A DNA stretch of 64,000 nucleotides from positions 64,001 to 128,000 of IMG/VR virus record IMGVR_UViG_3300035696_000004; one strand, written 5' to 3'. The DNA comes from a virus. Taxonomy: Duplodnaviria; Caudoviricetes. Each line of letters opens with the position of its first letter. Position 1 is the stretch's first letter. Shown here in pieces: positions 1 through 64,000 of this stretch. The notes under the pieces were generated by a model. It was not told where the DNA came from, ran no database searches, and saw nothing but the letters and a program-made list of their open reading frames with translations. The translations under genes were made by a program, and so were the position numbers.

Positions 1-20
1 TCAAGGCTTTTAACTCGGAA

Positions 21-704
21 ATGGTCGGCAAGATCAAAGAAACCGATCCGGCTGATTTCAAGAAGCATGCCGATGAAGAGTTCTTGAAAATAGCCGACAC
101 GTTTAAAAACGAGACGGGTGTGGAACTAACCGGTAATTTCGCAGAGACGACCTCTCCATTCGGAGATATTAATGCGTTGCTGAACTATACGGGACCAAAA
201 ACCGAATTCAACAACACCGAAGAACTTCTGGTAAATCTCGAAGCTCTTGGCTCGAAACTTCCGCACCCGGGGGATTTTCCGATCTCTGACCACCTCAAGA
301 CAAATCTTGAGGAACTTCAGGATAGTCTTCATGCGTTGTCGAAACACATCGACGAGGATATCGCCGGGGACTTGTACGAAAATTCACCGAATACTCGGTC
401 CAGTCAAATGTGGGTCAAAAACCTTATTCAAAGGGAGAATGATTACATTCTGCGGATCGTGGTGTTCCTTCGGCATGTCATTCTCACGCATCACGAGTGC
501 AGCCGTATTTATCTCGGTGCGATTCGAATCACGATGAAAGTGCTCGAGTGGCAAATTCGTGATTGCAATGCTGTCCTCAGGGATAAATCTGATCTTCCTC
601 CTGAGAGAGTTACCGAAGTCGAAAACATCAAAGCAGGGTCTTCCGAAGGCATTAAAGGCTTGAAAGAGGTCTTTGCACGTAAACGCCGGGGAGTCTTTTC
701 TTAA
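21..704 (+). CDS. Probable virion/internal head protein, likely 5'-truncated by window edge
   Basis: 227-aa ORF whose frame is open back to the window start; stop overlaps next ATG (TAATG); adjacent to an internal-head-like gene. Confidence 0.45.
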   Translation: MVGKIKETDPADFKKHADEEFLKIADTFKNETGVELTGNFAETTSPFGDINALLNYTGPKTEFNNTEELLVNLEALGSKLPHPGDFPISDHLKTNLEELQDSLHALSKHIDEDIAGDLYENSPNTRSSQMWVKNLIQRENDYILRIVVFLRHVILTHHECSRIYLGAIRITMKVLEWQIRDCNAVLRDKSDLPPERVTEVENIKAGSSEGIKGLKEVFARKRRGVFS

Positions 705-1978
705 TGGACACCTCACTCAAACAGGATTGGGATACGGTACTGGTTCTTGAGTCAGAGATCACCCACTTGGTTGAGTTGTCAAAAGAAATCAAAGGGGACA
801 GCGGTTTGACGCAAGAGATCGCGTTTGAATCCGAAGTCCTCTTTGGTGACAACTCACTTCTCAACACGTATTTCTCTTCTGTACCGTCCTCAGTGAAACA
901 GCAAGCCGCACTGGAGGCGCTCGGGAAAGGTGTCTGGACCGCTATCATTGCTGGGTTGGTCGCCCTCGTAGCGATCTTCACAAAGCTCTGGAAATGGATA
1001 CGCGGGGATTCGCAAGATTCTCCTGGATCGCATTTCCTATCGGAAACCGCCATCAAAGAACTGGAAAAAGAATCGAATGACATCGCCATGCACTCGGTTC
1101 CTCTCTCGGACTTGATGCGGGAACCAAATGATTCGATAGGAGCGGCTGCTCACGCCATGATTCAGAAAGGAGAACATGATGGTGTTCTCTTGAAGCCTTC
1201 TCCTGAACATGGCGACTTCATGATCAATGGCCCGTACTTTGTTGCACACCATCAGGCGATTGCGACACTCAGAACGCTCAAGTTATCGAGGACGTTGTCT
1301 GATTGCGTACAGCTGGTGGACACGTGGGACAGTCGGACAGTCAACCATAATCAGGAGGCGCTCGAGAAAGAGTATGCGATGTTAGCTTCACATGCATCGG
1401 CTATCGATGGTCACGTGGAAACACTACACTCGAGTATCGTCCAAGCCCTGGCAAAGGCAGAATCGACCCTCGTGACACCGGAAACGATTGATGAAATGGT
1501 TCATCGTGCCAATGTCAATCTCACAGCTCTCAATATCGGTGACATCGGTAAAGAGAAAGGTGACATTCGGGATAAACTCGGGATCGTAACGGAGCGCCTT
1601 TCCAAGAAAGTTGGATCGCTGGATTCAGCGGCCAAACTGGAAGCCGGTAAGATGTTTGAAGATGGTGCTGAAGCGGATAGCGTGTTACGCGCTAAGCACT
1701 ATCACGCTGCCGTCGCTAAGGTAGCCTCCACCTCGACAAAGATGCTGCATCTCTTTAACGAACTGGATCGTTACTTCTTATCGGGTATTGCAGCGATCGT
1801 AGAACTCCACCAACATCGTATCAAGTGGGCAGAGTCAGCGATCAGTGAATCCGGTGCTGATGCACAGGCGCAAGCCAAAGCCAGAAAGAAATGGGCAGCG
1901 TACAAGGCGCAGTTGGCGACATTCAAGAAGAATATCGTTGACAATACCGGCGACAATGCCAAGAAAAAAAGAAAGTAG
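704..1978 (+). CDS. phiKZ-like internal head / ejection protein
   Basis: 424 aa; 'AALEALGKGVWTAIIAGLVALVAIFTKLWKWIRG' = ALE head-protease-type motif followed by an amphipathic/hydrophobic helix, as in phiKZ internal head families. Confidence 0.6.
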   Translation: MDTSLKQDWDTVLVLESEITHLVELSKEIKGDSGLTQEIAFESEVLFGDNSLLNTYFSSVPSSVKQQAALEALGKGVWTAIIAGLVALVAIFTKLWKWIRGDSQDSPGSHFLSETAIKELEKESNDIAMHSVPLSDLMREPNDSIGAAAHAMIQKGEHDGVLLKPSPEHGDFMINGPYFVAHHQAIATLRTLKLSRTLSDCVQLVDTWDSRTVNHNQEALEKEYAMLASHASAIDGHVETLHSSIVQALAKAESTLVTPETIDEMVHRANVNLTALNIGDIGKEKGDIRDKLGIVTERLSKKVGSLDSAAKLEAGKMFEDGAEADSVLRAKHYHAAVAKVASTSTKMLHLFNELDRYFLSGIAAIVELHQHRIKWAESAISESGADAQAQAKARKKWAAYKAQLATFKKNIVDNTGDNAKKKRK

Positions 1979-1983
1979 CCATA

Positions 1984-2011
1984 GCCCCAGAGAGCCTAGG
2001 CTCTCTGGGGC
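1984..2011. terminator. Perfect 28-bp palindrome between convergent genes
   Basis: gccccagagagcct|aggctctctggggc. Confidence 0.8.
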
Positions 2012-2022
2012 GTATGACGCTA

Positions 2023-2415
2023 TTAGTTCAAGATATCGTAGAAAAGAACATCGATCACCATGGCGCGGCCGCGATGATCAGTGACCGGTATGGCGACCGC
2101 GTTGGCCTCAAGGCGGACTCTGTTATAAAAACTACTGTCGGGACGAAAAGTGATGTTATCGCTGAAAGCAACATCACCGATATCCGAACTTGTTGGGATA
2201 CGCGTAAGTCCGAGGTCGAGGAGCTCGTCATAAACGGCATCGCTGATCATAGCGCAGAAATGACTCTCCGACGGAAGACCAGCCGGAATCTTCGGGTTTC
2301 TCCGATCCAGCAAAATGTCCACCAAATAAGGTGAGTAGATAATCGGCGGTGTATCGCCGCTATCAAGGAAGTTGGAGATGCGTTTGTAGAGTTTGGCAAT
2401 TTGTTCTTTGGTCAT
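2023..2415 (-). CDS. Hypothetical protein
   Basis: ORF 2023..2538; start moved to MTKEQ to avoid overlap with upstream gene. Confidence 0.5.
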   Translation of the reverse strand: MTKEQIAKLYKRISNFLDSGDTPPIIYSPYLVDILLDRRNPKIPAGLPSESHFCAMISDAVYDELLDLGLTRIPTSSDIGDVAFSDNITFRPDSSFYNRVRLEANAVAIPVTDHRGRAMVIDVLFYDILN

Positions 2416-2440
2416 GATAGACAGACTTTCTTGAGTGAGG

Positions 2441-2833
2441 TCAGTTTTCGAAGACGCGGTAGTTGATGTTGACGTGACCGTAGTACGGGTCGACATGGAT
2501 ATATTTCGTTTTAAAATCATCCGGCCAAGACTCCTCAAAATCCGGCCCCTTCAAAATAGCCAACGCCTTACCGAATATAACGGCGTTGTGAGGTGTTCCG
2601 CGGAGGTCGAAAGACTCCTCGATGAACCCCCACTTGAGGAGATCATCGTAGAAACAGGACTTAATCCAGATCGGGAGGACAGAGATGTCCTCTTCGAGAG
2701 TTTCGCGCTCGGGGTATGGCGTATTAAGAAGATGAGCTGCTTCCGGGCTGTCAATGACGGAAGCGCAATATCCGTCATCGCGAAGCAGGTTGTGGAGGCG
2801 TTGATGCAGTTGGACGACATGTTCGGTTTTCAT
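2441..2833 (-). CDS. Hypothetical protein
   Basis: 130-aa ORF, co-directional with cluster. Confidence 0.65.
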   Translation of the reverse strand: MKTEHVVQLHQRLHNLLRDDGYCASVIDSPEAAHLLNTPYPERETLEEDISVLPIWIKSCFYDDLLKWGFIEESFDLRGTPHNAVIFGKALAILKGPDFEESWPDDFKTKYIHVDPYYGHVNINYRVFEN

Positions 2834-2906
2834 GGTATTCTTTCATGTGATCATAAAGGGCGGCTCGAAAGCCGTCCGATGTTTGGTTGTCTTAAAACTG
2901 AAAGAA

Positions 2907-3860
2907 TCACGGAGCCATCGGGTCGTGGTTCAATCCAGAAAACGGATGCATGGAAGCCGCGCCACTGCATCCGCCCCAAACGGGAGGGAAGTCGATGAAT
3001 CCCGCTTCATCACCATTGGAATCATCGGAATAGTCAAAGAAGTCGCTTTCCGAAGCCCAGTATTCGGCTTCCTTCTTCAGGAGTTCTTTCTTGGGAGTGA
3101 TGAAACGATTGGCATTCTGCTTCGCCCATCGCCGGAAGCGTTTCTTGTTGATGCGGTATCGGGGCACTTGACATGTCATGCCCATGAAGTCGGGTATATC
3201 CGGCGATGACCTCATCTCGATCGTCACGATGCCGAGCTTTTTCAGCGTTTCCACGATAGCTTCAACGTCCCAGACCAATCCGGGGTTGTTTCGGAAAGTC
3301 ACCTGTGAAAGATAGGTCTCGACGAAGATTTCCGGGCCACGCACGTAATGAACGTTTCGACTCGGCGTTGAGTGAAACCAAACGACGAATTGTTTCTTAC
3401 TCTGAGAATAGCGCCGACCATTGTACCGTACAAGACCATAATTCCTCAACAGCGGAATCACATCCCGACGGATATGCTCCCCGACCCGTTTCGGATTGAA
3501 GATCGTACCGTCCCCAACAATTTTTTTGACAATGGGCGCGGTGCCGTCCCAGCGGCCAACAAACTCGACAGCGAAGTCCGTATTAACAGCTGAGCCTATC
3601 GGGATCGTTTGTTTTTCGGGGGAGTCGGATACCAACAAGTCATCGAAGAGCTGTTCGAGTCCTTTTTCGTCAGCATCGGCCGTGTTCGGGGCTTCACGCC
3701 AGATGAAGTCGACAACATAGCTGTCAACACCGTTTGCTGTCACGCCCGCGACGCATCCCAGGAACGGCTCTTGGGGAGAGTGTGTCGGCCCTACATGGAA
3801 ACGCCAGATATCGCCATGGCGAAAGACTTCAGGCGGGAAAAAGGTTTCTTTGGTCGTCAT
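2907..3860 (-). CDS. Hypothetical protein, paralog of 3857..4594
   Basis: N-term FPPEVFRHGDIWRF vs FPPEVFRRGDVWAF; C-term KKRFRRWAKQNANRF vs KKARFYQWLSQNINRM. Confidence 0.75.
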   Translation of the reverse strand: MTTKETFFPPEVFRHGDIWRFHVGPTHSPQEPFLGCVAGVTANGVDSYVVDFIWREAPNTADADEKGLEQLFDDLLVSDSPEKQTIPIGSAVNTDFAVEFVGRWDGTAPIVKKIVGDGTIFNPKRVGEHIRRDVIPLLRNYGLVRYNGRRYSQSKKQFVVWFHSTPSRNVHYVRGPEIFVETYLSQVTFRNNPGLVWDVEAIVETLKKLGIVTIEMRSSPDIPDFMGMTCQVPRYRINKKRFRRWAKQNANRFITPKKELLKKEAEYWASESDFFDYSDDSNGDEAGFIDFPPVWGGCSGAASMHPFSGLNHDPMAP

Positions 3861-4594
3861 TTTGATATCTCCTCGTCGAGCTGATCCAGATAGGTGTAAT
3901 AAAGTTGCATTTCACGAGCACGATCTTCTCGCTCGAGTCTCACCAGTGTGGACTCGGAAACCAGCATTCGGTTGATATTCTGACTCAGCCACTGGTAGAA
4001 GCGGGCCTTTTTGGCTTTCGATCCAGACCAGTAAATGTCGTTTGCAAAGAGGCCGGCAGCCTTCGCTTTTTCCGAGAGGCGCTCGAAGTCAATTCTGTGC
4101 AGCGTACTGAGCGCATCGAGATCCCGCCGCTTGTGTTTGATAAAGTCCGACACCATCCGCCAGAGCAAGGTTTCCTCGTAATACCAGTAGCTGTCAAAAC
4201 TTCGAGGGATGCGCGTGGAGTCCTCCAGGAGATACGTTCCGAACGTTTCCGGAGGGAGCTGACGTATCCGAGTGATAAATTTCACGGGGACCGGAAAGTC
4301 CAACATGCGACCTACGAAACGGGTCGCCCAACGGATGTTGGTAGTGGTTTGCGACTGCCTCGCCTCGTGGTCGTTTTTGAAATATACAAACCCTTCTTTT
4401 CGGTGGTTCTGGGTCCAAAGGAATTGCACGAGATAATTCTCCCGATCAATTCGGATGACTTTATCGACACAGCCCAGAAAGCTACCGATGCTGGTGCCGA
4501 AGACAACGAAAGCCCAGACGTCGCCACGTCTGAAGACTTCCGGGGGAAAGCGTCCTTTTGATTTCTTTTGAGGGCGCAGGCGCTGGATAGACAT
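3857..4594 (-). CDS. Hypothetical protein, paralog of 2907..3860
   Basis: Shared N- and C-terminal motifs; ATGA overlap with neighbour. Confidence 0.75.
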   Translation of the reverse strand: MSIQRLRPQKKSKGRFPPEVFRRGDVWAFVVFGTSIGSFLGCVDKVIRIDRENYLVQFLWTQNHRKEGFVYFKNDHEARQSQTTTNIRWATRFVGRMLDFPVPVKFITRIRQLPPETFGTYLLEDSTRIPRSFDSYWYYEETLLWRMVSDFIKHKRRDLDALSTLHRIDFERLSEKAKAAGLFANDIYWSGSKAKKARFYQWLSQNINRMLVSESTLVRLEREDRAREMQLYYTYLDQLDEEISK

Positions 4595-4619
4595 TTGTGT
4601 ACTCCTTTATTAATGGGGA

Positions 4620-5045
4620 TCATTCTTCAGCCAATAACCCAAGTAGTCGGTTTTGAAGGATTTCGATGACTTCTTTGTCTTCGGGTCGACCCATTACTTG
4701 GAGCTGGTGCAGGATCGTCTTGAGCGAGTAGACCCACACATCACACATGGCCCGCTCGTAATCCTCCGACATGATGGCGTTCGGGTGGTATGTCAGATGA
4801 AGTCGGATGTCTTTCGAAAATTGAACAACCTTATGGCCGTTATAGTCGGCCAGATCGAACTGGTTCATTTTGAGGATGTGTTCGAACATGCACGGGGCGA
4901 CCTCAATCTCCAGGCACGTAGCCTCGTTCAAAACACCATGAAAAACGCAGGCGGCTTCGCCACTGACGATAGCGTCCGAGGTCACTTCGATACTCAAGAG
5001 AGTGCAGAAACGATCGTAGAGGTTAAGCAATTCAGTTTTGGTCAT
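4620..5045 (-). CDS. Possible degenerate nucleotidyltransferase-fold protein
   Basis: 'SGEAACVFHGVLNEATCLEIEV' resembles GGAAxxxHG...TxDxD, but acidic catalytic residues are altered; first gene after an early promoter. Confidence 0.4.
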   Translation of the reverse strand: MTKTELLNLYDRFCTLLSIEVTSDAIVSGEAACVFHGVLNEATCLEIEVAPCMFEHILKMNQFDLADYNGHKVVQFSKDIRLHLTYHPNAIMSEDYERAMCDVWVYSLKTILHQLQVMGRPEDKEVIEILQNRLLGLLAEE

Positions 5046-5099
5046 GGTAAATCCTTTCTTAGAAATGAATGATGCGGATGACTACGCAATGTCATTCCA

Positions 5100-5124
5100 A
5101 TTATATATTCTTGAAATATTCTAG
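5100..5124 (-). promoter_or_regulatory. Early (virion RNAP-type) promoter
   Basis: Minus strand CTAGAATATTTCA-AGAA-TATATAAT; variant of a 25-mer seen six times; TATATTAC is the phiKZ early consensus. Confidence 0.7.
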
Positions 5125-5125
5125 G

Positions 5126-5611
5126 TTACATCGAATACATCCGACCCATGATGTCTGCAAAAGTCTCTTCTTCAACTTTGACAGTCGGTTTGTCAATCAT
5201 CCGACCGCACTGTGAGATTTCTTTGAGCTTGACTTCCCCGTTCCGAATGAGTGTTCGAAAGTCTACCCATCCTACCGGTGCTGCACCCGAATGCACCGTC
5301 ACCCGCACGATTCCCTCTTCCCCTGAACGCTTGGCTTCTCGAACGACTTCGATAGAGAAGACGAGAGAATCAAACTTCCCCTCGTTGTAATGCTTCTCCA
5401 TCAATTCTGCTGTTTCAGCTTTATGCGTCGTGGTTTGATCGAGGACCCAATTACTCTTGGGGGAGTAATGCATCGTGTCCCAGACGATGCTCAGGAAGTG
5501 ATACTTCATGGCAGTACGCCACACACCAGTGTTGAGAGAAGTCGCTCCCAAAGCCTTCAGGAGGGCGTCTATGGCGATTCTTTTGTCCAATACACGGTTC
5601 AGGTATTTCAT
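5126..5611 (-). CDS. Hypothetical protein
   Basis: 161-aa ORF with GGAG RBS. Confidence 0.7.
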   Translation of the reverse strand: MKYLNRVLDKRIAIDALLKALGATSLNTGVWRTAMKYHFLSIVWDTMHYSPKSNWVLDQTTTHKAETAELMEKHYNEGKFDSLVFSIEVVREAKRSGEEGIVRVTVHSGAAPVGWVDFRTLIRNGEVKLKEISQCGRMIDKPTVKVEEETFADIMGRMYSM

Positions 5612-5674
5612 TTTTGTATACTCCCTGGTCTATCTCCTCTGAAAGGAAATAAAAAATAAATCAATGATGCCCGA

Positions 5675-5995
5675 TTACTTGAAGAGCTTGAAGAAGTCGT
5701 CATTCTCTTCTTCAAACGCTTTATTGATCGTGTATTTATACCGGGATGTAAATCGACGTTCACCGCGCGAAGCCCAAGTATGCGGACGAATAACGGTTGC
5801 CGGTTCATGGAGCCGGCTGATACAACCAATCTTCAACATGGCGTTGAGATCACTTTGCGCCGTACTGGTCGGTGTCGAAGATTTCATGTAGAACTTTTCA
5901 CCCAGGAACCGGGCCGTAAAACTCTCGTCGCTGTTCTCTTTCAGGAAAGTATAGAGGGCAAAACGTCGGGCTTGTACTTGTCTGTGCGTACTCAT
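5675..5995 (-). CDS. Small winged-helix-like protein, paralog of 6053..6328
   Basis: 'FLKENSDESFTARFLG...QSDLNAMLKIGCISR...KYTI' pattern typical of wHTH. Confidence 0.5.
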   Translation of the reverse strand: MSTHRQVQARRFALYTFLKENSDESFTARFLGEKFYMKSSTPTSTAQSDLNAMLKIGCISRLHEPATVIRPHTWASRGERRFTSRYKYTINKAFEEENDDFFKLFK

Positions 5996-6016
5996 TATTT
6001 TCTTTCAGCTGTTATA

Positions 6017-6044
6017 GAGCTCTGAGGCAAACGCCTCAGAGCTC
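6017..6044 (-). terminator. Stem-loop
   Basis: gagctctgaggc-aaac-gcctcagagctc, 12-bp stem. Confidence 0.7.
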
Positions 6045-6052
6045 GTGTGATG

Positions 6053-6328
6053 TCAAGGTGTCTTTATCGAATACTGATACTTCATTTTTCGAACGTACGG
6101 TTTACCTTCCGGGTTCTTGCAATGTTTCACATGAACCGCCGGTGTCCGGACCACGACACCCTGATCAACCATGGCCGATAGGTCGGACCATAATGCAGAA
6201 GGGCGATCGTACCCCAAGAACAAACACAGTTCATCAGAAAAGAATTGACGTCCTTTGTTCTTCGAGAGGTACTGCCGTAAAACATCCCTTCTCTGTTCAG
6301 CCTTCTTGGCGATTAGGAAAGTCGCCAT
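6053..6328 (-). CDS. Small winged-helix-like protein, paralog of 5675..5995
   Basis: 'YLSKNKGRQFFSDEL...WSDLSAMVDQGVVVR...KYQYSI'. Confidence 0.5.
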   Translation of the reverse strand: MATFLIAKKAEQRRDVLRQYLSKNKGRQFFSDELCLFLGYDRPSALWSDLSAMVDQGVVVRTPAVHVKHCKNPEGKPYVRKMKYQYSIKTP

Positions 6329-6334
6329 GCAGAC

Positions 6335-6835
6335 TTAGACCGGGTCAGTGGACTTTTCTTCGGCTTCCGGCGTCGACTCTTGGTCGAACCGATCTTCAGC
6401 GTCATCGAGCTTTTTACGCATTTCATCTTCCAGGGCTTGCAGAGCAGCCGCACGGTCTGCACCTTCTTCAGCCGGGATGAAGATTTCCTTGCCGACTTGG
6501 AAGTCAGTCGGAACGACGCCGCCGTTGGCCAGGGTTGCACGAATCAGATCTTCGGAGATTTCAGTATCGGTCGGTACCGACACAGCGATTTCGGGGTCAT
6601 CAATCTTTTCGGCTTTGGCGAAGAGCGGATCGACCGGAAGCTTTTCAGCCGAAGCGAAGGCCTTTTGCATGGCCATGACAGCGATCATGCCGCGCTGAGT
6701 CATGCGGGACAGACCAGCACGGGGATTGACAGTGACCGGTGCTTCACCGGCTTCGGTGACCGTTTTCAGAGCAGCAGCTTGTTCTTTGCGATGTTCGAAC
6801 GAACCGCGGAGTTTGGCTTGACCCATTTTTTTCAT
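6335..6835 (-). CDS. Hypothetical protein
   Basis: 166 aa; MGQAKLRGSFEHRK N-terminal motif common in phage hypotheticals; acidic C-terminus. Confidence 0.7.
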   Translation of the reverse strand: MKKMGQAKLRGSFEHRKEQAAALKTVTEAGEAPVTVNPRAGLSRMTQRGMIAVMAMQKAFASAEKLPVDPLFAKAEKIDDPEIAVSVPTDTEISEDLIRATLANGGVVPTDFQVGKEIFIPAEEGADRAAALQALEDEMRKKLDDAEDRFDQESTPEAEEKSTDPV

Positions 6836-6849
6836 TCCTTGATTTGGTG

Positions 6850-7230
6850 TTACGCGAGTTTGATAAAGGTGTCGAGTATAGCGTCGACTAGCATTCGAAC
6901 GAGGACGGCGACGAGGGCGTACCCAGCAATAGGAAAGTGCCTCGTGATCAACGCAAGGAAGCCCGCCAGTAACAACATCTTGATGATTTCTGTGCTTTCC
7001 CTCACGAAGTCGCCCGTTTTGGTGTTGATGTGAAACCGGCTATTGCGAACTTGAACTTTCCGAACGAAAGCCCGTACCGCAACAAAGCAGATCCAATCAC
7101 ACCGGAGAAAGAGCAATGAACCCAGTGTCAGCACCCAAAGTACAGCACTGACACTGATGTCGATCATGAGCAGGCATCTGACCACTTGATCGATGTACCC
7201 GATAACATCAGAAAAGACCATGGTGATCAT
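6850..7230 (-). CDS. Membrane protein
   Basis: Several hydrophobic segments. Confidence 0.55.
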   Translation of the reverse strand: MITMVFSDVIGYIDQVVRCLLMIDISVSAVLWVLTLGSLLFLRCDWICFVAVRAFVRKVQVRNSRFHINTKTGDFVRESTEIIKMLLLAGFLALITRHFPIAGYALVAVLVRMLVDAILDTFIKLA

Positions 7231-8093
7231 TCCAGAAGTTTAACAGGCCAACCCGGTTCTTTCCATGTTGCCGGAATGGGCTTGAAGGCCAACGGACTGT
7301 AGGCGATAGAGAGCGCGTTCAACGCCGCAATGGAGACACGGGAAAACTGAGCGGCACGCGTAACCATTTGCATACCGATCTTCACCGCTTTCAACTTTTG
7401 ATAGAAGAAGAGGTCATCGAAAGCCGGATCATCCGGATGTGTTTCCAGGTAGCTGATGTACTTGGTCAGCACCGGCAGAGGTGTGCTGATATGCACAAAC
7501 CACGCGTGAACCTGTGCTCGCCATTCTTGTTCAGCCGCTGCGATCTGCTTCGGGACGTTGGGATCGTGATCCGGACCGAGAACGAGCCAATCCAGATTCA
7601 ATTCCAACGGCGTGACGTGGAAGCAGTGTTCATCGATTCGGTTGTCTTTCAGGCCTCGGCCGTTCCAAACGGCTTTGGTCGAATAGACCGGTTTCAGAAT
7701 CTGACTATCCTTGAGGAATGACGCGATCACGTCAGATCCCTTGTAACGCTCGAGGTCAGCAGATGCCTCCTTGAGTGTTTGCATCGATGGCCAGATCGCC
7801 GGTATGAGTTCGCCTGTCGGCAACAACCCCACGATGTGTCCGTACTTCTTCACGAAGCGCCGGCAGCGATTGCAGTTGTGCTGCTGACGGACATCTTCCG
7901 GAAGGTTGGCTAAGAACGTATCGAATAGATCGACCGTTTTGTGAGGTTGCCCCTCGCGCGGCAACCATTTCGGGAGTTCGACGTAGTAAAGGCGCCCGCC
8001 AGAGAGATGCATGCAGGCGTCGAGCTGCTTCTGCATCTGTTCGCGGAAGAGGTTGAAGATCGGGTCTTCGTTGTGTTTGAAAGGTTTGGCCAT
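7227..8093 (-). CDS. HNCxxC-motif protein, short paralog of 25705..27366
   Basis: RQQHNCNRCRRFVKKYG vs RQEHNCSTCRRFISMYG. Confidence 0.75.
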   Translation of the reverse strand: MAKPFKHNEDPIFNLFREQMQKQLDACMHLSGGRLYYVELPKWLPREGQPHKTVDLFDTFLANLPEDVRQQHNCNRCRRFVKKYGHIVGLLPTGELIPAIWPSMQTLKEASADLERYKGSDVIASFLKDSQILKPVYSTKAVWNGRGLKDNRIDEHCFHVTPLELNLDWLVLGPDHDPNVPKQIAAAEQEWRAQVHAWFVHISTPLPVLTKYISYLETHPDDPAFDDLFFYQKLKAVKIGMQMVTRAAQFSRVSIAALNALSIAYSPLAFKPIPATWKEPGWPVKLLE

Positions 8094-8095
8094 GG

Positions 8096-8272
8096 TCAGT
8101 CCTTTTTGAACCGTTCCACGAGCTTGTTCAGCGCCGCCGGCGAAGGAGTGTGATCAACACGCGGTTTCTTCTTGGGTTGATCGATGTCTTTCGCGACGAT
8201 AGCACGCTGCACGTCCGGACGCTTCATGAGGGTTTCGAACGATTCTTCTTGATTCCGTTGTCCTTCGGACAT
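8096..8272 (-). CDS. Small hypothetical protein (58 aa, below ORF-track cutoff)
   Basis: MSEGQRNQEESFETLMKR...ERFKKD*, AAGGGG RBS, fills gap. Confidence 0.55.
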   Translation of the reverse strand: MSEGQRNQEESFETLMKRPDVQRAIVAKDIDQPKKKPRVDHTPSPAALNKLVERFKKD

Positions 8273-8353
8273 TCTTACATCCCCTTATTGATGATGAAAA
8301 GATACGAGGCGAAAGGGCTACACAAACCATTTCGCCTCGCTGTTTAAATTGGC

Positions 8354-9202
8354 TTAGCTGAACAACCGATGCAGTTCAGCAAAGTATTCAGCCTTATGCG
8401 CTTTGACCAGGTCCAGGTCTTTACGGATGGAGTTGTACGACGAGCGTGCGGCTTGCACCACGTAGTTGATCTCAGCTTCCTCGACCTCTTGATCAGACGG
8501 ATAGTTTTCACGGCAACTGAGATAGTCGTCAATCTCACGCTCCATTTCTTCTATCGCGTGGTGGATTCGCTCAAACTGTTCGAATAGCCGCATATTCAGT
8601 TTGGTAGGGAGAAAGGTCTCGATCTTCAACGCCACTTCATGGTACTTCACCAGGATATCGTGATCACGAGGGAAGAGCATCACCAGCACAGACGCCCAAT
8701 TGATATCTCGGCTGATCGCGTACCAACCATGTTCGGACTTTGTGCGGGTTTCCCAGGTCCCGAGAGGGCCTCTTTTTTCTTGATGTTTACCGAGGAGTGA
8801 TTTCTTCGTGATATTGAGAAGAAGAACCGATGTCACCGCAGGCATTGTCAGAAGGTCTTCGAACGCCACTTTGAGAGGACAATCCGTTTCTTTCGAAAGG
8901 GCTATTACTGCTTCGACGACTTCCGGTTGGAGCAGGCGGATCAGCAACTTTTCCGTCAGGTTTTCAATCCGGTAGAAGTAATCGATCGGCGCCCCCAAAA
9001 TAGCTGCCTGAATCGCGTCCTGCCGACCTCTCAGATATCGCTCGAAGTGAGTCAGTTCTTCGATGAGGGACAGGGTCGCCTTGAGGTGCTCAGCGGGCAG
9101 GTCTGTCATTCCTGTTTTCCAGTAGGCGACGATGCCTCGTTTATGACGCCGATACCAGCTGAATAGCCAGAGACCCGCCGGACCAGTGTGGATAGGATCC
9201 AT
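8354..9202 (-). CDS. Hypothetical protein
   Basis: 282-aa ORF, AAGGA RBS. Confidence 0.7.
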   Translation of the reverse strand: MDPIHTGPAGLWLFSWYRRHKRGIVAYWKTGMTDLPAEHLKATLSLIEELTHFERYLRGRQDAIQAAILGAPIDYFYRIENLTEKLLIRLLQPEVVEAVIALSKETDCPLKVAFEDLLTMPAVTSVLLLNITKKSLLGKHQEKRGPLGTWETRTKSEHGWYAISRDINWASVLVMLFPRDHDILVKYHEVALKIETFLPTKLNMRLFEQFERIHHAIEEMEREIDDYLSCRENYPSDQEVEEAEINYVVQAARSSYNSIRKDLDLVKAHKAEYFAELHRLFS

Positions 9203-9291
9203 TTCTTGGTTTCCTTATTTTAATTGGTGTGCCGATGTTCTTATCGGTCGCTGCGACCGTCCGGAAAGAGTTTGATCGTCATTGTTTTCTT

Positions 9292-9681
9292 TCAGGACAA
9301 GAGGAGACTAGTAATATACAGAAAGATCACTGCCGCTACAGAGAGCACTACAGTCAGTAGAAGGCCAATAATAGACGAATACACCCAATCCTTTTGCGGA
9401 ACTTCCGTTCTTTTGTGGTGGATACACGTAATCACAACGAATGCAAGAATGATCGCGATGTAGATCCCCGCTACGATGTGATTTGAACGGGCGCTATTCG
9501 GAACAGGATACAAATAGTTCACACATTCGCTGTACCCTCTCATTTCTTCGACAGACGGCTTTGGATTGTGGTAGTTTGCGATCGTGCTTATACATGCTGC
9601 CTTGTGGGCTTTTTCTGCATCGATAGCAGCCTGAGTCGCGATAACAGTGGTTGTTACCGCGATGGCAGTTCCAATAGGCAT
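9292..9681 (-). CDS. Membrane protein
   Basis: Two C-terminal TM segments. Confidence 0.65.
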   Translation of the reverse strand: MPIGTAIAVTTTVIATQAAIDAEKAHKAACISTIANYHNPKPSVEEMRGYSECVNYLYPVPNSARSNHIVAGIYIAIILAFVVITCIHHKRTEVPQKDWVYSSIIGLLLTVVLSVAAVIFLYITSLLLS

Positions 9682-10262
9682 AACGAATTCCCTAAGTTAG
9701 TCGATCTCTGATGCAAGAAAATGGTGATGCCTTGATCGGATGCGATCAGGTCATACTTCGGAAGAGGCTCGTTATGTTTACGAGCACGGGCCTCAACTTC
9801 ATGGAGTTCTTCCACTACCTTTGTTAAACCAATTCGATCTTCGACCGAAAGCAGCTTCAGAACCACTCGTAGTCGAGCGTTAATGAGGATAGACTGCAAC
9901 GTAACGACCCCTCTGATGTCAGTGTACTCCGTTACACCAGAGACGCTCCTGAGGGCTTTGCGGTCATCCAGAAAGAATTCAAATTCAGCCAGGACGTCTT
10001 GTTCATCTACCGTGTCGTTGATAACGAAGACCTCGAGTACGAGTTTTTTGCCAAAGAGGAGCGACTCTTTGACACGATAGATCCCACGGATCAAATCCCG
10101 CTCGTCAATATGACGTGCTTTAACTCGATCATCGCGTGCCACCATGACTTGATGAACCAACCCCGCCAGCACGAATTCATCCAGGTGTGCTTTCAACGGG
10201 TAAAACACATCCGGTATACGCACCAATTCCACATTCAGAAATTCCGTATCGATAAACCGCAT
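9654..10262 (-). CDS. Hypothetical early protein
   Basis: 202-aa ORF with AAGGA RBS, downstream of early promoter and leader hairpin. Confidence 0.7.
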   Translation of the reverse strand: MRFIDTEFLNVELVRIPDVFYPLKAHLDEFVLAGLVHQVMVARDDRVKARHIDERDLIRGIYRVKESLLFGKKLVLEVFVINDTVDEQDVLAEFEFFLDDRKALRSVSGVTEYTDIRGVVTLQSILINARLRVVLKLLSVEDRIGLTKVVEELHEVEARARKHNEPLPKYDLIASDQGITIFLHQRSTNLGNSLCLLELPSR

Positions 10263-10293
10263 GATAACCCATCCTTATTAATGAAGTATCGGC

Positions 10294-10326
10294 TCAGAGG
10301 GAGGGGTCAATGACCCCTCCCTCTGA
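10294..10326 (-). promoter_or_regulatory. 16-bp perfect inverted repeat in 5' leader
   Basis: tcagagggaggggtca-a-tgacccctccctctga between promoter and RBS; no U-tract. Confidence 0.65.
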
Positions 10327-10347
10327 TAGGTTTTAGTGTTCAATCAA

Positions 10348-10372
10348 GTAATGTAGGTTTGAAATATTCTAG
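10348..10372 (-). promoter_or_regulatory. Early promoter
   Basis: CTAGAATATTTCA-AACC-TACATTAC. Confidence 0.7.
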
Positions 10373-10373
10373 A

Positions 10374-10655
10374 CTACCGCTCCGTATGGCTCTTGACAGC
10401 GACGGCTGCACTGACACTCAGGATCACACTGGACGATCCTGTTGCACCAGCAGCAAAACCAACGTAGTTGAAGCTCCCAGTCTTCAGGGTGCTATACACC
10501 GTCCCGAAGATAAACAATAGTGCGACAGCAATGCAAAACGGATACCCTACGACCCGTGCAGGATCGTAATCCCCATGCATAGTCGTGGCGCAGTCGTTGA
10601 TGACTTTATACAGGATCATTTTGAAACGATCCGTATCGATACCAAACAATTTCAT
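10374..10655 (-). CDS. Small membrane protein
   Basis: 93 aa with hydrophobic segments; coupled to AAA ATPase gene by ATGA overlap. Confidence 0.55.
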   Translation of the reverse strand: MKLFGIDTDRFKMILYKVINDCATTMHGDYDPARVVGYPFCIAVALLFIFGTVYSTLKTGSFNYVGFAAGATGSSSVILSVSAAVAVKSHTER

Positions 10656-11938
10656 GTTGATCCTTTCGTCACGAGTTCCCCGATGAAGGCAGCAGGGTCA
10701 TTTCGATGCTTCATGAATTTGGCTTGCAAGGTGCTTCCAGGGCAGTCTTCAAAAACCGCACCCTCAGGAACAACGCAGCCCGGAAATACCAGATCGATGT
10801 AACGACGAATCGCTTCATCATCCAGAGGCAGGATTTCGAACTGATGGTCGCATCGACCATCCCGCAAGATATTGTCAGCGATGATTTCTTTTCGATTGGT
10901 GGTGAGAAAGATCACTGTTCGATTGAGTTCTTGGACACCATCCAGCGTATTCAAAATTGTCGTTAACGAAACGCCATCGTCGAATAAGCTCCTGACCGAT
11001 TCTTTCCCGTAAGGATCGTAGGTCGTGATCGCATCACTATCAGGGTTATGAACAGCTGGAATTTTAACTTGGGCTCCGTTCTTGTGGGTAGCGGGGCAAG
11101 AGTCAAAATCTTCAATAGCCACGATACCGCCATACGCCATGGTCATCAGTTTCGGGAACATGGTGTCCGAGCAGGTATTCAGATTGACCGCGTACACGGA
11201 TCGATCGAAGTGCCCTGCGATACTTTTGATCAACGACGTCTTACCGGTTCCTGGAACACCGTATAAAAGGATGACGAGCTTGTACGGAATCCCCCGAAGC
11301 CGATACCAGGATTCACTGGCGTAGAATTCTTCGATCAGCTTGACGATGTCTTCTTTAGTGGTGTCCCGTGTCACAATGGTCGATAGTGGTCGCTTAGGAG
11401 CACCGACAGCAGCCGCGAAATTATAGCCTTCATTGGTGTGCACATAGGAGAGATCTTTCGCATATCGCCACCGGAAAGCCTTTGTCAAGTCCTCCATGAC
11501 TTTCTTCGATCGTGTCAGGCAGTAAATGACACTTTCCATCTTTTCTTTTTCCGTCCCTGTCGAAGCTAGACGTGAATTGACGACCCAGAAGAATCGTTTT
11601 TTGTAAAAGAAGAAGTGCGTGCCGTATCCGGGCACCAAGATACCTTCTTCGAGACCATAGTCTCCTTTGAAAAAGAATTCACGACTCAACGCTAGCAACG
11701 TTTTGTCTTTGACCCATATGTTGAATTCCTTGAACTCACGTTCAAACTCCGAGGTCGAATTATTGAGCATGATCGTGGACGTACAGGCTTTGAAGATCGT
11801 GCGTCCCAGTTGATTCGGTACGCTACGCAGAGCCCAGGTCAAAATACCACCGATCCAGATCCCGATAGCCCCCGATAACATCGGGTTGGATTTAGTGAGT
11901 GCGTAGAAGGATTGCATGAAAGAAAGTGGTGTACTCAT
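10652..11938 (-). CDS. BCS1-like membrane-anchored AAA+ ATPase
   Basis: N-terminal TM helix; RGIPYK...LLYGVPGTGKT (Walker A); VAIEDFD (BCS1-type Walker B); TILNTLDG; FLTTN; RDGRCD arginine finger. Confidence 0.85.
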   Translation of the reverse strand: MSTPLSFMQSFYALTKSNPMLSGAIGIWIGGILTWALRSVPNQLGRTIFKACTSTIMLNNSTSEFEREFKEFNIWVKDKTLLALSREFFFKGDYGLEEGILVPGYGTHFFFYKKRFFWVVNSRLASTGTEKEKMESVIYCLTRSKKVMEDLTKAFRWRYAKDLSYVHTNEGYNFAAAVGAPKRPLSTIVTRDTTKEDIVKLIEEFYASESWYRLRGIPYKLVILLYGVPGTGKTSLIKSIAGHFDRSVYAVNLNTCSDTMFPKLMTMAYGGIVAIEDFDSCPATHKNGAQVKIPAVHNPDSDAITTYDPYGKESVRSLFDDGVSLTTILNTLDGVQELNRTVIFLTTNRKEIIADNILRDGRCDHQFEILPLDDEAIRRYIDLVFPGCVVPEGAVFEDCPGSTLQAKFMKHRNDPAAFIGELVTKGST

Positions 11939-11999
11939 GTTGCCCCCTTGATGGTTTCATAGAAGAACACCGACAAATAAAAAAAGAAAGAGGCGTCAT

Positions 12000-12023
12000 A
12001 GAGGAGACCCGAAGGCCTCCTCT
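12000..12023 (-). terminator. Intrinsic terminator
   Basis: GC stem with UUCG loop on minus strand, followed by T-rich tract. Confidence 0.7.
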
Positions 12024-12032
12024 AGACTGAGA

Positions 12033-12455
12033 TCAGGAGTCGTCACTTTCCAGTTTTACGACACTTTTAGGAAAGGGTGGATCACCTTCATTCTTTATTT
12101 CGAATACACCTTTCAGTTCGTGCAGGGGTGATGCACCCAGGAGATGCAAAATGGTGTACCAATCACCATCTCGCTCATCCCCGTGAACTCGCCATCCTTC
12201 ACGGGTTCGAATAAAGCACGCAACCGTCTTCATGTCATCATCGCGGATGACTAAGTACCGCCGCCCAAATAGTTCAAACTGCTGAATGTTTCCGCCGAGC
12301 CGTTCTACTTGGTCCATCATGGCGATAAAGGCAGCCCGAGAATTCAACTTGATGCTCTCGATCCGCGCTGCATTCTTGAACGATTTGTAGATGACGTAGA
12401 TCAGCAGGGCGTCGCTGATCCCGAGACAAATCATCAGAAAGGATACGATATTCAT
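12033..12455 (-). CDS. Membrane-anchored hypothetical protein
   Basis: 140 aa, N-terminal TM helix. Confidence 0.65.
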   Translation of the reverse strand: MNIVSFLMICLGISDALLIYVIYKSFKNAARIESIKLNSRAAFIAMMDQVERLGGNIQQFELFGRRYLVIRDDDMKTVACFIRTREGWRVHGDERDGDWYTILHLLGASPLHELKGVFEIKNEGDPPFPKSVVKLESDDS

Positions 12456-12467
12456 TTTCCGTCCTTT

Positions 12468-13442
12468 TTAAGGGTGTGACCAGGCATTCAAATAGTCACG
12501 ATCGCGGAAGGGTTCCACCAAGAACGCTTCATTAAACTGCTCAGCCTGCAAGAGGCGTTCACGAATCCTCCAGAGTTCTTCGGCCTGACACGCATGACCT
12601 TTCTGACCAAAGACATCCGAGAAGCCGGTTGCTTTTTTCAGAATTTCTTGGAGTTCGGGGTTTTCGTAGATGTAGAGTATCCAAAGATGCTCGTAATACT
12701 TCCGGCATTCCTGGATATTGATCGGGCATTTTCCTTTGGCTTCTTGCCAAGAGAGTCCGGTCTGACCTCCTTCAAACACTTTGTAGCGCTGATAGAGTGT
12801 TTCGATCGACATATTCCCATACTTCTTGACCCGTGCGTAAAACGCGCTGAGTCGACGATCCCCTTTACTGCTGCACTCGAGATACGGTGCCTCACCAAAA
12901 CGCAACATGTCATTTCCTTTCTTTACTAAGCGATCCGCAATCGCCACAATTTGATCATCTGTTAAGTCGTCGACATCCATCCCCGGTGGCAAGATATGGA
13001 ATCGATCAACGTGGTGCGCTAGTAGAAAACCCCCTGCATCCCCGTCGCACATAGAGAGCGTGCGGTTAGGAATCGCTCTAAACCATTGGGTGAGGTTTAG
13101 AGGGTCTGCCCCAAATACGGCAACAGCGTTATAGCCCAGCCGTTTTAGCCGATTTGCATCGAATATCCCCTCCTGAACAAATAAGGGCTTTTTCGGATCG
13201 TACGTTTCAAGACCCCACATACCGAGCTCAACATTATGCCATCGATACCGAGAGAGGTAGGTGTAGTATTTCGCCAATTTAGGGTTGTCGGGATTGTGTT
13301 TTGGATAGGACGGGTTGTAAACCTGGAAACCAATCAATTGTCCCGATAGATTCCAAACCAAAAAGGTTGCATCCACATCCGTCACTGTCAATCCAGGGTA
13401 ATCGTCAGGATTGAGATGTCTGGAGAGGAGGTGTTGATGCAT
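12468..13442 (-). CDS. Toprim domain fused to NADAR/DarG1-like domain
   Basis: N-half: LFVQEGIFDA and DGD Toprim motifs; C-half: LECSSKGDRRLSAF..SIETLYQRYKVFEGG..FSDVFGQKGHACQA, matching DarT1-associated NADAR pattern; internal AAAGGA RBS + ATG at 12908. Confidence 0.75.
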   Translation of the reverse strand: MHQHLLSRHLNPDDYPGLTVTDVDATFLVWNLSGQLIGFQVYNPSYPKHNPDNPKLAKYYTYLSRYRWHNVELGMWGLETYDPKKPLFVQEGIFDANRLKRLGYNAVAVFGADPLNLTQWFRAIPNRTLSMCDGDAGGFLLAHHVDRFHILPPGMDVDDLTDDQIVAIADRLVKKGNDMLRFGEAPYLECSSKGDRRLSAFYARVKKYGNMSIETLYQRYKVFEGGQTGLSWQEAKGKCPINIQECRKYYEHLWILYIYENPELQEILKKATGFSDVFGQKGHACQAEELWRIRERLLQAEQFNEAFLVEPFRDRDYLNAWSHP

Positions 13443-13902
13443 GTTCGAGTTCTTTCTTTCTTTTGGCTCTGAGAGCCTGTCGGGTGATCGACCGGCAATA
13501 GGGGCAATATCGGCGCGTCTGATTCCCTTTAGGCATACGCAAACGATGTCCTCGTTTGCAATAGTCTTTGGGACAAGTCCGACCTAGTCGCCATGTCAGA
13601 TTATCGAGCGTGATCGGCTGGTCCAGATCAACGATGGTTCCGACCTCACCTTTCACGGGCGGCCTGACAAACGTCGACAACATCAGAGCATAGAGCATCT
13701 TGCGACGATAGACACCATCGATGCAGAGGCTTACACCAGGATAACCCTGGGTGTCATACGTCACCTTGAGTATTTTACCGGGGAGCATCTGCCCGTGTCG
13801 ACCGATGTGTTCCTTTGAACGGAAGTTCCCTAAGTTGGAGATTTCGTAAATTCCTTCACTCCCATATGCGGGTTTCCAGATTTCATTCATATCGAGTGTC
13901 AT
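13405..13902 (-). CDS. NUMOD4 protein with degenerate HNH region and C-terminal Cys/His cluster
   Basis: EIWKPAYGSEGIYEISNLGNFRS = NUMOD4; HNH histidines absent (IVDLDQPITLDNLTW); CKRGH...CPYC. Confidence 0.75.
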   Translation of the reverse strand: MTLDMNEIWKPAYGSEGIYEISNLGNFRSKEHIGRHGQMLPGKILKVTYDTQGYPGVSLCIDGVYRRKMLYALMLSTFVRPPVKGEVGTIVDLDQPITLDNLTWRLGRTCPKDYCKRGHRLRMPKGNQTRRYCPYCRSITRQALRAKRKKELEHASTPPLQTSQS

Positions 13903-13934
13903 TCAGTGTTCCAAATAAAAAGTATGGATGGGTC

Positions 13935-14248
13935 ATAAGGAGCAGCCCGAAGGCTGCTCCCGTAGTATCACGTAAAGAGGCACTCCATTGCATCGTATTC
14001 CTCCACTGGCCATCTGGATCGATACGATGCAACAGGCTGCTTCCTAAAGCCAAGCTATTCGGGTGCGGCAACGGACCCGATGGCCAGACTCGTGTAGAAA
14101 ACAACTTCTCGGGGATAGCGCCCACGAGCGTACGATTAAGTCAGAAGCGGTCTCGCTACAAACCACTCCGACACCTCTGATGATACATCGTGAGGTCTCA
14201 TTTGCCGCTGCCACCGCCGCATCTCGGGCAAAATGGCGCGCGGCGCTT
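13935..14248 (-). ncRNA. Unassigned highly structured ncRNA (about 310 nt) downstream of hammerhead cleavage site
   Basis: No credible ORF; successive helices found by eye, including an 11-bp perfect stem (14032-14022/13998-13988) and a 9-bp loop-distal pairing. Confidence 0.65.
13939..13960 (-). terminator. Terminator-like hairpin closing the ncRNA
   Basis: GGAGCAGCC-UUCG-GGCUGCUCC followed by UUAUG, the tail seen after other hairpins in this genome. Confidence 0.75.
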
Positions 14249-14309
14249 GACGCCACCAGATACGATGGCGTTTCGTTCCTTTATACGTGGCCGGAACTCA
14301 TCAGAAGCG
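14244..14309 (-). ncRNA. Type I hammerhead ribozyme
   Basis: CGCUU-CUGAUGA-GUUCC(13-nt loop)GGAAC-GAAA-CGCCAUC(GUAUCU)GGUGGCG-UC|AAGCG: full core and all three stems; cleavage predicted between 14249 and 14248. Confidence 0.93.
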
Positions 14310-14368
14310 TAGCCTTGTGTCTGTGCACATCATTGCGTAGCTGTGTAAAAAACCACTCGCCGGACCTA

Positions 14369-14710
14369 CTACCCACGATCAATTTCGATCGTGGACGGGA
14401 TCACGCCATTCCCTTGGCCGAGGTAGCGAACGAGAGCGAATTCGATCGACTTGAGCGGGTTCGGATCGGATTCATCGATCAGGATGCGGTATACTTGTCG
14501 TTTCGGGGTATCCGGTTCGGCGTCAGCGGTTTGCTCGTCGCCGGTGCCCAGGATGGTCTTGACGATTTCTTTGGCACGTTCTTTGATCGTGCTGGAAATC
14601 TGTTCGTCGAGGGCGCCGAGGTCGTCCGCGATGTTCCGGACCCTAATCAGGGCGTCCAGCTCGACTTCCAGGGCTTCGAATTTTTGTTTGAGGGGTACGT
14701 GTACTTGCAT
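14369..14710 (-). CDS. Hypothetical protein
   Basis: MQVHVPLKQK..., coiled-coil N-terminus; last ORF before the ribozyme. Confidence 0.65.
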   Translation of the reverse strand: MQVHVPLKQKFEALEVELDALIRVRNIADDLGALDEQISSTIKERAKEIVKTILGTGDEQTADAEPDTPKRQVYRILIDESDPNPLKSIEFALVRYLGQGNGVIPSTIEIDRG

Positions 14711-14772
14711 GGGTGTTTTCTTTCTTTCGTTGTGTGGAGTTTGGACATAGTAAAGCCAACTGATGTAAAAAA

Positions 14773-15003
14773 TCAGTCCGCTTTGTAGGTGTGGTATGCA
14801 CAGATCGTACAATACCTTCCCTCACCTGCGACTTGGGCGTATTTGAAATCATGCCCTTGTTCACCGCATTCTCGCTGGAGTTCTTCCAGTTCGAAACGAT
14901 GTGTGTTCGCGAGCTCTTGGCGTTCTTTGTCTTGCTTTGCGCGGAGACACGATACTCTCACCGCCATGATGGTCCTATGCGTCATCAATGCCATTCCATC
15001 CAC
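14773..15003 (-). CDS. Small protein with C-terminal Cys/His motif
   Basis: CGEQGHDF...CTICAY. Confidence 0.55.
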   Translation of the reverse strand: MDGMALMTHRTIMAVRVSCLRAKQDKERQELANTHRFELEELQRECGEQGHDFKYAQVAGEGRYCTICAYHTYKAD

Positions 15004-15209
15004 CCTTCCGGAGGTTGAGTAGGGATTGATAACCCTTCGCTGTGGGATTCCGAGGCAGGACTGGACGAGCTTTCGCTTTCCTTTTTCTTTTTGTCTGCTT
15101 CGATAAACTCACGTGCGACCTTCTGGTCAATTCCATGGGCATCAGCGAACTCTTTATCATGAGCGGCGATCTCCATGAACTTGTGCTGCTTTTCCGATTT
15201 GCTAGGCAT
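14985..15209 (-). CDS. Conserved small phage protein
   Basis: MPSKSEKQHKFMEIAAHDKEFA..GIDQKVAREF motif common in phages; GGAG RBS. Confidence 0.7.
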   Translation of the reverse strand: MPSKSEKQHKFMEIAAHDKEFADAHGIDQKVAREFIEADKKKKESESSSSPASESHSEGLSIPTQPPEGWMEWH

Positions 15210-15223
15210 TTTCGTTCTCCTCG

Positions 15224-15517
15224 TTACGAGGTTAGAAAACCCAACTCCTCCACGGCAACCTTGAAGGACTTGTTCTTCTGGGGTTCCAACGGGAAGTGCC
15301 CCCAGCGCACCCATTGCGTCGTCACATACGGGTCTGTAATGACGGCGTCGGTATTCGGTACGGCTTTCGCCAGCACAGATGGATCATCCAGCCTCGATAC
15401 CAAACGAGGGACACCCGTCGTGCCCCATTGTTCGGCGACATCCAGACACTCGATTCCGGATTCGAGAATCGTTCCGTCCTCTTTCAGGAACGTCACGAAA
15501 ATAGTCGGGTCGCTCAT
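15224..15517 (-). CDS. Hypothetical protein
   Basis: 97-aa ORF, overlap-coupled. Confidence 0.6.
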   Translation of the reverse strand: MSDPTIFVTFLKEDGTILESGIECLDVAEQWGTTGVPRLVSRLDDPSVLAKAVPNTDAVITDPYVTTQWVRWGHFPLEPQKNKSFKVAVEELGFLTS

Positions 15518-15804
15518 TGGAGTGCTTTCGTAACATCACCCAGTAACCCGAGTGCTTTCTGTACCAGAGGAAGATCGCGTTCAGGATCACTAGGGATCCC
15601 CAGGCTGTCAGACGCACCGAAGACACTGACTTCGAACGTCGACTTGTCAATCATCAGGAAACCCGCGGATACCGCATCACGACCCCGGAAGAAAGACGCT
15701 ATGTCGTAATGGCTGACACTACGAGGAAAGACCAGAGCGATGAGGTTTTCCCCGTCAATCGATCCGGTGACGTATTTCCCTTGAATGCATGGATCACTGT
15801 ACAT
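15514..15804 (-). CDS. Conserved phage hypothetical protein
   Basis: VSAGF...GASDSLGIPSDPERD motif. Confidence 0.65.
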   Translation of the reverse strand: MYSDPCIQGKYVTGSIDGENLIALVFPRSVSHYDIASFFRGRDAVSAGFLMIDKSTFEVSVFGASDSLGIPSDPERDLPLVQKALGLLGDVTKALQ

Positions 15805-15810
15805 CTTTTT

Positions 15811-16134
15811 TCACCTTAAAAAGTAACAGACTCCGCTTTTCAGACGGACATGGACCATGTTTTCAGCCGCCGAGGTAGCCTCCACGACTTCTGCGTTCGC
15901 ATACGTCATGAAGAGTTCAACGACGTGCTTTTTCCATTCCGTCATCCATTGGATATGCAAATATCGCCATACCTGCATATCGTCGTACTGACTCGGATGC
16001 GGGGCCGGTTTCAGTTTGCAGTATTCCCGCAACTGGTAGTCACGGAAACGTTTCCAGTCGGGATGTGCGGATTCATAATGCTCCGCCATATACTCCACGG
16101 GTTCAGAAGGAAACACGAGTTCGATGGCATTCAT
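15811..16134 (-). CDS. Hypothetical protein
   Basis: 107-aa ORF with GAGAGG RBS. Confidence 0.6.
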   Translation of the reverse strand: MNAIELVFPSEPVEYMAEHYESAHPDWKRFRDYQLREYCKLKPAPHPSQYDDMQVWRYLHIQWMTEWKKHVVELFMTYANAEVVEATSAAENMVHVRLKSGVCYFLR

Positions 16135-16206
16135 ACATTCCTCTCATCATTGAGTTCTGAATCAAAGAATTACGTCCCCGTGTTTCTTTTTATTAGCCGA
16201 GCCCCG

Positions 16207-16980
16207 TTATTCCCGTTCGAACCATTCGGAAGGTTCGCGTTCTACAGGTTCGCGTTCAAACGGCTTGACATCCGTGACGGTGAGCGAAGACATGTCAGAC
16301 AATACTGAAAAGGCTTTGACCAGCGTCGCATTGATGAGACTTTCCACGGCCTCAGCGGTGACTAATCCTTCAAGCCCGGGAATCCAGTGAAGAGGGAGCC
16401 AATTGACGCCGATCAGTACGGCATCAGGCCCTATTTTTCCACTAAATATTTCAATATGCCCAGGGTATTTGGCGGCATCCGACGATTCTTTTTTGATGGT
16501 GCATACCAGGCTACCCGGGCAGCGAACCACCAAGCCCGGCTGAGGACCGGTACGGATCGAAATATCGAAATCGGGACGGTGCCGGAAACTTGACATTTCA
16601 AATAGATTTTGATCAATCGGACGCGGCAGAATAAGAAGACCTTTTTCATTTATGAACTCTTTGATCTTGAGGTCGAGCGCCTTGAATAAATGTTCATTGC
16701 TGAAAGAAATTCCGGTCATCCCCTTCGTGTACAATACCAGGTCGATTTTTTGCTCGGTTGCAGCGCGCTGAGTGCAGCCAACCATAACCTTATAATCAAG
16801 CAAGTAGCTTGCCGACAAACCGACCTTCCGTATGCAATCGATGACATCCGTCTTCTTGAAGATGTCGACTACGTAGGATCCGTGACTGACCGTGCCCAGA
16901 CGTTTTTCCAGGAGTTCAGCCGGAAACTCAATCGTCGATTCAGGTGCGTTCATTTTGCTTCTTTCTAATGTAGATGGCAT
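16207..16980 (-). CDS. Hypothetical protein
   Basis: 257-aa ORF; short C-terminal EREP repeats. Confidence 0.65.
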   Translation of the reverse strand: MPSTLERSKMNAPESTIEFPAELLEKRLGTVSHGSYVVDIFKKTDVIDCIRKVGLSASYLLDYKVMVGCTQRAATEQKIDLVLYTKGMTGISFSNEHLFKALDLKIKEFINEKGLLILPRPIDQNLFEMSSFRHRPDFDISIRTGPQPGLVVRCPGSLVCTIKKESSDAAKYPGHIEIFSGKIGPDAVLIGVNWLPLHWIPGLEGLVTAEAVESLINATLVKAFSVLSDMSSLTVTDVKPFEREPVEREPSEWFERE

Positions 16981-16982
16981 AG

Positions 16983-17008
16983 AGGACTACGGGAAATCCC
17001 GTAGTCCT
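16983..17008 (-). terminator. Stem-loop after dcd
   Basis: aggactacggg-aaat-cccgtagtcct. Confidence 0.7.
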
Positions 17009-17019
17009 AAGAGGGCGGA

Positions 17020-17787
17020 TTACAAACGTGCAGTGGTGACGCCGGTCTGACCTTGATACTTCCCGCCACGATCCTTGTAACTGGTTCGGCACGGATTACC
17101 GCGCAGGAAGACCACCTGTGCTACGCCTTCGTTGGCGTAGATCTTTGCCGGGAGCGGTGTCGTGTTGGAGAACTCCAGCGTGACATATCCTTCCCATTCC
17201 GGTTCGAACGGCGTGACGTTCACGATGATACCGCATCGTGCGTATGTCGACTTGCCGAGGCAAATCGTCAAGATATTCCGAGGGATACGGAAGTACTCCA
17301 CCGTTCGTGCCAGAGCAAACGAGTTCGGCGGGATGATGCAGTAGCCTTTCCCGGACACTTCCACGAAAGAGGTCGGATCGAAGTTCTTCGGGTCGACGAT
17401 AGCGCTGTTGATGTTCGTGAAGACCTTGAACTCATCAGCGCACTGGATGTCGTACCCGTACGAGCTGAGTCCGAACGAAATGACTTTCTCACCGTCGACC
17501 TCGCGGATCTGTTCCCCGTGGAAAGGTTCGATCATCGGTTCAAACTTGTACGAGCTATCGTACGGTACATAATCGACCGTCACCGGTACGACACTACTCC
17601 AGGTGTCGCGCATCGCTTCCATGACTCGACGGGCTTTAAAAACACCATCGTAGATCGGAATCGTCTGAATGATAGCCCCTTCCAAATCTTTAATGATTAC
17701 CCGGCCAGTTTCCGGGGTGCAGCGCGCTTCGATCTCGAAGTCAGCGAGCAAGATACTCTCAATGTAATCCGAAGCCGTAGGTTCCAT
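17020..17787 (-). CDS. dcd: dCTP deaminase
   Basis: [58 protein letters not shown]; roughly 60-aa N-terminal insertion. Confidence 0.95.
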
Positions 17788-17802
17788 CTTCTTATACCTT
17801 GT

Positions 17803-18150
17803 TTAACGAACACTTTCCAGATACACCAGGCAGCGTTCAATGTGTTTATCTGTCAAACGATCCGACAGTTTGGAAAAGAGGAGCGCCAGGTCACGAAAAC
17901 CCTCGTATTCCTTCTCACCAAACAAGACGATATCCAGTTCATCACTGAAATGCCCAATCGCCTTACGTGCACGATTAAAGGCATTCAACGCCGTATCACT
18001 GTGTCGCCGTCCGCCGACTAAGCGAATACCGTGTAGGGCGATGATGATGTAGTCTCCAAATGCTGAGAGACTGGTTGCGGTGAAACCTGGATCACGACAA
18101 TGGTCCAGGAGTTCATACAACACGAGTTCTACTGATTGCGTCTGCGTCAT
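17803..18150 (-). CDS. Hypothetical protein
   Basis: 115-aa ORF in operon. Confidence 0.6.
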   Translation of the reverse strand: MTQTQSVELVLYELLDHCRDPGFTATSLSAFGDYIIIALHGIRLVGGRRHSDTALNAFNRARKAIGHFSDELDIVLFGEKEYEGFRDLALLFSKLSDRLTDKHIERCLVYLESVR

Positions 18151-18515
18151 CCGAGGACGAGCTCCGCGTAATGCTGGGCGCTTTGGAAGAGCTCCGGCGT
18201 GAGCCGTTTCTCTACTTTGGTGTAGGTTTCAGCGAGGGTCTGAATACGCTTAAACAACACCGGGTCAAACTCCAGCGTGGATTCATCATCCGACATACTG
18301 GGGTGGTTGATGATATCGGTCATGGCTCGAAAGCCCTGATCGGCATCTTCAGCTAGGAATCGACTACCGACCTTCTTGACCGCATACGCTGCGACCGAGA
18401 GGATTTTAGCGAACGTCTCCTTATTCGCATTACTGAGCCAACCATTGTTGTACGTGACAACCTGTTGATGCAGCTTGATTTCGAAGTCTTCGAACATGCT
18501 GTTTTCTTTGCTCAT
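18147..18515 (-). CDS. Hypothetical protein
   Basis: 122-aa ORF in operon. Confidence 0.65.
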   Translation of the reverse strand: MSKENSMFEDFEIKLHQQVVTYNNGWLSNANKETFAKILSVAAYAVKKVGSRFLAEDADQGFRAMTDIINHPSMSDDESTLEFDPVLFKRIQTLAETYTKVEKRLTPELFQSAQHYAELVLG

Positions 18516-18548
18516 TTTGTCATGACCCTTGTTAACGAGTGGAACGTT

Positions 18549-18953
18549 TTAATACAGCGGATATTGATACAGCGGAATGGAATTCGGTAATACCAGTTCT
18601 TCTTTTCGATGCGACTTCTTTTTTACAGCGATGACACTCAGCAACGTGTTGGAGGGCCCACTGGTATCGAAGACCGGTTCGATTTCAATCATGTCATCGA
18701 TGACCGTCGTTGACCAGCCATCCAGTACGGATTTGGGTAACGCACCGCCGTCGACCATTGCCAGCACATATTCCCAAAATAACTGGCGCAGTTTGACAAT
18801 ACTCACGAGATGTAGCGCCGGGGACCGGAGCGACTCATCAGCGAGTGATCCGGTAAGCGACATGATGAACTGGGCTTCAAAACGATCACCCCACTCCACC
18901 GCATGATCATTCAACGAAACAATGCTGACGATCCCCTTAACACGCACTTTCAT
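18549..18953 (-). CDS. Hypothetical protein
   Basis: 134-aa ORF, overlap-coupled. Confidence 0.6.
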   Translation of the reverse strand: MKVRVKGIVSIVSLNDHAVEWGDRFEAQFIMSLTGSLADESLRSPALHLVSIVKLRQLFWEYVLAMVDGGALPKSVLDGWSTTVIDDMIEIEPVFDTSGPSNTLLSVIAVKKKSHRKEELVLPNSIPLYQYPLY

Positions 18954-19444
18954 GGCAAATCCTTTTTAAGTGATACGATAGCGTCCCTATCAAAGTACCA
19001 ACCCAATCCACCTGTCTCACCATATTTTTGGATGACGATCGTCCTCCAATCAAGCCAACTATGAAATCGGTAGAATGCGTACCCCTCTTTATCACGCAAC
19101 GTCAGCTCGTCATAAAGACCGGAAACCTTCTCGGCGACCTCATGAATAAAGAGGGCGATTTCTTCAATGTCCGCAGTGGGCTTGTGATCGACACCGTTTG
19201 TATCCTCGGGGGGTTTCGCAAGCTGAGAACGAACGCCCTCAATCATGTCATCTAGCGCATCTGGCCAATTTCGTTTACAGACCAGTCCATCAAAGATCCG
19301 AGTCAAGAGACTCGTCATGTTGAGGGTATACTTTTCCCCGAGCAATATTTCAAACGCGACCCATGGCTGTCGGACAATCGGTTCGATATCCAGAACGAGA
19401 TAAGCCGGGCCTTTTATTTTTTTCATTTCTTCATCGTAACTCAT
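18950..19444 (-). CDS. Hypothetical protein, probable paralog of 19431..19829
   Basis: GPAYLVLDI..IFDGL..ELTLRDKEGYAFYRF vs YPKYIILEI..CIDGV..ELVRLGVYHLAGSHDY. Confidence 0.65.
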   Translation of the reverse strand: MSYDEEMKKIKGPAYLVLDIEPIVRQPWVAFEILLGEKYTLNMTSLLTRIFDGLVCKRNWPDALDDMIEGVRSQLAKPPEDTNGVDHKPTADIEEIALFIHEVAEKVSGLYDELTLRDKEGYAFYRFHSWLDWRTIVIQKYGETGGLGWYFDRDAIVSLKKDLP

Positions 19445-19829
19445 TATTCTTGCCCCAATGCATCAGAGTGAACGTCTTGGTATCGAAACGACACGAGTAG
19501 ACATAGTCATGACTTCCAGCGAGATGGTAGACGCCCAATCTCACCAGCTCGGAATAAAAAGCAAACCCTGCCTCCATCACCGCTCTCGCTACCGCCTCAC
19601 CGACTTGAGCACTGTAGGCACGACCATACCGATCTTTCATTCTGATCGATTGGTCCATCATAGCTGATGTTGCTAAGTTTTTATTTACGAGGGCGGTCAT
19701 GACACCATCGATACAATCGTCCACGATCGCTTCTCGCGCCACCTCATCAGGCAGGACGTTGTAGAGCATATCGAAGACGTTAGGAATCTCGAGGATGATG
19801 TATTTGGGGTACTTCACAGGTGTATTCAT
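19431..19829 (-). CDS. Hypothetical protein, probable paralog of 18950..19444
   Basis: See paralog. Confidence 0.65.
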   Translation of the reverse strand: MNTPVKYPKYIILEIPNVFDMLYNVLPDEVAREAIVDDCIDGVMTALVNKNLATSAMMDQSIRMKDRYGRAYSAQVGEAVARAVMEAGFAFYSELVRLGVYHLAGSHDYVYSCRFDTKTFTLMHWGKNNELR

Positions 19830-19850
19830 TTACGCCCCCAGATAGTCACA

Positions 19851-20102
19851 TTACCGATACGGATACGTGACCGAAGTCACCTCGACCGGGTTGTTGGTCA
19901 AGAAGAACTCGATCTCAGCGATCTTTTCCAGAGGCAGATGACCCGGCCATACGCATTTGCCATCGACAAAGTACGCTCGTGCAGGACGCATGGAGCGGTT
20001 GTACTCGATGTTGCCAGCGAGGTCAAAGTCGGCCACGCCATTATCGACGATATCGCCATTGGGGTACACACCACGGGTGTGATGAATGTGTTTTGCTTCC
20101 AT
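19851..20102 (-). CDS. Conserved small phage protein (first gene after early promoter)
   Basis: HHTRGVYPNG..NGV..IEYNRSMRPARAYFVDGKCV; AAGGAG RBS. Confidence 0.7.
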   Translation of the reverse strand: MEAKHIHHTRGVYPNGDIVDNGVADFDLAGNIEYNRSMRPARAYFVDGKCVWPGHLPLEKIAEIEFFLTNNPVEVTSVTYPYR

Positions 20103-20200
20103 ACAGGCTCCTTTTTTAGTGTCATTGAAAACAGAGAACATAAGAATAAAGATGTCGTGTGCTTATTTAGCTTTATGAGCACGAGCCTATGCTCACGTTA

Positions 20201-20225
20201 GTAATATATATTTGAAGTTTTTTAC
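20201..20225 (-). promoter_or_regulatory. Early promoter
   Basis: GTAAAAAACTTCA-AATA-TATATTAC, followed by hairpin GTGAGCAT-AGGCTC-GTGCTCAT. Confidence 0.7.
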
Positions 20226-20255
20226 AATGAGATAAAAAAGAAAAAAGAAGCCACT

Positions 20256-20283
20256 CCTCCTACTCCCTCACGGGAGTAGGAGG
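20256..20283 (-). terminator. Intrinsic terminator
   Basis: cctcctactccc-tcac-gggagtaggagg with T-rich tract on minus strand. Confidence 0.8.
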
Positions 20284-20289
20284 GTATGA

Positions 20290-20409
20290 TCAACGCGGTG
20301 TCACCACCACGTTTAATCCACGCGATTGAGCGTAATCAATGAGCGCCCTCAATTGATTGACATACTGTTGCTTCGCTTTGAAACGCGTCGTGACTTTTTT
20401 GTTCTTCAT
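20290..20409 (-). CDS. Small basic protein (39 aa)
   Basis: MKNKKVTTRFKAKQQYVNQLRALIDYAQSRGLNVVVTPR*, fills gap before terminator. Confidence 0.5.
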   Translation of the reverse strand: MKNKKVTTRFKAKQQYVNQLRALIDYAQSRGLNVVVTPR

Positions 20410-20424
20410 GGTATCGCTTCTTAT

Positions 20425-20976
20425 TTAGAGTTTGGTATTCAGGTGTTTCCAGGTACGACCTTTTACAGCAACGACGACAGTGGCGGCGCTGTAGCCCTCA
20501 TCCTTGGCTTTCTGAACGAGTTCAGCGCGCGTATGGTTCATGGCGTACTGTCGAAACTCGAGGACTTTCTTGCCATCAAGCTTTTTCCTAACCGTGTACG
20601 TACTCGCATCGTGGAGATCGCCGACAAAGCAGTTCTCCGGACCAAAGTCCAGATCCGTATTACGACGGCGAAGAGAGAAGACTTTCCCGAAGGTGGCTTT
20701 CTCCCATTCATCGACGGCTTCGGTGATCCAGCGAGCGAAGTTGGCAAAGCCTTCGGGGTTGTCCTTGTGCCACTCCCATTCGACTTCGATCCCATGCGCG
20801 CCGACCGCATGGTACATTTCAGAACCTTGATTGTAGCAACTGGCATGCATACGTGACCACCGATGATAATGCGGGTGCAGACTGCGACGGTCACGCGTGG
20901 CTGAATTGGTGCGAGAGCTTTTCTTACTCTCTTGGATTTCCGCTTCAGTCGGAAACAGGTTAGCAAGCGATAGCAT
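20425..20976 (-). CDS. HNH-endonuclease-like protein with C-terminal HTH, probably degenerate
   Basis: HYHRWSRMHASCYN..GAHGIEVEWEW..FANF..RRRNTDLDFGPENC. Confidence 0.65.
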   Translation of the reverse strand: MLSLANLFPTEAEIQESKKSSRTNSATRDRRSLHPHYHRWSRMHASCYNQGSEMYHAVGAHGIEVEWEWHKDNPEGFANFARWITEAVDEWEKATFGKVFSLRRRNTDLDFGPENCFVGDLHDASTYTVRKKLDGKKVLEFRQYAMNHTRAELVQKAKDEGYSAATVVVAVKGRTWKHLNTKL

Positions 20977-21514
20977 TGTTGGATTCCTTTTTACGTTCTT
21001 CTTTGAGTAATACCCTCGGTTCGACCGCGTCCACATTCGCCCAGTGTTGACTATTGAGGGCCGAAACGAGCGTTCTGTATTTGAGGGAAAACAGAGCCGC
21101 CAGTTCTTTGAGCGAGGTCATGGGATGGACACGAGCGTATTGTCTGATTTCAACGACCTTGTCGAATGTCAGTACACAACGGCTAGCACTTTGTTGTGTC
21201 TCGATATGCGACAAACGAATGATGCAGTTGTCAGGTGAGAAATTCCCTTTCGGATCCTTACGACCGACTTCAAACGTGGAGCCAGGGGTCCAGCCTAATT
21301 GATTCAATTCCTTTTCGATCCACTGCATGTAGTTGGCAAATCCCAGATAGTTATTCCGGGACCACTCCCATTCGACGCGTACCCCTTTGGCACCGTAGCG
21401 TCGATACTGTTCATTGCGCGGACTATAGCAACGACCGTGCATGCAGATCCAGCGGCGATAAAACGGATGCTTACCTACCGCTTCGAGTAACTTGCTATTC
21501 GGAAAACCGCCCAT
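20960..21514 (-). CDS. HNH-endonuclease-like protein with C-terminal HTH (tandem paralog)
   Basis: HPFYRRWICMHGRCY..YGAKGVRVEWEW..GRKDPKGNFSPDNC..LTFDKVVEIR. Confidence 0.7.
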   Translation of the reverse strand: MGGFPNSKLLEAVGKHPFYRRWICMHGRCYSPRNEQYRRYGAKGVRVEWEWSRNNYLGFANYMQWIEKELNQLGWTPGSTFEVGRKDPKGNFSPDNCIIRLSHIETQQSASRCVLTFDKVVEIRQYARVHPMTSLKELAALFSLKYRTLVSALNSQHWANVDAVEPRVLLKEERKKESNNAIAC

Positions 21515-21568
21515 GATCGGTTCCTTGTTATTAAGAATATCTAACACAACATTTTTAAAGACGGCTTT

Positions 21569-21934
21569 TTAAATGATCGGGACACCTAGCGCACTGAAGA
21601 CGCTCACGATCAACGCGGTACCGATCATGACGAGCAGATGCACGTATTGATCGAACCCGAAGGACAACTTGTTTTTTATCTTCCAGTAGTCGGTGATCCC
21701 ATGGGTCAGGATCTGAACGACCATCGCGATGATGCTCCCGGTGAAGAGCAGAACGAACCCCGCATGGATCATGCAGTGTGCGAAGAGGGCGTGCGGCCAG
21801 ATGTCTTTACCTTCAACAGTCGAAGGGTTCTTGGCTTTTTCGAGGAAGTACCCTTGCAACGGGAAGTCCGCCAGGTAATGTCCAAAGACGAGCCACATCA
21901 AGAGCATGAAGAAGTTCGGATGGAAAAAGGGCAT
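21569..21934 (-). CDS. DUF3307-type membrane protein
   Basis: GHYLADFPLQ..AHCMIH..THGITDYWK..DQYVH. Confidence 0.8.
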   Translation of the reverse strand: MPFFHPNFFMLLMWLVFGHYLADFPLQGYFLEKAKNPSTVEGKDIWPHALFAHCMIHAGFVLLFTGSIIAMVVQILTHGITDYWKIKNKLSFGFDQYVHLLVMIGTALIVSVFSALGVPII

Positions 21935-21989
21935 GATTGTTTTTACTTTCCCTGAGTGAGTTAAATAGGGGGCGTGAGCCCCCTGATGG

Positions 21990-22421
21990 TTAGACGTTGT
22001 CCGGGATGTACCCGTCGATCAGCGCTGTTCTGATCGCAATGCAGGTCACGATGGGTGCGTTCAGATCGCTCAAGATATTGCCGGTCTTGACTTTCGGAAT
22101 GATCACATCGAAACGTTCCGGTACGATATCCGTATCGTTGTACGTCACGATGTCGCCTTCCAGAGTACTCGCCATCGATACATTGATGGAGGTTATGACC
22201 GTCGGCGCATCACTGTCAACGAGGGTGAGGTTGTAGTCCCCGGAATAGCCGTAGCGCATGGCGAAGGTGTTCATGACCGAAGTCAGACGAGCCTTGAACT
22301 CCATAGGCTCGATATGGGTTTCGTTATCATCCTTGAGACCCGAAAACATCCCGACGAAGGATCCGAAGAATGCCGGACCCATGCTGACATCTTCCATAGT
22401 ACGTGCAAATACCGAAATCAT
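21990..22421 (-). CDS. Hypothetical protein
   Basis: 143-aa ORF. Confidence 0.6.
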   Translation of the reverse strand: MISVFARTMEDVSMGPAFFGSFVGMFSGLKDDNETHIEPMEFKARLTSVMNTFAMRYGYSGDYNLTLVDSDAPTVITSINVSMASTLEGDIVTYNDTDIVPERFDVIIPKVKTGNILSDLNAPIVTCIAIRTALIDGYIPDNV

Positions 22422-22473
22422 TTTTTACCCCTTAACGGTTTGATGGTAGAAGAGAACTTAACAAAGGTTGTAT

Positions 22474-22743
22474 TTAACGCTTCATCACCTCGGGTATACG
22501 CAAGCTTTTGACATGCGTACGCGGATTAAGAGGGACACTCTCGTCCGGTGAGATGATCACGACCTCAAAAGGACACGTCCCTTTGATACGTGTTCGGACC
22601 CAACTACTGACGGTGGTCTTGCCACCGATGGCCTTTTCGAAGTGGTATCCGGGACCTTCGATTTTTGCTTCCCTGGGGGCTCTGATGACGATCCAGATCC
22701 CTTCGACTTCCCGAACCCTAGCCTCATATTCAGTGACGTTCAT
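22474..22743 (-). CDS. Conserved small hypothetical protein
   Basis: EYEARVREVEGIWIVIRAP motif. Confidence 0.65.
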   Translation of the reverse strand: MNVTEYEARVREVEGIWIVIRAPREAKIEGPGYHFEKAIGGKTTVSSWVRTRIKGTCPFEVVIISPDESVPLNPRTHVKSLRIPEVMKR

Positions 22744-22749
22744 TATTTT

Positions 22750-23580
22750 TCAACCAAGTGGATGCTCTCTTTTCATGAATGCTTCGTAGAAGGTACCCTC
22801 AGGCACCCTCAGGAGAGACGGGTAACCCAGGTCGTCGATATAGTCCACTAAGGACTTTCGAGAGTCAGCGTAACGCATCAAGACCGAAACACTGGTCCGG
22901 ATATAACGGCACCTCGTTGCAGGATCGAGTTCACGGAATATGGAGTCGGCCATGTTAAAGACGTAATGCACCAGCATGAACTCGGCCGTCAGGCCCGGTA
23001 AAAATGACGACCATCTGCCCCCAAGATACTCGGTCATCGGAATTTCATCAACGAATTGTGGCATGATACCCGCGTCGCATTGGAGCACTGCCGTTTTCAT
23101 GCGTTTGAGGATATTAACTTCCAAAAAGAGAAGATCTTTCCGCTTATCTTCCGGCACATCAAAAAGATCGACGATGATCCGGGAAAAGTTGGCGCTTTCA
23201 AAAAAGTGAGAACGGTCCTTTGGGGATAAATTACGCGGGGCCAAGTACGGGCGCTGCGTCGATGCGCCAAATGGTTCGTTCGGTTGATGGGCGGTGGGTT
23301 GGGGGGCGTAATCGGAACGACACCGGATCTGACGAATACGAGCCAGGGTATAGCCCGTGAGTTTTTGGATGTTCTCGTCGCTTTCGGGTGTGTTCCTGAC
23401 AAAGTCTTCCAGGGTTTGGCCGATATCGGCGTGGATACCGACAAGGACGCGAGCACTCGCGTTGAGGTCGTCTTGAGTCGCGCCGCCGGCGCCAGCACGC
23501 ACGCCTTCGGCAAAGTAACGACGGCATTTGGTGAGCTCGGACTGAATGGCCATGATGAAACTATTGATGGTTCCCGACAT
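22750..23580 (-). CDS. Hypothetical protein
   Basis: 276-aa ORF. Confidence 0.65.
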   Translation of the reverse strand: MSGTINSFIMAIQSELTKCRRYFAEGVRAGAGGATQDDLNASARVLVGIHADIGQTLEDFVRNTPESDENIQKLTGYTLARIRQIRCRSDYAPQPTAHQPNEPFGASTQRPYLAPRNLSPKDRSHFFESANFSRIIVDLFDVPEDKRKDLLFLEVNILKRMKTAVLQCDAGIMPQFVDEIPMTEYLGGRWSSFLPGLTAEFMLVHYVFNMADSIFRELDPATRCRYIRTSVSVLMRYADSRKSLVDYIDDLGYPSLLRVPEGTFYEAFMKREHPLG

Positions 23581-23581
23581 G

Positions 23582-23830
23582 TTAAGCCTTTCTTACGATA
23601 GTATTGATAATGTCCTGGACAGTTGTCCAGTCATCTGCGTCAACACCGAAGAAGCTGACTTCGGTGACACACTCCAGCTCCATCATCAGCTCATCGAGCT
23701 CGATGACCATGTCAAAGTACAGATCATCGACGAGCAAGGTATCCGGTTTGATCTGGTCCGCGTCAAATCCGAAATCCTCGACGAATATTTTCTGGACGAT
23801 TTGGAAAGCATCTTGTTCGCTGATCGACAT
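23582..23830 (-). CDS. Acyl carrier protein-like protein lacking the phosphopantetheine serine
   Basis: Aligns with AcpP (VQKIFVEDFG..LVDDL..ELMMELE..WTTVQDII) but GADSL is replaced by YFDMV. Confidence 0.75.
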   Translation of the reverse strand: MSISEQDAFQIVQKIFVEDFGFDADQIKPDTLLVDDLYFDMVIELDELMMELECVTEVSFFGVDADDWTTVQDIINTIVRKA

Positions 23831-23841
23831 GAGGGGTCTCT

Positions 23842-24165
23842 TTATTCAGTGAGTGTCGGGATTGTGATTTCTTGGAGCACCCTGAAAAGCTTTTCACCGC
23901 GGGCTGTGCAAGCATAATTAACGAGCTTACCGGTTGTAGCGATGAGAACGATGTAGCCGTCCTTGATCAAGTCGTCGACAGACTTATGATTCGGAAGGCT
24001 TGTTATCGGCATCGGACCGATCGTGTAGGTATCGAAGATGACACTGATGCTGGCTTTGTTCATGGTGTCAGAAAAGTCGATGATCTTGGCGGCTTCACGG
24101 ACCTCTGCGATCGATGCGGTCTCGATGTCCGCACCGACGACACTCAGGAGTTTGGTGATATTCAT
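23842..24165 (-). CDS. Hypothetical protein
   Basis: 107-aa ORF; ACTARG motif. Confidence 0.6.
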   Translation of the reverse strand: MNITKLLSVVGADIETASIAEVREAAKIIDFSDTMNKASISVIFDTYTIGPMPITSLPNHKSVDDLIKDGYIVLIATTGKLVNYACTARGEKLFRVLQEITIPTLTE

Positions 24166-24168
24166 TTT

Positions 24169-24606
24169 TTAACCTTGTTTGAATTCAGGGAGTTCGCCAA
24201 AGAGGCGTTCGGCTTTGAATCGAGCCACCCCAACGACAGCAGCAGCGTAAGCGACCCACGGATTACTCGACATGACAACCTCGTCGTAGTAGTCGCCAAC
24301 ATCCTCAGAGCGAAAAGCAGTATGCAACACAGAGTACGCCAGATAGTACTTGTACTCATTGGTGGCAGTTTCTTCGCAGATCTTCGCGTGAATAATACAC
24401 GGATTATCTCCATCGATCTCGATGCTGAGTTTTCGAGCGAGTTCGAACACATCCGCGGGGTTGTTTCTCGGATCCCAATTACATTCCCGAGTACCCCGTT
24501 TGATCATCAGGTGCGGTGCTGTCGATCCCACACCCTCCACGAATTGGATCACACCCAACCCGATCAATTTGGCCATCAATCGGAAATCACGTTCAACTGT
24601 CTTCAT
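24169..24606 (-). CDS. Phage hypothetical protein, paralog of 25062..25559
   Basis: WDPRNNPADVFEL; C-term KAERLFGELPEF. Confidence 0.7.
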   Translation of the reverse strand: MKTVERDFRLMAKLIGLGVIQFVEGVGSTAPHLMIKRGTRECNWDPRNNPADVFELARKLSIEIDGDNPCIIHAKICEETATNEYKYYLAYSVLHTAFRSEDVGDYYDEVVMSSNPWVAYAAAVVGVARFKAERLFGELPEFKQG

Positions 24607-24630
24607 TATTGCACCCCTTTCTTCATTTGC

Positions 24631-25065
24631 TCATTCCGAGCAGTCAAAGTTCGACTCGATAAACCGATCGAAGCTCGCATCATCAGCTTCCAGAATCTGG
24701 CTAGCTACTCGAATGACCGCTGTGACCAAAGCGACCACACCCTTACCTGCCGGAATGATCTCTAGCGAAGGGTCGAAATAGCGTTCACGCGGCGGCCAGC
24801 CGAGCCGCACCCCAACACTCCCAAGTACGTTCTCGCTCGCAATATACTGACCATGAACACCGACATACTTGTCGTTGTCATACAGGAAGGGATCATTACA
24901 GGATGTTCCCAACCCAAGCAACGTAATCAGTTCGAAGCAGTCTGCGCTAAATTCACGCAATTCACGCAAATTCTCAGGGCTGCTGAACAATTCCGTTTCG
25001 AGAAAACTCGAAACTTTTTCTTTGTCCGGCCGGCAGGCCAGGAAACCGAACAGGAGAGGGCTCAT
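24631..25065 (-). CDS. Hypothetical protein
   Basis: 144-aa ORF between paralogs. Confidence 0.55.
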   Translation of the reverse strand: MSPLLFGFLACRPDKEKVSSFLETELFSSPENLRELREFSADCFELITLLGLGTSCNDPFLYDNDKYVGVHGQYIASENVLGSVGVRLGWPPRERYFDPSLEIIPAGKGVVALVTAVIRVASQILEADDASFDRFIESNFDCSE

Positions 25066-25559
25066 TTGAAATTCTCCGGATTAAACTCGGGAAGGTGCCC
25101 GAAGAGTTTCTCAGCCTTCAAAACCGCGACCCGAAAGATGGCGCGCCGCACGGCAAAGACCTTGATTTCGGGTTGTCGAAGTTCATGAGCCGTCAGATCA
25201 CCATGAAGCTTCCATGACACACAGCGGCGTTCAAAGCGCCGCTCCAAGGAATCGGTATCGATTGTGATCCAGGCCTCGACGCTATGTAAAGCTGGGTTGG
25301 TTTCCAACTCGATGTCTTGTGCGACCATCAGATCAAAGGCTTGTGCCGAAAGGTCGTCAGGATTCCATTTCAGTTCGTCCCCGTTAGAAACCCGATAATA
25401 CACACCGTCGCCCGCGATGATCTTAAAATCAAGACCCATCAACTTGGCAGTCAGCGCAGTGTCCCGCATGCTCACCGAGCCACTAACCACCGCTAGCGGT
25501 TTTGTTGATTCTTTTACGGGTCTGACAATGAGATCAAACCCTTCATTCTCTTCGCTCAT
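25062..25559 (-). CDS. Phage hypothetical protein, paralog of 24169..24606
   Basis: WNPDDLSAQAFDL; C-term KAEKLFGHLPEF. Confidence 0.7.
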   Translation of the reverse strand: MSEENEGFDLIVRPVKESTKPLAVVSGSVSMRDTALTAKLMGLDFKIIAGDGVYYRVSNGDELKWNPDDLSAQAFDLMVAQDIELETNPALHSVEAWITIDTDSLERRFERRCVSWKLHGDLTAHELRQPEIKVFAVRRAIFRVAVLKAEKLFGHLPEFNPENFK

Positions 25560-25615
25560 TATTCGCCCACCCCCATGCGTTTGTTGATCGCTTTGACCGT
25601 ATCATTTTGCGTCAT
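25559..25615 (-). CDS. Possible 18-aa micropeptide
   Basis: GAGGA RBS; MTQNDTVKAINKRMGVGE*; TAATG overlap with next gene. Confidence 0.35.
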   Translation of the reverse strand: MTQNDTVKAINKRMGVGE

Positions 25616-25668
25616 GGCATTTCCTCTCTAGGAAAAAGGCGGTAGGGACGAACCCTACCTAGATTAAG

Positions 25669-25689
25669 CCCTCCCCGTTTCGGGGAGGG
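25669..25689 (-). terminator. Stem-loop
   Basis: ccctccccg-ttt-cggggaggg. Confidence 0.65.
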
Positions 25690-25704
25690 TGGTACAACAG
25701 GATG

Positions 25705-27366
25705 TTATTCGAAGCGATCCAGTCGATACGACGTCCAGCCCAGATCTGTCTTCACTTCGAGGAGGACGTTGGGGTCAAAGCTCAGGAACCACCCCAGCGC
25801 CATCTGACCGCCGACGTCTCGGCCAGCGGCCTGATGAGTCGACGAATAGGCTTCGATCGTGGCACGGACCCCGTGCAGTTCCGAACGAAGAATCTCCGGG
25901 AAGAGACACGAAGCTATCTGGATATGTTCTTTCGGCACAGCGCCTTCGAGGACGAACAGGTGGCTTTCCTTGAAATTGTGCTTCGTTTCCGGATCTTTCC
26001 AGGTCGGAACCGACGGCAACACGGCCAGTACTTCAACCGTGCGATTCAGCGAGTAATCGGTAAACACCGGATGCGTCACATGGACGTACCAGTTGAACGG
26101 ATTCCGGGCCTTGTCCGTTTCGTAGCTGAACAACCGGCCAGCAGCCGGATCGACCCCGGTCAAAATACCGCCCAGGTTCGTACGCGGTACGTTAAAGTGC
26201 AACCGGATTCGTTGTGCCGTCGGGAGGATGGTCCTGGCGAACACGTCGAAGGTTTTGACGCCGCCATAGACTTCGCTGACTTCGTTCTCGGCTTTCGGTT
26301 TTTGATCGTCCCCTTTTCGAGCGATATCCCCGAAGATGCCGCCTTTCGATTCCTTGGCGGGTTCGGGAGTTGTGCTCCAGAGAGGCGTCGTAAACGCCAG
26401 GACTTCATCGAGCGTTGCGAAACGACGTTGCAGTGCCGTCTCCAGACCCAGTTCAGCGATGAGCTTTTCAGCTTGCTGGACGTTCCCTTCCGTCGGCGCG
26501 GCAGTCGGCCGTTGATAGACCCACGGCGCGACGATCTTGTTGTGGAAACGAATGATCTGGTCGGTCGACATCCCGCTCTGGATATTCTCGAGCAGAGTAC
26601 CGACAGTGCTATCTCGGAACTCGCACCAGCCGTTCGGAGCGATGGTTGCTTCTTTGAAGAGCAGGTTCGACAGATGAAGTTTGTTCTTCACCGTGTCTTT
26701 CATCGTGCTGACCTTATAGAGCCATTTAACCCAGGGGATGAACTTTTCGCCGCTTTGAATCTCTGCGGATTGCAGGATCAGGAGCGCTTTTTTGAAGAGT
26801 TCGGTCCGTGCTTCGCCGAGCTTGAACAGTCCGCTGACGAGGACGCGATGGCGTTCGCGATACGCTGCTCGGCAGGTGCGATTCGTTTGACGGGTGCTCG
26901 AGAAGGACCTGGTGATTTCTTCCGGAACATAGAGGTGGTTGAAGCCACCGCTTTCATGAGCACCCCATTCACCGCCAGTGGCGCTATTGCCGGGGTAGTA
27001 GAACGTCGTGTCCACGACACCGGCACTTTCAACACTGTGTTTGAGTGTTGCCAGCGCATCTTCGAAACCGGCCGGGGCATCTTCGGGATCCCAGAGTGCC
27101 GACTTCAGGGAACCGTCTTCGAGAATGTATACGGCGTTGCCGTACATGGAAATGAACCGGCGGCAGGTCGAGCAGTTGTGTTCTTGGCGGTACGCTTCTT
27201 CAAAACTTTCGAGGAAAGCCGAAGAGAGGTGCTTGATCTTGACCGTGAACAGATCACGACCGTGGAGCTCGATGTTCTTTTCGAGAGTGGCTCGCACATG
27301 GGCGGCCAGTTCCTGATACGAGGCCCGGATCGAATCATTTTTGGATTCAGCTTGGAGAGCTTGCAT
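25705..27366 (-). CDS. Conserved large phage protein with HNCxxC motif
   Basis: 553 aa; RQEHNCSTCRRF..GGFNHL..YQRPTAAP..ALQRRFA. Confidence 0.8.
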   Translation of the reverse strand: MQALQAESKNDSIRASYQELAAHVRATLEKNIELHGRDLFTVKIKHLSSAFLESFEEAYRQEHNCSTCRRFISMYGNAVYILEDGSLKSALWDPEDAPAGFEDALATLKHSVESAGVVDTTFYYPGNSATGGEWGAHESGGFNHLYVPEEITRSFSSTRQTNRTCRAAYRERHRVLVSGLFKLGEARTELFKKALLILQSAEIQSGEKFIPWVKWLYKVSTMKDTVKNKLHLSNLLFKEATIAPNGWCEFRDSTVGTLLENIQSGMSTDQIIRFHNKIVAPWVYQRPTAAPTEGNVQQAEKLIAELGLETALQRRFATLDEVLAFTTPLWSTTPEPAKESKGGIFGDIARKGDDQKPKAENEVSEVYGGVKTFDVFARTILPTAQRIRLHFNVPRTNLGGILTGVDPAAGRLFSYETDKARNPFNWYVHVTHPVFTDYSLNRTVEVLAVLPSVPTWKDPETKHNFKESHLFVLEGAVPKEHIQIASCLFPEILRSELHGVRATIEAYSSTHQAAGRDVGGQMALGWFLSFDPNVLLEVKTDLGWTSYRLDRFE

Positions 27367-27436
27367 TCTTTTCTTCCCTTGTTTAGTTGGTGGAGCAAAC
27401 TATTTGTTAGCACAATAAAAAATCAACGGCATAACC

Positions 27437-27473
27437 CCCTACAGACCTGGAGAGGAATCCAAGGTCTGTAGGG
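27437..27473 (-). terminator. Hairpin overlapping early promoter
   Basis: 12-bp stem followed by TTATGCCG and T-tract on minus strand. Confidence 0.7.
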
Positions 27474-27497
27474 TAATATATGCTTGAAAATTGTTTA
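27473..27497 (-). promoter_or_regulatory. Early promoter
   Basis: TAAACAATTTTCA-AGCA-TATATTAC. Confidence 0.6.
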
Positions 27498-27501
27498 AAT
27501 C

Positions 27502-28908
27502 TCAACAATTATTGCTGTTGTGGGTGAGGGTGCCATTGGCAAAGAACGTACTGATCGAATCCAATTCGAGCGTATACGTCTTGATCGTACCCGGAACCTT
27601 TACGATCTCAACAACAATGTCATCACTGTTCTCAAACATCTTGAGATGCGACCCAATTGTCAATGTCGCCGAGACGAGGTTGTCGTACGGTTCAGCCGAT
27701 GCCAAAGGATCGATAGACTTCCAGACACCGTCCTTAGGATCAAAGAACGGGTGGTCGTCTGTTGCACCAATTACAGTTCCTCGATCGCTCGTGATCAAGT
27801 AGTGGCAATCGCGTTCGACTTCGATCCTGCGTTTGACACGTGTGGTGACGTACTGCATCTTCACCAGATCAAACGATGTGACGGCGTAGCCATGGACCAT
27901 GACTTCAACAGGCGTATCGCCGAATGGTGTCTTGATCAACGTCCCCGAGATCAAGCAGCAATGACCGGTACTCGATCCAGATGATGTCGGGACAGGATAC
28001 ACAATCGGAGCAGCGCCTGATGCCGAATACGCACCTGCGGTAGAACCATAGATCGTACCGACATTACCCCATGTGATCGTGTGGCCATTAGGAACGATCG
28101 CTGGTGCACCATAGCCACCGGCTCGACCCTCACCATAATACGGTGTCGAACCACCCCAACCGCCAGGTGCACCCCAACCACCGCCGCCGCCACCGCCTGC
28201 GCCACCGCCGTACACCTTACCGCTCGAGTTACTGGTTCCATCGCTACCTGCGGAACCATTTGCTCCAGCAACACCGCCCGAGTAACCACCGTGCTCAGCG
28301 ACACCACCGACACCACCACTGCCGGAACTCCCCCAACCGCCTATGTAGCGGAAGTCGCCATCCCATACGACCTCACCAGGCGGTGGGTTGTTGAACCCTT
28401 GACCGCCACCACCAGGACCTCCGGAGCCGCCGCTGTCGTAGGATTGCTGACCACCACCGCCGCCACCGCCACCGCCAGCAAAGTAGCCGTAGTTGTAGAT
28501 TGTGATGTCAGATCCCAAGCTAATAGCCGGCCCCCCATTTTGACCTACTGAGAGATCATTACGGTTATCTTGACCATCACCACCGTAGCCACCCGCTCCG
28601 GTTACTCCACCATAGTTGTAAAGCGTCAGCCCGTATGGATACGAACCCGCAAAATCGAGACCGGGTACATTGACATTATCGGAATAGATAATGACACCGG
28701 CGTTCACGGTAACAATCAGCTGTTGGCTACCATTCCATCCTGCTTGCAAGGCGTAACTGTGCAGAGCGAGTTTATTTTGGTTGCTCGCAATCGTCAGATA
28801 AAACTTGTTTTGGTACACCAATCGTGAATCGAGGTATGCTGTCTGGACGGTCTTGTTATCCAAAACCCAGCCAGCAACCAATTTCCCATCTACTCTGGTA
28901 GTTGGCAT
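27502..28908 (-). CDS. T-even gp38-like glycine-rich adhesin with C-terminal Hint/mini-intein
   Basis: AGWNG..TVNAGVIIYS..NGGPAISL..poly-Gly loops; then C/CLISGT..TDDHPFF..FANGTLTHN/SNNC; AGGAGG RBS before MPTT. Confidence 0.8.
   Translation of the reverse strand: MPTTRVDGKLVAGWVLDNKTVQTAYLDSRLVYQNKFYLTIASNQNKLALHSYALQAGWNGSQQLIVTVNAGVIIYSDNVNVPGLDFAGSYPYGLTLYNYGGVTGAGGYGGDGQDNRNDLSVGQNGGPAISLGSDITIYNYGYFAGGGGGGGGGQQSYDSGGSGGPGGGGQGFNNPPPGEVVWDGDFRYIGGWGSSGSGGVGGVAEHGGYSGGVAGANGSAGSDGTSNSSGKVYGGGAGGGGGGGWGAPGGWGGSTPYYGEGRAGGYGAPAIVPNGHTITWGNVGTIYGSTAGAYSASGAAPIVYPVPTSSGSSTGHCCLISGTLIKTPFGDTPVEVMVHGYAVTSFDLVKMQYVTTRVKRRIEVERDCHYLITSDRGTVIGATDDHPFFDPKDGVWKSIDPLASAEPYDNLVSATLTIGSHLKMFENSDDIVVEIVKVPGTIKTYTLELDSISTFFANGTLTHNSNNC
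27517..27957 (-). other. Hint domain / mini-intein (147 aa)
   Basis: Cys1, block B TxxH, terminal His-Asn, +1 Ser. Confidence 0.85.
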
Positions 28909-28958
28909 CGCGCACATCCTCCTGATACCAAAAAAAAAAGAATGATCCAAAAAGGATC

Positions 28959-28978
28959 GGGGAGCCCGTAGGCTCCCC
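28959..28978 (-). terminator. Terminator
   Basis: ggggagcc-cgta-ggctcccc, T-rich downstream on minus strand. Confidence 0.7.
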
Positions 28979-28996
28979 TCAAAAGATTACTCTTTT

Positions 28997-30370
28997 TTAT
29001 CGAAGGATAGAAGCACTGTATCGGAGAATCGCATCAACCGATTTTCTTCCGTGGGTCGTCAGGCTATATCCACCCGAAACTGAATAGAGAATACCGAGCG
29101 CCACGAAGGCTGCTTGAGCACTCCTCACCGCAGGAGAATCGTACTTGTAAGCCGGAAAAGGCGTATGGTAATAGTGCATCAGCAGTTGCATTTCCAAGGG
29201 GGTAAGAACATTCTCGGTACGATCGAGCAGACCCGGATCGTCCGGAGGGCACTTGCCCGTGTAGCCCTTTGGCAGTTTTGGCCAGCTGAACATGGGTTGC
29301 GCCTTATTTTCGGGATGTTTACTGAGGGACACCGGAGCGCGAGAGTGTTGGCCGCGAGCGGTGTGAAGTTTTTCAAGAGCTGCTCGCATATGAGCGCTGT
29401 TGTCCCGAGGGATCTGATCCTCCAGACCCATGCTTCCGAGAACCGCCATGTAATCAGTGAATGCTTTGTTGTCCCCCGAGCGCCCTTGGTTAATTTTTTC
29501 ACCGAAGCTGACGAGTTCTTTCCATTTGAGTGGGATGTGCTCATGAAGACTATCCACATCCGAAGGCAGGCCGTTTCTGATACTTCGAAGACCCTCGAGA
29601 AAGTTTGCATGGATGTGGTCGTTACCAGTATAAAACTCGCTGTCGCCGTTTTCGAAGGAGGAAATCACAAAGAGATGCCATAATTCAGTTATCCAAACTG
29701 GACCACGTCCACTGAGCAGCCAGCATGTAAATAAAAAGCGATCTGGGACAGCAAAACGCACAGCGTTGGACTGTCCTGCATTGGAATAGACAACGCGTAC
29801 GTTCTTTTCCTGAAATCCTGCAAAGGTGATCAGAAAAGATTTGAATCCGGCAGCTATCTGCGCTTTCCCGATATCAATAAACCCAGGGTTTAGAGCGAGA
29901 TGAATTTCCGGTTCATCTTTCAGACCGATTTCGACAGCCACGACTTTCAGGAGCTGGAGAAGCAGAGCAACCCGCTCGTAGATCTTACCTGCTTCGGGCG
30001 AAACAGGTTGCACCCAATATTCCGGCAAGAAGAAATTCTCTAGTGGTATATCCGTCCTTGCCCGGAGCCTGCTCAAGCATACTGCCAGATCTTCGGCAGG
30101 CAGACCTTGAATTACTTCGCAGATCATTTTAACAGCGGGTGTGTTGATGAAACGATGGTCTATTAGTCCCTGATGGGAATCGTTATTAAGATCCCGATAC
30201 CATAGGCGGCACTGGCCGATATTTGGCCAGGTCGCTGCCCTGGGGTGTTCCCGGACGGGCATCCCGTAAAATTCAATCAAAATTCGAATGAGCATGGCTT
30301 GCTGCACGAAGGCCTCGTTACTGTTGTTAGAAGTTCCAACCGTGTACACCCTATTTTCAGTTTGGGTCAT
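28997..30370 (-). CDS. Hypothetical protein
   Basis: 457-aa ORF; C-terminal wHTH-like segment (YSLTTHGR). Confidence 0.7.
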   Translation of the reverse strand: MTQTENRVYTVGTSNNSNEAFVQQAMLIRILIEFYGMPVREHPRAATWPNIGQCRLWYRDLNNDSHQGLIDHRFINTPAVKMICEVIQGLPAEDLAVCLSRLRARTDIPLENFFLPEYWVQPVSPEAGKIYERVALLLQLLKVVAVEIGLKDEPEIHLALNPGFIDIGKAQIAAGFKSFLITFAGFQEKNVRVVYSNAGQSNAVRFAVPDRFLFTCWLLSGRGPVWITELWHLFVISSFENGDSEFYTGNDHIHANFLEGLRSIRNGLPSDVDSLHEHIPLKWKELVSFGEKINQGRSGDNKAFTDYMAVLGSMGLEDQIPRDNSAHMRAALEKLHTARGQHSRAPVSLSKHPENKAQPMFSWPKLPKGYTGKCPPDDPGLLDRTENVLTPLEMQLLMHYYHTPFPAYKYDSPAVRSAQAAFVALGILYSVSGGYSLTTHGRKSVDAILRYSASILR

Positions 30371-30382
30371 TTCAGTTTCCTT

Positions 30383-31213
30383 TTAGTAATCGTTGACGGG
30401 ATCCGGATACCCGCACTGGACCAAATGGTCGGTGGGTATCTTTAGTTTTGTCGAATGATCCTTTTCTTTTTTGCGGATCGTGCGGTAACGTTTCATGAGT
30501 AACGGAAGTTGGCTTTTCTTCTGCTTTCTGAGAATCGCCTCTTGGAGGGCCATTTCGTGATCAACACACGAGGTGCAGAGACCACAAGGAAGAATAGGAA
30601 TGGAGTCGTCTTTCTCCAGTTTCTCGACGGCTTCATGGGTGAATTCAACTCCCACGCCATTTTCATCGACAGGTAATTCACATACCCAAACCAGATCAAG
30701 AAGTTCCAACGGGAGTTCATCGATCAACCGGAACTTGTCCCAAAGCGCCAGTGGAGTCGCAAGAGGAACCGGATCTCCTATTTTCGTAAAGTATTGGAGA
30801 TGTTTCCAGGCCTCCTCCATCGAGTGTTGATAGAGATTGATTCCGTCCCCGGCCACCGTCCCGATTTCAAGACGTGAATGTCGATTGCCATTAATCATCA
30901 TCAGGGCACCAAACATCCAGTGGTTCATCTGGCTAAATTTAGTATTGACCCCGATGTAGTCCTGACCGATGGACAGGTTGTTCATTTTGCGAATGTGTCT
31001 CTCTTTTGAATGGTCAGCAAACCACCTGGTGATTTTACGAATCGCCCTCTGCTCGGCGACTCTTTTTGCACCGTGTTGATATCCGTCAACGTAGAGGATA
31101 TCAACATCAGTATCGTCAGACCCCATGAGATTTCGGTAAAGCAATGTTGTTGAGTCCAGACCGCCACTCATGAGGACGAGTGGGATCTTCTCATTATTAT
31201 CGGTATCAGACAT
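30383..31213 (-). CDS. QueC-like PP-loop ATPase (7-cyano-7-deazaguanine synthase family)
   Basis: LMSGGLDSTT PP-loop; WVC...PCGLCTSC zinc site. Confidence 0.75.
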   Translation of the reverse strand: MSDTDNNEKIPLVLMSGGLDSTTLLYRNLMGSDDTDVDILYVDGYQHGAKRVAEQRAIRKITRWFADHSKERHIRKMNNLSIGQDYIGVNTKFSQMNHWMFGALMMINGNRHSRLEIGTVAGDGINLYQHSMEEAWKHLQYFTKIGDPVPLATPLALWDKFRLIDELPLELLDLVWVCELPVDENGVGVEFTHEAVEKLEKDDSIPILPCGLCTSCVDHEMALQEAILRKQKKSQLPLLMKRYRTIRKKEKDHSTKLKIPTDHLVQCGYPDPVNDY

Positions 31214-31245
31214 TCGAAAATCCTTTATAGATGAGATGAGCTTTT

Positions 31246-31734
31246 TTAATCGACTTCGAGCGAAAATGTCAGCTTGAGACTTTCCAGCTTGTCATTGACG
31301 GGGTAAGTATGGTTCCCCGAATAGCCAACGAAGACCGGGTCTTTCGATTCAGCGTCGTCGTCTACTTCGTACACAACGAACTCTGCGATCACCGGCGTGG
31401 TACCCGTACCGAACGCTGCCACGTAAGAACGCCTGTAGCATTCGAGTTCTTCCTTGTTAAGGGTGAGGAGGACGTCACCGGACTCGAGCATTTCGAGATA
31501 CTTCTCATCGTACTCGACGACTTCGTTGAGTTTTTCATCATCCCATGTCTTGGATACCCGATAGTCCTCGATCTTCAAGGTAGCGGGTGTGTCAATCGAA
31601 TAGAAACGGCCCAACGGAACCGGGCGCGCAAGTTGGGTTCGATGAAGTGATCGAAAAGTTTCCAGTATGAAATCATACGGATGCTGAATGAGTTCGAGAC
31701 CCGTACCCACTTTTACAAAATAACGTTTTGTCAT
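31246..31734 (-). CDS. Hypothetical protein
   Basis: 162-aa ORF, AAGGAG RBS. Confidence 0.65.
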   Translation of the reverse strand: MTKRYFVKVGTGLELIQHPYDFILETFRSLHRTQLARPVPLGRFYSIDTPATLKIEDYRVSKTWDDEKLNEVVEYDEKYLEMLESGDVLLTLNKEELECYRRSYVAAFGTGTTPVIAEFVVYEVDDDAESKDPVFVGYSGNHTYPVNDKLESLKLTFSLEVD

Positions 31735-31759
31735 GTCAACTCCTTAAATGAGGGAATAG

Positions 31760-31788
31760 CCCCTGTACCGGCTAAGCCGGTACAGGGG
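31760..31788 (-). terminator. Stem-loop
   Basis: cccctgtaccggc-taa-gccggtacagggg. Confidence 0.7.
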
Positions 31789-31796
31789 TGTGGACT

Positions 31797-32252
31797 TTAT
31801 GATTTGTCAACTTCCACCACTCGCACAGCGGGTCGCCACATCCAATCGGATCCGGATGAAGGACGTGCCTTCCGAAAATTCTTACGATTGAATTTACGGA
31901 ACGGCTGGGATGGTACACGACCTGGAAGAATGTTGCATCCCAAAGGGATGTTCCGGACGCTCCGAACAGCCAGTATCCTTTTGTGAGGGCGTCCCCAAAA
32001 GTTCTTCATCTGCATCTGGCGAAACTGAAGATTCTTTTGTGACCATGAAACGTATTCCGTTTGCAGCCAGTCCCATTCATCAGAACCTTTAGCAGTTCGA
32101 AATACCATAGGCGTTCGAGAAATCGTCAGCTTTGTTCGATACGTCGGCGGTTTGAAACCCGGCCACATGGTCACGTATGGGACAAATGGTGTTTTTAGAA
32201 GCGGCCCGCAAAGGGGTTGTACGACGAGCTCCTTCATGGCATGATTAGCCAT
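31797..32252 (-). CDS. Basic hypothetical protein
   Basis: 151 aa, Arg/Lys rich; possible paralog of next ORF. Confidence 0.55.
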   Translation of the reverse strand: MANHAMKELVVQPLCGPLLKTPFVPYVTMWPGFKPPTYRTKLTISRTPMVFRTAKGSDEWDWLQTEYVSWSQKNLQFRQMQMKNFWGRPHKRILAVRSVRNIPLGCNILPGRVPSQPFRKFNRKNFRKARPSSGSDWMWRPAVRVVEVDKS

Positions 32253-32666
32253 TTACTTCTCCATGACGTAATTTGGAGGACAGAACCGTATCCGGCGCGG
32301 CACAATGGATTCGCGGTGTTTGAGCCGGGGACGCTTTTTGCAGGGTAGGCCCAACGAATCCGACCTCAGCGGCAGACGAGCTCTCTGCATATTCCACACG
32401 CCTTCGACGCTCAGAACTTTCTTCCGGGGAGTTCGTGAGTGCTTTACAAAACGCAGCCAACCCCGAAAGAGCGATCTCCATGCATCTTCTTTCTCGATTT
32501 CAGACAACCAATCCTCGACAGGCTTTTGAGCCGTCTTGAAGAAAATCGATTGGTCACGAACGCGTAGTGCGATTCGTTTCGACGTGTAGATCCGCAAAAA
32601 CTGCTGATCCGGGCGACCCCAGTTGTACAGATAGAATCGTTCTATTACAACGGATTCATCGGACAT
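32253..32666 (-). CDS. Basic hypothetical protein
   Basis: Start at MSDESV with GGGG RBS. Confidence 0.55.
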   Translation of the reverse strand: MSDESVVIERFYLYNWGRPDQQFLRIYTSKRIALRVRDQSIFFKTAQKPVEDWLSEIEKEDAWRSLFRGWLRFVKHSRTPRKKVLSVEGVWNMQRARLPLRSDSLGLPCKKRPRLKHRESIVPRRIRFCPPNYVMEK

Positions 32667-32668
32667 TT

Positions 32669-33091
32669 CTAGACCCCCGGTTTTACCATTCGCGCTTCCC
32701 ACACTGCCATCATTGCTTTCAATTGCTGTGGGACGTCGAGAGCCCATTGAGTTTTCTTGGCTTCCTGATAGGCGATCAGGACTTCTGCCGCGGCGTTATT
32801 CCAACGAATCTTGTCGTTGTTAAACGCGCTCATTAGGCAGTCGATTTTGAGATCGAGCGCCATCAGCGCTTCTTGTGGCGTAGCTGCCTTCGCCGCCGGA
32901 TAGAGTCCCGACAAGAAGAAAGCATCCATGCTCAGCGCGCGATCATCACCAGCTGTGTAGTCGTCTACGATCTCGCCGGCACTCTCTTCAGGGCTAAAGA
33001 GAGCGATGTACCCCGAACCGTAACGTTCTTTGAAAACCGTCAGAATTGCGCACATTTCCACGGCAGCAGAAAATTTGTTGATGTTGTTCAT
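32669..33091 (-). CDS. Hypothetical protein
   Basis: 140-aa ORF, GAGGAG RBS. Confidence 0.65.
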   Translation of the reverse strand: MNNINKFSAAVEMCAILTVFKERYGSGYIALFSPEESAGEIVDDYTAGDDRALSMDAFFLSGLYPAAKAATPQEALMALDLKIDCLMSAFNNDKIRWNNAAAEVLIAYQEAKKTQWALDVPQQLKAMMAVWEARMVKPGV

Positions 33092-33112
33092 TCTTACTCC
33101 TCAATTCGATGA

Positions 33113-34423
33113 TTAAATGATGCGTTCTATCGATTCGATCTGCTCGCGTAAAACAAAGATAGCCGGGAAGGTCATCTCGAAACACGGCTCAAACCACATA
33201 CGGCCGACCTTCTCATTTGTTCCCTTGTACTTATAGACCCCCTCGGTGGCAGTAGGGCGTCCGGTCTTGACGAACGTCAACTTGTAGCGAGCGTCGACTT
33301 GGAGTTCGTCTTTCAGATTCTCTTCGCTAGGGTTCTGCATTTGGTATTCCTCGATGCCTTGTTGGAGAACTTTTTGGAGAGCTTTTTCGTTGTTTCTGAT
33401 CATCTCGGCTAGTAAATTTTCTCCCGCAAGAAAAGTTTTAACAGGATCCACAACGATTTTTGCCGACCACATGGATCCTACCGCCTCTGCTTTGACGATC
33501 TCTTTATAATCAATGACGATTATCGTTGCATCGGTCTCGCGACAGAAAATAAGCGCATCGCTATTTCCGCCTCGATAGGTATACTCGCCATCTTTGGTCG
33601 AATCCTTGAATTTCAGATCATACTTTTGACAAGGGACGTACAAGTACGGCGGTTTAGTGTCTCCATCATTCGGCGGTGTATCGATGACGTTCTGGATCCT
33701 GATCGTCACGGGAGGACTCCAACCCTGTACAACCTCTTCGGGAGTAAGTCCTTTGGGATCTGGGGTCACCGACACAAATTGGTCGATCCCCACGACCGCT
33801 TCGCCTTCGACTTCTTTTTCATCAGCTTCGCGAAGTGTCGAGAAGAGCTCTTTCCAGCACTCTTCATCATCGTTTAGACCGAGACCGTACCTGTCGCGAG
33901 GGAAGCGTTCGCTATCTTCAGGGGCGATGATTGTTTCTTGATGCTGGAAGATGCCGTGCGGGTCGGCGTCGTCATCAAGTTTGATCGGAACTCTGAGATA
34001 GTTGACCGGGCACGTCCCTTCGTCGATATAGTAGTAGGAACCCCAGCGAGGATGCGACTCCTCGACATCAAAGGTGTCTCCGACGGCGACAGTAGCGTTG
34101 CCTTTCACGACGATATGAACCGTCTGACCGTTGTCAAGGGGTCGGAAAAGACGCAACAGATGCCAGAGCTCGATCCTGTTGGATATGTGGCACGTCTTGA
34201 CCGTATGGTCCGTTTGCACCTGGATAATGAATCCTGCGCCGCAAGAAGCACAAAACCGAGGGGCGACCTCATACGGCTTCTTGCTTTTATCGACATTCTC
34301 CAGAAGGTGGTCAAAACTGCCGGGTCCTTTACTGCCCTCAGCCTGACAAATAGGGCAGGTGATGTAATGGTGCTCCGTCTTCACCACGGAAACAGCCGTT
34401 TCTTTATACTCGCGATTTTTCAT
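33113..34423 (-). CDS. Zinc-ribbon-containing hypothetical protein
   Basis: CPIC...CASC near N-terminus; 436 aa. Confidence 0.7.
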   Translation of the reverse strand: MKNREYKETAVSVVKTEHHYITCPICQAEGSKGPGSFDHLLENVDKSKKPYEVAPRFCASCGAGFIIQVQTDHTVKTCHISNRIELWHLLRLFRPLDNGQTVHIVVKGNATVAVGDTFDVEESHPRWGSYYYIDEGTCPVNYLRVPIKLDDDADPHGIFQHQETIIAPEDSERFPRDRYGLGLNDDEECWKELFSTLREADEKEVEGEAVVGIDQFVSVTPDPKGLTPEEVVQGWSPPVTIRIQNVIDTPPNDGDTKPPYLYVPCQKYDLKFKDSTKDGEYTYRGGNSDALIFCRETDATIIVIDYKEIVKAEAVGSMWSAKIVVDPVKTFLAGENLLAEMIRNNEKALQKVLQQGIEEYQMQNPSEENLKDELQVDARYKLTFVKTGRPTATEGVYKYKGTNEKVGRMWFEPCFEMTFPAIFVLREQIESIERII

Positions 34424-34458
34424 GCGTCGTTTTCCTTTATCGGACTATCCGGGGGCGG

Positions 34459-35424
34459 CTAGATGAGCTTTTCGTCATCAGAGCCCGACTTGACCGTAAA
34501 CCCACACGCCTTCGGATGGCCACCGCCACCATACCGTTGGGCGATAGGAATCAGATTGAGGTTCTGATGCTCACGCGCTCGGATGGAATACTTCCGATCA
34601 CCTGTGTACAGATCATCTTGATACGCGGCGGCAAACGGCGCATCAGGATAGAGTTCCAATAGGACATCGCACGCCTGTGTCACGAGGTAGTACGGGATCG
34701 GAATAGCCGGCACCCAATTACCACCAATTCGAATGTTCCGGGCCGAAATCTTAATGATTTGCAGGATGAAGGACCTTTCGGCGGAACGAATGTGTCGTCC
34801 ATTAATTGCGAACGAATACAACATCATTCCTGCTTCTGCACGAGACTCTGGCGAGGTATCGAGCAATTGTCCAAAGTAGTCGCTAAAACCGTCGATGTCT
34901 TTCCTGACGAAAGATTCTTGGTTTGTGGCGAATGCGTGGAAATCTAAAGCCATTGGGCCCTCGTGATGAAGATCACGATCTTGCACCAATGTAAGCATCA
35001 ATGGAATCGACTCTTCCGGATGGAAAAACTCCCACGTCATCGTGGCGCCACATTTGTCGGTATCGATCATAATAGTTTTCGAGATCGGACATTCCTCAGA
35101 GCCCGCTAGAGCGAGGTCAGCCTCATCCCAGGTGTGATGATCGAGAACGATCACCTGGGACGCTTTTTCAACGGCTGCAAAGACATCCGGTAGATGGGGA
35201 GCAAAATCCAGAAAGAAAATGCTGGCGCCTGGTTTAATGTCCTTGATCAACGGCTTCAGGTCTGTTTTGTACGTGACTGCCTGAAGAAGAAGCGGGAGAC
35301 CTTTTTCTTCCAGAAAGCGTTTGGCGATGATTGCCGACATCATCCCGTCTACGCAGTCGTCGTGATAAAAAACGACTGCGTGTTGAACAGGTTCCGGAAG
35401 TGTTTCGTAAATGGGCTTTACCAT
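34459..35424 (-). CDS. DHH/DHHA1 phosphoesterase
   Basis: YHDDCVDG; LDHH; GGGGHPKACGF. Confidence 0.9.
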   Translation of the reverse strand: MVKPIYETLPEPVQHAVVFYHDDCVDGMMSAIIAKRFLEEKGLPLLLQAVTYKTDLKPLIKDIKPGASIFFLDFAPHLPDVFAAVEKASQVIVLDHHTWDEADLALAGSEECPISKTIMIDTDKCGATMTWEFFHPEESIPLMLTLVQDRDLHHEGPMALDFHAFATNQESFVRKDIDGFSDYFGQLLDTSPESRAEAGMMLYSFAINGRHIRSAERSFILQIIKISARNIRIGGNWVPAIPIPYYLVTQACDVLLELYPDAPFAAAYQDDLYTGDRKYSIRAREHQNLNLIPIAQRYGGGGHPKACGFTVKSGSDDEKLI

Positions 35425-35448
35425 GAATTTCCCCTTTGCTATTCAGCG

Positions 35449-35910
35449 TTACTTCTTCAACTTACCCTTGAGTTTCATGACACGATGCTTGAGCTCTTCG
35501 ATGCGGGTTTGTTGTTCGCGGATAACGATTGCCGTGCGGTGCCGTTGGGTGTTTAGGGTGGTGAGCGTTGCTTTGATGTTTTCAAGCTCTTTGCTGAAAT
35601 ACATCATCTGGCGTTCCGGCAACGTGAGACGCGTGACGACGAGACTCCTCGGATCTGATACAGACAGGATCGGAGGAACAACACCTTGATACGTGGCATT
35701 CAGTGCGCCACGCAGGACCGTGTCCTGATCGGCATCGAAAGGGGACACACAGAGGTATTGTTGTTCGTGTCCTCTGCCATCTCGGTCGGTGATTTTAAAA
35801 CTGGCCACGCCTTTCCTGTCGAGCTCGCGGTGACCTTGGATACACTCAAGATAGAGTGTCTCGCGGTTGAGAGGGAACGAATCCGAGACGGTGATATCAG
35901 GTTCTTGCAT
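35449..35910 (-). CDS. Hypothetical protein with C-terminal coiled coil
   Basis: 153-aa ORF. Confidence 0.65.
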   Translation of the reverse strand: MQEPDITVSDSFPLNRETLYLECIQGHRELDRKGVASFKITDRDGRGHEQQYLCVSPFDADQDTVLRGALNATYQGVVPPILSVSDPRSLVVTRLTLPERQMMYFSKELENIKATLTTLNTQRHRTAIVIREQQTRIEELKHRVMKLKGKLKK

Positions 35911-35924
35911 GATGTGCCCTTTTT

Positions 35925-36221
35925 TTAGTTTTTGTAGAAGTGTTCGTGAAGAGAACCACCGATATCACAATCTTCGGGGAACCAGTTTTCACCGTTGGAA
36001 ATGCGATATTCTTTATCCTCCTCTCCCACATTTGGGAAAACTTGGAATCCGGGGAGATCGACATCTTCGCCATCCAGGATCACGGGGAGCGAGAAGATCG
36101 CTCCTTCCGTCCTTTCCAGCGGACTTTGATTGGGCTGTTCCGCCCAATACTTGGCGATGCTCCGGGCCTTTTCCAGGAACATTTCTTTGACTTCTTCTTG
36201 GGTGTATTCACGAGATTGCAT
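35925..36221 (-). CDS. Conserved phage hypothetical protein
   Basis: SREYTQEEVKEMFL..ILDG..LPGF..GENWFP..DIGGSLHE. Confidence 0.7.
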   Translation of the reverse strand: MQSREYTQEEVKEMFLEKARSIAKYWAEQPNQSPLERTEGAIFSLPVILDGEDVDLPGFQVFPNVGEEDKEYRISNGENWFPEDCDIGGSLHEHFYKN

Positions 36222-36238
36222 GGCTGTATTCCTTGTTG

Positions 36239-36616
36239 TTAATGTCCGTTGAGAACTTCGTACTCGTGTGGAGACATACGGGCATTGTAATTGAAATAGT
36301 ACTCCGGCGCAGCACGAAACTCTGTGTGGCGACACCTGAGCGCTTCATCCAGATAAATCACCGTAGCCGCAGGAAGCTCTCGTTTGACTTCGCGTGCCAG
36401 ATCGAGACCCTTTTCTGCGTAAGCGATGACCTCTTGCTTATCGGAGAGATCGATCCCTCGATACTTCAATGACCACGCTGCCAACCGACGGCGCAGACCC
36501 GACGTGATCGGGTAGTCATCAGGATCAAAGTTGATCCCATTTCCCTTGCAAATACCAGGATGGTTGTAGTCCGCCATTACTTTGACGATCTTCGTGTATT
36601 GTTCAGGTTCCCGCAT
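36239..36616 (-). CDS. Hypothetical protein
   Basis: VKVMADY..DPDDYPITSGLRRRLAAW..GLDLAREV. Confidence 0.65.
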   Translation of the reverse strand: MREPEQYTKIVKVMADYNHPGICKGNGINFDPDDYPITSGLRRRLAAWSLKYRGIDLSDKQEVIAYAEKGLDLAREVKRELPAATVIYLDEALRCRHTEFRAAPEYYFNYNARMSPHEYEVLNGH

Positions 36617-36622
36617 TTTTTA

Positions 36623-37300
36623 TCACTCCATTACCAGGATTGCGTAGAGCTTTATCAAATTGTCTAAAGCGAGTTTTACTTCTTCATCATCCACATCGCA
36701 ATGATCTAGAAGGATTTGTTTGGTGTCCTCCATCCATTTAGTCGCTGCTTTTTTACTGCAATAGTGGATTTTCTTGATCTTTAAGAACCGGTTTCGTTGT
36801 GCTCCCTCCATCTGTGTCAGATAAAAGACATACTCACGTCCTTTATTGATGAAGTATTCGGACAGATCAGGAAGGGATTCACCCGATTCCAAAGTCGGTT
36901 GGGCCTCGGCGCCCGTATCGTAATACCGGACAAGATGAAGATCTGTACGGGCATACAGACCACAATCCTCAAACCCGAGCTTCTTATAAAAGCCCACGAC
37001 ATCTGCGTAGCAATAGGCTTCGATAAAGAACGGACCATTGTCGAGTTCGTGGAGTAGCAGGATCGCTTTCTCGATGAGCATGCGACCATACCCCTTCCCG
37101 CGATAATCCGCATCGATGTAGAGCTCATTGAGCTCGTACAGCCCGCCCAGACAAAACGATTCATGCACATCGACACCCCCGACGACGTGGTCGTCACAAA
37201 CGTCCCCCAAATGCAACGCGATGTGTTGATGCATCGACTTCGAATCTTCAAACCCGTATCCAGGAGCATACGGGAACGCCGTTGCTTTCTTTGCCATCAC
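36623..37300 (-). CDS. GNAT acetyltransferase with extra C-terminal helical domain
   Basis: LYIDADYRGKGYG (acetyl-CoA motif A); GFYKKLGF (motif B). Confidence 0.8.
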   Translation of the reverse strand: MMAKKATAFPYAPGYGFEDSKSMHQHIALHLGDVCDDHVVGGVDVHESFCLGGLYELNELYIDADYRGKGYGRMLIEKAILLLHELDNGPFFIEAYCYADVVGFYKKLGFEDCGLYARTDLHLVRYYDTGAEAQPTLESGESLPDLSEYFINKGREYVFYLTQMEGAQRNRFLKIKKIHYCSKKAATKWMEDTKQILLDHCDVDDEEVKLALDNLIKLYAILVME

Positions 37301-37500
37301 TCTACCTCGATTGTTAAGGGCGCACCGGCTTCAGACCAGATCCTTTCGACCTCTTGATCATACGCCTCGCTACTGAGCGTCCGATAGTTCACTTTTCGTT
37401 TGGCAATCAGGAGATCCGCTTGCACCTGAGTATACAGCTTCCCTGCGTATTCCAAGAGCCACATCATGCGTTCGACTCCCGTGGTGCGTCTGATAGCCAT
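37297..37500 (-). CDS. Small early protein
   Basis: 67 aa, AAGGA RBS immediately after promoter. Confidence 0.6.
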   Translation of the reverse strand: MAIRRTTGVERMMWLLEYAGKLYTQVQADLLIAKRKVNYRTLSSEAYDQEVERIWSEAGAPLTIEVE

Positions 37501-37515
37501 TGTGGATTCCTTTAA

Positions 37516-37540
37516 GTAATATATGTTTCAGAATGTCTAG
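37516..37540 (-). promoter_or_regulatory. Early promoter
   Basis: CTAGACATTCTGA-AACA-TATATTAC. Confidence 0.75.
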
Positions 37541-37617
37541 AGTGTCGAAAAAAATAATACCTGTCATAAAAGACTCTCTCAGGTAAAAACCTGAGAGAGT
37601 CCCTTGAAACGAATCGG

Positions 37618-37839
37618 TTATAAACGAAAGCCACCTGTCATCAACGCCCAGAGTATCCCAAACAGCAGGAGTGTACCGATCAGACCAAACTGCTTCATAG
37701 GTCGGATACGAAGTGCTCGTAGGACCAACCATGTAACAGCTATCCATACGAGCTTTGCTCCAAGCCCGAGAGGACTAATCGATTTACCGAGGAGCTTGTA
37801 GACAGCGTAGATGATCAGTAACGCTACGAGCAGGTTCAT
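37618..37839 (-). CDS. Small membrane protein
   Basis: 73 aa with three hydrophobic segments. Confidence 0.65.
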   Translation of the reverse strand: MNLLVALLIIYAVYKLLGKSISPLGLGAKLVWIAVTWLVLRALRIRPMKQFGLIGTLLLFGILWALMTGGFRL

Positions 37840-37841
37840 GA

Positions 37842-38315
37842 TTACTCCCCGAAGGCGAGGGCGATCTCGTCGACGATCTTGAAGCGATCGAGTGCCATCG
37901 GAACATCCATGTCCCAGTCTTGGCTGACCCAGTCATCCTCGAAACGACGATTCGGGTCCTGCACCAAGATGGTGGCATTTTCGGGTTCGACGAGATCGAT
38001 GAGGAGGCGAATGTTGTATTCGCCACCGAGTCGGATATAAGCGTAGGCACGTTCCGGTGCGGATGCGAAGACGTAGACACCCGAATGCATGCGGTCATCC
38101 TTCATGAACCCGACGTCCTTGACGATGGTGCTCATGTTCGGCATCACTCGAGTGGCCACCGAACTGGGCATGTGGGCCGGATGCACGTAACGCGCGAGCA
38201 GTCGCACGACTTCGCGGAGACGCATTTTGTCCATCTTGACTTCCGGCATCGATTCCGGGATGAACGGTTGGGTCATTTTCACGGAAAGGGTCGCACCAAT
38301 CTTGATAGAGGACAT
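37842..38315 (-). CDS. Hypothetical protein
   Basis: 157-aa ORF, AAGGAG RBS. Confidence 0.65.
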   Translation of the reverse strand: MSSIKIGATLSVKMTQPFIPESMPEVKMDKMRLREVVRLLARYVHPAHMPSSVATRVMPNMSTIVKDVGFMKDDRMHSGVYVFASAPERAYAYIRLGGEYNIRLLIDLVEPENATILVQDPNRRFEDDWVSQDWDMDVPMALDRFKIVDEIALAFGE

Positions 38316-38349
38316 TCTTATACTCCTTGTTAATTAAATCAACTACACA

Positions 38350-38985
38350 TTAAAGGCTGTCGTTCAACTTCTGGCAGCGTATCGCATTACGGACCGTCAT
38401 GTAGATCTGCTCGGCGATGATGTCAGGGTCTTGATGACCATTGATGGTGAGCATCGAGCTCGAGGAATTGTAGTAATCGATGACGGCCTGTTTATATCGA
38501 TCGCCTTCCAGATCTTTTCGATCCAGTTCACTTCCGTTCGCACGCGCCTTTCGGGCGAGGCATTCTTCCAGACTGATCTTGAGATAGAAGGTCAGGTCCG
38601 GTTTGCAGCCTCCCACAACCATCTTTTCAAGATAGTCGATGTCTTCTTCACGACACTTGCCCGCAGCCATTTGATACGCTCGCGTACTTTGCGTGAAGCG
38701 ATCGCAAAGGACGATAAAGCCATGGTCCAGCGACTCCTTAATGTCGTGCGCATGCTGACGCCGAGCCGCGTTGTAAAGAAGAAGTTCGGTGACGGGATCG
38801 ACGGCTTCGTCCCGCTTCGCGAGGATAGTCTTTCGGATCTCGCCAGCCATCGGCGTACCGCCGGGTTCACGAGTGACATGGACGAAGTTCCCGGGTTCTC
38901 GATACAGTCGTTCAGCCAACAGCCGAAGTTGTGTGGTCTTCCCGGAAAAGTCGACGCCTTCGAAAACAATGAACAATCCTGCCAT
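38350..38985 (-). CDS. tmk: Thymidylate (dTMP) kinase
   Basis: FEGVDFSGKTTQ; TREPGG; LCDRF..S..AYQ; PDLTFYL. Confidence 0.95.
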   Translation of the reverse strand: MAGLFIVFEGVDFSGKTTQLRLLAERLYREPGNFVHVTREPGGTPMAGEIRKTILAKRDEAVDPVTELLLYNAARRQHAHDIKESLDHGFIVLCDRFTQSTRAYQMAAGKCREEDIDYLEKMVVGGCKPDLTFYLKISLEECLARKARANGSELDRKDLEGDRYKQAVIDYYNSSSSMLTINGHQDPDIIAEQIYMTVRNAIRCQKLNDSL

Positions 38986-38986
38986 C

Positions 38987-39769
38987 CTAATTCCTTTTTT
39001 GAAGTTGGGACATTTTGATATCGAGGTAATTCGCAGCGTAGCCCTCGTCCCGCATATACGTCTTCGGGATAGGGATACCCGAGAGCGCCGAGAACACCAT
39101 CACCGCACCTGCCACACGAGCTGGGTCATGAGCGAGTCTGGCAAAGCTCCGATAAAAAGCTTCGAATGTCGGGAATTCTCGGTTACCGATCTGCCCGATA
39201 ATGGCATCGCCGGTGGCGTCCACAAGAACATAATCGCCCGGTGCCATATAGATCTTTTTGATTGGAAGCGCCCTCAGCGATGCGAGATCAACCACTTCAC
39301 GATCCCGATGTCGTACGAGGTACTTCCAGATCTCATAGGTTCGATCATCGAATAGCGCCAACGCTTCTGGGAAACGCCTACGTGCCAGCAACGAGAAGGC
39401 TGAGTAAACACGCAGACGATCGGGATAGTTCGTTCGCCAGTCTTCCAGCCTCGCGTCCACCAGATATCGCGCCGGCGTCACGCTAGATTCACCGTACCCC
39501 AATGCATCAAAATCCAGATGCAAGAAATCGGAGACGGCCTGAGTTTTTGGTGAACCCAGGAGTTTGAGTACCTCATCGCGATCGACGTAAACCATTCCGT
39601 CACGAGTGGTCCAGCAATCCTCAAACCGGACGTTAACCAAATCCCGCATTTTGGTGGTTACTTCTTTCCGTTTCTCCCGGGATGATCTCCGATTCAAAAA
39701 ATCCACCACGCCAGAATAGACTAAGATCCCCAGCGACAGTATCGACAAATCGATAAGGAAGTGTGGCAT
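38987..39769 (-). CDS. Membrane-anchored hypothetical protein
   Basis: 260 aa, N-terminal hydrophobic helix. Confidence 0.6.
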   Translation of the reverse strand: MPHFLIDLSILSLGILVYSGVVDFLNRRSSREKRKEVTTKMRDLVNVRFEDCWTTRDGMVYVDRDEVLKLLGSPKTQAVSDFLHLDFDALGYGESSVTPARYLVDARLEDWRTNYPDRLRVYSAFSLLARRRFPEALALFDDRTYEIWKYLVRHRDREVVDLASLRALPIKKIYMAPGDYVLVDATGDAIIGQIGNREFPTFEAFYRSFARLAHDPARVAGAVMVFSALSGIPIPKTYMRDEGYAANYLDIKMSQLQKRN

Positions 39770-39778
39770 AGAAGAACC

Positions 39779-40168
39779 TTACGCTGTCATCGACGATTGG
39801 CGGAAATGCGCCACAGCCGGCATATCGCCCATATCTTCGATGGTGGTCTGCGGTAGTGCGACCGTCGGTTTGGCTTGGGAGCCGTAATGGACAATCTCGG
39901 ACGGCGTGTAGCCTTGTTCAGCCGCCGAATCCCAGATGTAGCGCATCAGATGCAGGTCCAGCTTCGGTGCGTCTACAGCGCCGGCAAAGACGAAAGAGAC
40001 CGTGATGTTTCGCAGCTTGTTCTTGGGAGAGGTCACGATGATCTTACCGTGCTCACCGAACGCCGCAGCGTCCTTGTAGAACTTGATCGGGGGAAGGCCT
40101 TCGTAACGGTACTCGGTGCCAGTCAGGCATTCGAAAAAGGTAGCGGCCATACGGGTGATGATATTCAT
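39779..40168 (-). CDS. Hypothetical protein
   Basis: Start at MNIITR; strong codon bias. Confidence 0.65.
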   Translation of the reverse strand: MNIITRMAATFFECLTGTEYRYEGLPPIKFYKDAAAFGEHGKIIVTSPKNKLRNITVSFVFAGAVDAPKLDLHLMRYIWDSAAEQGYTPSEIVHYGSQAKPTVALPQTTIEDMGDMPAVAHFRQSSMTA

Positions 40169-40202
40169 GATAAGGACTTTCTTATAGAGTGGATGAAGGA
40201 TG

Positions 40203-40445
40203 TTACTGATTGATGCGTTGTGCTTCGAGCGCAAAGGCGTACAGATCGCGCGTTTGTTTCCAGAGCAGGTCAACCTGAGCATCCGGCATCGAGAGATCCT
40301 TGATGATGACATTGGCAGCGCGTAAGCGCTGGATGTTTTGTTCGTGCGCCAGGACGTTCAGGAAACCATTGTGGTATTGCACCTTGTCGACCGAGATGGC
40401 GTGGAGCGTATTTTCCATATCGGCTTTGAGTTCACGCAAGTTCAT
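40203..40445 (-). CDS. Small hypothetical protein
   Basis: 80 aa, ATGA overlap. Confidence 0.6.
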   Translation of the reverse strand: MNLRELKADMENTLHAISVDKVQYHNGFLNVLAHEQNIQRLRAANVIIKDLSMPDAQVDLLWKQTRDLYAFALEAQRINQ

Positions 40446-40786
40446 TTTGCCTTTCCTTTCACCATCTTCAACAAGATTTTCTGATCAGGCGATAATCCGA
40501 CGATACGACCTTTACTGTCCTTGCATACGAACCGGCATTGATAGCCGTTTTTGTCTTTGTCACTTTCGTTAATGAAGGGGAGACGGGTCACGAGATCCAT
40601 CGGAGAAAAGACGATGTCTTTACTCGTGATGTAGTTCAGGTCCTCCAGGTTCCCTTGGAGATCATACACGTTGTACTTCCCGTCATCTGTCAGGCCGATG
40701 ACCTGAATCTGATCTTTCTTGTGGCAGGCTGCGACTCCAACTGCAATGAGCAAACCTACCATCAACAGCTTCAGACGTTTAACCAT
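40442..40786 (-). CDS. Putative lipoprotein (early gene)
   Basis: Signal peptide with lipobox VAAC; first gene after promoter at 40828. Confidence 0.7.
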   Translation of the reverse strand: MVKRLKLLMVGLLIAVGVAACHKKDQIQVIGLTDDGKYNVYDLQGNLEDLNYITSKDIVFSPMDLVTRLPFINESDKDKNGYQCRFVCKDSKGRIVGLSPDQKILLKMVKGKAK

Positions 40787-40827
40787 GGTGGAGCTCCGAT
40801 AAAGGTTTACTACTGAATGTCATTTCC

Positions 40828-40852
40828 GTAATATAGTCATGAAATATTCTAG
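40828..40852 (-). promoter_or_regulatory. Early promoter (best consensus match)
   Basis: CTAGAATATTTCA-TGAC-TATATTAC. Confidence 0.8.
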
Positions 40853-40879
40853 AATCGTTTAAAAAATGACAGCATAAAA

Positions 40880-40899
40880 GGAGAGCCCGAAGGCTCTCC
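40880..40899 (-). terminator. Terminator
   Basis: GGAGAGCC-UUCG-GGCUCUCC-UUUUAUGCUGUC. Confidence 0.85.
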
Positions 40900-40913
40900 C
40901 CGTATGACCTCAC

Positions 40914-41420
40914 TCAAGCAGCGAGGACTTCTTTCGATTCATTGAGCATGAAGGCTCGAAGTTCATCGACAGCCGGGCGATCGTAATCCTTGATGGACTT
41001 GATCATCCAGATATCTTGCGGTCTGACACGCCAGGATGAACCTAGACGGAAGAGATCGCATCCTGCGTAGGCAGCACATGCCGCTACCAACTCAGAGCAG
41101 AACCATTCGTTGTCTTCGGTCCAGTCACGATGCACCAGGAAACCAAAGAGCGCACGAACGTCGTAGCTCTTTCCGACCTGCTCCAGAGCGTACGCTTCGA
41201 TATCCGCATTCTCAGCTTCGGTACATTCGTATTCCGAGATGTAGTAGTCGGTGTGTGCCGACAGCATCGTCTCGAGCGAAACATGTCGCACCTTCGGCCA
41301 GGTCGCTTCCACAACCGTGCCATCGGAAAGCAAGATTCCCACATGCGACCACTTCGACCAGGTCGCTGCACGAATCATCACGGCACCAGGGGCATTCGAG
41401 GTGCAGAAAATGACTTTCAT
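40914..41420 (-). CDS. Permuted papain-like amidase (YiiX/YaeF, NlpC/P60 superfamily)
   Basis: WSHVGI..VVEA..GKSYD..WFCSELVA: His before Cys, as in the permuted family. Confidence 0.85.
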   Translation of the reverse strand: MKVIFCTSNAPGAVMIRAATWSKWSHVGILLSDGTVVEATWPKVRHVSLETMLSAHTDYYISEYECTEAENADIEAYALEQVGKSYDVRALFGFLVHRDWTEDNEWFCSELVAACAAYAGCDLFRLGSSWRVRPQDIWMIKSIKDYDRPAVDELRAFMLNESKEVLAA

Positions 41421-42040
41421 TTCACCATTCCTTTATATTTCGATGAGCGGGTGTACCAGATGTTTTTGACGTACTCCCGGTTGATCTGATAGGCACTGAC
41501 AGAATAGGTACCACGAGGCTTTTTAGACTTCGTGGAGACCTGTTCTACGTTCCCAAACCAAACGGTAGGGTCGCAGCCCTTTGTGTTGCCACAGAGCCGC
41601 CTATCCGCCTGGAAACCCCCAAAACCGCCATTGTAACTCGAGAGCATGCAAGCCACCGAATCACGACCCGGTTTCATCAAACGAGAACACGATTGATAAA
41701 AGCCTCTGTCCATCACGACCCCGGCAATAACTTGATTCTGAAGATTGAAGCGATCAGACCATTGCCAGTTTCTGAGAGCAGGGACTTGGCGCTTCATCAT
41801 TTCAAAATTGTTGTATTGTCGGGTATTGGTCAGCTGAAAGACACCGAAACCGTATTCTTGGTTGGGTCCTCCTGCTTTGTTTTCGGTGTGAGGATTCAGG
41901 CAACGTGGACTCTTGAGCGACATGCAGGTTTCTTGCTCGGATTGTCCCATCAGAATTTCTTTTGCTGGCATCGTCGACCAAAAGCTCGGCAGGACGAGCG
42001 CAAGGACGGCGGCCAGCTTTGCAGCGGCCGCAGGAATCAT
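41417..42040 (-). CDS. Lytic transglycosylase (endolysin-like)
   Basis: Start MIPAAAAK with ATGA overlap; QSEQET catalytic Glu; GFGVFQLT; SSYNGG. Confidence 0.8.
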   Translation of the reverse strand: MIPAAAAKLAAVLALVLPSFWSTMPAKEILMGQSEQETCMSLKSPRCLNPHTENKAGGPNQEYGFGVFQLTNTRQYNNFEMMKRQVPALRNWQWSDRFNLQNQVIAGVVMDRGFYQSCSRLMKPGRDSVACMLSSYNGGFGGFQADRRLCGNTKGCDPTVWFGNVEQVSTKSKKPRGTYSVSAYQINREYVKNIWYTRSSKYKGMVK

Positions 42041-42498
42041 CGCCCGTTTACTCCTGCACCGTAACTCAGCGCCAGCCAGATAGCGAAGCCGATGATCACG
42101 AGCCCCGAGAATATCTTGAGTCCAGCCAATTCGATCCCCGCCGCAACATTGCCTTTGGATACGGCGTCTTTCAAATCTTTGATCGACGTACCCGACCAGA
42201 AGAGACGCGTCACCACCAGAGCAAACCCAGCAATCAACAGAATACCGCCGCACAACGTAATGGTCGTGATGAATTGCGGAAGATTGACAGGGCCGTCCGG
42301 TGAGACAGGGATCCTCAGCGTGAGCAGAATCCCCCCGACAACGATGAGCACCCATGCACTCGGGTCGAAGAAGGCTTTCATCCGATCATCCTTGGCGATC
42401 GTACGGAATGCCGCACCGGATTTCAGTCCGATGAAAGACAGGATGATCGCGAATAGCCAGATGGCTTTGGTGTACAACTTGGATAGCAACGATTTCAT
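42037..42498 (-). CDS. Putative holin
   Basis: 3-4 TM helices directly upstream of the transglycosylase; second in-frame start with AAGGA RBS at 42381. Confidence 0.6.
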   Translation of the reverse strand: MKSLLSKLYTKAIWLFAIILSFIGLKSGAAFRTIAKDDRMKAFFDPSAWVLIVVGGILLTLRIPVSPDGPVNLPQFITTITLCGGILLIAGFALVVTRLFWSGTSIKDLKDAVSKGNVAAGIELAGLKIFSGLVIIGFAIWLALSYGAGVNGR

Positions 42499-42507
42499 TT
42501 CAGGCCC

Positions 42508-43110
42508 CTAATGGTCTTTGTAGGTGGGTGGCCACCCGGTGGTGTAATCGTATCCCAGGACAGACACCGCTGTTGCGCCATCCGCAGCAGCGAGAGCTTG
42601 CATGTTTGCCTTGTGGACATTAGCTGCTTTCGAGATGGCAGCGGACTGTTCAATCCCCGCCGTAAAAGCAGCGGTCGCAAATGCTTGATTGACAGGAATG
42701 ACGGTTTCATCCATACATGTCCAATCAATCCCGGACGGAATGTTTGCGCCCATTCCCGAAAACACGATGACCCGTGTCTTGTTGACTTCATCCGATTGAA
42801 TCCAGTACGTCGTTTCCGAAAGAACCACAGGATACCCACCGTTGAGATCCAGTGCGCGACTGTAGGCTTCAACACCGGCTAATTGAAACGCCAATGCACG
42901 GGCAACACTCGCGGGCGCCGTCAGGTGCGCTGTAATCACAGTTGTGATCGCATCTTCATTCCCGGATGCCGTTTGATCGAACTCCAGCGTATAGCCAAAC
43001 GTCGACATCGAAAAGGAGGATCCACATGCCGCTACCAATTCATCAGCCAGTGCAGCTGGGGAGAAATCAGGGTAGCTTCCATCGGCATTGGGCTGAATGA
43101 TGTATTGCAT
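42508..43110 (-). CDS. Tail fibre assembly-like protein (DUF4376-type C-terminus)
   Basis: Start MQYIIQ with AAGGA RBS; WIQSD..DWTCMDET..GYDYTTGWP. Confidence 0.65.
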   Translation of the reverse strand: MQYIIQPNADGSYPDFSPAALADELVAACGSSFSMSTFGYTLEFDQTASGNEDAITTVITAHLTAPASVARALAFQLAGVEAYSRALDLNGGYPVVLSETTYWIQSDEVNKTRVIVFSGMGANIPSGIDWTCMDETVIPVNQAFATAAFTAGIEQSAAISKAANVHKANMQALAAADGATAVSVLGYDYTTGWPPTYKDH

Positions 43111-43124
43111 GTTTTTTCCTTTGA

Positions 43125-43709
43125 TTAGACGAGTCCGATGAATCCGGGTAAGAATTTGGCTTCGATAGTGCCCGCCAGTTGCACAGCGTGCTTCACTGTG
43201 CCTTCCCAATCCTGTTTGTCGATGATTATCCTGTCCCGGAAAAATGAGGCCCACTGGAACTCACTGTAGGGCGTATGGACTTTCGTAAAGCCACCAGCGT
43301 CACGACACACCCCAGCGAGAGATCGGTACGGATCATCGACCAAATCTTCCACACGTTTCGGGATTTGTGTCACGGACATCAGTTTTCCATCTGGACCTCC
43401 GAGATACAGAAGCTCCATGACGGACATGACTCGGAAGAACTTGTCCGGAGGGATGGTGTGGAATTCATGCACGGCATTGTAATAGCAGTGCTTGTGTTTT
43501 CTCCTGACCAGCGCCAGACCGAGATGGTGGTGATCAATCATGAACTTTCTGTTGCGGGGACCGGTGACGACCGGGAAAGGATGTTCCTGCAAATACAGAT
43601 CCAGTTCCTTCTCGGTCATCCCCTCGAGTCGAGCCTCTTTCAATTCCACTTCTTTATACCCTACCACAATTTGGGTAGGGTGAAGCTCGACGACTTCACC
43701 CTTATGCAT
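43125..43709 (-). CDS. ParB/Srx-like putative nuclease (ParBc_2 type)
   Basis: LHPTQIVVG; IDHHHL; DDPYRSLAG..GGF.K..EFQWASFFR. Confidence 0.8.
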   Translation of the reverse strand: MHKGEVVELHPTQIVVGYKEVELKEARLEGMTEKELDLYLQEHPFPVVTGPRNRKFMIDHHHLGLALVRRKHKHCYYNAVHEFHTIPPDKFFRVMSVMELLYLGGPDGKLMSVTQIPKRVEDLVDDPYRSLAGVCRDAGGFTKVHTPYSEFQWASFFRDRIIIDKQDWEGTVKHAVQLAGTIEAKFLPGFIGLV

Positions 43710-43723
43710 TTTCGTTCCTTCCC

Positions 43724-46066
43724 TTAGCGCGCGAGCGCTGTCTTGTTGGGCATCTCAGCAAACGCCATGTAGATATAGCTATCGCCACTCTTGTTTGTAC
43801 CGGCATTGGCGTCACCGAGTAGGAAACCGTTGGACAGGAAATAATCCGTTCCATAGGCTGTCTGCTCAACTGCCGCTGAATCCGCATACAGTGAGTTGGT
43901 TACCGGGTTGACCGGATTCCTAACCGCATCCAACATGACCCAATCGGTGGTGCCGGTGGTGATGTCTTTGATCATGACGAACTTGGGACGGAAACCGCAG
44001 TAGACGAAATTACCCGTCGTCAACCCATTCCCGGTGTACGTACCAAACTTCGAGAAGTTTGGAATCTCTGAAAAGAGATACGCTACATATGTTGCGCCAG
44101 ACGCATTGACGTTGCTGGCACCCGACGTCCCTGTCGTGAACCCAAAGGTCGTTGACGTAGGAGAGGTGCTGATAGCGCCGTTTGCTGTGGCGGCAATCGG
44201 CAATTGTGCAGCCGGCTGATCCAGCTGGATGTAATATCCAGAGGTCAATCCCTTGTGGTAGACAAACCAATCGGTCGTCCCCGCAGAGCGACACTTCACG
44301 ATAATCATTGCCGGAACAACACCCAACGAATGCGCAATCGTTCGAGTCGTCGTTCCGTCACCCGTGTAAGTCTGGATGTCGATACCGGCCTTCGGGTCTT
44401 TCTTCCAGAACCAATCCACGTACGTCCGACCGCTGACGCCCAGATTGACATCCATCGTCACGCCATCCGAATTGAATGACGTGACCGAGTTGGCAGTGGA
44501 TTCTACAGTTTGGGTGTCGCTGTGCAACGTAGCGTTGACACCTCGGATGATGTCCATCAGGTTGTTACTATCCGAGGTATTCCGACACTTAGACCACACC
44601 ATGCCCGGAGCAAACAACATCCCCGAGATTGTCGTCGATGCACCCGTACCTGATCGAGCATCGATATCGAAATACTGCTTGGGGTTTTGAATAACGGGGG
44701 CGTTGAGATTCGAAGAGCACAGCGTCGTTGCACCCGACGGTTTGGTACGAATAAACGCGCGCTGGCCAAAGTTGATTGACACTTTATCGGTCGTCGCGTA
44801 GCATTCAACAAACGCACCCCATTGACGACCGTCGACAGCGAGTGTCGCAATCGTCACCCATGTCGTCCCGTCAACAGTATAACTCAGTTGATTCAACGTC
44901 CCATCAAACATGAATCCGATCGTGGTCCCGGTCGTATACGTCAAATGACCCGATGCGCCTGTGGTACTTTCGACGTACCAGTAGCCTGTCTGACTGACGG
45001 CGACAACACCGGCTCCCAGACTGGATGAGAACGACCCTGAGAGCGCAGCGATACCCAAGTTGATTTGAGTACCGAGGTTAGCAATCGTCACTTCCCAGTA
45101 GTACTTGCCTGCCCCAAACGCCATGTTTGCAGGTGCCATCCCGTACGCTCCGTTGCCGACAGCGTAGGTGTTGCCGACCGACAACGTGAGGGCGGTACCG
45201 AGTTGACCTTGCGGGTTCAGTGTCGGGAAGTTGTTTGTCGGGGTATCCAGCTGAGGATCGTACGTCGGGTCAGTGACCACACTAAACCCGGATGCGGTCC
45301 ACGTGTTTCCGAGACCGCTCGAATCTGTACCAAGCGCGGCTAAAGAACCTACCGAGCTGAAGTTCAGATACGCACCATTTGTTCCATACGTGCCCGTGTA
45401 CTTCTTCGGTAGCCACGCTCCCGATACAGGATCCGTATAGCCAAACGAAGAAGGTGTCAACGCTTGGCCGTCGACTTTGACGACTTCGGCGAAGAGCATA
45501 TTGGAATACTGGAGGTACGTCCCCGTCTGACCACTTCGGCCTATGAATTCAGGATACGTCGTAGTGTTGACGCTGGTTGTTGCATTTTGGGCATATGTTG
45601 CGGTAAACGTCATTGAGACAGCTTGACCATTCACCCACGCGAGCACACGGTTGGCGGCTGTGGCGTTGGTCGTATCGACAGCGAGCAAGACATGATACCA
45701 CGACGCTGTGTCGATATACACCCCTGCTGAAGTCCCTAAACAAGGGTTGCTACCAGGGATACCATCAAGGTAGTAGAGCTTCCCAGCGCTATTGATACGG
45801 AAACCTGTGTAGTTGTTGCCCGCCGTGTCGCCAGCTTCAAATAAAACTTCTCCTGTGGCGCCAATAGGATCGCTACGCTTGATCCAGGCGGACCAGGTCC
45901 AGGTCTTCGAATTCGAAGCGGAGGAATTGGTGCGCGTCAGATAGCTGGATTGTGCCGCCCGAGCACGCAAGGAGTTGGCGATCTGATACCCGACGCTTCC
46001 GCCGCCCGCACCACCATTGATAAAGAACGGAGCGAGGCGACGTTTTCGTTTTGTTGCATTGAGCAT
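43724..46066 (-). CDS. Large beta-rich virion protein with concanavalin/LamG and SPRY-like domains
   Basis: IANSLR..TWTWSAWIKR..GKYYWEV..NFGQRAF..YIYMAFAE; start MLNATK. Confidence 0.7.
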   Translation of the reverse strand: MLNATKRKRRLAPFFINGGAGGGSVGYQIANSLRARAAQSSYLTRTNSSASNSKTWTWSAWIKRSDPIGATGEVLFEAGDTAGNNYTGFRINSAGKLYYLDGIPGSNPCLGTSAGVYIDTASWYHVLLAVDTTNATAANRVLAWVNGQAVSMTFTATYAQNATTSVNTTTYPEFIGRSGQTGTYLQYSNMLFAEVVKVDGQALTPSSFGYTDPVSGAWLPKKYTGTYGTNGAYLNFSSVGSLAALGTDSSGLGNTWTASGFSVVTDPTYDPQLDTPTNNFPTLNPQGQLGTALTLSVGNTYAVGNGAYGMAPANMAFGAGKYYWEVTIANLGTQINLGIAALSGSFSSSLGAGVVAVSQTGYWYVESTTGASGHLTYTTGTTIGFMFDGTLNQLSYTVDGTTWVTIATLAVDGRQWGAFVECYATTDKVSINFGQRAFIRTKPSGATTLCSSNLNAPVIQNPKQYFDIDARSGTGASTTISGMLFAPGMVWSKCRNTSDSNNLMDIIRGVNATLHSDTQTVESTANSVTSFNSDGVTMDVNLGVSGRTYVDWFWKKDPKAGIDIQTYTGDGTTTRTIAHSLGVVPAMIIVKCRSAGTTDWFVYHKGLTSGYYIQLDQPAAQLPIAATANGAISTSPTSTTFGFTTGTSGASNVNASGATYVAYLFSEIPNFSKFGTYTGNGLTTGNFVYCGFRPKFVMIKDITTGTTDWVMLDAVRNPVNPVTNSLYADSAAVEQTAYGTDYFLSNGFLLGDANAGTNKSGDSYIYMAFAEMPNKTALAR

Positions 46067-46083
46067 TTCTGTCCCCTTGCTGA

Positions 46084-46473
46084 TTACGAAATGTTGTTGG
46101 TGTAACCTTCGCAATACAGAATGTTGCTCGCACCGCCGACGAAGTTAAATACGCAGACTCCCGACAAATTCGTGGGTACCGTCCCATTCGGGAACTTGAA
46201 GCCAGCCGATGCCCAGCTAGGCGTGAAGCCTGCTGTCGTGAGGATGAGCTTGTACATCGCGCCAGCCAAGATATTGGTCGGTGCGGCAAACGCTCTGGCA
46301 GCGGTCAACGTGCAGCTGACGACCTGTCCATTTGCCGTTCCGTCCCAGGCAATGGACGCTGCATCGGTGAGGGTCCCGGACAACGGGACTTGTTGTGCAG
46401 TGAACGTTTCTTGGGTTCCCAAGTTAGCATTCGTTGCATCTTTTTTTGCCAGGGCAAGTGTGGCAGAAGTCAT
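46084..46473 (-). CDS. Small tail-fibre-associated protein
   Basis: TLTDAASIAWD..APTN..FKFPNGTVPT, a motif set usually next to LamG/SPRY virion proteins. Confidence 0.6.
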   Translation of the reverse strand: MTSATLALAKKDATNANLGTQETFTAQQVPLSGTLTDAASIAWDGTANGQVVSCTLTAARAFAAPTNILAGAMYKLILTTAGFTPSWASAGFKFPNGTVPTNLSGVCVFNFVGGASNILYCEGYTNNIS

Positions 46474-46492
46474 GGTGAAGATCCTTTAGATG

Positions 46493-46951
46493 TTACTTGG
46501 TGCGTTTGCCAGAGAAATACGTGTACTGTTGCGCGTTGGTGAGGCCGTCAGCGACAGCGCTGTAATACATGAGTTGGGCGTAATCACCCGCAGCGAGTTT
46601 TACAGGACCCGACGTTCCGCAAAGATTAAAGTTCGCAGAGCCGGAAGCCTCGATGGTTTCTTGCATTCGGAGTCGAAATACCCCGTTGACATACAGGTCG
46701 ATTGCTCGGTTACCTGGGCTAGCTGTCGAACCATGTACCCCGGCAGCAAATTCATACGTCCCGGCCTGTTGAGCTGTGAACCGCATGGTGCTCGTGCTGA
46801 ATTCAGTCAGATCATCAAACAAGACGGATTGAAAGTTGACGGCGGTGTACGTGGCCGCTGAGATAGATTGTGAAACAGATTGGTACACTGAAAAGTTACT
46901 CATCGCAGACATCTTTGCAATGAGGTTTGCCATGGTGGCGGCTTGAGTCAT
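46493..46951 (-). CDS. Standalone C1q-like fibre-tip paralog 2
   Basis: MSNFSVYQ..FDDL.EF..FTAQQAGTY..GPVKLAAGDY: homologous to the C-terminus of 47951..52183. Confidence 0.8.
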   Translation of the reverse strand: MTQAATMANLIAKMSAMSNFSVYQSVSQSISAATYTAVNFQSVLFDDLTEFSTSTMRFTAQQAGTYEFAAGVHGSTASPGNRAIDLYVNGVFRLRMQETIEASGSANFNLCGTSGPVKLAAGDYAQLMYYSAVADGLTNAQQYTYFSGKRTK

Positions 46952-46962
46952 TTCGAGCGTCC

Positions 46963-47418
46963 TTATTTTGTTCGTTGGCCAGAAAAATAGGTTATTGTGG
47001 AACCGGCTGTACTGGTGTCCGCTATGCCAGAAAAATAATACAGCTGTACATAGTCACCGGCATTCAGCTTCACAGGACCAGAGGAACCAGCAAAGGTAGC
47101 GCCACCAGCGGTGCTGCCAGTTTCTTGCATCCGGACGCGTTCTACACCATTGACGAACAGATACAAAATCTTTGCAGGACCACTCGTCGTCGTTCCGTGC
47201 ACTCCACCGAAGAATACGTACGTACCAGCTTGTTGGGCAGTAAACTTCGCCGCTGTACCAAGGGTACATTCACCCAGATCGTCGAATAAGGCTGCTTGGC
47301 AATTTAACGCCGCAGCTGTCGTGGCGGCGAACGACTGACTCGCATTCTGGTATAGATAGAAGTTCGACATTGTCGCCTTTGCTGCTAGCGAATACGCCAT
47401 TTGTGCAGCTTGCGTCAT
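46963..47418 (-). CDS. Standalone C1q-like fibre-tip paralog 1
   Basis: MSNFYLYQ..FDDLGE..FTAQQAGTY..GPVKLNAGDYVQLYY; AAGGA RBS before MTQAAQ. Confidence 0.8.
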   Translation of the reverse strand: MTQAAQMAYSLAAKATMSNFYLYQNASQSFAATTAAALNCQAALFDDLGECTLGTAAKFTAQQAGTYVFFGGVHGTTTSGPAKILYLFVNGVERVRMQETGSTAGGATFAGSSGPVKLNAGDYVQLYYFSGIADTSTAGSTITYFSGQRTK

Positions 47419-47429
47419 TATTGTATCCT

Positions 47430-47891
47430 TTAATTTCCAATCGCCCACCAGTTAAAGCCCTGGACATTTGTCGATGCAATCGACATGATGGCCGCTATTT
47501 TCATTCCTGTTTTTGACTGTGATTCAGTATCAAAAACAAAAGGGTACGCGAGGATACTTACCCCGTTCAAAGATACGCCAGACCAAACGCATGCCGTTGG
47601 GAAAGCGAGTGGGAAGGTTATCACGGAATACGAAAACGTATTGGCCGTAAAGCTGGAGATCGATGTGTATCCCCACTGCAAAATCAACCCGCCTAGGCAC
47701 GAAGGCAGTTTGATGTACCCGTTGGCTCCGATACTGATCGAGAACCCTAAAGCCGTCATGATCACGGCCATTGCATTCCGAATCCAACTCGTGCTGGCAG
47801 GGTTTGCACTGTTATCAGCAAAAGAGGAATCATTGGTAGCGGTTTTGGTGGATTCGCTCCCATGTTGACCGTTTTGTGTTGCTTGTGTCAT
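47430..47891 (-). CDS. Standalone gp53-like tail fibre tip domain
   Basis: NGYIKLP..GLILQWG..ITFPLAFPTAC..WWAIGN. Confidence 0.8.
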   Translation of the reverse strand: MTQATQNGQHGSESTKTATNDSSFADNSANPASTSWIRNAMAVIMTALGFSISIGANGYIKLPSCLGGLILQWGYTSISSFTANTFSYSVITFPLAFPTACVWSGVSLNGVSILAYPFVFDTESQSKTGMKIAAIMSIASTNVQGFNWWAIGN

Positions 47892-47913
47892 GACGTAATA
47901 TCCTGTTGTGGGA

Positions 47914-47940
47914 CGGGGGAGGGATTTTTACCCTCCCCCG
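47914..47940 (-). terminator. Hairpin between long fibre and tip cassettes
   Basis: cgggggaggg-attttta-ccctcccccg. Confidence 0.65.
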
Positions 47941-47950
47941 TTGTTACATT

Positions 47951-50900
47951 TTACTTGACGCGATACCCACCAAAGAACGTATAGATACTCGACGCAATCA
48001 AGGTGTCAGCGACAGCCGGGTTGTAATACAACTGGACGTAGTCACCTGCGTTCAGCTTGATCGGACCCGACGTGGTTCCGAGCGGCAAGTTACCGTTGCT
48101 GTTGGAGGACGCCAAATACACTTTCAACACGCCATTGACATAGATCGCCAATGCGCGGGTGCCGGCCGTGGTGGACGAACCCAACACAGCGCCAGTGAAC
48201 ACATACGTACCTGCATTCACCGCGGTGAACTTGCCAGCCGTGCCCAAGGTGAACTCACCCAGATCATCAAACGTCGCTGTCTGGAAGTTCAGTGCATTCC
48301 AAGCACCCGCCGTAATCGTCTGGGCACTCGATTGATATACCGAGAAGTTCGACATCGCCACTTTCGTGACCATACTCCCTTCGGCAATATACCACGCACT
48401 CACGCCATCACTCTTAAGAATAGCCGTGTCGCTGTTCCCAAAGGTGAGCACCGAATACTTCGTGGCACCCGAATAGATACCGTCCGTACCCGCCGGAACA
48501 ACTGTCGCCCCAGCAATCATGCTCACAAATTGAATGGCGTAACCAGCCGGGAACGTCGATGCTGACGGCAACGTCGATTGCGTAGCCGTCTTCAGCAACA
48601 GCATCTGACCCATGACACTCGTCGTCAACACAGCCACAGCACTGACAGATGTGATGCCATTAGCACCCATTTGGCTTTGCTGCATCTGCACCAGTGTCGG
48701 GCAGTTGGCGATGTTGTACGGCAGGTACGCTACGACTTGAACCAGCGCCCCAGCAGGGATCAGGCTCGGCGTCGTCATGGTGACAGTCAAACCGTCCGTT
48801 GCCGTAAAGTCCGGTAAACCGTACTTAACACCGTTGACGAACACGTCCACCAGACCCGGGATATAACTGAACCCGGATTGCGAGAACGAAGCCTGCGAAG
48901 CCGTTGCCGTGAACTCAGTCGTAACACGCAGCAGCGTAGCATTCGTACTGGAGTAGCCGTACCACGCCACAAAGCTGACGTTTTCACCACCTGCAAACGT
49001 ACCGGACGGGAAGACGACCGTGCTACCGTTCGTTGCCGTAAAGTCCGATGCTGGCAACTTACGGCCTTGAACAAACGCTTGGAGCAAGTTCGGTGCGTAG
49101 TTCAGGTTGAACGTCGTTTGGTTTGCCGTTGCGGTAAACTCGTACGGCACGTAGCAGGCCGATTGACCCACGACACCATTGATGTTCGTTCCGTCACCAT
49201 ATACCACCATGCTACCGTTGTTCGGCAGGGCAATGCCCGTACCCGTAGCGCCTTGGGCCGTAACAGCGTAGCCACCCGTCGTTTGGTTCTCAACGATCCA
49301 GTTCCCTACCAGCGGGAACACAATCGTCGTAGCAGCCGTTGTGACACCCGTCAACTTGATCGTTGCGTTGGCTAGTTGTGCAGCCGACAGTGCCAAACTC
49401 GTGTAGCCCGTCACCGATACCGATACGACACCGTTGAACAACTGCGTCACGGCGTTGGCAATTTGCGTCAACGCACTGTTTGCAGAAGTCTGCGCGGCCG
49501 CCGCATTCGTGATACCGGTTTGGGCATCCGTCTCTGCGGTGTTGGCTTTGGTTTGAGCCGTGGCAGCATTGGTAATCGCCGTCTGAGCATCGGATTCAGC
49601 TTGAGAAGCCGCGGCAGCTGTTGCAGGAGTGAATCCCAGAGCAGTCGTCACATCCGAACTGGTCAACGTAACCGCACCGATACGACCATTGAACGAACCC
49701 ACTTCCGTAGATTGTCCATCGATCTTATCCCACGTCGTGCCATCGAAGGTCACGAAGTCGTTGACACTCCAGGACGAGACGCCATCCAGAGTCGTCGTAC
49801 CTGCTACGCTCACCTTGTAGAAATACCCCTTCGTACCCGTGCCGCTCGCAAGAGTCGGAGTGTTGGTAGAAGCATTCCACGTACCTTGGTAGTTCTCCGC
49901 ACCCAAGACCGAAGCAGGCAGTTGAGACGTCGGGATCTTGCCATTACTGTCGAGCGTAGCCACACCACCTGCCACCCCCTCCAGCGCAGTACTGATAGGA
50001 GTAAAGCCCAGCGCCGCGGTAACATCAGCAGACGCGAGTGCACGACCTGCCGTAGCGCGACCTTTAGCATCCACCGTCACGACGCCATACGTACCTGCCG
50101 CAATACCAGATGCCGCCAACGTGGCGGTCAGACTTCCTGCGGCGACGGTCACGTCCCCCGTCAAACCAGGGAATTCAGCCGGCAACAGATAGCCGTTCGA
50201 ATCCAGTTCTGCAACACCCGACTTCGCACCCAGGAGTGCTGCATTGATCGGCGTGAAACCCAGGGCCGACTCAATAGCCGCAGCCGTCGCTGCTACAGGG
50301 TTATATCCCAATGCAACAACAATGGCACCGACCGTCGCTTGGAGCGGCGTATAGCCGAGCGCACCACTGACATCGGTCGAACTCAATGCAGTACCCGCCG
50401 ACACACGACCCTTGGCATCAACCGTTACCTTGGTGTAGGTTCCGGCCGCGACACCCGTGTTGGACAACGTCAGGGCAAGTGCAGTCGAACCCGAACCCGT
50501 CACATCACCGGTTACCGTGATGGTTTGGTTTCCGGAAATATAACCATTCGGGTTTGTTGCATTATAAGGTGTGAAGCCAAGAGCGGCTTCCAGAGCAGCA
50601 GCGGTATTGGCAACCGGGGTGTAACCCAGAACAGCCGCAATCGCTGCCGACGTGTTAGCCAGAGGGGTGAAGCCCAACGCTGACACAACATCCGCCGAAG
50701 TCAGGCTGATCGCACCCGTGCGTCCATTGAACGAAAGCAACTCGTTAGCAATACCGTCGATCTTGTCGTAGGTCGTGCCGTTGAAGATGATCGTGTCGCC
50801 TACATTCCAGGTCGAAATTCCATCGACAGTGGTCGAACCAGCGGTGCTGACTTTGTAATAGTAGCCTTTCGTACCGACACCGCTAGCCAAAGCTGGCGTA

Positions 50901-52183
50901 TTGGTAGAGGCATTCCAGACACCTTGATAGACAACAGCACCCAGCAAGGACGACGGGATCTGGGACGACAACAGGCGGCCATCCGTACCCAGTTGAGCAA
51001 TGCCGTTAGCAGCACCAACGATAGCCGAATTCACCGGAACAAACCCGAGGGCTGTTTCGATGCTGCTTTGCGTCATCGCTGCAATAACGGATGCCGAAAT
51101 CGTCGACAGTTTGGAGTCGATTTGTTCCGTGCTGTAGACATCCAGATTGGCACGGGCCGTAACAAAGTTGGCCAGATCCGACAGGTTGCTGGCTTTAGCC
51201 AACGCAGCGGAGGCCGCATTTGCCAAGGCTTCATTGGCGGTGGTCTGCGCAGCAGCGGCAGCGGCGATAGCCGCCTGTGCATCAGACTCTGCCTGATTGG
51301 CAGTCGTTTGCGCGGAAGACGCACTGGTTTGGGCAGCCGTTGCCAACGAGTTGGCCGTAGCGGCATTCCGAATACCCGTTTGAGCATCCGTTTCCGCTTG
51401 GTTAGCAGTTGATTGTGCAGCCGTTGCAGCGGACTGAGCAGTCGTCGCGGTCGTTTGTGCCTGGTTGGCTGTCGATTGTGCTGCCAGAGCAGCACCATCT
51501 GCCGTAGCTGCATTCGCCAGTGCTTGTTGCGCATCGCTTTCAGCGGTGTTGGCTTTGGTCTGGGCAGCTGCTGCTGCCGTAATGGCAGTTTGAGCGTCTT
51601 GCTCTGCCTGATTGGCTACGCCCGTTGTGGCACTCAGCGTCGTACTCAGCGACTGGAGATCCGTTTCCTTCGCATAAACAGGGAACGGATTGACTTCTGC
51701 TTGCAGTTCAGCGATCTGATCCCCCACATACGCTTGGGTCGCATACAGAGAGGCGCTGCCATCGACCACAGTCACGCTGGTCGAGTTGCTTTCAGCGACG
51801 ATCATCTGGATCGGCAGCGGGTTCGGGGCGCCGTTCGTTGCCACTTCTTTCAGAGTCGCCGGGACGTTGGCAATGACCAAGAGCGTACCAGACGAATCCA
51901 CAATCCCTGCTTCGCGAATCGTCCAGCCCCCGATCGTATTCGGGATGACGATATTGGCCAGCAGCTGATTGGTATTTTTGGGGTCTTTGTAGACCGACCC
52001 GTATTGAGAGAACGGGAAGGCGTGGACCTGGTTGACGAGTGCGGTGTCGGATTCTTCAGGTGTGGTGGCAGCGCCGTTACCGTCCCCAACCACCATCGCG
52101 TGAAAGTCGAGCGCAGCACCACCAGCATCGGCTGCTGCTTTAGCAGCAAGACCGGCGGTCGTCCAGATTGTACCGTAAGTCAT
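47951..52183 (-). CDS. Long tail fibre 1: P2 gpH-type N-terminus, repeats, C1q-like tip
   Basis: TTAGLAA..VGDGNG..GGWTIREAGI N-terminus; Ala/Gln coil; ALG(F/Y)TP repeats; C-terminal C1q-like domain. Confidence 0.9.
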   Translation of the reverse strand: MTYGTIWTTAGLAAKAAADAGGAALDFHAMVVGDGNGAATTPEESDTALVNQVHAFPFSQYGSVYKDPKNTNQLLANIVIPNTIGGWTIREAGIVDSSGTLLVIANVPATLKEVATNGAPNPLPIQMIVAESNSTSVTVVDGSASLYATQAYVGDQIAELQAEVNPFPVYAKETDLQSLSTTLSATTGVANQAEQDAQTAITAAAAAQTKANTAESDAQQALANAATADGAALAAQSTANQAQTTATTAQSAATAAQSTANQAETDAQTGIRNAATANSLATAAQTSASSAQTTANQAESDAQAAIAAAAAAQTTANEALANAASAALAKASNLSDLANFVTARANLDVYSTEQIDSKLSTISASVIAAMTQSSIETALGFVPVNSAIVGAANGIAQLGTDGRLLSSQIPSSLLGAVVYQGVWNASTNTPALASGVGTKGYYYKVSTAGSTTVDGISTWNVGDTIIFNGTTYDKIDGIANELLSFNGRTGAISLTSADVVSALGFTPLANTSAAIAAVLGYTPVANTAAALEAALGFTPYNATNPNGYISGNQTITVTGDVTGSGSTALALTLSNTGVAAGTYTKVTVDAKGRVSAGTALSSTDVSGALGYTPLQATVGAIVVALGYNPVAATAAAIESALGFTPINAALLGAKSGVAELDSNGYLLPAEFPGLTGDVTVAAGSLTATLAASGIAAGTYGVVTVDAKGRATAGRALASADVTAALGFTPISTALEGVAGGVATLDSNGKIPTSQLPASVLGAENYQGTWNASTNTPTLASGTGTKGYFYKVSVAGTTTLDGVSSWSVNDFVTFDGTTWDKIDGQSTEVGSFNGRIGAVTLTSSDVTTALGFTPATAAAASQAESDAQTAITNAATAQTKANTAETDAQTGITNAAAAQTSANSALTQIANAVTQLFNGVVSVSVTGYTSLALSAAQLANATIKLTGVTTAATTIVFPLVGNWIVENQTTGGYAVTAQGATGTGIALPNNGSMVVYGDGTNINGVVGQSACYVPYEFTATANQTTFNLNYAPNLLQAFVQGRKLPASDFTATNGSTVVFPSGTFAGGENVSFVAWYGYSSTNATLLRVTTEFTATASQASFSQSGFSYIPGLVDVFVNGVKYGLPDFTATDGLTVTMTTPSLIPAGALVQVVAYLPYNIANCPTLVQMQQSQMGANGITSVSAVAVLTTSVMGQMLLLKTATQSTLPSASTFPAGYAIQFVSMIAGATVVPAGTDGIYSGATKYSVLTFGNSDTAILKSDGVSAWYIAEGSMVTKVAMSNFSVYQSSAQTITAGAWNALNFQTATFDDLGEFTLGTAGKFTAVNAGTYVFTGAVLGSSTTAGTRALAIYVNGVLKVYLASSNSNGNLPLGTTSGPIKLNAGDYVQLYYNPAVADTLIASSIYTFFGGYRVK
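49625..50929 (-). repeat. Duplicated about 88-aa module in fibre 1 (about 50664-50929 and 49625-49891)
   Basis: YQG(V/T)WNASTNTP.LASG.GTKGY.YKVS.AG.TT.DG...SFNGR.GA..LTS.DV..ALGFTP twice. Confidence 0.85.
51531..51562. repeat. 32-nt exact repeat shared by both fibre genes (second copy 54716-54747)
   Basis: gcatcgctttcagcggtgttggctttggtctg, encoding QTKANTAESDA. Confidence 0.85.
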
Positions 52184-52294
52184 GAGGGGATTCCAATCGT
52201 ATCGATTAAGGTTAATACACTTCACTTCTGCGCAAAATGAATTGCTATTGTGAATCTATGTATCACAGTATTTTGCGACCATTTCAGCCATAAA

Positions 52295-52327
52295 GGAGTA
52301 CCCTCACCCGGGCGGTGAGGGTACTCC
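52295..52327 (-). terminator. Terminator
   Basis: ggagtaccctcacc-cgggc-ggtgagggtactcc followed by TTTATG on minus strand. Confidence 0.8.
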
Positions 52328-52329
52328 GA

Positions 52330-55242
52330 CTATGTCCTAGTCTCAATGTTCATGTTACCGGCTGTTGCCAGCCGAGTCATGGTTCCTGCGGATACATACC
52401 ACAGTTTTGCGACTTTGTGAAGACCGAAAAATGTCTTCTTGCTCAGGACCGACGTGACCTGTCCGTGGTTTGCTGCTGCTTGCAATGCCATGTACGACGG
52501 GGTTTGTTCAAGCGAACCATCCACCGAGAATACACTGAAGTTGTCCGTACCCGCTGTGCTGTTCGAGAAGGACAGGGAACCGGATCCGTTGAACTCAGTA
52601 CCGATTCCGTACATCTCCATCTCGGCTTCAACAGCAGGTGCAGCAACCAGAGCCGCTGTGGTAGCAGCACTCGTAATCCCTTTACGGAACTCACGAGTCA
52701 GTCCTGCCTCACGACCATCCAGATAGTTCCGCTCACCTCCACAGAACGACTTCACGCTGTAGCGTGTTCCGCTGTTATACAGCAGCGGGAAGAGATAGGC
52801 CTGATTACCGGACCACGTGGCAAACTCAGACAACAATGCAGCATTCGCATATTTCCTGAGCTGCACAGCAGCTGTCGTGTATTTCACATACGCCCAGACG
52901 ACATCAGCATTGTATCCCGATACCGCCGACAGGTCGCCAAACGACAAGCTGTTGGTCGATGTGGTCGTGGTCAATTTACCCGTACCGTCAATCACCAGTT
53001 TGTTGTTGATGTAAACGAAGTAGTCCGATCCTTTCCCCGTCACGTAAATGACGTTCTCGGCTGATCTGAGGTCCACCTGATAGATTGCATCCGGTGTTCC
53101 TGCCAGTGCTCCGCCTGTTGCAATGAACCCTTCCTGCATCGAAATGATCAATGCTTTCGTGCCATCCAAAATCTGAATAGCGGCTTCACCGGACAACGTA
53201 GACGCACCCGAACTCGATTCAATCCGGGCTTTGGCAACCACGGACCATCCATTCGCATTGCTGAACCCAGCAGACGCTTTGGTGTAATACCCGGTATCGG
53301 TCGTAGCGTATGCGCCCGCAGACTGGAACAACCGGCTATTGAGAATCGACATGACATTCGATTCACCTGCCGTCCCTGTAAACGTATACCCGAGCGTAGA
53401 AGGCAACGCCGTAAAGAGCGACGACACCGTCCAGGCAATGGATTCCGGAAGACCGCAACCTAGCGTTGCTTGAGCGAGGTCTCTCCAACCCTCCGACATC
53501 GTGAACGTCTGCGCCGTCAACGACTTCGTTGTCGTTCCACCCGTGTTGGAACTGGTCAGAGTGATGAAGTCTGCACCGTCGCCCACAACCCGATACGTCA
53601 CGCCCACGTCTGTCGCGAGGCCGGCGATTGCTGTTCCGGACAAGCTGTACAACGTACCATCTCCACGATAGAGATAGAGCGTCAATACACCAGTCGCAGA
53701 TACAAAGCCCACGAGCCGGTCGTGATCGACACCGTATGCGATATCGAACAAGATCTCGCTAGCGGATGCTGTCGGTACAGTCCCACGCCAAATGATCGAG
53801 CCCTGCTTCCCGTCAAAGAAGTTCTTGGCGGGTTGTTGGAGACCTTTAGATTGGTTGATCGGAGACCCTGTCAGGAATTTCAACTGTTGGTCAAACAAAC
53901 CACTCGACTGAAGGAACGTGTTTGCCGAAGGGGACTCAACCATGAAACAGGTCGAGTAACCCGGGGTCGAAGTCCACGTCGGGCTCGACGTCCCCAAGAT
54001 GTAATTCCCAAGGGGATACTTCGAACGCGTTGTTCCTTTAAGAACAGGATAGTTCGTCGAATTGGTCGTGCCGGTCGTCGCCACGACGTAGTATTGCGTA
54101 CCCGCTGTCAATGCTGCTGGCGTTGTCAACGGAAGTCTATACCACGCACCGTAAGCCTTACTCGTGATGCGCAGCAGATTCATGGTCGCCGTAGCACCAC
54201 TGATCGCAGCACTCGGAAGACCCGAACCATTGTCGGTATAGATAGAGAAGGTAACCGTTTGGTTAGCCGAACCCACCTTTGCCAGTTTGACCCAGACGTA
54301 GCCGTAGGTTCCCGTCTCACCAACTTTGAAACCCGATGCGACATTGACATTCGACGCTGCTGAACCAATCGGAAACGAAGTATCATCCTGAATCTGGAGC
54401 GTAGCCGGTTCAAAACGAATCAGGTTGTCAGTCTGATTATCGACCATCTCGTGACCCAGATAGGCGCCGCCCCATTGATGATTGAACGTATCCGGAATCC
54501 ACCCAGCACGAACAATATCTCGCCACTTTCCATCAACGGATGGATAGAGCAAGTTCGTCAGGAAAGCCGACGACCCAAAAGGCAGCCCAGCACCTGTTTG
54601 CAGGGACGCTACGGCCGCCTGAGCGGCTTTCGCCTGTGTGATGCCAGATTGTGCATCTGATTCAGCTTGGTTCGCTGTAGACTGCGCTGCGGCTGCGGCA
54701 GCGATACCCGTTTGAGCATCGCTTTCAGCGGTGTTGGCTTTGGTCTGCGCAGCACTCGCTGTATTGCTGATCGAAGCGAGCTGATCCTGGACGTACGCTT
54801 GGCTTGCCATGACATCGGTTTGATCGCTGATGATCGATACGGCAGATGTCGACGTTACAGCAATGGCAGCACGCACTACAAAGGTCCCTACAGATCCATC
54901 CGCCGAGACTGTCTTGGTTTGGGCAGGGTAGTTACCCACCGCCAAGATGTCTCCCGATCCATCCAGGATAGCAAATTCACGAATGGTGAATCCGCCTACC
55001 GATGCTGGGAGATCCAGCTCCACCAGAATCTGTCCGGCTGTATTGGGATCAGGATAGCAGTTGGTAACCGCTGCACTGTAAACTTTATTTTTCAGACCAT
55101 TGACAATGGTCGTTGGATTGACAAAGGCACCACTACCATCGCCGAGTTGAAATGTGACGAAATCAACCGCTGTTTTGTTGGCAATAGCAGTGGCGAGGAT
55201 AGAAGCCCCCGCGGGCGTCAGCAGAGTGTAATACGTGCTCAT
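52330..55242 (-). CDS. Tail fibre/spike 2 with P2 gpH-type N-terminus
   Basis: YYTLLTPAG..GDGSG..GGFTIREFAI N-terminus; long beta-rich lectin-like C-terminal region. Confidence 0.85.
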   Translation of the reverse strand: MSTYYTLLTPAGASILATAIANKTAVDFVTFQLGDGSGAFVNPTTIVNGLKNKVYSAAVTNCYPDPNTAGQILVELDLPASVGGFTIREFAILDGSGDILAVGNYPAQTKTVSADGSVGTFVVRAAIAVTSTSAVSIISDQTDVMASQAYVQDQLASISNTASAAQTKANTAESDAQTGIAAAAAAQSTANQAESDAQSGITQAKAAQAAVASLQTGAGLPFGSSAFLTNLLYPSVDGKWRDIVRAGWIPDTFNHQWGGAYLGHEMVDNQTDNLIRFEPATLQIQDDTSFPIGSAASNVNVASGFKVGETGTYGYVWVKLAKVGSANQTVTFSIYTDNGSGLPSAAISGATATMNLLRITSKAYGAWYRLPLTTPAALTAGTQYYVVATTGTTNSTNYPVLKGTTRSKYPLGNYILGTSSPTWTSTPGYSTCFMVESPSANTFLQSSGLFDQQLKFLTGSPINQSKGLQQPAKNFFDGKQGSIIWRGTVPTASASEILFDIAYGVDHDRLVGFVSATGVLTLYLYRGDGTLYSLSGTAIAGLATDVGVTYRVVGDGADFITLTSSNTGGTTTKSLTAQTFTMSEGWRDLAQATLGCGLPESIAWTVSSLFTALPSTLGYTFTGTAGESNVMSILNSRLFQSAGAYATTDTGYYTKASAGFSNANGWSVVAKARIESSSGASTLSGEAAIQILDGTKALIISMQEGFIATGGALAGTPDAIYQVDLRSAENVIYVTGKGSDYFVYINNKLVIDGTGKLTTTTSTNSLSFGDLSAVSGYNADVVWAYVKYTTAAVQLRKYANAALLSEFATWSGNQAYLFPLLYNSGTRYSVKSFCGGERNYLDGREAGLTREFRKGITSAATTAALVAAPAVEAEMEMYGIGTEFNGSGSLSFSNSTAGTDNFSVFSVDGSLEQTPSYMALQAAANHGQVTSVLSKKTFFGLHKVAKLWYVSAGTMTRLATAGNMNIETRT

Positions 55243-55272
55243 GACGTTGACCTTATTATTAGACGTTTGACA

Positions 55273-55857
55273 TTACGTGCTCGACGAAGGATAAACCGTG
55301 ATGCTACTATTGACCGTGACAGACGAACCAATATAGACAGACCCGCCAATAGACAGGCTGGTTCCTGGTACCGCGTTGACCCAACGAACGGTTAGAGGTC
55401 CTTGGAAGAGCAAACTGGTGCTCGCCATCTGTACCGTCAATGAGCTACTGAAAATACCGGCGATGTAATTATCCGATACTGTTGGAAAGACGCCATCAAC
55501 GAAATCATCCGCTGTCAAGTTCAAGCCATACTGGCTATTGAACTGAGCGACCACATCCGAGAATGACACGCTGCTAGCTGTTGTCTCGAAATAGATCTCT
55601 GGGATATCCGTATCGATGTCCAGGATATCGTGCAGATTGATCCGCGAATATTTGACCGAAATACTCCCCGAATACCCGCTACCTGCTTTGGCAGATAACG
55701 TAATCGCCGTGTTTTCACCTCCGTTCGTACTCGGATCTATCGCTACAGGAATCCCCGGCGTCACCAGATCCGCCGAGATGAAGACGGGTTCGGTATTCGC
55801 CGACGCAATCAAGTCCATCAGGTTTTCAAGACCTGTTTTGTTGGCTTCGAGTTTCAT
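55273..55857 (-). CDS. phiKZ-like virion structural protein, paralog 4 (recalled as DUF7941)
   Basis: NTAITLSAKAGSGYSGSISVKYSRI..FNSQYGLNLTADD. Confidence 0.75.
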   Translation of the reverse strand: MKLEANKTGLENLMDLIASANTEPVFISADLVTPGIPVAIDPSTNGGENTAITLSAKAGSGYSGSISVKYSRINLHDILDIDTDIPEIYFETTASSVSFSDVVAQFNSQYGLNLTADDFVDGVFPTVSDNYIAGIFSSSLTVQMASTSLLFQGPLTVRWVNAVPGTSLSIGGSVYIGSSVTVNSSITVYPSSST

Positions 55858-55886
55858 TTTAGTCTCGTGTCAAGTTAATGGGTCAT

Positions 55887-56507
55887 TTAGCTAGCCGGCC
55901 CCACAGTGATGGATTGACTGATTGTCGTTGCAGCACCTTGGTAGGTCTCTGCATCCAACTCTATAGAAGTCGGTGTTGTCAAACCACCCAAGTTCACTGT
56001 CAGCACCACCTGATCCAGAGGAACGAGGTCATTCTGAATCGTGATCGGGAGTTGACCTAGCCAGACGAGTGCCGTCGACGATGCTGTCAAACCCATGGAC
56101 TCGGTCCCATTCGGGAGGAGTGGGTTTAGATTAATCGTGGCATCGACAATATCGTCCTGCGTAATCTGAAGACCATATCGAGTGTTAATCTCTGTCAAGA
56201 GACCACTCAAGGTGGTCGATCCATTCCGGCTAAACACTGTCGAGAGTGCGCCAGGAATGGAGGACATTTCAATTCTGTTGTACTTCACGGTGACGCTATC
56301 GCTGTAACCAGAACCTGCAATAGCGGTCAGTGAAACGGACGTGTTACCAGCATCGTCACCAACTAAAACAACAGGGCCGCCGATATCAACCTGTTCTGTT
56401 GTCAATGGTGACAGGAGTGAGCCATTTTGAGTATTGGTGTCATTGACCAAGTCTAGCAAAATCTGCTGGCTGGGCTGATTATAATTGCTCACAAAAGAAG
56501 ACGCCAT
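55887..56507 (-). CDS. phiKZ-like virion structural protein, paralog 3
   Basis: NTSVSLTAIAGSGYSDSVTVKYNRI..INTRYGLQITQDD. Confidence 0.75.
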   Translation of the reverse strand: MASSFVSNYNQPSQQILLDLVNDTNTQNGSLLSPLTTEQVDIGGPVVLVGDDAGNTSVSLTAIAGSGYSDSVTVKYNRIEMSSIPGALSTVFSRNGSTTLSGLLTEINTRYGLQITQDDIVDATINLNPLLPNGTESMGLTASSTALVWLGQLPITIQNDLVPLDQVVLTVNLGGLTTPTSIELDAETYQGAATTISQSITVGPAS

Positions 56508-56585
56508 GGGGAGATCTCAGGGTGGAATAATCTAAAGAACTGACCATAGGATTCGTTGTAAAAACCACCGTGGCGGCATAAAAAA

Positions 56586-56607
56586 CCACAGGACCGAAGT
56601 CCCGTGG
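56586..56607 (-). terminator. Terminator
   Basis: UUCG hairpin followed by TTTTTTATGCCG. Confidence 0.75.
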
Positions 56608-56627
56608 TTTCGGAGCTGAGGCCGCGA

Positions 56628-57167
56628 TTAGGCGGTCGGAGCGGTGTACACCAGGCCCGGCAGGTTCAGCGTGGTGATCACGCTGGTCAGCGGTACGTCG
56701 TTGTTGTCGAGGGTCAGGGTCAGCGAACCTTCCCAGACGAGCGACGTGGACTTGGCGGTGATGGTGAACGGCAGCGAGTCGTGCGGCTGGTTCGGGAACA
56801 CCGGCAGGGCGGCGTCTTCGTAGTCGTCGGCGGTCAGGTTGATGCCGTAGGTCGCGTTGATTTCCGGGATGAGGTCGGAGATCTTGGTCGCGGAACCTTG
56901 GGTGTAGACGGTCGACTTGGCGCCGGGGATGGAGCTCATCGGCACGCGGTTGTAGTTCAGGCTGACGTTGCCACTGTAGCCCGAGCCAGCGGCCGCGGTC
57001 ATGGTGATGTTGGTGTCGCCATTGGCGTTGCCGGCTTGGGCAACCGGTGCGCCGAAGGTAACGAGTTCCGGCGTCAGCGCGGTGACCAGCGAGGCCGAGT
57101 TGGCCGAGTTGATCAGGTCGATGAGGATCTGTGCCGGTGCCTTGGTGAAATCGGGAGTGTATGCCAT
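56628..57167 (-). CDS. phiKZ-like virion structural protein, paralog 2 (strong codon bias)
   Basis: DTNITMTAAAGSGYSGNVSLNYNRV..INATYGINLTADD; nearly all codons end in C/G. Confidence 0.8.
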   Translation of the reverse strand: MAYTPDFTKAPAQILIDLINSANSASLVTALTPELVTFGAPVAQAGNANGDTNITMTAAAGSGYSGNVSLNYNRVPMSSIPGAKSTVYTQGSATKISDLIPEINATYGINLTADDYEDAALPVFPNQPHDSLPFTITAKSTSLVWEGSLTLTLDNNDVPLTSVITTLNLPGLVYTAPTA

Positions 57168-57246
57168 TGCTTTGGTTTCCTGATAGAGGATGATGGGACA
57201 AAAATGCGGTGTGGACCAGAGGATTACTCCCCCCGCATACTATTAC

Positions 57247-57792
57247 TCAATCCCCGGAAGCAGTTCCAGGGAAGGTCAATCCTAACAACACCAGATTCCT
57301 CGTCAACACGACTTCTTTGAGAGGAATCGGATCACCTGGCCACCGTGGGTATAGGGTTATGCTACCCAGCCACCCCAGCGAGGTGGCTTCGTTGATGGTC
57401 AGGGTGTAGGAATCTTCAACTGTCGTAATCGTCTTATCGACGATTTCATCAGTGGTCAGATTCAGCCCTAAGGCTGTATTGATTCGATCAATGACACTGG
57501 ACAACGTGAACGGAACAACAGGGAGAACCACTTCCTTAATGATGCCGTCAGGTAAGTTATTCAGAATACTGATGTTCAGTCGTTCATAATACACCGTCTC
57601 CGGGAAGGCGACTGCATCACCCTCTAGCGGCTGGACGGTGACGGCAGTGTTTCGCCCCTCGGCATCGGAATACGACTGAGGTGAGCCAAATGCAAAATCA
57701 ACTCCGACAACAAACTGTTTCTGATTGTCTGTGTTGATCATTGAGACCAGTCGTTCGGCACTGGTTCCACTGTACGGGGTTAAATTAGGCAT
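57247..57792 (-). CDS. phiKZ-like virion structural protein, paralog 1
   Basis: RNTAVTV..VYYERL..INTALGLNLTTDE. Confidence 0.75.
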   Translation of the reverse strand: MPNLTPYSGTSAERLVSMINTDNQKQFVVGVDFAFGSPQSYSDAEGRNTAVTVQPLEGDAVAFPETVYYERLNISILNNLPDGIIKEVVLPVVPFTLSSVIDRINTALGLNLTTDEIVDKTITTVEDSYTLTINEATSLGWLGSITLYPRWPGDPIPLKEVVLTRNLVLLGLTFPGTASGD

Positions 57793-57828
57793 TGGAGGGA
57801 CGTCCGTAGGTTTTCTTGGGGGATTCTC

Positions 57829-59190
57829 TTAGCTCGATGTTGATACGGGTTTAACAAAGACGGACAGACCGGTGTTGGTGCTATGTCGACCACCCATGAT
57901 GCCATCACCTAACTGGTGGACATAAGTGTGGGCTTTCAACAACACGCCATCCAACTGATTAATCTGATCATTTTCCAAATAGAGAATTCGAACCATCATT
58001 CCGGGAGTCAGGAGATCAGGATTCGAGTTCTGCCATTCAATGGCCATCACACCGCCCATTCTCTTCGCGAGTTTCGACATTTCTTCAAATGGATTCGCGT
58101 TGATCGTTGAGCCGCTGACAGGGGCGTAATTCGCACCATCAGAGCGTGTTTGCGCCGTGTATTCGCTGTTGAACGCGCCACGACTAATCAGTGCTTTGTT
58201 GTTCTTCACCGTTACAGCGGACGTGAGCATGGCCGCTGCATCCGTGTATCGAGCACCATTGCCCAAATTCATCTGAGCAATTGACGATTTGTCTTGGTGT
58301 TGAATTTTACCCGTCGCCAAGATTACCAGATTGTTCGCGTCCTTTCGATACGTACGTTCAATGTGAGGAAATCTATTTTCAGGCAAGTTAATGATAACTG
58401 CTGTGCGAGTGGTAGAATTGAAGCGTGTCACATCATAACACGGATAGAGATACCAGATCCCGTCCATGTAATAATGACCCATTCCCGCGTTGTAAACCCC
58501 TCCACATTCCTTTTGAAAATAGGCAGGTAGGTGCACAATCGGGATGCCATGTTTGATGACAATCGAGGTCCGTTGAGTGGCATTTGATGCTTTCACCATA
58601 TCAACACCGAGTACAACTGTTTTTTTATCGACAGTGACGGATTGGGACATCGATGTCATCATCCCTTTCAGTGCATCTTCGACTGTCGTATACCTCAGCG
58701 TACCCCCTGCATCGACGTAGCGGAGTTTCTCGAGTGCCTTGTCGAGCAGTTGAAAATGGATCTCGACGATGTTGGCGATGTCCATGGATTGCTCATCAGC
58801 CTGTCCTGATCCATTCTTCGTCATGGTAGGGGACCCCGTATCAATCAGGATCCCCCTGTAACGTTTGACTGTCATCGGGGACGACGCGTCCACCTGATCG
58901 CCGACTTCAGTCAAGGGTGTCTTAATGATGACAACATCGATGTTGTCTTTGTACGGATAAATGTGGTACGCATATTTACCCGCACCAATCAATGCCTTTA
59001 GCAAGAGTTCATCACCATACTTTCCTTCGAAGTCTTGATTGATGTCCAACGCCACCACCTTGATGACACTGTACGATCCACCGTCATCCACAGGGTACAA
59101 GACAGCATCGTATCGATAGTGCACGGGGAGACTCGTGTTCGTCGTGACTTTGACGACTTCGCTATAAAGCGCTGTGTTTTCGATTTCCAT
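57829..59190 (-). CDS. phiKZ-like virion structural protein (gp84-like, from recall)
   Basis: 453 aa; Q..CGGVYNAGMGHY..WYLYPCYD..WQNSNPDLLTPGM; synteny. Confidence 0.75.
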   Translation of the reverse strand: MEIENTALYSEVVKVTTNTSLPVHYRYDAVLYPVDDGGSYSVIKVVALDINQDFEGKYGDELLLKALIGAGKYAYHIYPYKDNIDVVIIKTPLTEVGDQVDASSPMTVKRYRGILIDTGSPTMTKNGSGQADEQSMDIANIVEIHFQLLDKALEKLRYVDAGGTLRYTTVEDALKGMMTSMSQSVTVDKKTVVLGVDMVKASNATQRTSIVIKHGIPIVHLPAYFQKECGGVYNAGMGHYYMDGIWYLYPCYDVTRFNSTTRTAVIINLPENRFPHIERTYRKDANNLVILATGKIQHQDKSSIAQMNLGNGARYTDAAAMLTSAVTVKNNKALISRGAFNSEYTAQTRSDGANYAPVSGSTINANPFEEMSKLAKRMGGVMAIEWQNSNPDLLTPGMMVRILYLENDQINQLDGVLLKAHTYVHQLGDGIMGGRHSTNTGLSVFVKPVSTSS

Positions 59191-59195
59191 ACGAG

Positions 59196-59819
59196 TTAGC
59201 CCTTAGTATCCCACCGATACGCCCCGTTCTGCCGGTGGCTGGCAAACAGGTCCGCCATGCTTTCACGATCTGTGGATTTCTCTGGCACTGGAGCACCAGC
59301 GGTGTCTTGCGTCTCTTGGTCAGGGGATGGACCCAATATGTTGGCAAAGTCCACACGAGACAAACCACCCAAATGCCGTTTGAAGACGGAGGCGTGCTCT
59401 TCTTTGGTAAAGAACTTCTTGGCGTATGGGTGGATAGCTTGTGCAAAGTTATCCAGATCAATCAGATCTTGCAGAGGCGCTACATTCGGATTGACCGTCC
59501 TGTCCAAATAGTTGCGCCACGCTAGCAGATGGTCTTGCACACGTTGGTAGATCTTGGCGGTATCCGCTTGACGAGGGATGATGATGGTAGCGCCTTTCTT
59601 AAAGAACTCCACCATCTCATTGATCGTCTTTACGTAGGAACGCACTTCATTCGGAGTCTGCCGATCATAATAGGCATCACCCGAATAGGGCATCCCATAT
59701 TCACGAATCTGCTCTACCGACAGGGTTTCAATGAATTTCATCTGGCAGTAAAACTGTTCATTGAAAATGTAGTATTGCGTATCGCGGTCTTCAGGTGGTA
59801 CCCAGATCGGCATGTTCAA
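59196..59819 (-). CDS. phiKZ-like conserved protein (gp86-like, from recall)
   Basis: TINEMVEFFKKGA..IY..VQDHL.AW..APLQDLIDLD.FA. Confidence 0.7.
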   Translation of the reverse strand: MNMPIWVPPEDRDTQYYIFNEQFYCQMKFIETLSVEQIREYGMPYSGDAYYDRQTPNEVRSYVKTINEMVEFFKKGATIIIPRQADTAKIYQRVQDHLLAWRNYLDRTVNPNVAPLQDLIDLDNFAQAIHPYAKKFFTKEEHASVFKRHLGGLSRVDFANILGPSPDQETQDTAGAPVPEKSTDRESMADLFASHRQNGAYRWDTKG

Positions 59820-61141
59820 TCACTCCCAATGCAAGCCTTTATCAAAATGAGGATAAAGGGGATGAAATAAAAACGCTCCATCTCGCCCCAGTTGTCCACA
59901 TCGTTGGCGAGTGCCACGAGCTTGTGCGTCTCAATCGCTTTATGACTGAGATAATCCCACACACAAAGTTCGAGTACGGACTGACCTGGCGAGGTCTGCG
60001 TATAAAATGCTTCGGAGAAGATGTAGTACGTATCCGTCAGCACCGGCGTAATGAGCGCTACGCCATCCAGTGTCCCGATAATGCTGGGTATCTTGGAAGG
60101 CTTCAGCACATTGGGTCGAACTTGCTTACGGGTCATGTAGGTCGGTTTGTCGATTCCGTATACCGGGTCAGTCGGGTATACAACATAAGAAAACCCACTG
60201 TAATAAATTCCCTCGAAGACAGGGTCCCATGGGAAGGTCGATACAGGGACGACACCGACCTGTTTCGCCATCCGACGAGTGACGCGTGCATCCCGCTTCA
60301 CCATCGCGTCCCAGATTGTGGGTGAAAGTGTACCTTCGTCGCCATCACAATTCAGGATACGATTCATCCGAATCTTGAATGAATCTTTATTGGAGAAGAA
60401 CTTGGTGATATTCTTCATCAAGAACGGATCGTACGTCGGATGTGTTTGGTCCGGCAGCATCAGCGTTTTGTATTCCGTGCTACTGAAGTGATCAAAGTAC
60501 TCATTCGTCAGGAGAGTTCGGATCTCTCCCAGCGCTGTCATGTTGATCCATTCCTCTTTCGTGACCAGAGGATTGCGGCCATACATGAGGTAGCTGTTGA
60601 CGTAGAAATATTCCTTGACCACCTTGGAGAGCAAGTCTCCTTTTCGAAGATCAGTAGCATAATCAATCAACATGTACTCGATGGAGTAGCACGTATTCTT
60701 GAAGATGGTCTTTCGCTCGGAGTTGGTGATCTGGAAGACAGCCTCACGACCGTCCCCGATATCCGCCAAGAACATATCCCCTGCATTAGGGATCAGGAAG
60801 GGATAGACGTTAGCCGCACCGGTCACGACCATCGCCTTGGTTTCATCGTCTTGCGTTTGGGCGAGAGGTGTGGTCACCTTCAGGATCATCGAATTGATCT
60901 TGGCGTACTGCTGGTAGATCGCTTCGCGATTCACACTTTGGCCAGAGAGTGCGCTATCGGAATTCAGCACCTGACTGAAGTAATCTACCGTCCAGGGTGA
61001 ACCCTCGATATTGACGAGGATCGTGCTGTCCGGATCATACGTCGTATCGACGATGATATCTTGCCATTCCGGCTTGGCAATCTCGGTGATCGTTTCAATC
61101 GGTTCTTCGGGTGCGCCCGGGAGATCAGTTACCAGTGGCAT
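59816..61141 (-). CDS. phiKZ-like virion structural protein (gp87-like, from recall)
   Basis: IEGSPWTVDYFSQ..PNAGDMFLADIGDGR..FYFIPFILILIK. Confidence 0.8.
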   Translation of the reverse strand: MPLVTDLPGAPEEPIETITEIAKPEWQDIIVDTTYDPDSTILVNIEGSPWTVDYFSQVLNSDSALSGQSVNREAIYQQYAKINSMILKVTTPLAQTQDDETKAMVVTGAANVYPFLIPNAGDMFLADIGDGREAVFQITNSERKTIFKNTCYSIEYMLIDYATDLRKGDLLSKVVKEYFYVNSYLMYGRNPLVTKEEWINMTALGEIRTLLTNEYFDHFSSTEYKTLMLPDQTHPTYDPFLMKNITKFFSNKDSFKIRMNRILNCDGDEGTLSPTIWDAMVKRDARVTRRMAKQVGVVPVSTFPWDPVFEGIYYSGFSYVVYPTDPVYGIDKPTYMTRKQVRPNVLKPSKIPSIIGTLDGVALITPVLTDTYYIFSEAFYTQTSPGQSVLELCVWDYLSHKAIETHKLVALANDVDNWGEMERFYFIPFILILIKACIGSD

Positions 61142-62687
61142 GTCGGTCTACCTTGATAGTGAGGGTCTGTACAGTTTTCATGGCGTACATTTGTCCGCTC
61201 GACTGTACTTTCGATGTGGTTCCATTGATCTCGAGTGTCGCCTTCTGGAGATCCGTTTTTGTCAGATAGGTTCCATTAATGAGTGTCGGCAAGAGACCTC
61301 TTTCCCCTAGACGAGGATTGATTGCATTGATGATCTTGATCGCTGCTGCACCATTCTGCCGTAAACGGTCTTGGGCCGCTGTCGTGAGCAACGATAGGTC
61401 ACGAACAATGGCGAAACGAGCATGGTACGTCTGCCGCATTGATGGATCAGACGCTAGCGTCACATTCAGATCGCTGTCGACAGTAAACGTGGTTGTATCC
61501 ATCGAATAGACGCTTTCATACAGCGTCAAGACGAATACCGAGTTGTACGGAGTCGTGATATACGCGGCTTCCTTTTTCAGGAAAGTCGCGACGTCTGGAT
61601 CCAAGACATGTGACCCAAGCTCCAGCATGTTGAAGAGGGCTTTTGGGTTTGTTGTGTCCAACTGAATCGCTGCGCCATACACACGCTGAGTAGACTTCGG
61701 AACCTGGAAAGGAACAAACTCATCCCATATCGGGAGTTGGATACCTTGTTCAGCGAGACGCCGACTCTTGACTTGACTACCAGCTTCAAAGTACGCCAAG
61801 CACTGGCTAGACAAGCTGTAATAGCTCGCATAGTCGAATTGGTTGCGCGCAGGCTGCTCTGTCTCCGCGGGGCGATACTTGATGAACTGGTTGTGGATCA
61901 TCAATGGCCAGAACATCACACACCCGACAGGCTTCTCATACCGCACCTTATAGGAGAACGAAATGACCCAGGTGCTGGAGTCGTCTTCTTTGCTCCCTTG
62001 CTCAGGCTCCCCAGTGAAGTCGTACGTGCCTAAGACACGCCCTTGGGTCTCGGCTACACCCCAATGTCCTTGGGTGCCTCCCATGGTTTCAAGGAAGTGC
62101 AGACGAGGCGTTGAGTTATTGAGGACGTAAGCCTCCCACGTATCTCCGTATCCATCGATATTTTCACGGAGACGATAAATCTCCTTGAGCACCACCATGA
62201 ATTCAAGGGGGATCAAATAGTGGTACTTTACGCTGAAGACCCGTTGATCCAGATACATCGAAATCTTGGTTCGAATCTCATCGCGCCACCGGATGGCTTC
62301 GACTTTATCGACGGTCTTGTACGAGAAGTTTATCGTCAGATCCTTCGTGCTGTACACGGGGCGGATACTGGTAGCCAGATTATCATCCCGGAAGAGAAAG
62401 GCGTTCTCAGGGCGTGTTACGGCCTCGGAAAGCACATTCTCGAGCACCGTTTCCTCACTGATATCAATCTTGACTTGATTGATATTCGCAAACCGCACAG
62501 TATCGTCACCTTTCACCTTGGTGATGGACGAACCCTGCTGCATCATCTTTCCAGTATCGCCTGGAAAGTAAATTCGAGTATCGCTCGAGATACCGGTTTG
62601 TTCGAAGAGAGTTCGCGTCACGTCAAAGATCAAAGGACGGAGGACGTTCTCTTGTGTTTCCGGATTACTCAGATAAACTTTAGGCAT
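61125..62687 (-). CDS. phiKZ-like virion structural protein (gp88-like, from recall)
   Basis: RPVYS..WVISFSYKVRYEKP..WPLMIHNQ..LPIWDEF. Confidence 0.8.
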   Translation of the reverse strand: MPKVYLSNPETQENVLRPLIFDVTRTLFEQTGISSDTRIYFPGDTGKMMQQGSSITKVKGDDTVRFANINQVKIDISEETVLENVLSEAVTRPENAFLFRDDNLATSIRPVYSTKDLTINFSYKTVDKVEAIRWRDEIRTKISMYLDQRVFSVKYHYLIPLEFMVVLKEIYRLRENIDGYGDTWEAYVLNNSTPRLHFLETMGGTQGHWGVAETQGRVLGTYDFTGEPEQGSKEDDSSTWVISFSYKVRYEKPVGCVMFWPLMIHNQFIKYRPAETEQPARNQFDYASYYSLSSQCLAYFEAGSQVKSRRLAEQGIQLPIWDEFVPFQVPKSTQRVYGAAIQLDTTNPKALFNMLELGSHVLDPDVATFLKKEAAYITTPYNSVFVLTLYESVYSMDTTTFTVDSDLNVTLASDPSMRQTYHARFAIVRDLSLLTTAAQDRLRQNGAAAIKIINAINPRLGERGLLPTLINGTYLTKTDLQKATLEINGTTSKVQSSGQMYAMKTVQTLTIKVDRHATGN

Positions 62688-62740
62688 GGTGGAAATCTCT
62701 GTTTGACAGAATCATAGAATCCGCACCTGACAGCATAAAA

Positions 62741-62764
62741 GGAGAGAGCCCGAAGGCTCTCTCC
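62741..62764 (-). terminator. Terminator
   Basis: GGAGAGAGCC-UUCG-GGCUCUCUCC-UUUUAUGCUGUC, near-identical to 40880. Confidence 0.85.
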
Positions 62765-62782
62765 TCTATGACAGCTCAGCGC

Positions 62783-64000
62783 TTACTTGTAGCAAGCGAT
62801 GGAGCGTTCGACCATCACGATGGCGGACTTGCCCGAACGGAGCAGGTGACCCATCAGTTGACCAGCCGGATCCTTAGTCCAGGACGCGAAGGCGGTGTTG
62901 AAGGACAGAATGGCCTTGAATTCGCGACCCTTCAGCTTCTCGTCGTCCTTCTCGCTGTTTTGCAGCTTGTCGCACTCGGAAGCAGCCTTGCCCGAAGCGG
63001 TCTTCAGGGTTTCGGACGCCTTCTTCAGATCACCGAACTTCTTGCCGCGACCGAAGTCTTCGACCAGACGCAGGATCTTCTCGATGTTGCCCAGGACAGC
63101 TTCCATTTCCGACGGGGACATGGCGGCGAACTTGTGTTCACCGGTCACTTCACCGCCGGTACGCTTGGTCGGAACGAGTTCCAGACCGGCCTTGCGCCAG
63201 CGTTCCAGGCTACCCAGATGACCTTGTTCGGAAACCGAGTCCGAGAACTGCTTGGTCAGCAGACTCACACCGCCGAGCAGCGGGTGACCGATCTGGCAAT
63301 TGTAGCCAGAGTAGCGGGTATCAGCCGAGGCGCCCGGTACCTTGAGGGCACTGAACTTGCTCTTCAGGAGGTCCTTGACTTCCACGCACTTCGCAGCGGT
63401 GTTGTCGGGCTTCACTTCGCCGATGATCTTGGCGAGGCCTTCGCCGACGGATACGACAGCCGGAGCGTAGGTCGTGAACGCGAACGAAGCGGCGCCTTCC
63501 AGGGTGCTCAGGGCGGCCTTCAGTTCGGTGGCGTTCTTGACGACCTTGCCATCTTCAGCCAGGCCAGCCGGCGAAGCGATCTTGAAGTCCGACTTTTCTT
63601 TGTTCAGCTCCATCTTACGGCAGGCTTCGGCCTTGGTCTTCAGACCTTCGATCTGACGACGCATCACCGGCACGTTGCCGACGACCTTGTAGAAGAAGTC
63701 GGAGATGTACTTCCAAATCTTCTTCAGGTATTCCAGGATGGTGTTCCAGATCCGGCGAGCGGTGTCGGTCGCAGCTTCCATGGCGATACGGCTGCCACGA
63801 GCGGATTCGGTAGCGACTTCCTGGACCGGGATGGTGGATTCCGGTTCCACTTCGGTACCGGCCACGGCCATTTGGGTGGCCACGCCGATCAGTTCGGCTT
63901 CACGCGGGGTGACTTCGTCCGAACCATTGCCCATGACTTCGGCCAGGTCTTCGAAAGCTTCACCGATTTCCAGGGCCTGGCCCGCTTCTTTGGCAGCCGC
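62783..64000 (-). CDS. phiKZ-like internal head protein, 5'-truncated by window end
   Basis: Frame open to 64000; AMEAATDTARRIWNTILEYLKKIWKYISDFF = xxE cleavage motif plus amphipathic helix; strong codon bias. Confidence 0.8.
   Translation of the reverse strand, partial: AAAKEAGQALEIGEAFEDLAEVMGNGSDEVTPREAELIGVATQMAVAGTEVEPESTIPVQEVATESARGSRIAMEAATDTARRIWNTILEYLKKIWKYISDFFYKVVGNVPVMRRQIEGLKTKAEACRKMELNKEKSDFKIASPAGLAEDGKVVKNATELKAALSTLEGAASFAFTTYAPAVVSVGEGLAKIIGEVKPDNTAAKCVEVKDLLKSKFSALKVPGASADTRYSGYNCQIGHPLLGGVSLLTKQFSDSVSEQGHLGSLERWRKAGLELVPTKRTGGEVTGEHKFAAMSPSEMEAVLGNIEKILRLVEDFGRGKKFGDLKKASETLKTASGKAASECDKLQNSEKDDEKLKGREFKAILSFNTAFASWTKDPAGQLMGHLLRSGKSAIVMVERSIACYK

What the first reader, a model, noticed from the sequence alone, without database searches (positions are those of the whole stretch)
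12468..13442. Toprim domain fused in frame to a DarG1/NADAR-like domain with its own internal start
Seen: residues 1-178 carry primase-type Toprim motifs (EGIFD, DGD); residues 179-324 carry LECSSK..LSAF..SIETLYQRYKVFEGG..FSDVF..CQA. An AAAGGA RBS sits 6 nt before the in-frame ATG at 12908. Known: NADAR enzymes remove ADP-ribose from guanine; DarG1 is the antitoxin of DarT1, and orphan phage NADARs (AdfN) neutralise DarTG1. Inference: an anti-DarTG1 enzyme made in two isoforms, one tethered to a ssDNA/fork-binding module. It could instead be a recent stop-codon loss.
Basis: partly seen in the sequence, partly recalled or inferred. Interest (0 to 1): 0.72.

Follow-up and report, generated by a model that had tools for sequence, protein, structure and literature searches.

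The report
Primase-core fused to DarG1-like NADAR
A giant nucleus-forming phage from peat has one gene that joins a small primase-type domain to an enzyme predicted to strip ADP-ribose from DNA; the enzyme type is a known phage counter-defence, but this fusion was found in no other protein searched.

Summary
Window 12468-13442 (minus strand) is one open 324-codon frame.

- **N-terminal domain (residues 1-178):** a DnaG/T7-type primase core with an intact Toprim E and DxD. It has no zinc finger.
- **C-terminal domain (residues 179-324):** a NADAR fold closest to the DarT1-associated antitoxin DarG1. It scores above the Pfam PF22397 cut-off and gives Z 10.7 to structure 8BAT. The catalytic E214, K221 and D276 are present. 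DarG1's N-terminal extension is absent.
- **Junction:** the joint runs from the natural end of the first family to the natural start of the second. M179 aligns with residue 1 of most of the roughly 70 free-standing or N-terminal homologues listed. It is preceded by AAAGGA plus 6 nt, which is this phage's own preferred ribosome-binding site.
- **Uniqueness:** no other protein carries both domains, in 5.8 billion clusters and in the best 150 of 1.84 billion representatives.
- **Not an assembly error:** contigs from peat runs of two further studies carry the identical junction.
- **Host genome:** it is a chimallivirus, with chimallin and PicA homologues. It also encodes an AdfM-like macrodomain.

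Best reading: an orphan anti-DarT1-type DNA de-ADP-ribosylase was welded to a neighbouring gene by a single small mutation. A free 146-aa form is probably still made. Fork tethering and two isoforms remain untested.

The same stretch was also flagged from an overlapping window (e1-5376359).

The parts
12468..13442 (-). Whole fusion ORF, 324 aa plus stop (P0001)
   Evidence: The identical sequence spans the junction in contigs of peat runs from two further studies.
12909..13442 (-). N-domain, residues 1-178: a DnaG/T7-type primase RNA-polymerase core with Toprim (E91; D133-G-D135). It has no zinc ribbon and no helicase-binding domain.
   Evidence: phrog_849 gives 2e-28. The family profile A5 hits the DnaG catalytic core 3B39/1EQN at 3e-5. 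The AF2 model has pLDDT 92.5. Foldseek matches 1DDE at 1.7e-7, T7 gp4 primase 1NUI and T4 gp61 8DVF.
12471..12908 (-). C-domain, residues 179-324: a minimal DarG1-type NADAR core. Residues 300-324 are a low-confidence tail.
   Evidence: PF22397 scores 34.8 bits against a cut-off of 27. phrog_9995 gives 4e-32 from its position 1. Profiles hit G. lovleyi NADAR 8BAT at 4e-4. The AF2 model has pLDDT 91. Foldseek gives 8BAT at 5e-4. VIA-align gives Z 10.7 to 8BAT and 8.4 to YbiA, with the next hit at 2.3.
12906..12920 (-). Retained gene-start signal inside the ORF: AAAGGA (12920-12915), spacer AATGAC (12914-12909), ATG of M179 (12908-12906)
   Evidence: It matches the phage's own RBS consensus. M179 aligns with residue 1 of free-standing homologues.
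12801..12803 (-). Codon of E214, equivalent to E88 of E. coli C7 NADAR and E36 of AdfN
   Evidence: Alignment to 8BAT. Nearly invariant in the family. Mutational data are in PMC11543638 and PMC11257639.
12780..12782 (-). Codon of K221, equivalent to K95 of C7 NADAR and K43 of AdfN
12615..12617 (-). Codon of D276, the Asp of the last strand. This is the DarT1-associated/BC4488 signature, equivalent to D171 of C7 NADAR.
   Evidence: Our FSDVF aligns to FTDIEF of 8BAT. Nearly invariant in the family.
13405..13902 (-). Upstream neighbour: a NUMOD4/HNH-type homing-endonuclease-like ORF (165 aa). Its 3' end overlaps the fusion ORF's start by 38 nt.
   Evidence: It is context, not part of the fusion protein.

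Best explanation
This is a genuine single gene of a nucleus-forming jumbo phage (chimallivirus, 219.8 kb, from peat).

**Shown:**
- It joins a complete Toprim-only primase core, of a family that is normally a free 166-200 aa protein, to a complete minimal NADAR core, of a family that is normally a free ~120 aa protein.
- The link between them is about 5 residues.
- The NADAR part has the YbiA/NADAR fold and the E-K-D catalytic set of DarT1-associated NADARs. It lacks their N-terminal extension.

**Inferred from family knowledge:**
- The NADAR part hydrolyses ADP-ribose from guanine in DNA. It would act as an orphan antitoxin against DarT1-like DNA ADP-ribosyltransferases.
- It would complement the phage's AdfM-like macrodomain, which is the anti-DarT2 type.

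**Inferred from the junction:**
- Two adjacent genes were fused by one small mutation that removed the stop from the frame. This was either an indel in the last few Toprim codons or a point change in a stop codon.
- The downstream gene's AAAGGA ribosome-binding site and ATG survive intact. A free 146-aa NADAR is therefore probably still translated alongside the 324-aa fusion.

Whether the fused state itself is advantageous is open.
For: - **Frame and motifs:**
- **NADAR membership:** Pfam above the gathering score; profile hit to 8BAT; AF2 pLDDT 91; Foldseek 5e-4; Z 10.7 over 123 aa, with the next unrelated hit at 2.3.
- **Catalytic residues:** E214, K221 and D276 align to residues shown essential in E. 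coli C7 NADAR and AdfN (PMC11543638 section 12; PMC11257639).
- **Published activity:** every phage NADAR tested removed G-ADPr and countered DarTG1 (PMC11257639).
- **Primase core:**
- **End-to-start junction:** free Toprim homologues end at our residues ~165-178, and NADAR homologues start at M179.
- **RBS statistics:**
- **Out-of-frame TAA and TGA just before the ATG:**
- **Fusion present in contigs from three peat runs of three studies (one may be the source):**
- **Chimallivirus status:** chimallin at 8e-21 and PicA at 3e-44.
- **AdfM orthologue:** 33% identity, 1e-25.
- **NADAR is old in this lineage:** a related 221-kb jumbo phage has the closest NADAR (65% identity) about 4 kb downstream of dCTP deaminase, as here, but without a Toprim domain.
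Against: - No enzyme assay, no expression data and no known host, so no DarT1 can be pointed to.
- The fusion is a singleton with no diverged relatives. Nothing shows it has persisted under selection.
- NADARs also act on other substrates, such as riboflavin intermediates and cytidine-ADPr (PMC11125620, PMC12945103).
- The upstream start at 13442 has no Shine-Dalgarno match and lies inside the HNH ORF. The long form may therefore be poorly translated.
- The Toprim-only family is not a core chimallivirus gene. PhiKZ has none, and group 1 jumbo phages are reported to lack DnaG-type Toprim (PMC7824862).
Confidence: 0.6

Rival explanations
1. The fusion is a neutral accident. The fused state is a very recent read-through with no function of its own. 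The NADAR works as it did when free, mostly from the internal start. The Toprim part is unaffected or even impaired.
For: - No other fused protein was found.
- All three peat runs carry 100% identical sequence, so there is no evidence of persistence.
- One mutation suffices for the fusion.
- The linker is only about 5 residues.
- Both families fuse promiscuously to many partners.
Against: - Both halves keep all family-invariant residues.
- The N-terminal side of the NADAR core is where DarG1 and other homologues carry their add-ons (PMC11543638). A fusion there is at least positioned to matter.
Confidence: 0.25
2. The protein is not anti-DarT. It belongs to RNA or nucleotide repair, with NADAR removing ADP-ribose (or a related adduct) from RNA, tRNA or metabolites, and the Toprim part acting as a nuclease or RNA-end processor.
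For: - Elsewhere the same Toprim-only family is fused to CCA-adding enzyme plus HD (three proteins), and to Mom, HAD and ParB_N domains. One protein carries GNAT plus a borderline Arr-type ADP-ribosyltransferase hit.
- The family sits beside an RNA ligase and a tRNA nucleotidyltransferase, and inside T5-like tRNA regions.
- Jumbo-phage NADAR and Macro domains have been proposed to act in NAD-dependent RNA repair (PMC7824862).
Against: - This genome has no tRNA genes and no CCA-adding enzyme.
- The NADAR is specifically of the DarT1-associated sequence family with the Asp signature.
- The N-domain matches primase cores, not RNase M5 or OLD.
- In 44-kb coliphages the family sits in the replication module next to the helicase.
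Confidence: 0.12
3. The fusion is an assembly or sequencing artefact. A homopolymer indel in the A-rich junction falsely joined two genes.
For: The junction is purine-rich with A-runs. A one-nucleotide error would bring TAA or TGA into frame.
Against: Contigs from the two runs that are not the possible source (of three peat studies) span the junction with 0 mismatches and 0 gaps (X2 record 3 covers 11900-13145; X3 record 9 covers 12868-13018).
Confidence: 0.03

Closest known systems
DarG1 / DarT1-associated NADAR antitoxins (Pfam PF22397; G. lovleyi NADAR 8BAT; E. coli C7 NADAR)
   Same: Same sequence family, above the Pfam cut-off. Same fold (Z 10.7). Same catalytic Glu, Lys (+7) and last-strand Asp. 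The LE-SSK and CQA motifs are shared.
   Different: The beta1-beta2-alpha1 N-terminal extension, proposed to bind ssDNA, is missing: the match starts at profile position ~50 of 212. No DarT was detected in the genome, though the control search was also silent. The protein is phage-encoded and fused to a Toprim domain.
AdfN (T4 gp30.3) and other orphan phage NADARs (Bas32, Bas60), PMC11257639
   Same: Phage-encoded NADAR without a cognate toxin and without the DarG1 N-terminal extension. This is the predicted way of working: enzymatic removal of G-ADPr from phage DNA.
   Different: The AdfN clade has His in the last strand, whereas this one has the DarG1-type Asp. The published phage NADARs are single-domain proteins. 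This one is fused and untested.
phrog_9995 / Rhizobium phage 16-3 p043 and ~120-aa homologues
   Same: Direct homologues of residues 179-300 at 50-65% identity. They start at the residue equivalent to M179.
   Different: They are free-standing or carry the NADAR core at the N-terminus of other fusions, such as DprA-like and DUF4326. All are annotated hypothetical, one is mis-annotated as a Dda-like helicase, and none has been assayed.
AdfM (phiKZ gp104), the nuclear anti-DarT2 macrodomain of chimalliviruses, PMC13309987
   Same: A DNA de-ADP-ribosylase counter-defence in a nucleus-forming phage. This genome has its own AdfM orthologue.
   Different: Macrodomain fold and thymidine-ADPr specificity. 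It is a single domain imported via PicA. Import of the Toprim-NADAR protein is unknown.
T7 gene 4 (gp4A/gp4B)
   Same: A primase-containing ORF with an internal in-frame RBS and start that yields a second, shorter protein. This comparison rests on my own knowledge.
   Different: In T7 both products are documented and share the helicase. Here the shorter product is only predicted and would lack the primase part entirely.
DnaG / T7 gp4 / T4 gp61 primase catalytic cores
   Same: The fold and the Toprim acidic residues of the N-domain.
   Different: No zinc-binding domain in the protein or anywhere in the genome. No DnaB-type helicase was found. Primase activity is unproven.

Membership tests
NADAR superfamily, DarT1-associated subfamily (PF22397) | Scores above Pfam's curated gathering threshold | tested here: met
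   32.4 bits for the full protein and 34.8 bits for residues 179-324, against a cut-off of 27. PF08719 was not reported even at E<=10.
NADAR superfamily, DarT1-associated subfamily (PF22397) | YbiA-like fold: a helical core flanked by two small sheets | tested here: met
   AF2 pLDDT 91. 8BAT gives Z 10.7 with rmsd 3.3 over 123 aa. YbiA 2B3W gives Z 8.4. The next hit is at 2.3. Foldseek probability is 1.00.
NADAR superfamily, DarT1-associated subfamily (PF22397) | Catalytic Glu and Lys seven residues apart, plus Asp in the last strand (E88, K95 and D171 in E. coli C7) | tested here: met
   E214, K221 and D276 align with SVESAFQSSK and FTDIEF of 8BAT. They are nearly invariant in 60 homologues.
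NADAR superfamily, DarT1-associated subfamily (PF22397) | N-terminal beta1-beta2-alpha1 extension with a basic surface | tested here: not met
   The Pfam match begins at profile position 50-51 of 212. The 8BAT alignment begins at chain residue ~73-75. The Toprim domain sits there instead. The closest homologue, P0003, does match from profile position 25.
NADAR superfamily, DarT1-associated subfamily (PF22397) | Genetic linkage to a DarT1 toxin gene | tested here: inconclusive
   No PF14487 match in the 219.8-kb genome, but the control genomes were silent too. The neighbours are an HNH-like ORF, a membrane protein and a BCS1-like AAA ATPase.
NADAR superfamily, DarT1-associated subfamily (PF22397) | Guanine-ADP-ribose glycohydrolase activity and rescue from DarT1 | not testable with these tools
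   Needs enzyme and toxicity assays.
AdfN clade (T4 gp30.3-like phage NADARs) | His replaces the last-strand Glu/Asp | tested here: not met
   The residue is Asp (D276). The criterion comes from PMC11125620 and PMC11543638.
DnaG-type primase | Toprim fold with a conserved Glu and a DxD | tested here: met
   E91 and D133-G-D135. Matches to the DnaG, T7 and T4 primase cores.
DnaG-type primase | Zinc-binding domain for template recognition | tested here: not met
   The protein starts at the RPD. No PF01807 match anywhere in the genome, while the control rang in 10 of 14 genomes.
DnaG-type primase | Partner replicative helicase (DnaB type) or helicase-binding domain | tested here: inconclusive
   No PF03796 match in the genome. 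Other helicase families were not searched.

The most novel reading that the evidence does not exclude
In a phage that replicates inside a protein 'nucleus', a DarG1-type NADAR has been welded to a replication-type Toprim protein. The Toprim part would stand in for DarG1's missing DNA-binding extension, or would serve as a piggy-back ticket through the PicA import pathway. The retained internal start would supply a free cytoplasmic form. Together these would give a two-form, two-compartment defence of phage DNA against guanine ADP-ribosylation, working beside nuclear AdfM.
Probability: 0.15. Interest if true: 0.8.

Novelty: new variant of a known kind. Interest (0 to 1): 0.5.

Why it matters
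Orphan phage NADARs (AdfN) and the nuclear macrodomain AdfM are recent discoveries. The published NADAR counter-defences are all single-domain proteins.

This gene adds three things:
- It places a DarG1-type NADAR in a chimallivirus that also has AdfM. That suggests nucleus-forming phages guard against both DarT classes.
- It reveals a large, unstudied family of ~120-aa 'mini-DarG1' proteins in phages.
- It offers a natural experiment on what an N-terminal DNA-handling domain adds to a NADAR core.

If the fused form is better targeted to ssDNA, to the fork or to the phage nucleus, that would bear on two open questions: the unknown role of DarG1's own extension, and how imported cargo evolves in chimalliviruses. 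If the fusion is neutral, it is still a clean snapshot of gene fusion by a single mutation, with the old start signal still in place.

Tried and rejected
- **Nucleotide and locus searches.** Megablast of 4 kb against 50,697 phage records gave no match. The search for related loci in viral contigs found no relative.
- **RNA features.** Rfam and tRNA scans of the window found nothing. aragorn on the whole genome found 0 tRNAs.
- **Single-sequence searches.** phmmer of either domain against the PDB gave nothing useful; profiles were needed. NCBIfam gave nothing for the ORF. PADLOC gave only weak DnaG-like stretches of DRT models.
- **Combined alignment.** A joint full-length alignment (A3) misaligned the Toprim homologues at 8-17% identity. 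It was discarded and the domains were folded separately, so no full-length model exists.
- **Complex prediction of N-domain versus C-domain.** No verdict (score 0.00). This is not evidence either way.
- **Expression.** No RNA holder was listed for this stretch.
- **Split-primase idea.** I considered that the HNH ORF had split a longer primase. I rejected it because free homologues are 166-200 aa and begin at the same HLLSR N-terminus, the upstream frame shows nothing recognisable, and there is no zinc ribbon in the genome.
- **Apparent homology upstream of M179.** tblastn alignments seemed to extend into residues 150-178 in some phages. Pairwise alignment shows only noise there.
- **Related phage.** I tried to search the rest of the related 221-kb contig for a Toprim gene, but the record is not held. 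Its full split state is therefore known only for the 10.6-kb locus.
- **Other priming and tRNA enzymes.** AEP Prim-Pol and CCA-adding enzyme were not found in the genome.

Full report
**What is there**

The flagged coordinates hold one uninterrupted minus-strand ORF, from ATG 13442 to stop 12470-12468, encoding 324 aa. The in-frame ATG of M179 is at 12908-12906. It is preceded by AAAGGA (12920-12915) and a 6-nt spacer.

The window is part of a 219,772-bp virus record with direct terminal repeats. It is found in peat metagenomes.

**N-terminal domain (residues 1-178)**

PHROGs places residues 2-176 in phrog_849, 'DNA primase' (E 2e-28), matching positions 150-343 of a 435-position profile. A profile of 50 homologues hits the DnaG catalytic core at E 3e-5 (3B39, 1EQN). 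The AF2 model (pLDDT 92.5) matches DnaG cores (1DDE, 1.7e-7), the T7 gp4 primase fragment, T4 gp61 and Twinkle. The Toprim acidic residues E91 and D133-G-D135 are conserved.

Homologues are mostly free 166-200 aa proteins. They begin with the same HLLSR motif and end at positions equivalent to our residues ~165-178. The ATG at 13442 is therefore the real start, not the GTG chosen by the gene caller (P0002, 305 aa).

There is no zinc ribbon in the protein or the genome. No DnaB-type helicase and no AEP primase were found either. Whether this minimal core primes DNA synthesis is unknown.

Elsewhere the family sits in mixed contexts:
- next to a helicase in 44-kb coliphages;
- overlapping a tRNA nucleotidyltransferase gene in a Vibrio phage;
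- inside the tRNA region of T5-like phages;
- next to an RNA ligase;
- fused to CCA-adding enzyme plus HD, Mom, HAD or ParB_N domains, and in one protein to GNAT plus a borderline Arr hit.

**C-terminal domain (residues 179-324)**

Pfam PF22397 (NADAR-DarT1) scores 32-35 bits against a cut-off of 27. phrog_9995 matches from its first position at M179. Family profiles hit the G. lovleyi DarT1-associated NADAR 8BAT at E 4e-4 to 1e-3. These alignments pair SIE..YQ..K with SVESAFQSSK, and FSDVF with FTDIEF.

The AF2 model (pLDDT 91) gives the following:
- 8BAT at Foldseek E 5e-4;
- 8BAT at Z 10.7 with rmsd 3.3 over 123 aa;
- E. coli YbiA at Z 8.4;
- the next hit at only 2.3.

E214, K221 and D276 correspond to E88, K95 and D171 of E. 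coli C7 NADAR, which are needed for guanine de-ADP-ribosylation and DarT1 rescue (PMC11543638). E214 and K221 also correspond to E36 and K43 of AdfN (PMC11257639). The Asp marks the DarT1-associated subfamily, whereas the T4 AdfN clade has His (PMC11125620).

The match starts at profile position ~50. The beta1-beta2-alpha1 extension of DarG1, proposed to bind ssDNA, is therefore absent, as it is in most phage NADARs (PMC11257639).

**The junction**

About 70 of the best 150 representative hits match only residues 179-~300, and most of those start at their own residue 1. The rest match only residues 1-~175. None matches both domains.

No fused protein appears among 88 hits in the 178-567 aa range, apart from the window's own product. 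None of the 447 phage records covers 80% of the query. The fusion is therefore unique so far.

It is not an assembly error. Contigs from peat runs of two further studies span the junction with no differences.

AAAGGA followed by 6-9 nt is this phage's preferred ribosome-binding site, found at 13 of 69 long-ORF starts. Only 5 of 301 internal in-frame ATGs carry any 5-mer SD match. Just upstream of the ATG, a TAA lies in the +1 frame (14 nt before it) and a TGA in the +2 frame (1 nt before it). This is the normal stop-RBS-start architecture seen, for example, at the next gene junction (12455-12470).

A single indel in the last few Toprim codons would create the fusion. So would a point change such as TAA to AAA. 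The two halves have similar GC content (0.48 and 0.49), within one standard deviation of the genome mean of 0.51.

**Genome context**

The genome encodes homologues of phiKZ chimallin (gp54, E 8e-21) and PicA (gp69, E 3e-44), and a tubulin. It is a chimallivirus.

It also encodes a 152-aa macrodomain protein that is 33% identical (E 1e-25) to phiKZ gp104, or AdfM. AdfM is the nuclear anti-DarT2 enzyme (PMC13309987).

The closest NADAR homologue (P0003, 65% identity) lies on a related 221-kb jumbo-phage contig. It sits about 4 kb downstream of a dCTP deaminase gene, as here. It has no Toprim domain, and it carries a 75-aa N-terminal extension that partly matches the DarG1 extension.

The NADAR gene therefore looks old in this lineage, and the Toprim fusion looks lineage-specific. 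PhiKZ has no homologue of the Toprim family. PhiKZ-like jumbo phages are reported to lack DnaG-type Toprim domains (PMC7824862).

**Interpretation**

The best-supported reading is that the NADAR part is an orphan antitoxin-like DNA de-ADP-ribosylase aimed at DarT1-type toxins. It was fused by one mutation to the preceding Toprim gene, and the old start signal remains available for a free form.

Three things remain untested:
- that the fusion tethers the enzyme to ssDNA or the fork, or carries it into the phage nucleus;
- that the fused state is selected, since the singleton status makes a neutral recent accident a serious rival;
- that the target is DNA rather than RNA, since the RNA-repair associations of the Toprim-only family leave a smaller possibility of an RNA-directed role.

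I score it as a new variant of a known kind, of moderate interest.

Noticed in passing
G000:C1:148878-149222 (-), outside the window; locus L015:1447-1905: A 152-aa macrodomain protein, 33% identical (E 1e-25) to phiKZ gp104 (AdfM), the nuclear anti-DarT2 enzyme. This phage therefore carries both classes of DNA de-ADP-ribosylase.
   Followed up: partly
G000:C1:181184-182509 and 170875-172278, outside the window (L012, L013): Homologues of phiKZ chimallin (gp54) and of the nuclear importer PicA (gp69). A PhuZ-like tubulin lies at about G000:192355-193371. The genome is a nucleus-forming chimallivirus.
   Followed up: yes
window 13405-13902 (-): A NUMOD4/HNH-type homing-endonuclease-like ORF (165 aa) whose end overlaps the Toprim-NADAR start by 38 nt. 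The fusion ORF's own start has no Shine-Dalgarno match, perhaps because this insertion displaced it.
   Followed up: partly
window 13902-14369: A gap of about 470 nt with no convincing ORF on the coding strand. Earlier notes of this scan place a hammerhead ribozyme and a ~310-nt structured RNA here. Rfam at gathering threshold reported nothing.
   Followed up: no
proteins P0121, P0150, P0183, P0164, P0194, P0171, P0169; loci L005, L009, L010: The ~175-aa Toprim-only 'primase' family is repeatedly fused or adjacent to other functions: CCA-adding enzyme plus HD, RNA ligase, tRNA gene clusters, Mom, and GNAT plus an Arr-like ADP-ribosyltransferase. Its usual annotation as a DNA primase may be too narrow.
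   Followed up: partly
L018:2504-2887 (Erythrobacter phage XM05) and L019:2501-2857 (Rhizobium phage RHph_Y5A): Free-standing mini-NADAR homologues are mis-annotated as 'Dda-like helicase' in XM05 and left unannotated just upstream of the DNA polymerase gene in RHph_Y5A.
   Followed up: no
proteins P0004, P0007, P0010, P0011, P0012, P0089: The mini-NADAR core is a promiscuous module. It is found at the N-terminus of fusions to DprA-like (PF02481) and DUF4326 domains and to unknown domains, and C-terminal to DUF488.
   Followed up: partly
window 10652-11938 (-) and 12033-12455 (-): Downstream neighbours are a BCS1_N plus AAA ATPase (phrog_7485, 4e-105) and a 140-aa protein with a hydrophobic N-terminus and no family match.
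   Followed up: no
L014:3489-4002 (Erwinia phage pEa_SNUABM_48): The Toprim-only homologue in this 294-kb Erwinia phage matches in two pieces, and only a 95-aa CDS is annotated. It may be frameshifted or interrupted.
   Followed up: no

Follow-up and report, generated by a model that had tools for sequence, protein, structure and literature searches.

Genomic setting of the locus

The locus lies in the 219,772-bp genome of a phage, the record of which has direct terminal repeats and is rated 100% complete. The window analyzed here, a stretch of 64,000 nucleotides, corresponds to bases 64001–128000 of that record. The assembly derives from peat metagenomes, and the stretch was found in three peat DNA runs only, in which the sequences were identical and free of variants. 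The genes near the motif are almost all located on the minus strand. On this strand, the stop codon of the upstream ORF lies 120 nt before the predicted cleavage site of a hammerhead ribozyme, and the next ORF, which encodes a NUMOD4 domain, begins 36 nt past a UUCG hairpin. Approximately 346 nt between the cut and the NUMOD4 ORF contain no credible gene (Table 1).

An earlier note on this DNA had described a complete type I hammerhead in an intergenic region of a jumbo phage. The location was confirmed, as the stretch is non-coding, the motif is on the coding (minus) strand, and the genome is larger than 200 kb. The position of the cut given there, between 14249 and 14248 and 120 nt past the upstream stop, also agreed with the ORF at 14369..14812.

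The upstream ORF had no relative in IMG/VR, a query with a 796-aa protein gave matches only in small unrelated phages, and neither a 3-kb query nor the 85-nt motif gave a useful BLAST match among 50,697 phage records. No tRNA genes were found in the genome with ARAGORN, and a tRNA-like reading of GGUGUGAUUGGUAG was rejected on the same result. Rfam intron models gave no match in 13850–14400 at E up to 10, and the locus does not read as a group I intron.

Table 1. Features of the locus, listed in the order of minus-strand transcription
Feature	Position	Strand	Basis or remark
Upstream ORF	14369..14812	minus	Probable start ATG 14710; codon score 0.385; no Pfam match
5' pseudoknot strand GGCU	14314-14311	minus	Complementary to loop II GGCC 14292-14289
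Single A between GGCU and stem I	14310	minus	Sequence reading
Type I hammerhead ribozyme	14244..14309	minus	Sequence, fold, descriptor scan
Stem I CGCUU/AAGCG, 5 bp	14309-14305/14248-14244	minus	
Core CUGAUGA	14304-14298	minus	
Stem II GUUCC/GGAAC, 5 bp	14297-14293/14279-14275	minus	
Loop II GGCCACGUAUAAA, 13 nt	14292-14280	minus	Starts with GGCC 14292-14289
GAAA	14274-14271	minus	GAA 14274-14272 and A15.1 14271
Stem III	14271-14263/14258-14250	minus	A15.1 + CGCCAUCG / UGGUGGCG + U16.1
Stem III loop UAUC	14262-14259	minus	
U16.1; C17	14250; 14249	minus	Predicted cut between 14249 and 14248
ORF-poor structured RNA, ~311 nt	13938..14248	minus	Candidate cleavage product with 5'-OH
Block B1 ACGAU	14187..14191	minus	5' strand of long-range helix, pairs with 14136-14132
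Block B2 AAUCGUACGC	14128..14137	minus	AUCGU 14136-14132 forms the 3' strand of this helix
Block B3 GAAGUUGU	14101..14108	minus	Re-derived without this genome from four other lineages
Block B4 GCAGCCUGU	14032..14040	minus	GCAGC may pair with B3 GUUGU, CUG may pair with B5
Block B5 GGAGUGC	13980..13986	minus	Follows a variable 10-bp hairpin
G+C-rich UUCG hairpin, then UAUGAC	13938..13961	minus	Likely 3' boundary of the RNA
NUMOD4-domain ORF (homing-endonuclease-like)	13405..13902	minus	Pfam NUMOD4, 5.5e-13

Sequence and structure of the hammerhead motif

When the minus strand was read against the hammerhead consensus, every invariant core position was present, together with the G10.1-C11.1 and A15.1-U16.1 pairs and a GUC cleavage triplet. 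The order of the elements and the descriptor match are those of the type I topology, in which stem I is open and loops close stems II and III, and the three-way junction was the unconstrained minimum-free-energy fold of 14236–14318. The fold energy of this 83-nt motif was ordinary (z = -0.14). The claim of a complete type I hammerhead thus holds for the core, the helices and the topology, on sequence, fold and descriptor. With regard to stem lengths, the 5 bp reported for each of stems I and II were correct, and the 7 bp reported for stem III were not: this stem has 9 bp, counting A15.1:U16.1 and two G-U pairs. Hammerheads cleave after NUH and leave a 2',3'-cyclic phosphate and a 5'-OH; the present one would very probably cleave itself at 14249/14248.

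Scanning for exact matches to the core together with this particular stem II gave four viral and 55 metagenomic stretches, many of which contained complete type I hammerheads. One subclass is distinct among them. It has an open stem I, the first 3–7 nt of its loop II are complementary to bases located 0–3 nt before stem I, and A-rich sequence makes up the remainder of loop II. The copy in the window fits this description through its GGCU and GGCC sequences. In 12 non-redundant members of the subclass (the window copy and 11 others), the pseudoknot had a mean length of 4.9 bp, compared with 2.07 bp for mismatched pairs of flank and loop, and none of 20000 permutations reached this value. The register was 3–7 bp in the 11 other hammerheads. 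The pseudoknot of the window copy was the weakest of the set, with 4 bp including one G-U pair, a length that 10.6% of the mismatched pairs also reach.

The earlier note had extended stem I by a GG/CC pairing and had supposed a contact between a stem I bulge and loop II. Neither proposal fared well in the comparison. The GG/CC extension competes with the GGCU/GGCC pseudoknot, which the relatives favor, and the 12-member comparison indicates that the tertiary contact is more likely a pseudoknot between loop II and the 5' flank than one between a stem I bulge and loop II. Pseudoknots that brace stems I and II have been reported to stabilize natural hammerheads of all three types, and hammerheads in intergenic regions of phages have likewise been described (Perreault et al. 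2011, PMC3088659). Since both the brace and the phage location are described there, the ribozyme itself is of a known kind.

Rarity of the motif and Rfam scores

The Rfam hammerhead search by which the earlier note proposed to check its reading left the motif well below the gathering score. Its best match was a partial one to Hammerhead_3 (RF00008, type III), which scored 16.5 bits where 48.5 are required, and no Rfam family reached its gathering score anywhere in the window. Among the first four relatives searched, only L003 had an Rfam hammerhead match, to HH9, and its 26.6 bits also fell short of the cut-off of 52. The failure therefore seems to reflect a low sensitivity of the models for this hammerhead subclass rather than a false motif.

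Since Rfam was silent at gathering score, we tested significance with our own descriptor, which covered types I, II and III and was run over the whole 219,772-bp genome. The only type I match with all stems of at least 4 bp was the motif at 14244..14309 (5/5/9), and there was no type II or III hammerhead in the genome even when the stems were allowed to be as short as 3/3/3 bp. The statement that the window holds no second hammerhead is therefore correct, and it extends to any topology across the 219,772 bp. Among 400 first-order Markov genomes, stems of at least 4/4/4 bp occurred in seven and stems of 5/5/5 bp in none. When this was extrapolated at approximately 0.375 per added base pair, about one chance motif of such quality was expected over approximately 250,000 windows. 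As one chance motif is thus expected at the scale of the scan, conservation had to decide.

A folded RNA downstream of the predicted cleavage site

The 314 nt that follow the cut had a predicted fold of -139.7 kcal/mol (z = -4.78 against shuffled sequences), and the complement of the downstream RNA was less stable than the minus strand (-121.4 versus -139.7 kcal/mol). The ORFs that overlap this stretch had codon scores of -0.18 to 0.02, compared with 0.235 ± 0.087 for the long genes of the genome, and neither of the two ORFs overlapping the RNA had a Pfam match. No Rfam family matched the RNA at 13938..14248 at gathering score, and permissive searches of the locus yielded nothing above the level of chance.

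The RNA appears to end at the UUCG hairpin (13961–13938), which has no U-tract. Hairpins with TATG a few bases after them were common in the genome, accounting for 44 of approximately 800 strong hairpins where about 12 were expected, which identifies the UUCG hairpin as a normal unit boundary in this phage. From these features we infer that the hairpin may terminate transcription. The stretch from the upstream stop to the ribozyme yielded no promoter, so that the unit is probably transcribed together with the upstream gene and the RNA then freed by cleavage.

Related loci in other phages

The same layout was found in five other phage contigs (G001, G028, G042, L345 and L354), at least two of which are genomes of more than 230 kb. 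At each locus, a type I hammerhead with a pseudoknot between loop II and the 5' flank is followed by 230–330 nt of ORF-free folded RNA, here called the cargo. G001, one of the four viral matches of the exact-pattern scan, is a 231,818-bp phage with core proteins 30–40% identical to those of the present genome, and its hammerhead precedes approximately 290 nt of ORF-free RNA (z = -4.67) that has a UUCG hairpin at its end. G028 (266,566 bp) was found by a looser pattern applied to the whole records of 40 of the large phage contigs that have dCTP-deaminase homologues, among which it was the one real match; the 80 loci around the dCTP-deaminase homologues themselves contained no hammerhead. G042 was found by a pattern with an A-rich loop, and a promoter scan did not confirm a sigma-70 promoter for its unit. 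Alignment of the four cargo RNAs exposed the block GCARCCURU, and this block, combined with the ribozyme pattern, then led to L345 and L354. These two are homologous to G042 over the full length, and their hairpins differ in sequence yet pair.

The sequences of stems I, II and III and of the pseudoknot differ among the six loci, and their complementarity is kept. Differing yet complementary stems and pseudoknots in six loci mark the hammerhead of the window as a selected element, and we regard the minus-strand element flagged in the earlier note as almost certainly a real one.

The cargo RNAs share five blocks, ACGRU, AAYYGURYG, GAAGYUGU, GCARCCURU and RGRGUGC, which are collinear and similarly spaced in all six loci. 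The 10-mer of block B2, AAUCGUACGC, is identical in L345 and L354. The first two blocks form a long-range helix, which is ACGAU/AUCGU in the window, L345 and L354, ACGGU/ACCGU in G001 and G042, and ACAGU/ACUGU in G028. In an end-anchored alignment of the six sequences, all 30 cells of this helix were paired and two of its five pairs had changed on both sides. One of 500 shuffles scored equally high, and slid alignments were 10–40% paired. In the present genome, the B1:B2 helix faces competition from a local hairpin (ACCUC...GAGGU). A terminal hairpin closes the unit in four of the six loci.

The placement of the blocks was also informative. The B3 and B4 pair, as derived from the four other lineages, occurred a single time in the 220-kb genome, in the 311 nt past the ribozyme, and the four-block chain likewise had a single occurrence, also downstream of the ribozyme. 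The chance of such a placement right after the ribozyme is approximately 1e-3 or less.

The likeness of the RNA in the window to the other cargoes is limited to these short blocks, with variable hairpins between them. In leave-one-out nhmmer searches, a profile of the other five cargoes found the RNA of the window at E = 7.4 or not at all, and pairwise word-chain tests of the cargo were only modestly significant (p = 0.017–0.31). As the profile misses it, the membership of the RNA in this family rests on the short blocks and one 5-bp helix. Possible B3:B4 (GUUGU/GCAGC) and B4:B5 (CUR/YRG, on either side of a variable hairpin) helices showed no two-sided covariation among the loci; since they are invariant or changed on one side, these helices are not proven. 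Between B3 and B4 lies a hairpin that has a different sequence in every lineage and that pairs when inspected by eye.

None of the six loci had an Rfam family match for its cargo. When a covariance model of the 3' module was run on 45 phage records, only its training members matched strongly, and the new matches were marginal and occurred at the chance rate. Two marginal ones, in G018 and G017, look real by eye, having the order GAAGUUGU, hairpin, GCAGCCUG in larger ncRNA regions that have no canonical hammerhead. Allowing a longer gap in the cargo pattern produced no matches, and all 44 matches of a pattern scan of bacterial genomes were attributable to chance.

Association of the hammerhead subclass with GOLLD RNA

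Hammerheads of the same subclass were found 380–397 nt upstream of an Rfam GOLLD match in seven independent contigs (L001, L003, L093, L095, L123, L281 and L344). Stem II (GUUCC/GGAAC) was identical in five of the seven and differed in L281 and L344. The structure of GOLLD was solved by cryo-EM in 2025, and its 5' region is approximately 420 nt long (residues 1–420; PMC12286853). Since the Rfam model covers the conserved 3' region of GOLLD, to which this 5' region adds about 420 nt, the predicted cut falls at the 5' end of the GOLLD RNA. In L001 and L003, a sigma-70-like promoter matching at 10 of 12 positions ends approximately 17–21 nt before the core, and such proximity implies that the ribozyme there removes only itself and a short leader. 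In G044, two type I hammerheads flank the GOLLD RNA. GOLLD was not found in 151 Bacilli genomes. Judging from these positions, the related hammerheads appear to do the same 5'-end job for GOLLD RNA.

We considered the cargo as a GOLLD homologue and rejected this, as there was no RF02032 match at E up to 10 and an nhmmer search with hammerhead plus GOLLD matched the ribozyme only. The two RNAs are alike in being phage-encoded, ORF-free and highly folded, and in having, for GOLLD in the seven contigs, a 5' boundary with the same ribozyme subclass and its pseudoknot and A-rich loop II. They differ in size, GOLLD being approximately 830 nt and the present cargo approximately 310 nt, and in that the cargo has no GOLLD match and this genome has no tRNA genes.

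The partner of the ribozyme

The neighborhood in this genome would also fit a scheme in which the hammerhead splits the upstream cistrons from the NUMOD4 message and the 310 nt act as a structured 5' leader tuning stability or translation, in a GIR1-like manner. The NUMOD4 ORF follows closely on the same strand, and single genes are often flanked by prophage hammerheads (PMC3088659). The comparison of loci makes such a leader unlikely, however. The hairpin+TATG boundary element sits between the RNA and the NUMOD4 ORF, and the downstream gene is not conserved while the RNA blocks are: the protein gene is a different one in each locus, such as a small acidic ORF in G001 and an unrelated 132-aa ORF in G028. 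Among the five other loci, the downstream genes differ or there is none on the same strand, so that NUMOD4 is not a conserved partner. The unit in G042 ends in a 14-bp stem followed by 11 U in a row, faces a convergent gene and has no ORF of at least 50 aa on its own strand; with a terminator, a convergent gene and no ORF, it is not the leader of a downstream gene there. Since the downstream gene varies by locus, the constant partner of the ribozyme is the RNA and not a gene.

It could instead be the upstream product that matters, namely an mRNA with a structured, exonuclease-resistant 3' end carrying the 2',3'-cyclic phosphate, the downstream RNA being a by-product or a spacer. The type I layout does leave the ribozyme on the upstream RNA, the lack of a promoter after the upstream stop in the present genome makes co-transcription likely, and the ribozyme of G028 starts directly after a stop codon. 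Nevertheless, the upstream genes are unrelated across the six loci, the promoter directly before the ribozyme in L001 and L003 leaves nothing useful upstream there, and conserved blocks with a covarying helix are not expected of a spacer, all of which renders this reading quite improbable.

A chance match to the hammerhead consensus, without activity or function, has in its favor the roughly one chance motif expected across approximately 250,000 windows, the failure of the Rfam models to call the motif and its ordinary fold energy, but it is very improbable. The motif lies between genes and on the coding strand, five other phage contigs have the same architecture, with stems that changed in a compensating manner, in front of a related RNA, and the cargo blocks are unique to this place in the genome. 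Equally remote is a circular or mobile RNA element, in which an RtcB-type ligase would join the 5'-OH to the 2',3'-cyclic phosphate: retrozymes and viroid-like RNAs use hammerheads in this way and the paired hammerheads of G044 would give GOLLD ligatable ends, but this genome has one ribozyme only, the unit closes with a hairpin and not with a ribozyme at its 3' end, and neither direct repeats nor a second cleavage site were observed.

Discussion

The results favor the reading in which a conserved phage ncRNA owes its 5' end to the ribozyme, and we consider this the probable role of the motif. The earlier note had suggested that the cut defines the 5' end of a downstream RNA, and with five comparable loci that carry a related ncRNA this is the most likely job of the ribozyme. 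We infer the following for the cleavage, for the transcript to which the motif belongs and for the place where the RNA ends. Transcription of the hammerhead would be from the minus strand, where the motif most likely forms the tail of the upstream gene's transcript, and the pseudoknot between GGCC in loop II and GGCU on the 5' side of stem I would hold stems I and II parallel. Self-cleavage after C14249 would then give an upstream product retaining the ribozyme and the 2',3'-cyclic phosphate and a downstream product with a 5'-OH at A14248, a folded ncRNA of approximately 311 nt ending at the UUCG hairpin. The exact 5' end would free the ncRNA from the upstream mRNA and from any 5' triphosphate.

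The ribozyme shares with the known hammerheads of phages and prophages (CL00010, PMC3088659) the core, the three helices, the NUH cleavage site, the intergenic location in phages and, probably, the pseudoknot brace. It differs from them in that the Rfam type I model misses the window copy and the type III model gives it only 16.5 bits, and in that the brace joins loop II to a single strand on the 5' side of an open stem I. Furthermore, it lies consistently before a single family of small structured RNAs rather than flanking protein genes.

The arrangement at the locus also resembles a laboratory device. Hammerhead cassettes placed at the 5' end are used to give transcripts made in vitro or in vivo an exact 5'-OH end, and like these the window ribozyme is of type I, lies directly 5' of its cargo and uses the first bases of the cargo in stem I. 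Unlike them, it is natural, conserved and likely braced by a pseudoknot, and it is probably fed by read-through from upstream rather than by its own promoter. GIR1, a lariat-capping ribozyme located upstream of intron-encoded homing endonuclease genes, offers another parallel, since there too a ribozyme before a homing-endonuclease-type ORF sets the 5' end of the downstream RNA. The fold and the chemistry are different, however, and at the present locus the endonuclease is not a conserved partner and there is no group I intron signal.

In the literature searched, a link between a hammerhead and GOLLD or an RNA of approximately 300 nt was not mentioned, and the cryo-EM paper on GOLLD contains no hammerhead. 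Thus, while the ribozyme is of a known kind, its fixed link to the ~300-nt RNA and its link to GOLLD are new to the literature searched. We also put forward, as a tentative but real possibility, that self-cleaving ribozymes are the standard makers of the 5'-OH in a whole class of structured phage ncRNAs, that one hammerhead subclass caps both the giant, cage-forming GOLLD and the ~300-nt family of giant phages, to which the RNA in the window belongs, and that the 5'-OH is functionally required. If so, the need for the 5'-OH could lie, for example, in stability, in assembly or in RtcB-type ligation.

The findings also have practical bearings. The Rfam hammerhead models miss this subclass, the predicted cleavage sites offer natural end points when constructs of GOLLD or the new RNA are designed, and the region downstream of this hammerhead subclass provides a search handle for further phage ncRNAs. 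The ribozyme of this locus is tied to one partner, a conserved and folded RNA with its start exactly at the predicted cut. If the proposed role is true, it would give a concrete role to the hammerheads of bacteria and phages, of which thousands are known.

Genes near the hammerhead-RNA unit

Near the unit in the window, a Toprim-like N-terminal region and a NADAR domain (Pfam NADAR-DarT1, 8.2e-08) are encoded together in one ORF. Many Rhizobium, Salmonella and Escherichia phages have proteins that share 50-60% identity with its C-terminal half. The ORF downstream of the structured RNA carries a NUMOD4 motif, with no nuclease domain detectable by Pfam. A dCTP-deaminase-like gene was found within 3-7 kb of the unit in the window's own genome and in two other phage contigs with such a unit (G001 and G042); the copy in G042 has a NADAR-like ORF directly beside it. 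These neighbors suggest that the accessory region around the unit is loosely syntenic.

The whole genome contained 44 long G+C-rich hairpins followed within a few bases 3' by TATG(A/C/T)C and lacking a U-tract. One such element lies inside the NUMOD4 ORF, and the ATG within the TATG of another is the start of the longest ORF there.

Related modules and other ribozyme arrangements

The GAAGUUGU-hairpin-GCAGCCUG module was present in two more large-phage records (L410 and L407), embedded in longer unnamed regions without ORFs, and neither module region had a match in Rfam. Upstream of the L410 module are a tRNA and a hammerhead-like sequence without G12 (CUGAUGA-GCCG...CGGC-AAAC).

Other arrangements were also observed. 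In the DNA stretch L002, a type I hammerhead lies immediately 3' of a stop codon, and the strand that encodes it also carries a Pistol ribozyme approximately 1 kb further upstream, which at 42.1 bits exceeds the Rfam gathering score. Four related viral contigs have a hammerhead-like element whose stem II contains an A-C mismatch. Approximately 20 nt separate this element from a downstream ribosome-binding site and start codon, and a ribozyme-trimmed mRNA leader is therefore possible.

Hammerheads upstream of GOLLD

Seven independent contigs of phage or metagenome origin, all retrieved via their hammerhead and not via GOLLD, carry a type I hammerhead that belongs to the window ribozyme's subclass. 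The Rfam match to GOLLD, a large structured phage RNA, begins 380-397 nt downstream of it. This distance puts the ribozyme at the predicted 5' end of full-length GOLLD. A strong sigma-70-like promoter directly precedes the hammerhead in two of the seven, and no mention of a hammerhead upstream of GOLLD was found in the searchable literature.

Coordinates of the features described
Record	Feature	Positions	Strand
Window	Toprim-like/NADAR ORF	12468-13442	-
Window	NUMOD4 ORF	13405-13902	-
Window	dCTP-deaminase-like gene	17020-17787	-
L323	dCTP-deaminase-like gene	4707-5390	
L011	dCTP-deaminase-like gene	4546-5268	
Window	Hairpin+TATG, examples	2011-1984; 13961-13938; 20255-20284; 40901-40878; 52295-52327; 62740-62767	
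Window	Hairpin+TATG at start of ORF 16207..16980	17008-16983	
Window	Hairpin+TATG in NUMOD4 ORF	13560-13538	
L410 (G017)	tRNA	1170-1242	
L410 (G017)	Further elements	1260-1285; 1500-1545	
L407 (G018)	Module region	~1495-1545	-
L002	Ribozymes	6413-6371; 7472-7407	-
L346	A-C-mismatch element	6421	+
L353	A-C-mismatch element	2426	+
L356	A-C-mismatch element	1643	+
L358	A-C-mismatch element	1345	+
L001	Hammerhead; GOLLD	7079-7033; 6653-6186	-
L003	Hammerhead; GOLLD	6566-6528; 6146-5724	-
L093	Hammerhead; GOLLD		
L095	Hammerhead; GOLLD	6439-6490; 6877-7310	+
L123	Hammerhead; GOLLD	1648-1735; 2122-2551	+
L281	Hammerhead; GOLLD	10187-10230; 10628-11075	+
L344 (G044)	Hammerhead; GOLLD	1640-1687; 2076-2550	+
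L344 (G044)	Second hammerhead	2565-2608	

The GOLLD copy of L344 sits within a tRNA array and has a type I hammerhead on either side; the second hammerhead begins 15 nt past the GOLLD 3' end. Judged from this arrangement, excision would leave the GOLLD RNA with a 5'-OH and a 2',3'-cyclic phosphate, the ends that are joined by RtcB ligase.

Follow-up and report, generated by a model that had tools for sequence, protein, structure and literature searches.

The window analysed here is a 64,000-nucleotide stretch of a jumbo-phage genome (Duplodnaviria; Caudoviricetes), positions 64,001 to 128,000 of the IMG/VR record IMGVR_UViG_3300035696_000004. On its minus strand, an open reading frame (ORF) of 112 amino acids is followed by a predicted self-cleaving ribozyme, by a noncoding stretch ending in a GC-rich hairpin, and by a small gene resembling those of homing endonucleases. 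The features outside the noncoding body are as follows.

14309-14244, minus strand: type I hammerhead ribozyme, read from the sequence
14309-14305 (CGCUU) and 14248-14244 (AAGCG), minus strand: hammerhead stem I, 5 bp
14304-14298, minus strand: hammerhead core CUGAUGA
14297-14293 (GUUCC) and 14279-14275 (GGAAC), minus strand: hammerhead stem II, 5 bp, with loop GGCCACGUAUAAA
14274-14272, minus strand: hammerhead GAA
14271-14266 (ACGCCA) and 14255-14250 (UGGCGU), minus strand: hammerhead stem III, 6 bp
13960-13939, minus strand: 3' hairpin GGAGCAGCC-UUCG-GGCUGCUCC, 9 of 9 pairs formed, no U-tract after it
13902-13405, minus strand: HNH-like ORF directly downstream of the RNA, encoding a 165-amino-acid NUMOD4 homing-endonuclease-like protein

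Stems II and III of the ribozyme are closed by loops and stem I is open, which is the type I layout, and every conserved core nucleotide is in place (CUGANGA ... GAAA), with A14271:U14250 as the A15.1-U16.1 pair closing stem III. The predicted cut follows the GUC triplet, between C14249 and A14248 on the minus strand. The core, the three stems, and the triplet are those of the type I hammerheads of Rfam clan CL00010, but the element scores below every hammerhead gathering threshold; its best score, and the only match in a relaxed scan of the region (E 10), was to Hammerhead_3 at 16.5 bits versus 48.5. A pattern scan of the 219,772-bp genome recovered this motif alone.

The RNA that would be released had been described by the first-pass annotation as ORF-free and about 310 nt long between the cut site and the UUCG hairpin. 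That description holds, and the small ORFs of the region matched no Pfam or PHROG family. The minimum free energy (MFE) of the 314-nt RNA is -139.7 kcal/mol, compared with -112.6 ± 5.7 kcal/mol for 100 dinucleotide shuffles (z = -4.78), none of which folded as well. The proposal that it belongs to no known RNA class is likewise borne out, with no match at the gathering score in an Rfam 15 scan of the window and no tRNA or tmRNA reported there by ARAGORN. All of the sequences quoted in that annotation are present on the minus strand at the positions it gave, although not all of its helices appear in the MFE fold, which, together with alignments to related RNAs in other phages, divides the molecule as follows.

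14248-14187, minus strand: 5' domain (positions 1-62 of the released RNA), GC-rich, with alternative local pairings (MFE helices)
14186-14180 (GUAUCAU), C, 14178-14173 (AGAGGU), minus strand: 5' strands of the closing helix (MFE), partner 13981-13965
13981-13976 (GCCUCU), UUAC, 13971-13965 (GUGAUAC), minus strand: 3' strands of the closing helix (MFE)
14172-14140, minus strand: hairpin A, GUCGGAGUGG / CCGCUUCUGAC, with one bulge (MFE)
14138-14129, minus strand: single-stranded motif UAAUCGUACG, from nhmmer and Smith-Waterman alignments; counterpart UAACCGUACG in the metagenomic phage G001
14128-14108, minus strand: hairpin CUCG(U)GGG / CCCCGAG, abutting AAGUUGU on its 5' side (MFE)
14107-14101, minus strand: motif M3, AAGUUGU, the same in all six related RNAs
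14087-14079, minus strand: CUGGCCAUC, exact complement of the apical loop, containing UGGCCA
14080-14059, minus strand: internal hairpin UCGGGU / ACCCGA within the M3-M4 domain (MFE)
14040-14032, minus strand: motif M4, GCAGCCUGU, the same in all six related RNAs
14035-13985, minus strand: hairpin B, 14-bp stem CUGUUGCAUCGUAU / AUACGAUGCAAUGG, internal loop, UCCA/UGGA, and 9-nt apical loop (MFE)
14014-14006, minus strand: apical loop GAUGGCCAG, GA-UGGCCA-G, 9 nt with a 6-nt palindrome
13988-13981, minus strand: motif M5, AUGGAGUG

The 5' domain has no recognisable conservation among the relatives, and within it the previously proposed helix CAUUUUGCC/GGCAAAUG is present as sequence but left unused by the MFE. 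The body that follows is bounded by the closing helix, for which G001 has the same layout of 7 bp, internal loop, and 7 bp in another sequence (GAGAUGU-U-AGGCACC with GGUGCUU-AAAUG-GCAUCUU). The ACCUC/GAGGU hairpin of the first reading competes with this long-range helix, which the MFE adopts and G001 shares, whereas the 11-bp stem capped by UCCA/UGGA lies within the MFE fold. Inside hairpin A, the block GGAGUGGUUUGUAGCGAGACCGCU (14169-14146) resembles G001. A hairpin abuts AAGUUGU in every lineage and its stem varies (GGCGACG/CGUCGCC in G001, GACC/GGUC in Erwinia phage RisingSun, and GGCGC/GCGUC in the metagenomic phage G003). The earlier pairing CUCGUG/CACGAG can form 6 of 6 pairs but would cross the AAGUUGU:GCAGC helix, and the comparison across lineages favours the local hairpin CUCG-GGG/CCC-CGAG directly 5' of AAGUUGU.

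AAGUUGU enters a helix in which GUUGUUUUCUA (14105-14095) pairs with UAGGAAGCAGC (14046-14036). The GCAGC of motif M4 closes that helix, and its CCUGU begins hairpin B with no linker. The stem of hairpin B has a different sequence in each relative, and the motif on its 3' side reads AUGGGGUG, AUGGAGUG, ACGGGGUG, ACGGGAAG, and AUGGGAAG in the relatives. In this structural model, the conserved heart of the RNA would be a junction of AAGUUGU, GCAGCCUGU, and AUGGAGUG that flanks the long hairpin and contains several invariant G-U wobble pairs. In the alignment fold of Erwinia phages RAY and AH06, the partner of AAGUUGU is not GCAGC but a nearby ACAGCU, and the junction model may therefore fail for some members.

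The first-pass annotation had called for a search for homologues. A blastn search of GenBank phages with 3 kb of the locus returned no close relative, nor did IMG/VR searches with both flanking proteins, and the genome itself carries no second copy of the RNA. Relatives emerged from the collinear arrangement of AAGUUGU, GCAGCCUGU, and AYGGRGUG (14107-13981 on the minus strand in our phage), which recurs in ORF-free gaps of five other jumbo-phage lineages that encode PhuZ: the metagenomic phages G001 and G003, RisingSun, and RAY with AH06. PhuZ is encoded in all of the lineages tested (that of RAY is annotated), and a chimallin homologue is encoded by our phage, G001, and G003. Simple pattern scans of phiKZ, FLC9, RP12, RSL2, PhiEaH1, LucasX, pEa_SNUABM_37, and Eowyn revealed no member. 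A pattern combining block A with UAANCGUACG occurred, beyond our phage, only in G001 and in one coding match. Four further matches to GCAGCCUGUWG...CWAUGGRGUG were coding and were taken as chance, and the final three-motif pattern yielded RAY copies, the rest being coding or random. The remaining pattern matches were coding-like stretches without adjoining hairpin stems, one of which (L160) was confirmed to lie inside a 248-amino-acid ORF.

Quantitatively, the resemblance between our RNA and that of G001 corresponds to a z of about 2.4 to 2.7. A profile built without our sequence (nhmmer) ranked our locus first (E = 0.2), in a test that is circular because the members had been found with motifs taken from that locus. 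A single-sequence covariance model scored the relatives at only 7.6 to 11.7 bits with filters off and misaligned G003, and Rfam finds nothing in the RisingSun and G003 gaps.

The helices adjoining the conserved motifs differ in sequence lineage by lineage, and judged from sequence it is qualitatively clear that helices at equivalent positions are kept by different sequences. RAY and AH06 are close enough for a direct count: they are about 80% identical over a 641-nt query, and RNAalifold predicts that they have 146 pairs in common, of which none is broken and 10 have changed on both sides in a compensatory way.

The ribozyme recurs as well, and the pattern that found RAY did not include a hammerhead. 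The ribozyme lies upstream of AAGUUGU by 141 nt in our phage, 126 nt in G001, and 149 nt in RAY and AH06; in RAY (NC_041973), the predicted cut, GUC|GGAGU, is near position 168,445. Loop II is as in G001 in the RAY and AH06 hammerheads, with a different stem II, and CGACGUUAAAA is identical between the G001 and RAY loops. The RAY, AH06, and G003 hammerheads carry an insertion of about 90 to 100 nt within stem III, and stem II of G003 is irregular. No hammerhead was seen in the RisingSun gap, and a pattern scan of 21 jumbo-phage records gave a convincing ribozyme in RAY only.

These comparisons bear on the simplest alternative, that the locus is a GC-rich spacer without a function of its own, both its structure and its hammerhead-like motif having arisen by chance. 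The locus has no close relative of its own lineage that would show purifying selection directly, and the cross-lineage similarity is short and came from a pattern search, both of which leave some room for this explanation. We nevertheless regard it as very improbable given the stability of the fold (z = -4.78), the recurrence in five other lineages of the motif order, hammerhead position, flanking hairpins, and ORF-free setting, and the retention by RAY and AH06 of all 146 predicted pairs. The view of the first-pass annotation, that this is a discrete, self-processed phage noncoding RNA outside the known families, is much strengthened at the sequence level by the relatives, the covarying helices, and the hammerhead in three lineages.

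The annotation had also called the RNA terminator-bounded, which we do not confirm: what comes after the UUCG hairpin is UUAUGACCC and not a U-run, and a terminator scan of the minus strand detected nothing. Because the U-tract is absent, the hairpin is not a canonical intrinsic terminator and is more likely to protect the 3' end. An equivalent 9-bp UUCG hairpin occurs in G001, and in RisingSun a strong hairpin with a U-run closes the RNA ahead of the next gene. No promoter was found between the 112-amino-acid ORF and the RNA, which would thus probably be transcribed as a 3' continuation of the ORF's message. The public sequencing runs that contain our phage are DNA only and all identical, and so offer no variants for covariation within its lineage. 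Metatranscriptome contigs of RAY-like sequence are of low depth and uninformative, and their ends do not fall at the predicted cut.

The downstream gene raises two further explanations. One is that the RNA acts in cis as a leader (5' untranslated region) through which the translation or stability of the NUMOD4/HNH-like gene is controlled, or else that it belongs to a mobile HNH cassette, as might be expected from its place directly upstream on the same strand with no terminator between, and there is precedent in the HEARO/omega RNAs, structured RNAs that lie beside genes for HNH-domain proteins. The omega RNA of IscB resembles ours in being structured, in its length of about 300 nt, and in its position beside such a gene. 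However, our RNA has no Rfam HEARO match and its neighbour is the 165-amino-acid NUMOD4 protein rather than IscB, and the link to HEARO/IscB was rejected on these grounds. The related RNAs precede unrelated genes (those for an acidic protein in G001, PhuZ in RisingSun, gp204 in RAY, and a 151-amino-acid ORF in G003), and the RisingSun RNA closes with its own terminator. Because none of the relatives has an adjacent HNH gene, we do not consider that gene to be linked to the RNA. The HNH-like protein has only distant relatives (best homologue anywhere, 38% identity) and appears to be without catalytic histidines; from its sequence, the gene has the look of a degenerating homing endonuclease that happened to insert next to the RNA. 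A leader or cassette role is therefore improbable.

The other explanation is that the endonuclease was once carried by a self-splicing element, a group I intron or some other kind, of which the RNA is what remains. Phage homing endonucleases often reside in group I introns, and a split gene was first suspected from the downstream Toprim-NADAR protein, which matches only the C-terminal two-thirds of a primase profile. That protein, though, has its own ATG, and a second primase profile matched it from the first residue. The upstream 112-amino-acid ORF ends in TAG TAG, matches neither primase nor any other family, and is unrelated to the Toprim protein, and the split-primase idea was dropped. With the group I (Intron_gpI) and group II models unmatched even at E 10 and the related RNAs not lying within genes, an intron origin is scarcely credible.

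We return to the noncoding RNA itself and to the apical loop of hairpin B, which the first-pass annotation paired with CUGGCCAUC as a long-range pseudoknot. The complementarity is exact (9 of 9), but it is found only in our phage, and dinucleotide shuffling of the RNA also produces exact complements of at least 9 nt in 15% of cases, so that it does not exceed chance on its own. In the relatives, the apical loop has no complement longer than 5 nt elsewhere in the RNA; in G003, hairpin B has two neighbouring loops with 6 nt of mutual complementarity. Since both 9-mers share the palindrome, intermolecular pairing is equally possible. Apical palindromes occur in four lineages with different sequences (UGGCCA in our phage, UCCGGA in G001, GUCGAC in RisingSun, and ACCGGU in RAY), an argument made post hoc from those four; the AH06 apex has no palindrome. 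The format recalls the HIV-1 dimerization initiation site (DIS), where a 9-nt hairpin loop with a 6-nt palindrome between purines drives loop-loop homodimerization; the biology and sequence of the two are unrelated.

In OLE and GOLLD, the switch from one palindrome to another in a loop has served as an argument that symmetric kissing loops form between molecules (PMC12286853). Loop L9.3 of OLE switches between palindromes, and covarying loop palindromes mark the intermolecular kissing loops of GOLLD (PMC12286853); the apical loop of our family resembles L9.3 in this respect. Against intermolecular pairing stands the possibility that the RNA is a monomer whose apical loop pairs in cis with 14087-14079, the pseudoknot locking the fold. 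The exact match, with one partner in a hairpin loop, speaks for such a lock, and ROOL and GOLLD also contain intramolecular tertiary pairings (PMC12286853). The frequency of such complements in shuffles, the short complements in the relatives, and the engagement of CUGGCC in other pairs in the MFE make a cis pseudoknot unlikely, though we give it some weight.

GOLLD (RF02032) is one of the closest points of comparison, as a phage-borne, highly structured noncoding RNA, some loci of which contain a type I hammerhead whose stem II is GUUCC/GGAAC. Stem II of our hammerhead is shared with G001 and with the GOLLD-linked hammerheads, and loop II is similar. In at least six loci, about 400 nt separate a hammerhead of the same subtype from the Rfam-matched 3' part of GOLLD downstream of it, which indicates that hammerhead release of a large phage noncoding RNA is a recurring arrangement. 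Those copies also fall below the Rfam threshold. Our RNA differs from GOLLD in several respects. It has no sequence or covariance-model similarity to it, is about 300 nt rather than more than 800 nt, and has no nearby tRNA genes; its hosts are chimallin/PhuZ jumbo phages, not tRNA-island phages, and its multimerization is putative. Models for GOLLD, ROOL, and OLE matched neither the window at the gathering score nor the region at E 10, and the same Rfam search recovers GOLLD elsewhere at 172 to 202 bits. ROOL and OLE are large ornate RNAs that form homo-oligomers through kissing loops, ROOL with no identified protein partner (PMC12286853). Our RNA differs from both in size, architecture, and lack of an Rfam match, and OLE is bacterial and membrane associated. 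Literature searches on hammerheads in jumbo phages, Erwinia phages, and Chimalliviridae yielded no earlier account of the present RNA.

Overall, we lean towards the interpretation that this is a real noncoding RNA gene and represents a new family of ribozyme-processed, probably dimerizing RNAs in nucleus-forming jumbo phages with chimallin and PhuZ. Within the transcript running on from the 112-amino-acid ORF, the type I hammerhead would cleave in cis. The product, some 300 nt long, would begin with a 5'-OH and be capped on its 3' side by the UUCG hairpin. The released RNA would fold into a multihelix body around the conserved junction, and two copies may then pair loop to loop through the 6-nt palindrome to form a homodimer or a larger assembly. 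Such a stable, self-associating RNA would act in trans in the manner of GOLLD and ROOL, not as a leader of the HNH gene.

Few phages have been studied as closely as the chimalliviruses, owing to their protein nucleus; to our knowledge, almost nothing is known about their noncoding RNAs. On this subject, a 2026 review says no more than that some are expressed by phiKZ (PMC13282480). The presence of the family in two cultivable groups of Erwinia phages, RAY and RisingSun, makes it directly testable at the bench. The finding also ties phage hammerheads, whose role has been largely unexplained, to one job, that of excising large structured noncoding RNAs from longer transcripts. If the palindromic loop mediates assembly, this molecule, at about 300 nt, would provide a small and tractable model of natural RNA quaternary structure. 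More tentatively, and as a possibility that we do not rate as probable, nucleus-forming jumbo phages may have an RNA class of their own, released by a ribozyme and associating through palindromic kissing loops as dimers or as larger assemblies made of RNA alone, as a compact counterpart of the GOLLD and ROOL nanocages with a role specific to chimalliviruses. If so, such assemblies might, for example, act in the cytoplasm to sequester a defence sensor or RNA-binding factor of the host, or they might organise RNA inside the phage nucleus.

The window covers bases 64,001-128,000 of a phage genome from IMG/VR, which is 219,772 bp long, carries direct terminal repeats, and was assembled from peat metagenomes. 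Because its genes include a PhuZ tubulin and one whose product is homologous to chimallin, the nuclear shell protein of RAY (E = 5e-37), we consider the phage a chimallivirus-like, nucleus-forming jumbo phage; its nearest isolates by PhuZ similarity infect Burkholderia and Ralstonia. The candidate RNA (minus strand, 14248-13935) is surrounded by genes that all lie on the minus strand, as follows.

14707-14369, minus strand: 112-aa ORF upstream of the RNA, no family match
14368-13903, minus strand: 466-nt gap between the 112-aa ORF and the NUMOD4/HNH-like ORF
13902-13405, minus strand: 165-aa NUMOD4/HNH-like ORF downstream of the gap
13442-12468, minus strand: Toprim-NADAR fusion gene, overlapping the NUMOD4/HNH-like ORF
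10652-11938, minus strand: BCS1-like AAA ATPase (PHROG 7485, E = 4e-105), two genes downstream

The NUMOD4/HNH-like protein ends in a CxxC...CxxC zinc-ribbon-like tail and appears to lack catalytic histidines, the usual His positions reading otherwise. Its best homologue has 38% identity and no close homologue was found; it looks like a decaying homing endonuclease, probably inserted beside the RNA gene. The fusion gene (12468-13442, minus strand) is a single ORF joining a Toprim primase-like domain, without a zinc finger, to a NADAR-like domain whose Pfam match is the family that includes the DarT1-associated NADAR antitoxin. A 2026 paper reportedly describes a DarG2-like protein with an anti-defence role in a chimallivirus.

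Read from the sequence, the minus strand of this locus carries a complete type I hammerhead ribozyme directly upstream of the RNA, with the following parts.

Stem I, minus strand: CGCUU/AAGCG
Core, minus strand: CUGAUGA, later GAA
Stem II, minus strand: GUUCC/GGAAC, closing loop GGCCACGUAUAAA
Stem III, minus strand: ACGCCA/UGGCGU
Cleavage triplet, minus strand: GUC, predicted cut between C14249 and A14248

A genome-wide scan on both strands for CUGANGA and GAAA with a stem II of 4 bp or more returned two sites, of which the present one alone also has stems I and III. A relaxed Rfam scan of 13300-14900 gave a 16.5-bit partial Hammerhead_3 match; its other match, a miRNA on the long hairpin, is meaningless.

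From the predicted cut to just past its UUCG hairpin (314 nt), the RNA has a predicted folding energy of -139.7 kcal/mol, compared with a mean of -112.6 +/- 5.7 for 100 dinucleotide shuffles, none of which was as stable (z = -4.78). The segments quoted in the first-pass annotation are all where it placed them and pair as claimed. Its view that this ncRNA falls outside known patterns and leaves no credible ORF is borne out by the database searches: the window has no Rfam 15 match at the gathering score and no tRNA or tmRNA according to ARAGORN, and Pfam and PHROGs give no hits for the small ORFs on the two strands of the gap. The description of the RNA as terminator-bounded does not hold, as the hairpin GGAGCAGCC-UUCG-GGCUGCUCC, with UUAUGACCC after it, does not qualify as a canonical intrinsic terminator; a terminator scan reported none on the minus strand.

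Because no close relatives of the phage were found in the collections searched (public runs holding it are DNA, with identical sequence), the hammerhead itself (CUGAUGAGUUCC...GGAACGAAAC) was used as the search query. This search led to G001, a metagenomic jumbo phage of 231.8 kb, where an ORF-free RNA of ~300 nt follows the hammerhead (locus L010) in the same layout, with a fold z score of -5.36 and a 9-bp UUCG hairpin at its end. Taken as a whole, the two RNAs are only marginally similar (z = 2.4 to 2.7 under two gap-tolerant scoring schemes), and under stricter schemes their similarity is not above shuffles; their nhmmer alignment is collinear through short identical blocks, from which we took the motifs AAGUUGU (M3), GCAGCCUGU (M4), and AUGGRGUG (M5). 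With ~1 chance match expected, an IMG/VR scan for all three motifs returned G001 and Erwinia phage vB_EamM_RisingSun; a third match, in two IMG/VR contigs, reads as coding and is chance sequence. M3...M4 was matched perfectly in G003, a 243-kb metagenomic jumbo phage, among whole records of other PhuZ-encoding phages (~0.06 expected), and in Erwinia phage RAY among nine isolate genomes (~0.07 expected by chance). Fifteen records are near-identical to that of RAY, and a single relative, AH06, is 80% identical. Simple pattern scans, in which a lack of matches does not imply absence, found none in phiKZ, FLC9, RP12, RSL2, PhiEaH1, LucasX, pEa_SNUABM_37, or Eowyn. The remaining pattern matches were rejected, as the surrounding stretches read as coding.

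We regard the RNAs of our phage, G001, RisingSun, G003, RAY, and AH06 as one family on comparative grounds, because all true matches come from jumbo-phage gaps that contain no ORF, because of their hammerheads, because helices appear to be kept by different sequences, and because of the pairs shared by RAY and AH06. The hammerheads of RAY, AH06, and G001 have the same loop II (CGACGUUAAAA), and the pattern that found RAY did not include the hammerhead. The distance from the hammerhead cut to M3 is 126 nt in G001, 141 nt in our phage, and 149 nt in RAY and AH06. In G003, CUGAUGA...GAAA is accompanied by stems I and III that can fold, but stem II is irregular; no hammerhead was seen in the RisingSun RNA gap.

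The helices adjoining the conserved motifs appear to be kept by different sequences across lineages. The hairpin immediately 5' of M3 is CUCGGGG/CCCCGAG in our phage and GGCGACG/CGUCGCC, GACC/GGUC, or GGCGC/GCGUC in others. In our phage and G003, 5 to 6 more lineage-specific pairs extend a GUUGU:GCAGC helix; in G001 its extension is one pair and then, past a one-base bulge, a 7-bp helix. The long hairpin between M4 and M5 has the base CCUGU:AYGGG, below a stem that is different in each lineage, and a U-to-C change in M5 turns a G-U pair at this base into G-C. In our phage and G001, an asymmetric internal loop divides the closing helix into 7 bp and 6 to 7 bp, with unrelated sequences. Two local pairings from the first-pass annotation did not hold: CUCGUG/CACGAG pairs where proposed but would cross a helix favored by comparison with relatives, and the ACCUC/GAGGU hairpin, which pairs as quoted, is in competition with the long-range closing helix.

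RAY and AH06 differ at ~1 in 5 positions over the 641-nt query. RNAalifold found 146 pairs possible in both, a figure biased upward because the program selects compatible pairs, with none broken and 10 changed on both sides; of these 10, the long hairpin contains three and a single helix five. For RAY and AH06, the program pairs M3 with a nearby ACAGCU in preference to M4, and the junction model may therefore not be universal. A covariance model from the window alone recognized the relatives weakly, and a sequence profile built without our locus ranked that locus first in its genome (E = 0.2), a circular result, since motifs taken from this locus had been used to find the members.

The hammerheads of RAY (L150 707-845) and G003 (L104 1266-1480) have a structured insertion of ~90 to 100 nt in stem III, and the post-cleavage 5' end of RAY, GGAGU, can pair with ACUCC just past the 3' U-run, closing the entire RNA of ~470 nt. 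RNA-labelled RAY-type contigs, of low depth and possibly DNA carry-over, include an air metatranscriptome contig spanning most of the RNA downstream of AAGUUGU (L168 2153-2419, a RAY copy in IMG/VR) and, in two fungus-associated libraries, a contig ending inside the stem III insertion. In RisingSun, an ORF-free gap of 1.1 kb immediately precedes the PhuZ gene (L081 4350-5485; record ~13.3-14.45 kb), and the related RNA takes up only its last ~350 nt; the first 700 nt have no Rfam match, are predicted to fold extensively, and may contain another RNA.

The 9-nt apical loop of our RNA, GA-UGGCCA-G, had been proposed to form a long-range pseudoknot with 14087-14079. The complementarity is exact, but a complement of at least 9 nt occurs in 15% of shuffles of the RNA, and the pairing is not conserved, the longest exact complement of the apical loop elsewhere in the RNA being at most 5 nt in every relative. 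An apical palindrome is present in four of the six lineages: UGGCCA in our RNA and, at the tip of the long hairpin, UCCGGA in G001, GUCGAC in RisingSun, and ACCGGU in RAY. G003 has no such palindrome and carries two mutually complementary loops, CUGACC and GGUCAG; AH06 has none at the apex, and CCAUGG lies on its long hairpin's 3' side. Given that a 6-mer is palindromic with P = 1/64, and that ~3 to 8% of 7- to 10-nt loops contain such a palindrome, the chance of this recurrence is of the order of 1e-4 (a post hoc estimate). In cryo-EM work on OLE, ROOL, and GOLLD, loops switching between palindromes were evidence for symmetric intermolecular kissing loops (PMC12286853). Because the same palindrome-switching signature is seen here, we think that loop-loop homodimerization is more likely than an intramolecular pseudoknot. 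The second palindrome copy in our RNA (14086-14081) could provide an extra contact between or within molecules.

In at least six independent loci from phages or metagenomes (L006, L008, L014, L017, L049, and L058; GOLLD Rfam scores of 172 to 202 bits), a type I hammerhead of the same subtype, with stem II GUUCC/GGAAC, precedes the Rfam-matched 3' part of GOLLD by ~400 nt, for example at L006 7050-7079 and L008 6537-6566, both on the minus strand. Self-cleavage may thus generate the GOLLD 5' end. The word "hammerhead" is absent from the GOLLD cryo-EM paper (PMC12286853). IMG/VR contig L007, which also holds a hammerhead, has a pistol ribozyme at 7407-7472 on the minus strand (42.1 bits, above the gathering score).

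Large structured phage ncRNAs are a known kind; what appear to be new are the RNA family, its association with nucleus-forming phages, and the predicted processing by a hammerhead. Rfam 15 has no model for the family, and a full-text literature search found no paper connecting chimalliviruses or the Erwinia phages RAY and RisingSun with hammerheads or structured RNAs; a 2026 review states that phiKZ expresses non-coding RNAs, with nothing further (PMC13282480).

Between the upstream ORF and the hammerhead, a sigma-70-type scan, which other promoter types escape, detected no promoter-like site; our RNA probably forms the tail of the 112-aa ORF mRNA, from which ribozyme cleavage would free it. 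Hammerhead chemistry leaves a 5'-OH on the downstream product and a 2',3'-cyclic phosphate on the upstream product. Our RNA would carry the former and the upstream mRNA would end in the latter, and the 3' hairpin would shield the RNA at its other end. Because the genes downstream differ in every lineage and a terminator follows the RNA in RisingSun, we interpret the RNA as an independent gene and not as a leader. A stable, self-associating trans-acting RNA, which might sequester a protein or form a larger assembly, is suggested by the abundance of invariant G-U pairs in the conserved junction, by the long and probably rigid hairpin with its palindromic tip, and by the presence of the same hammerhead in GOLLD.
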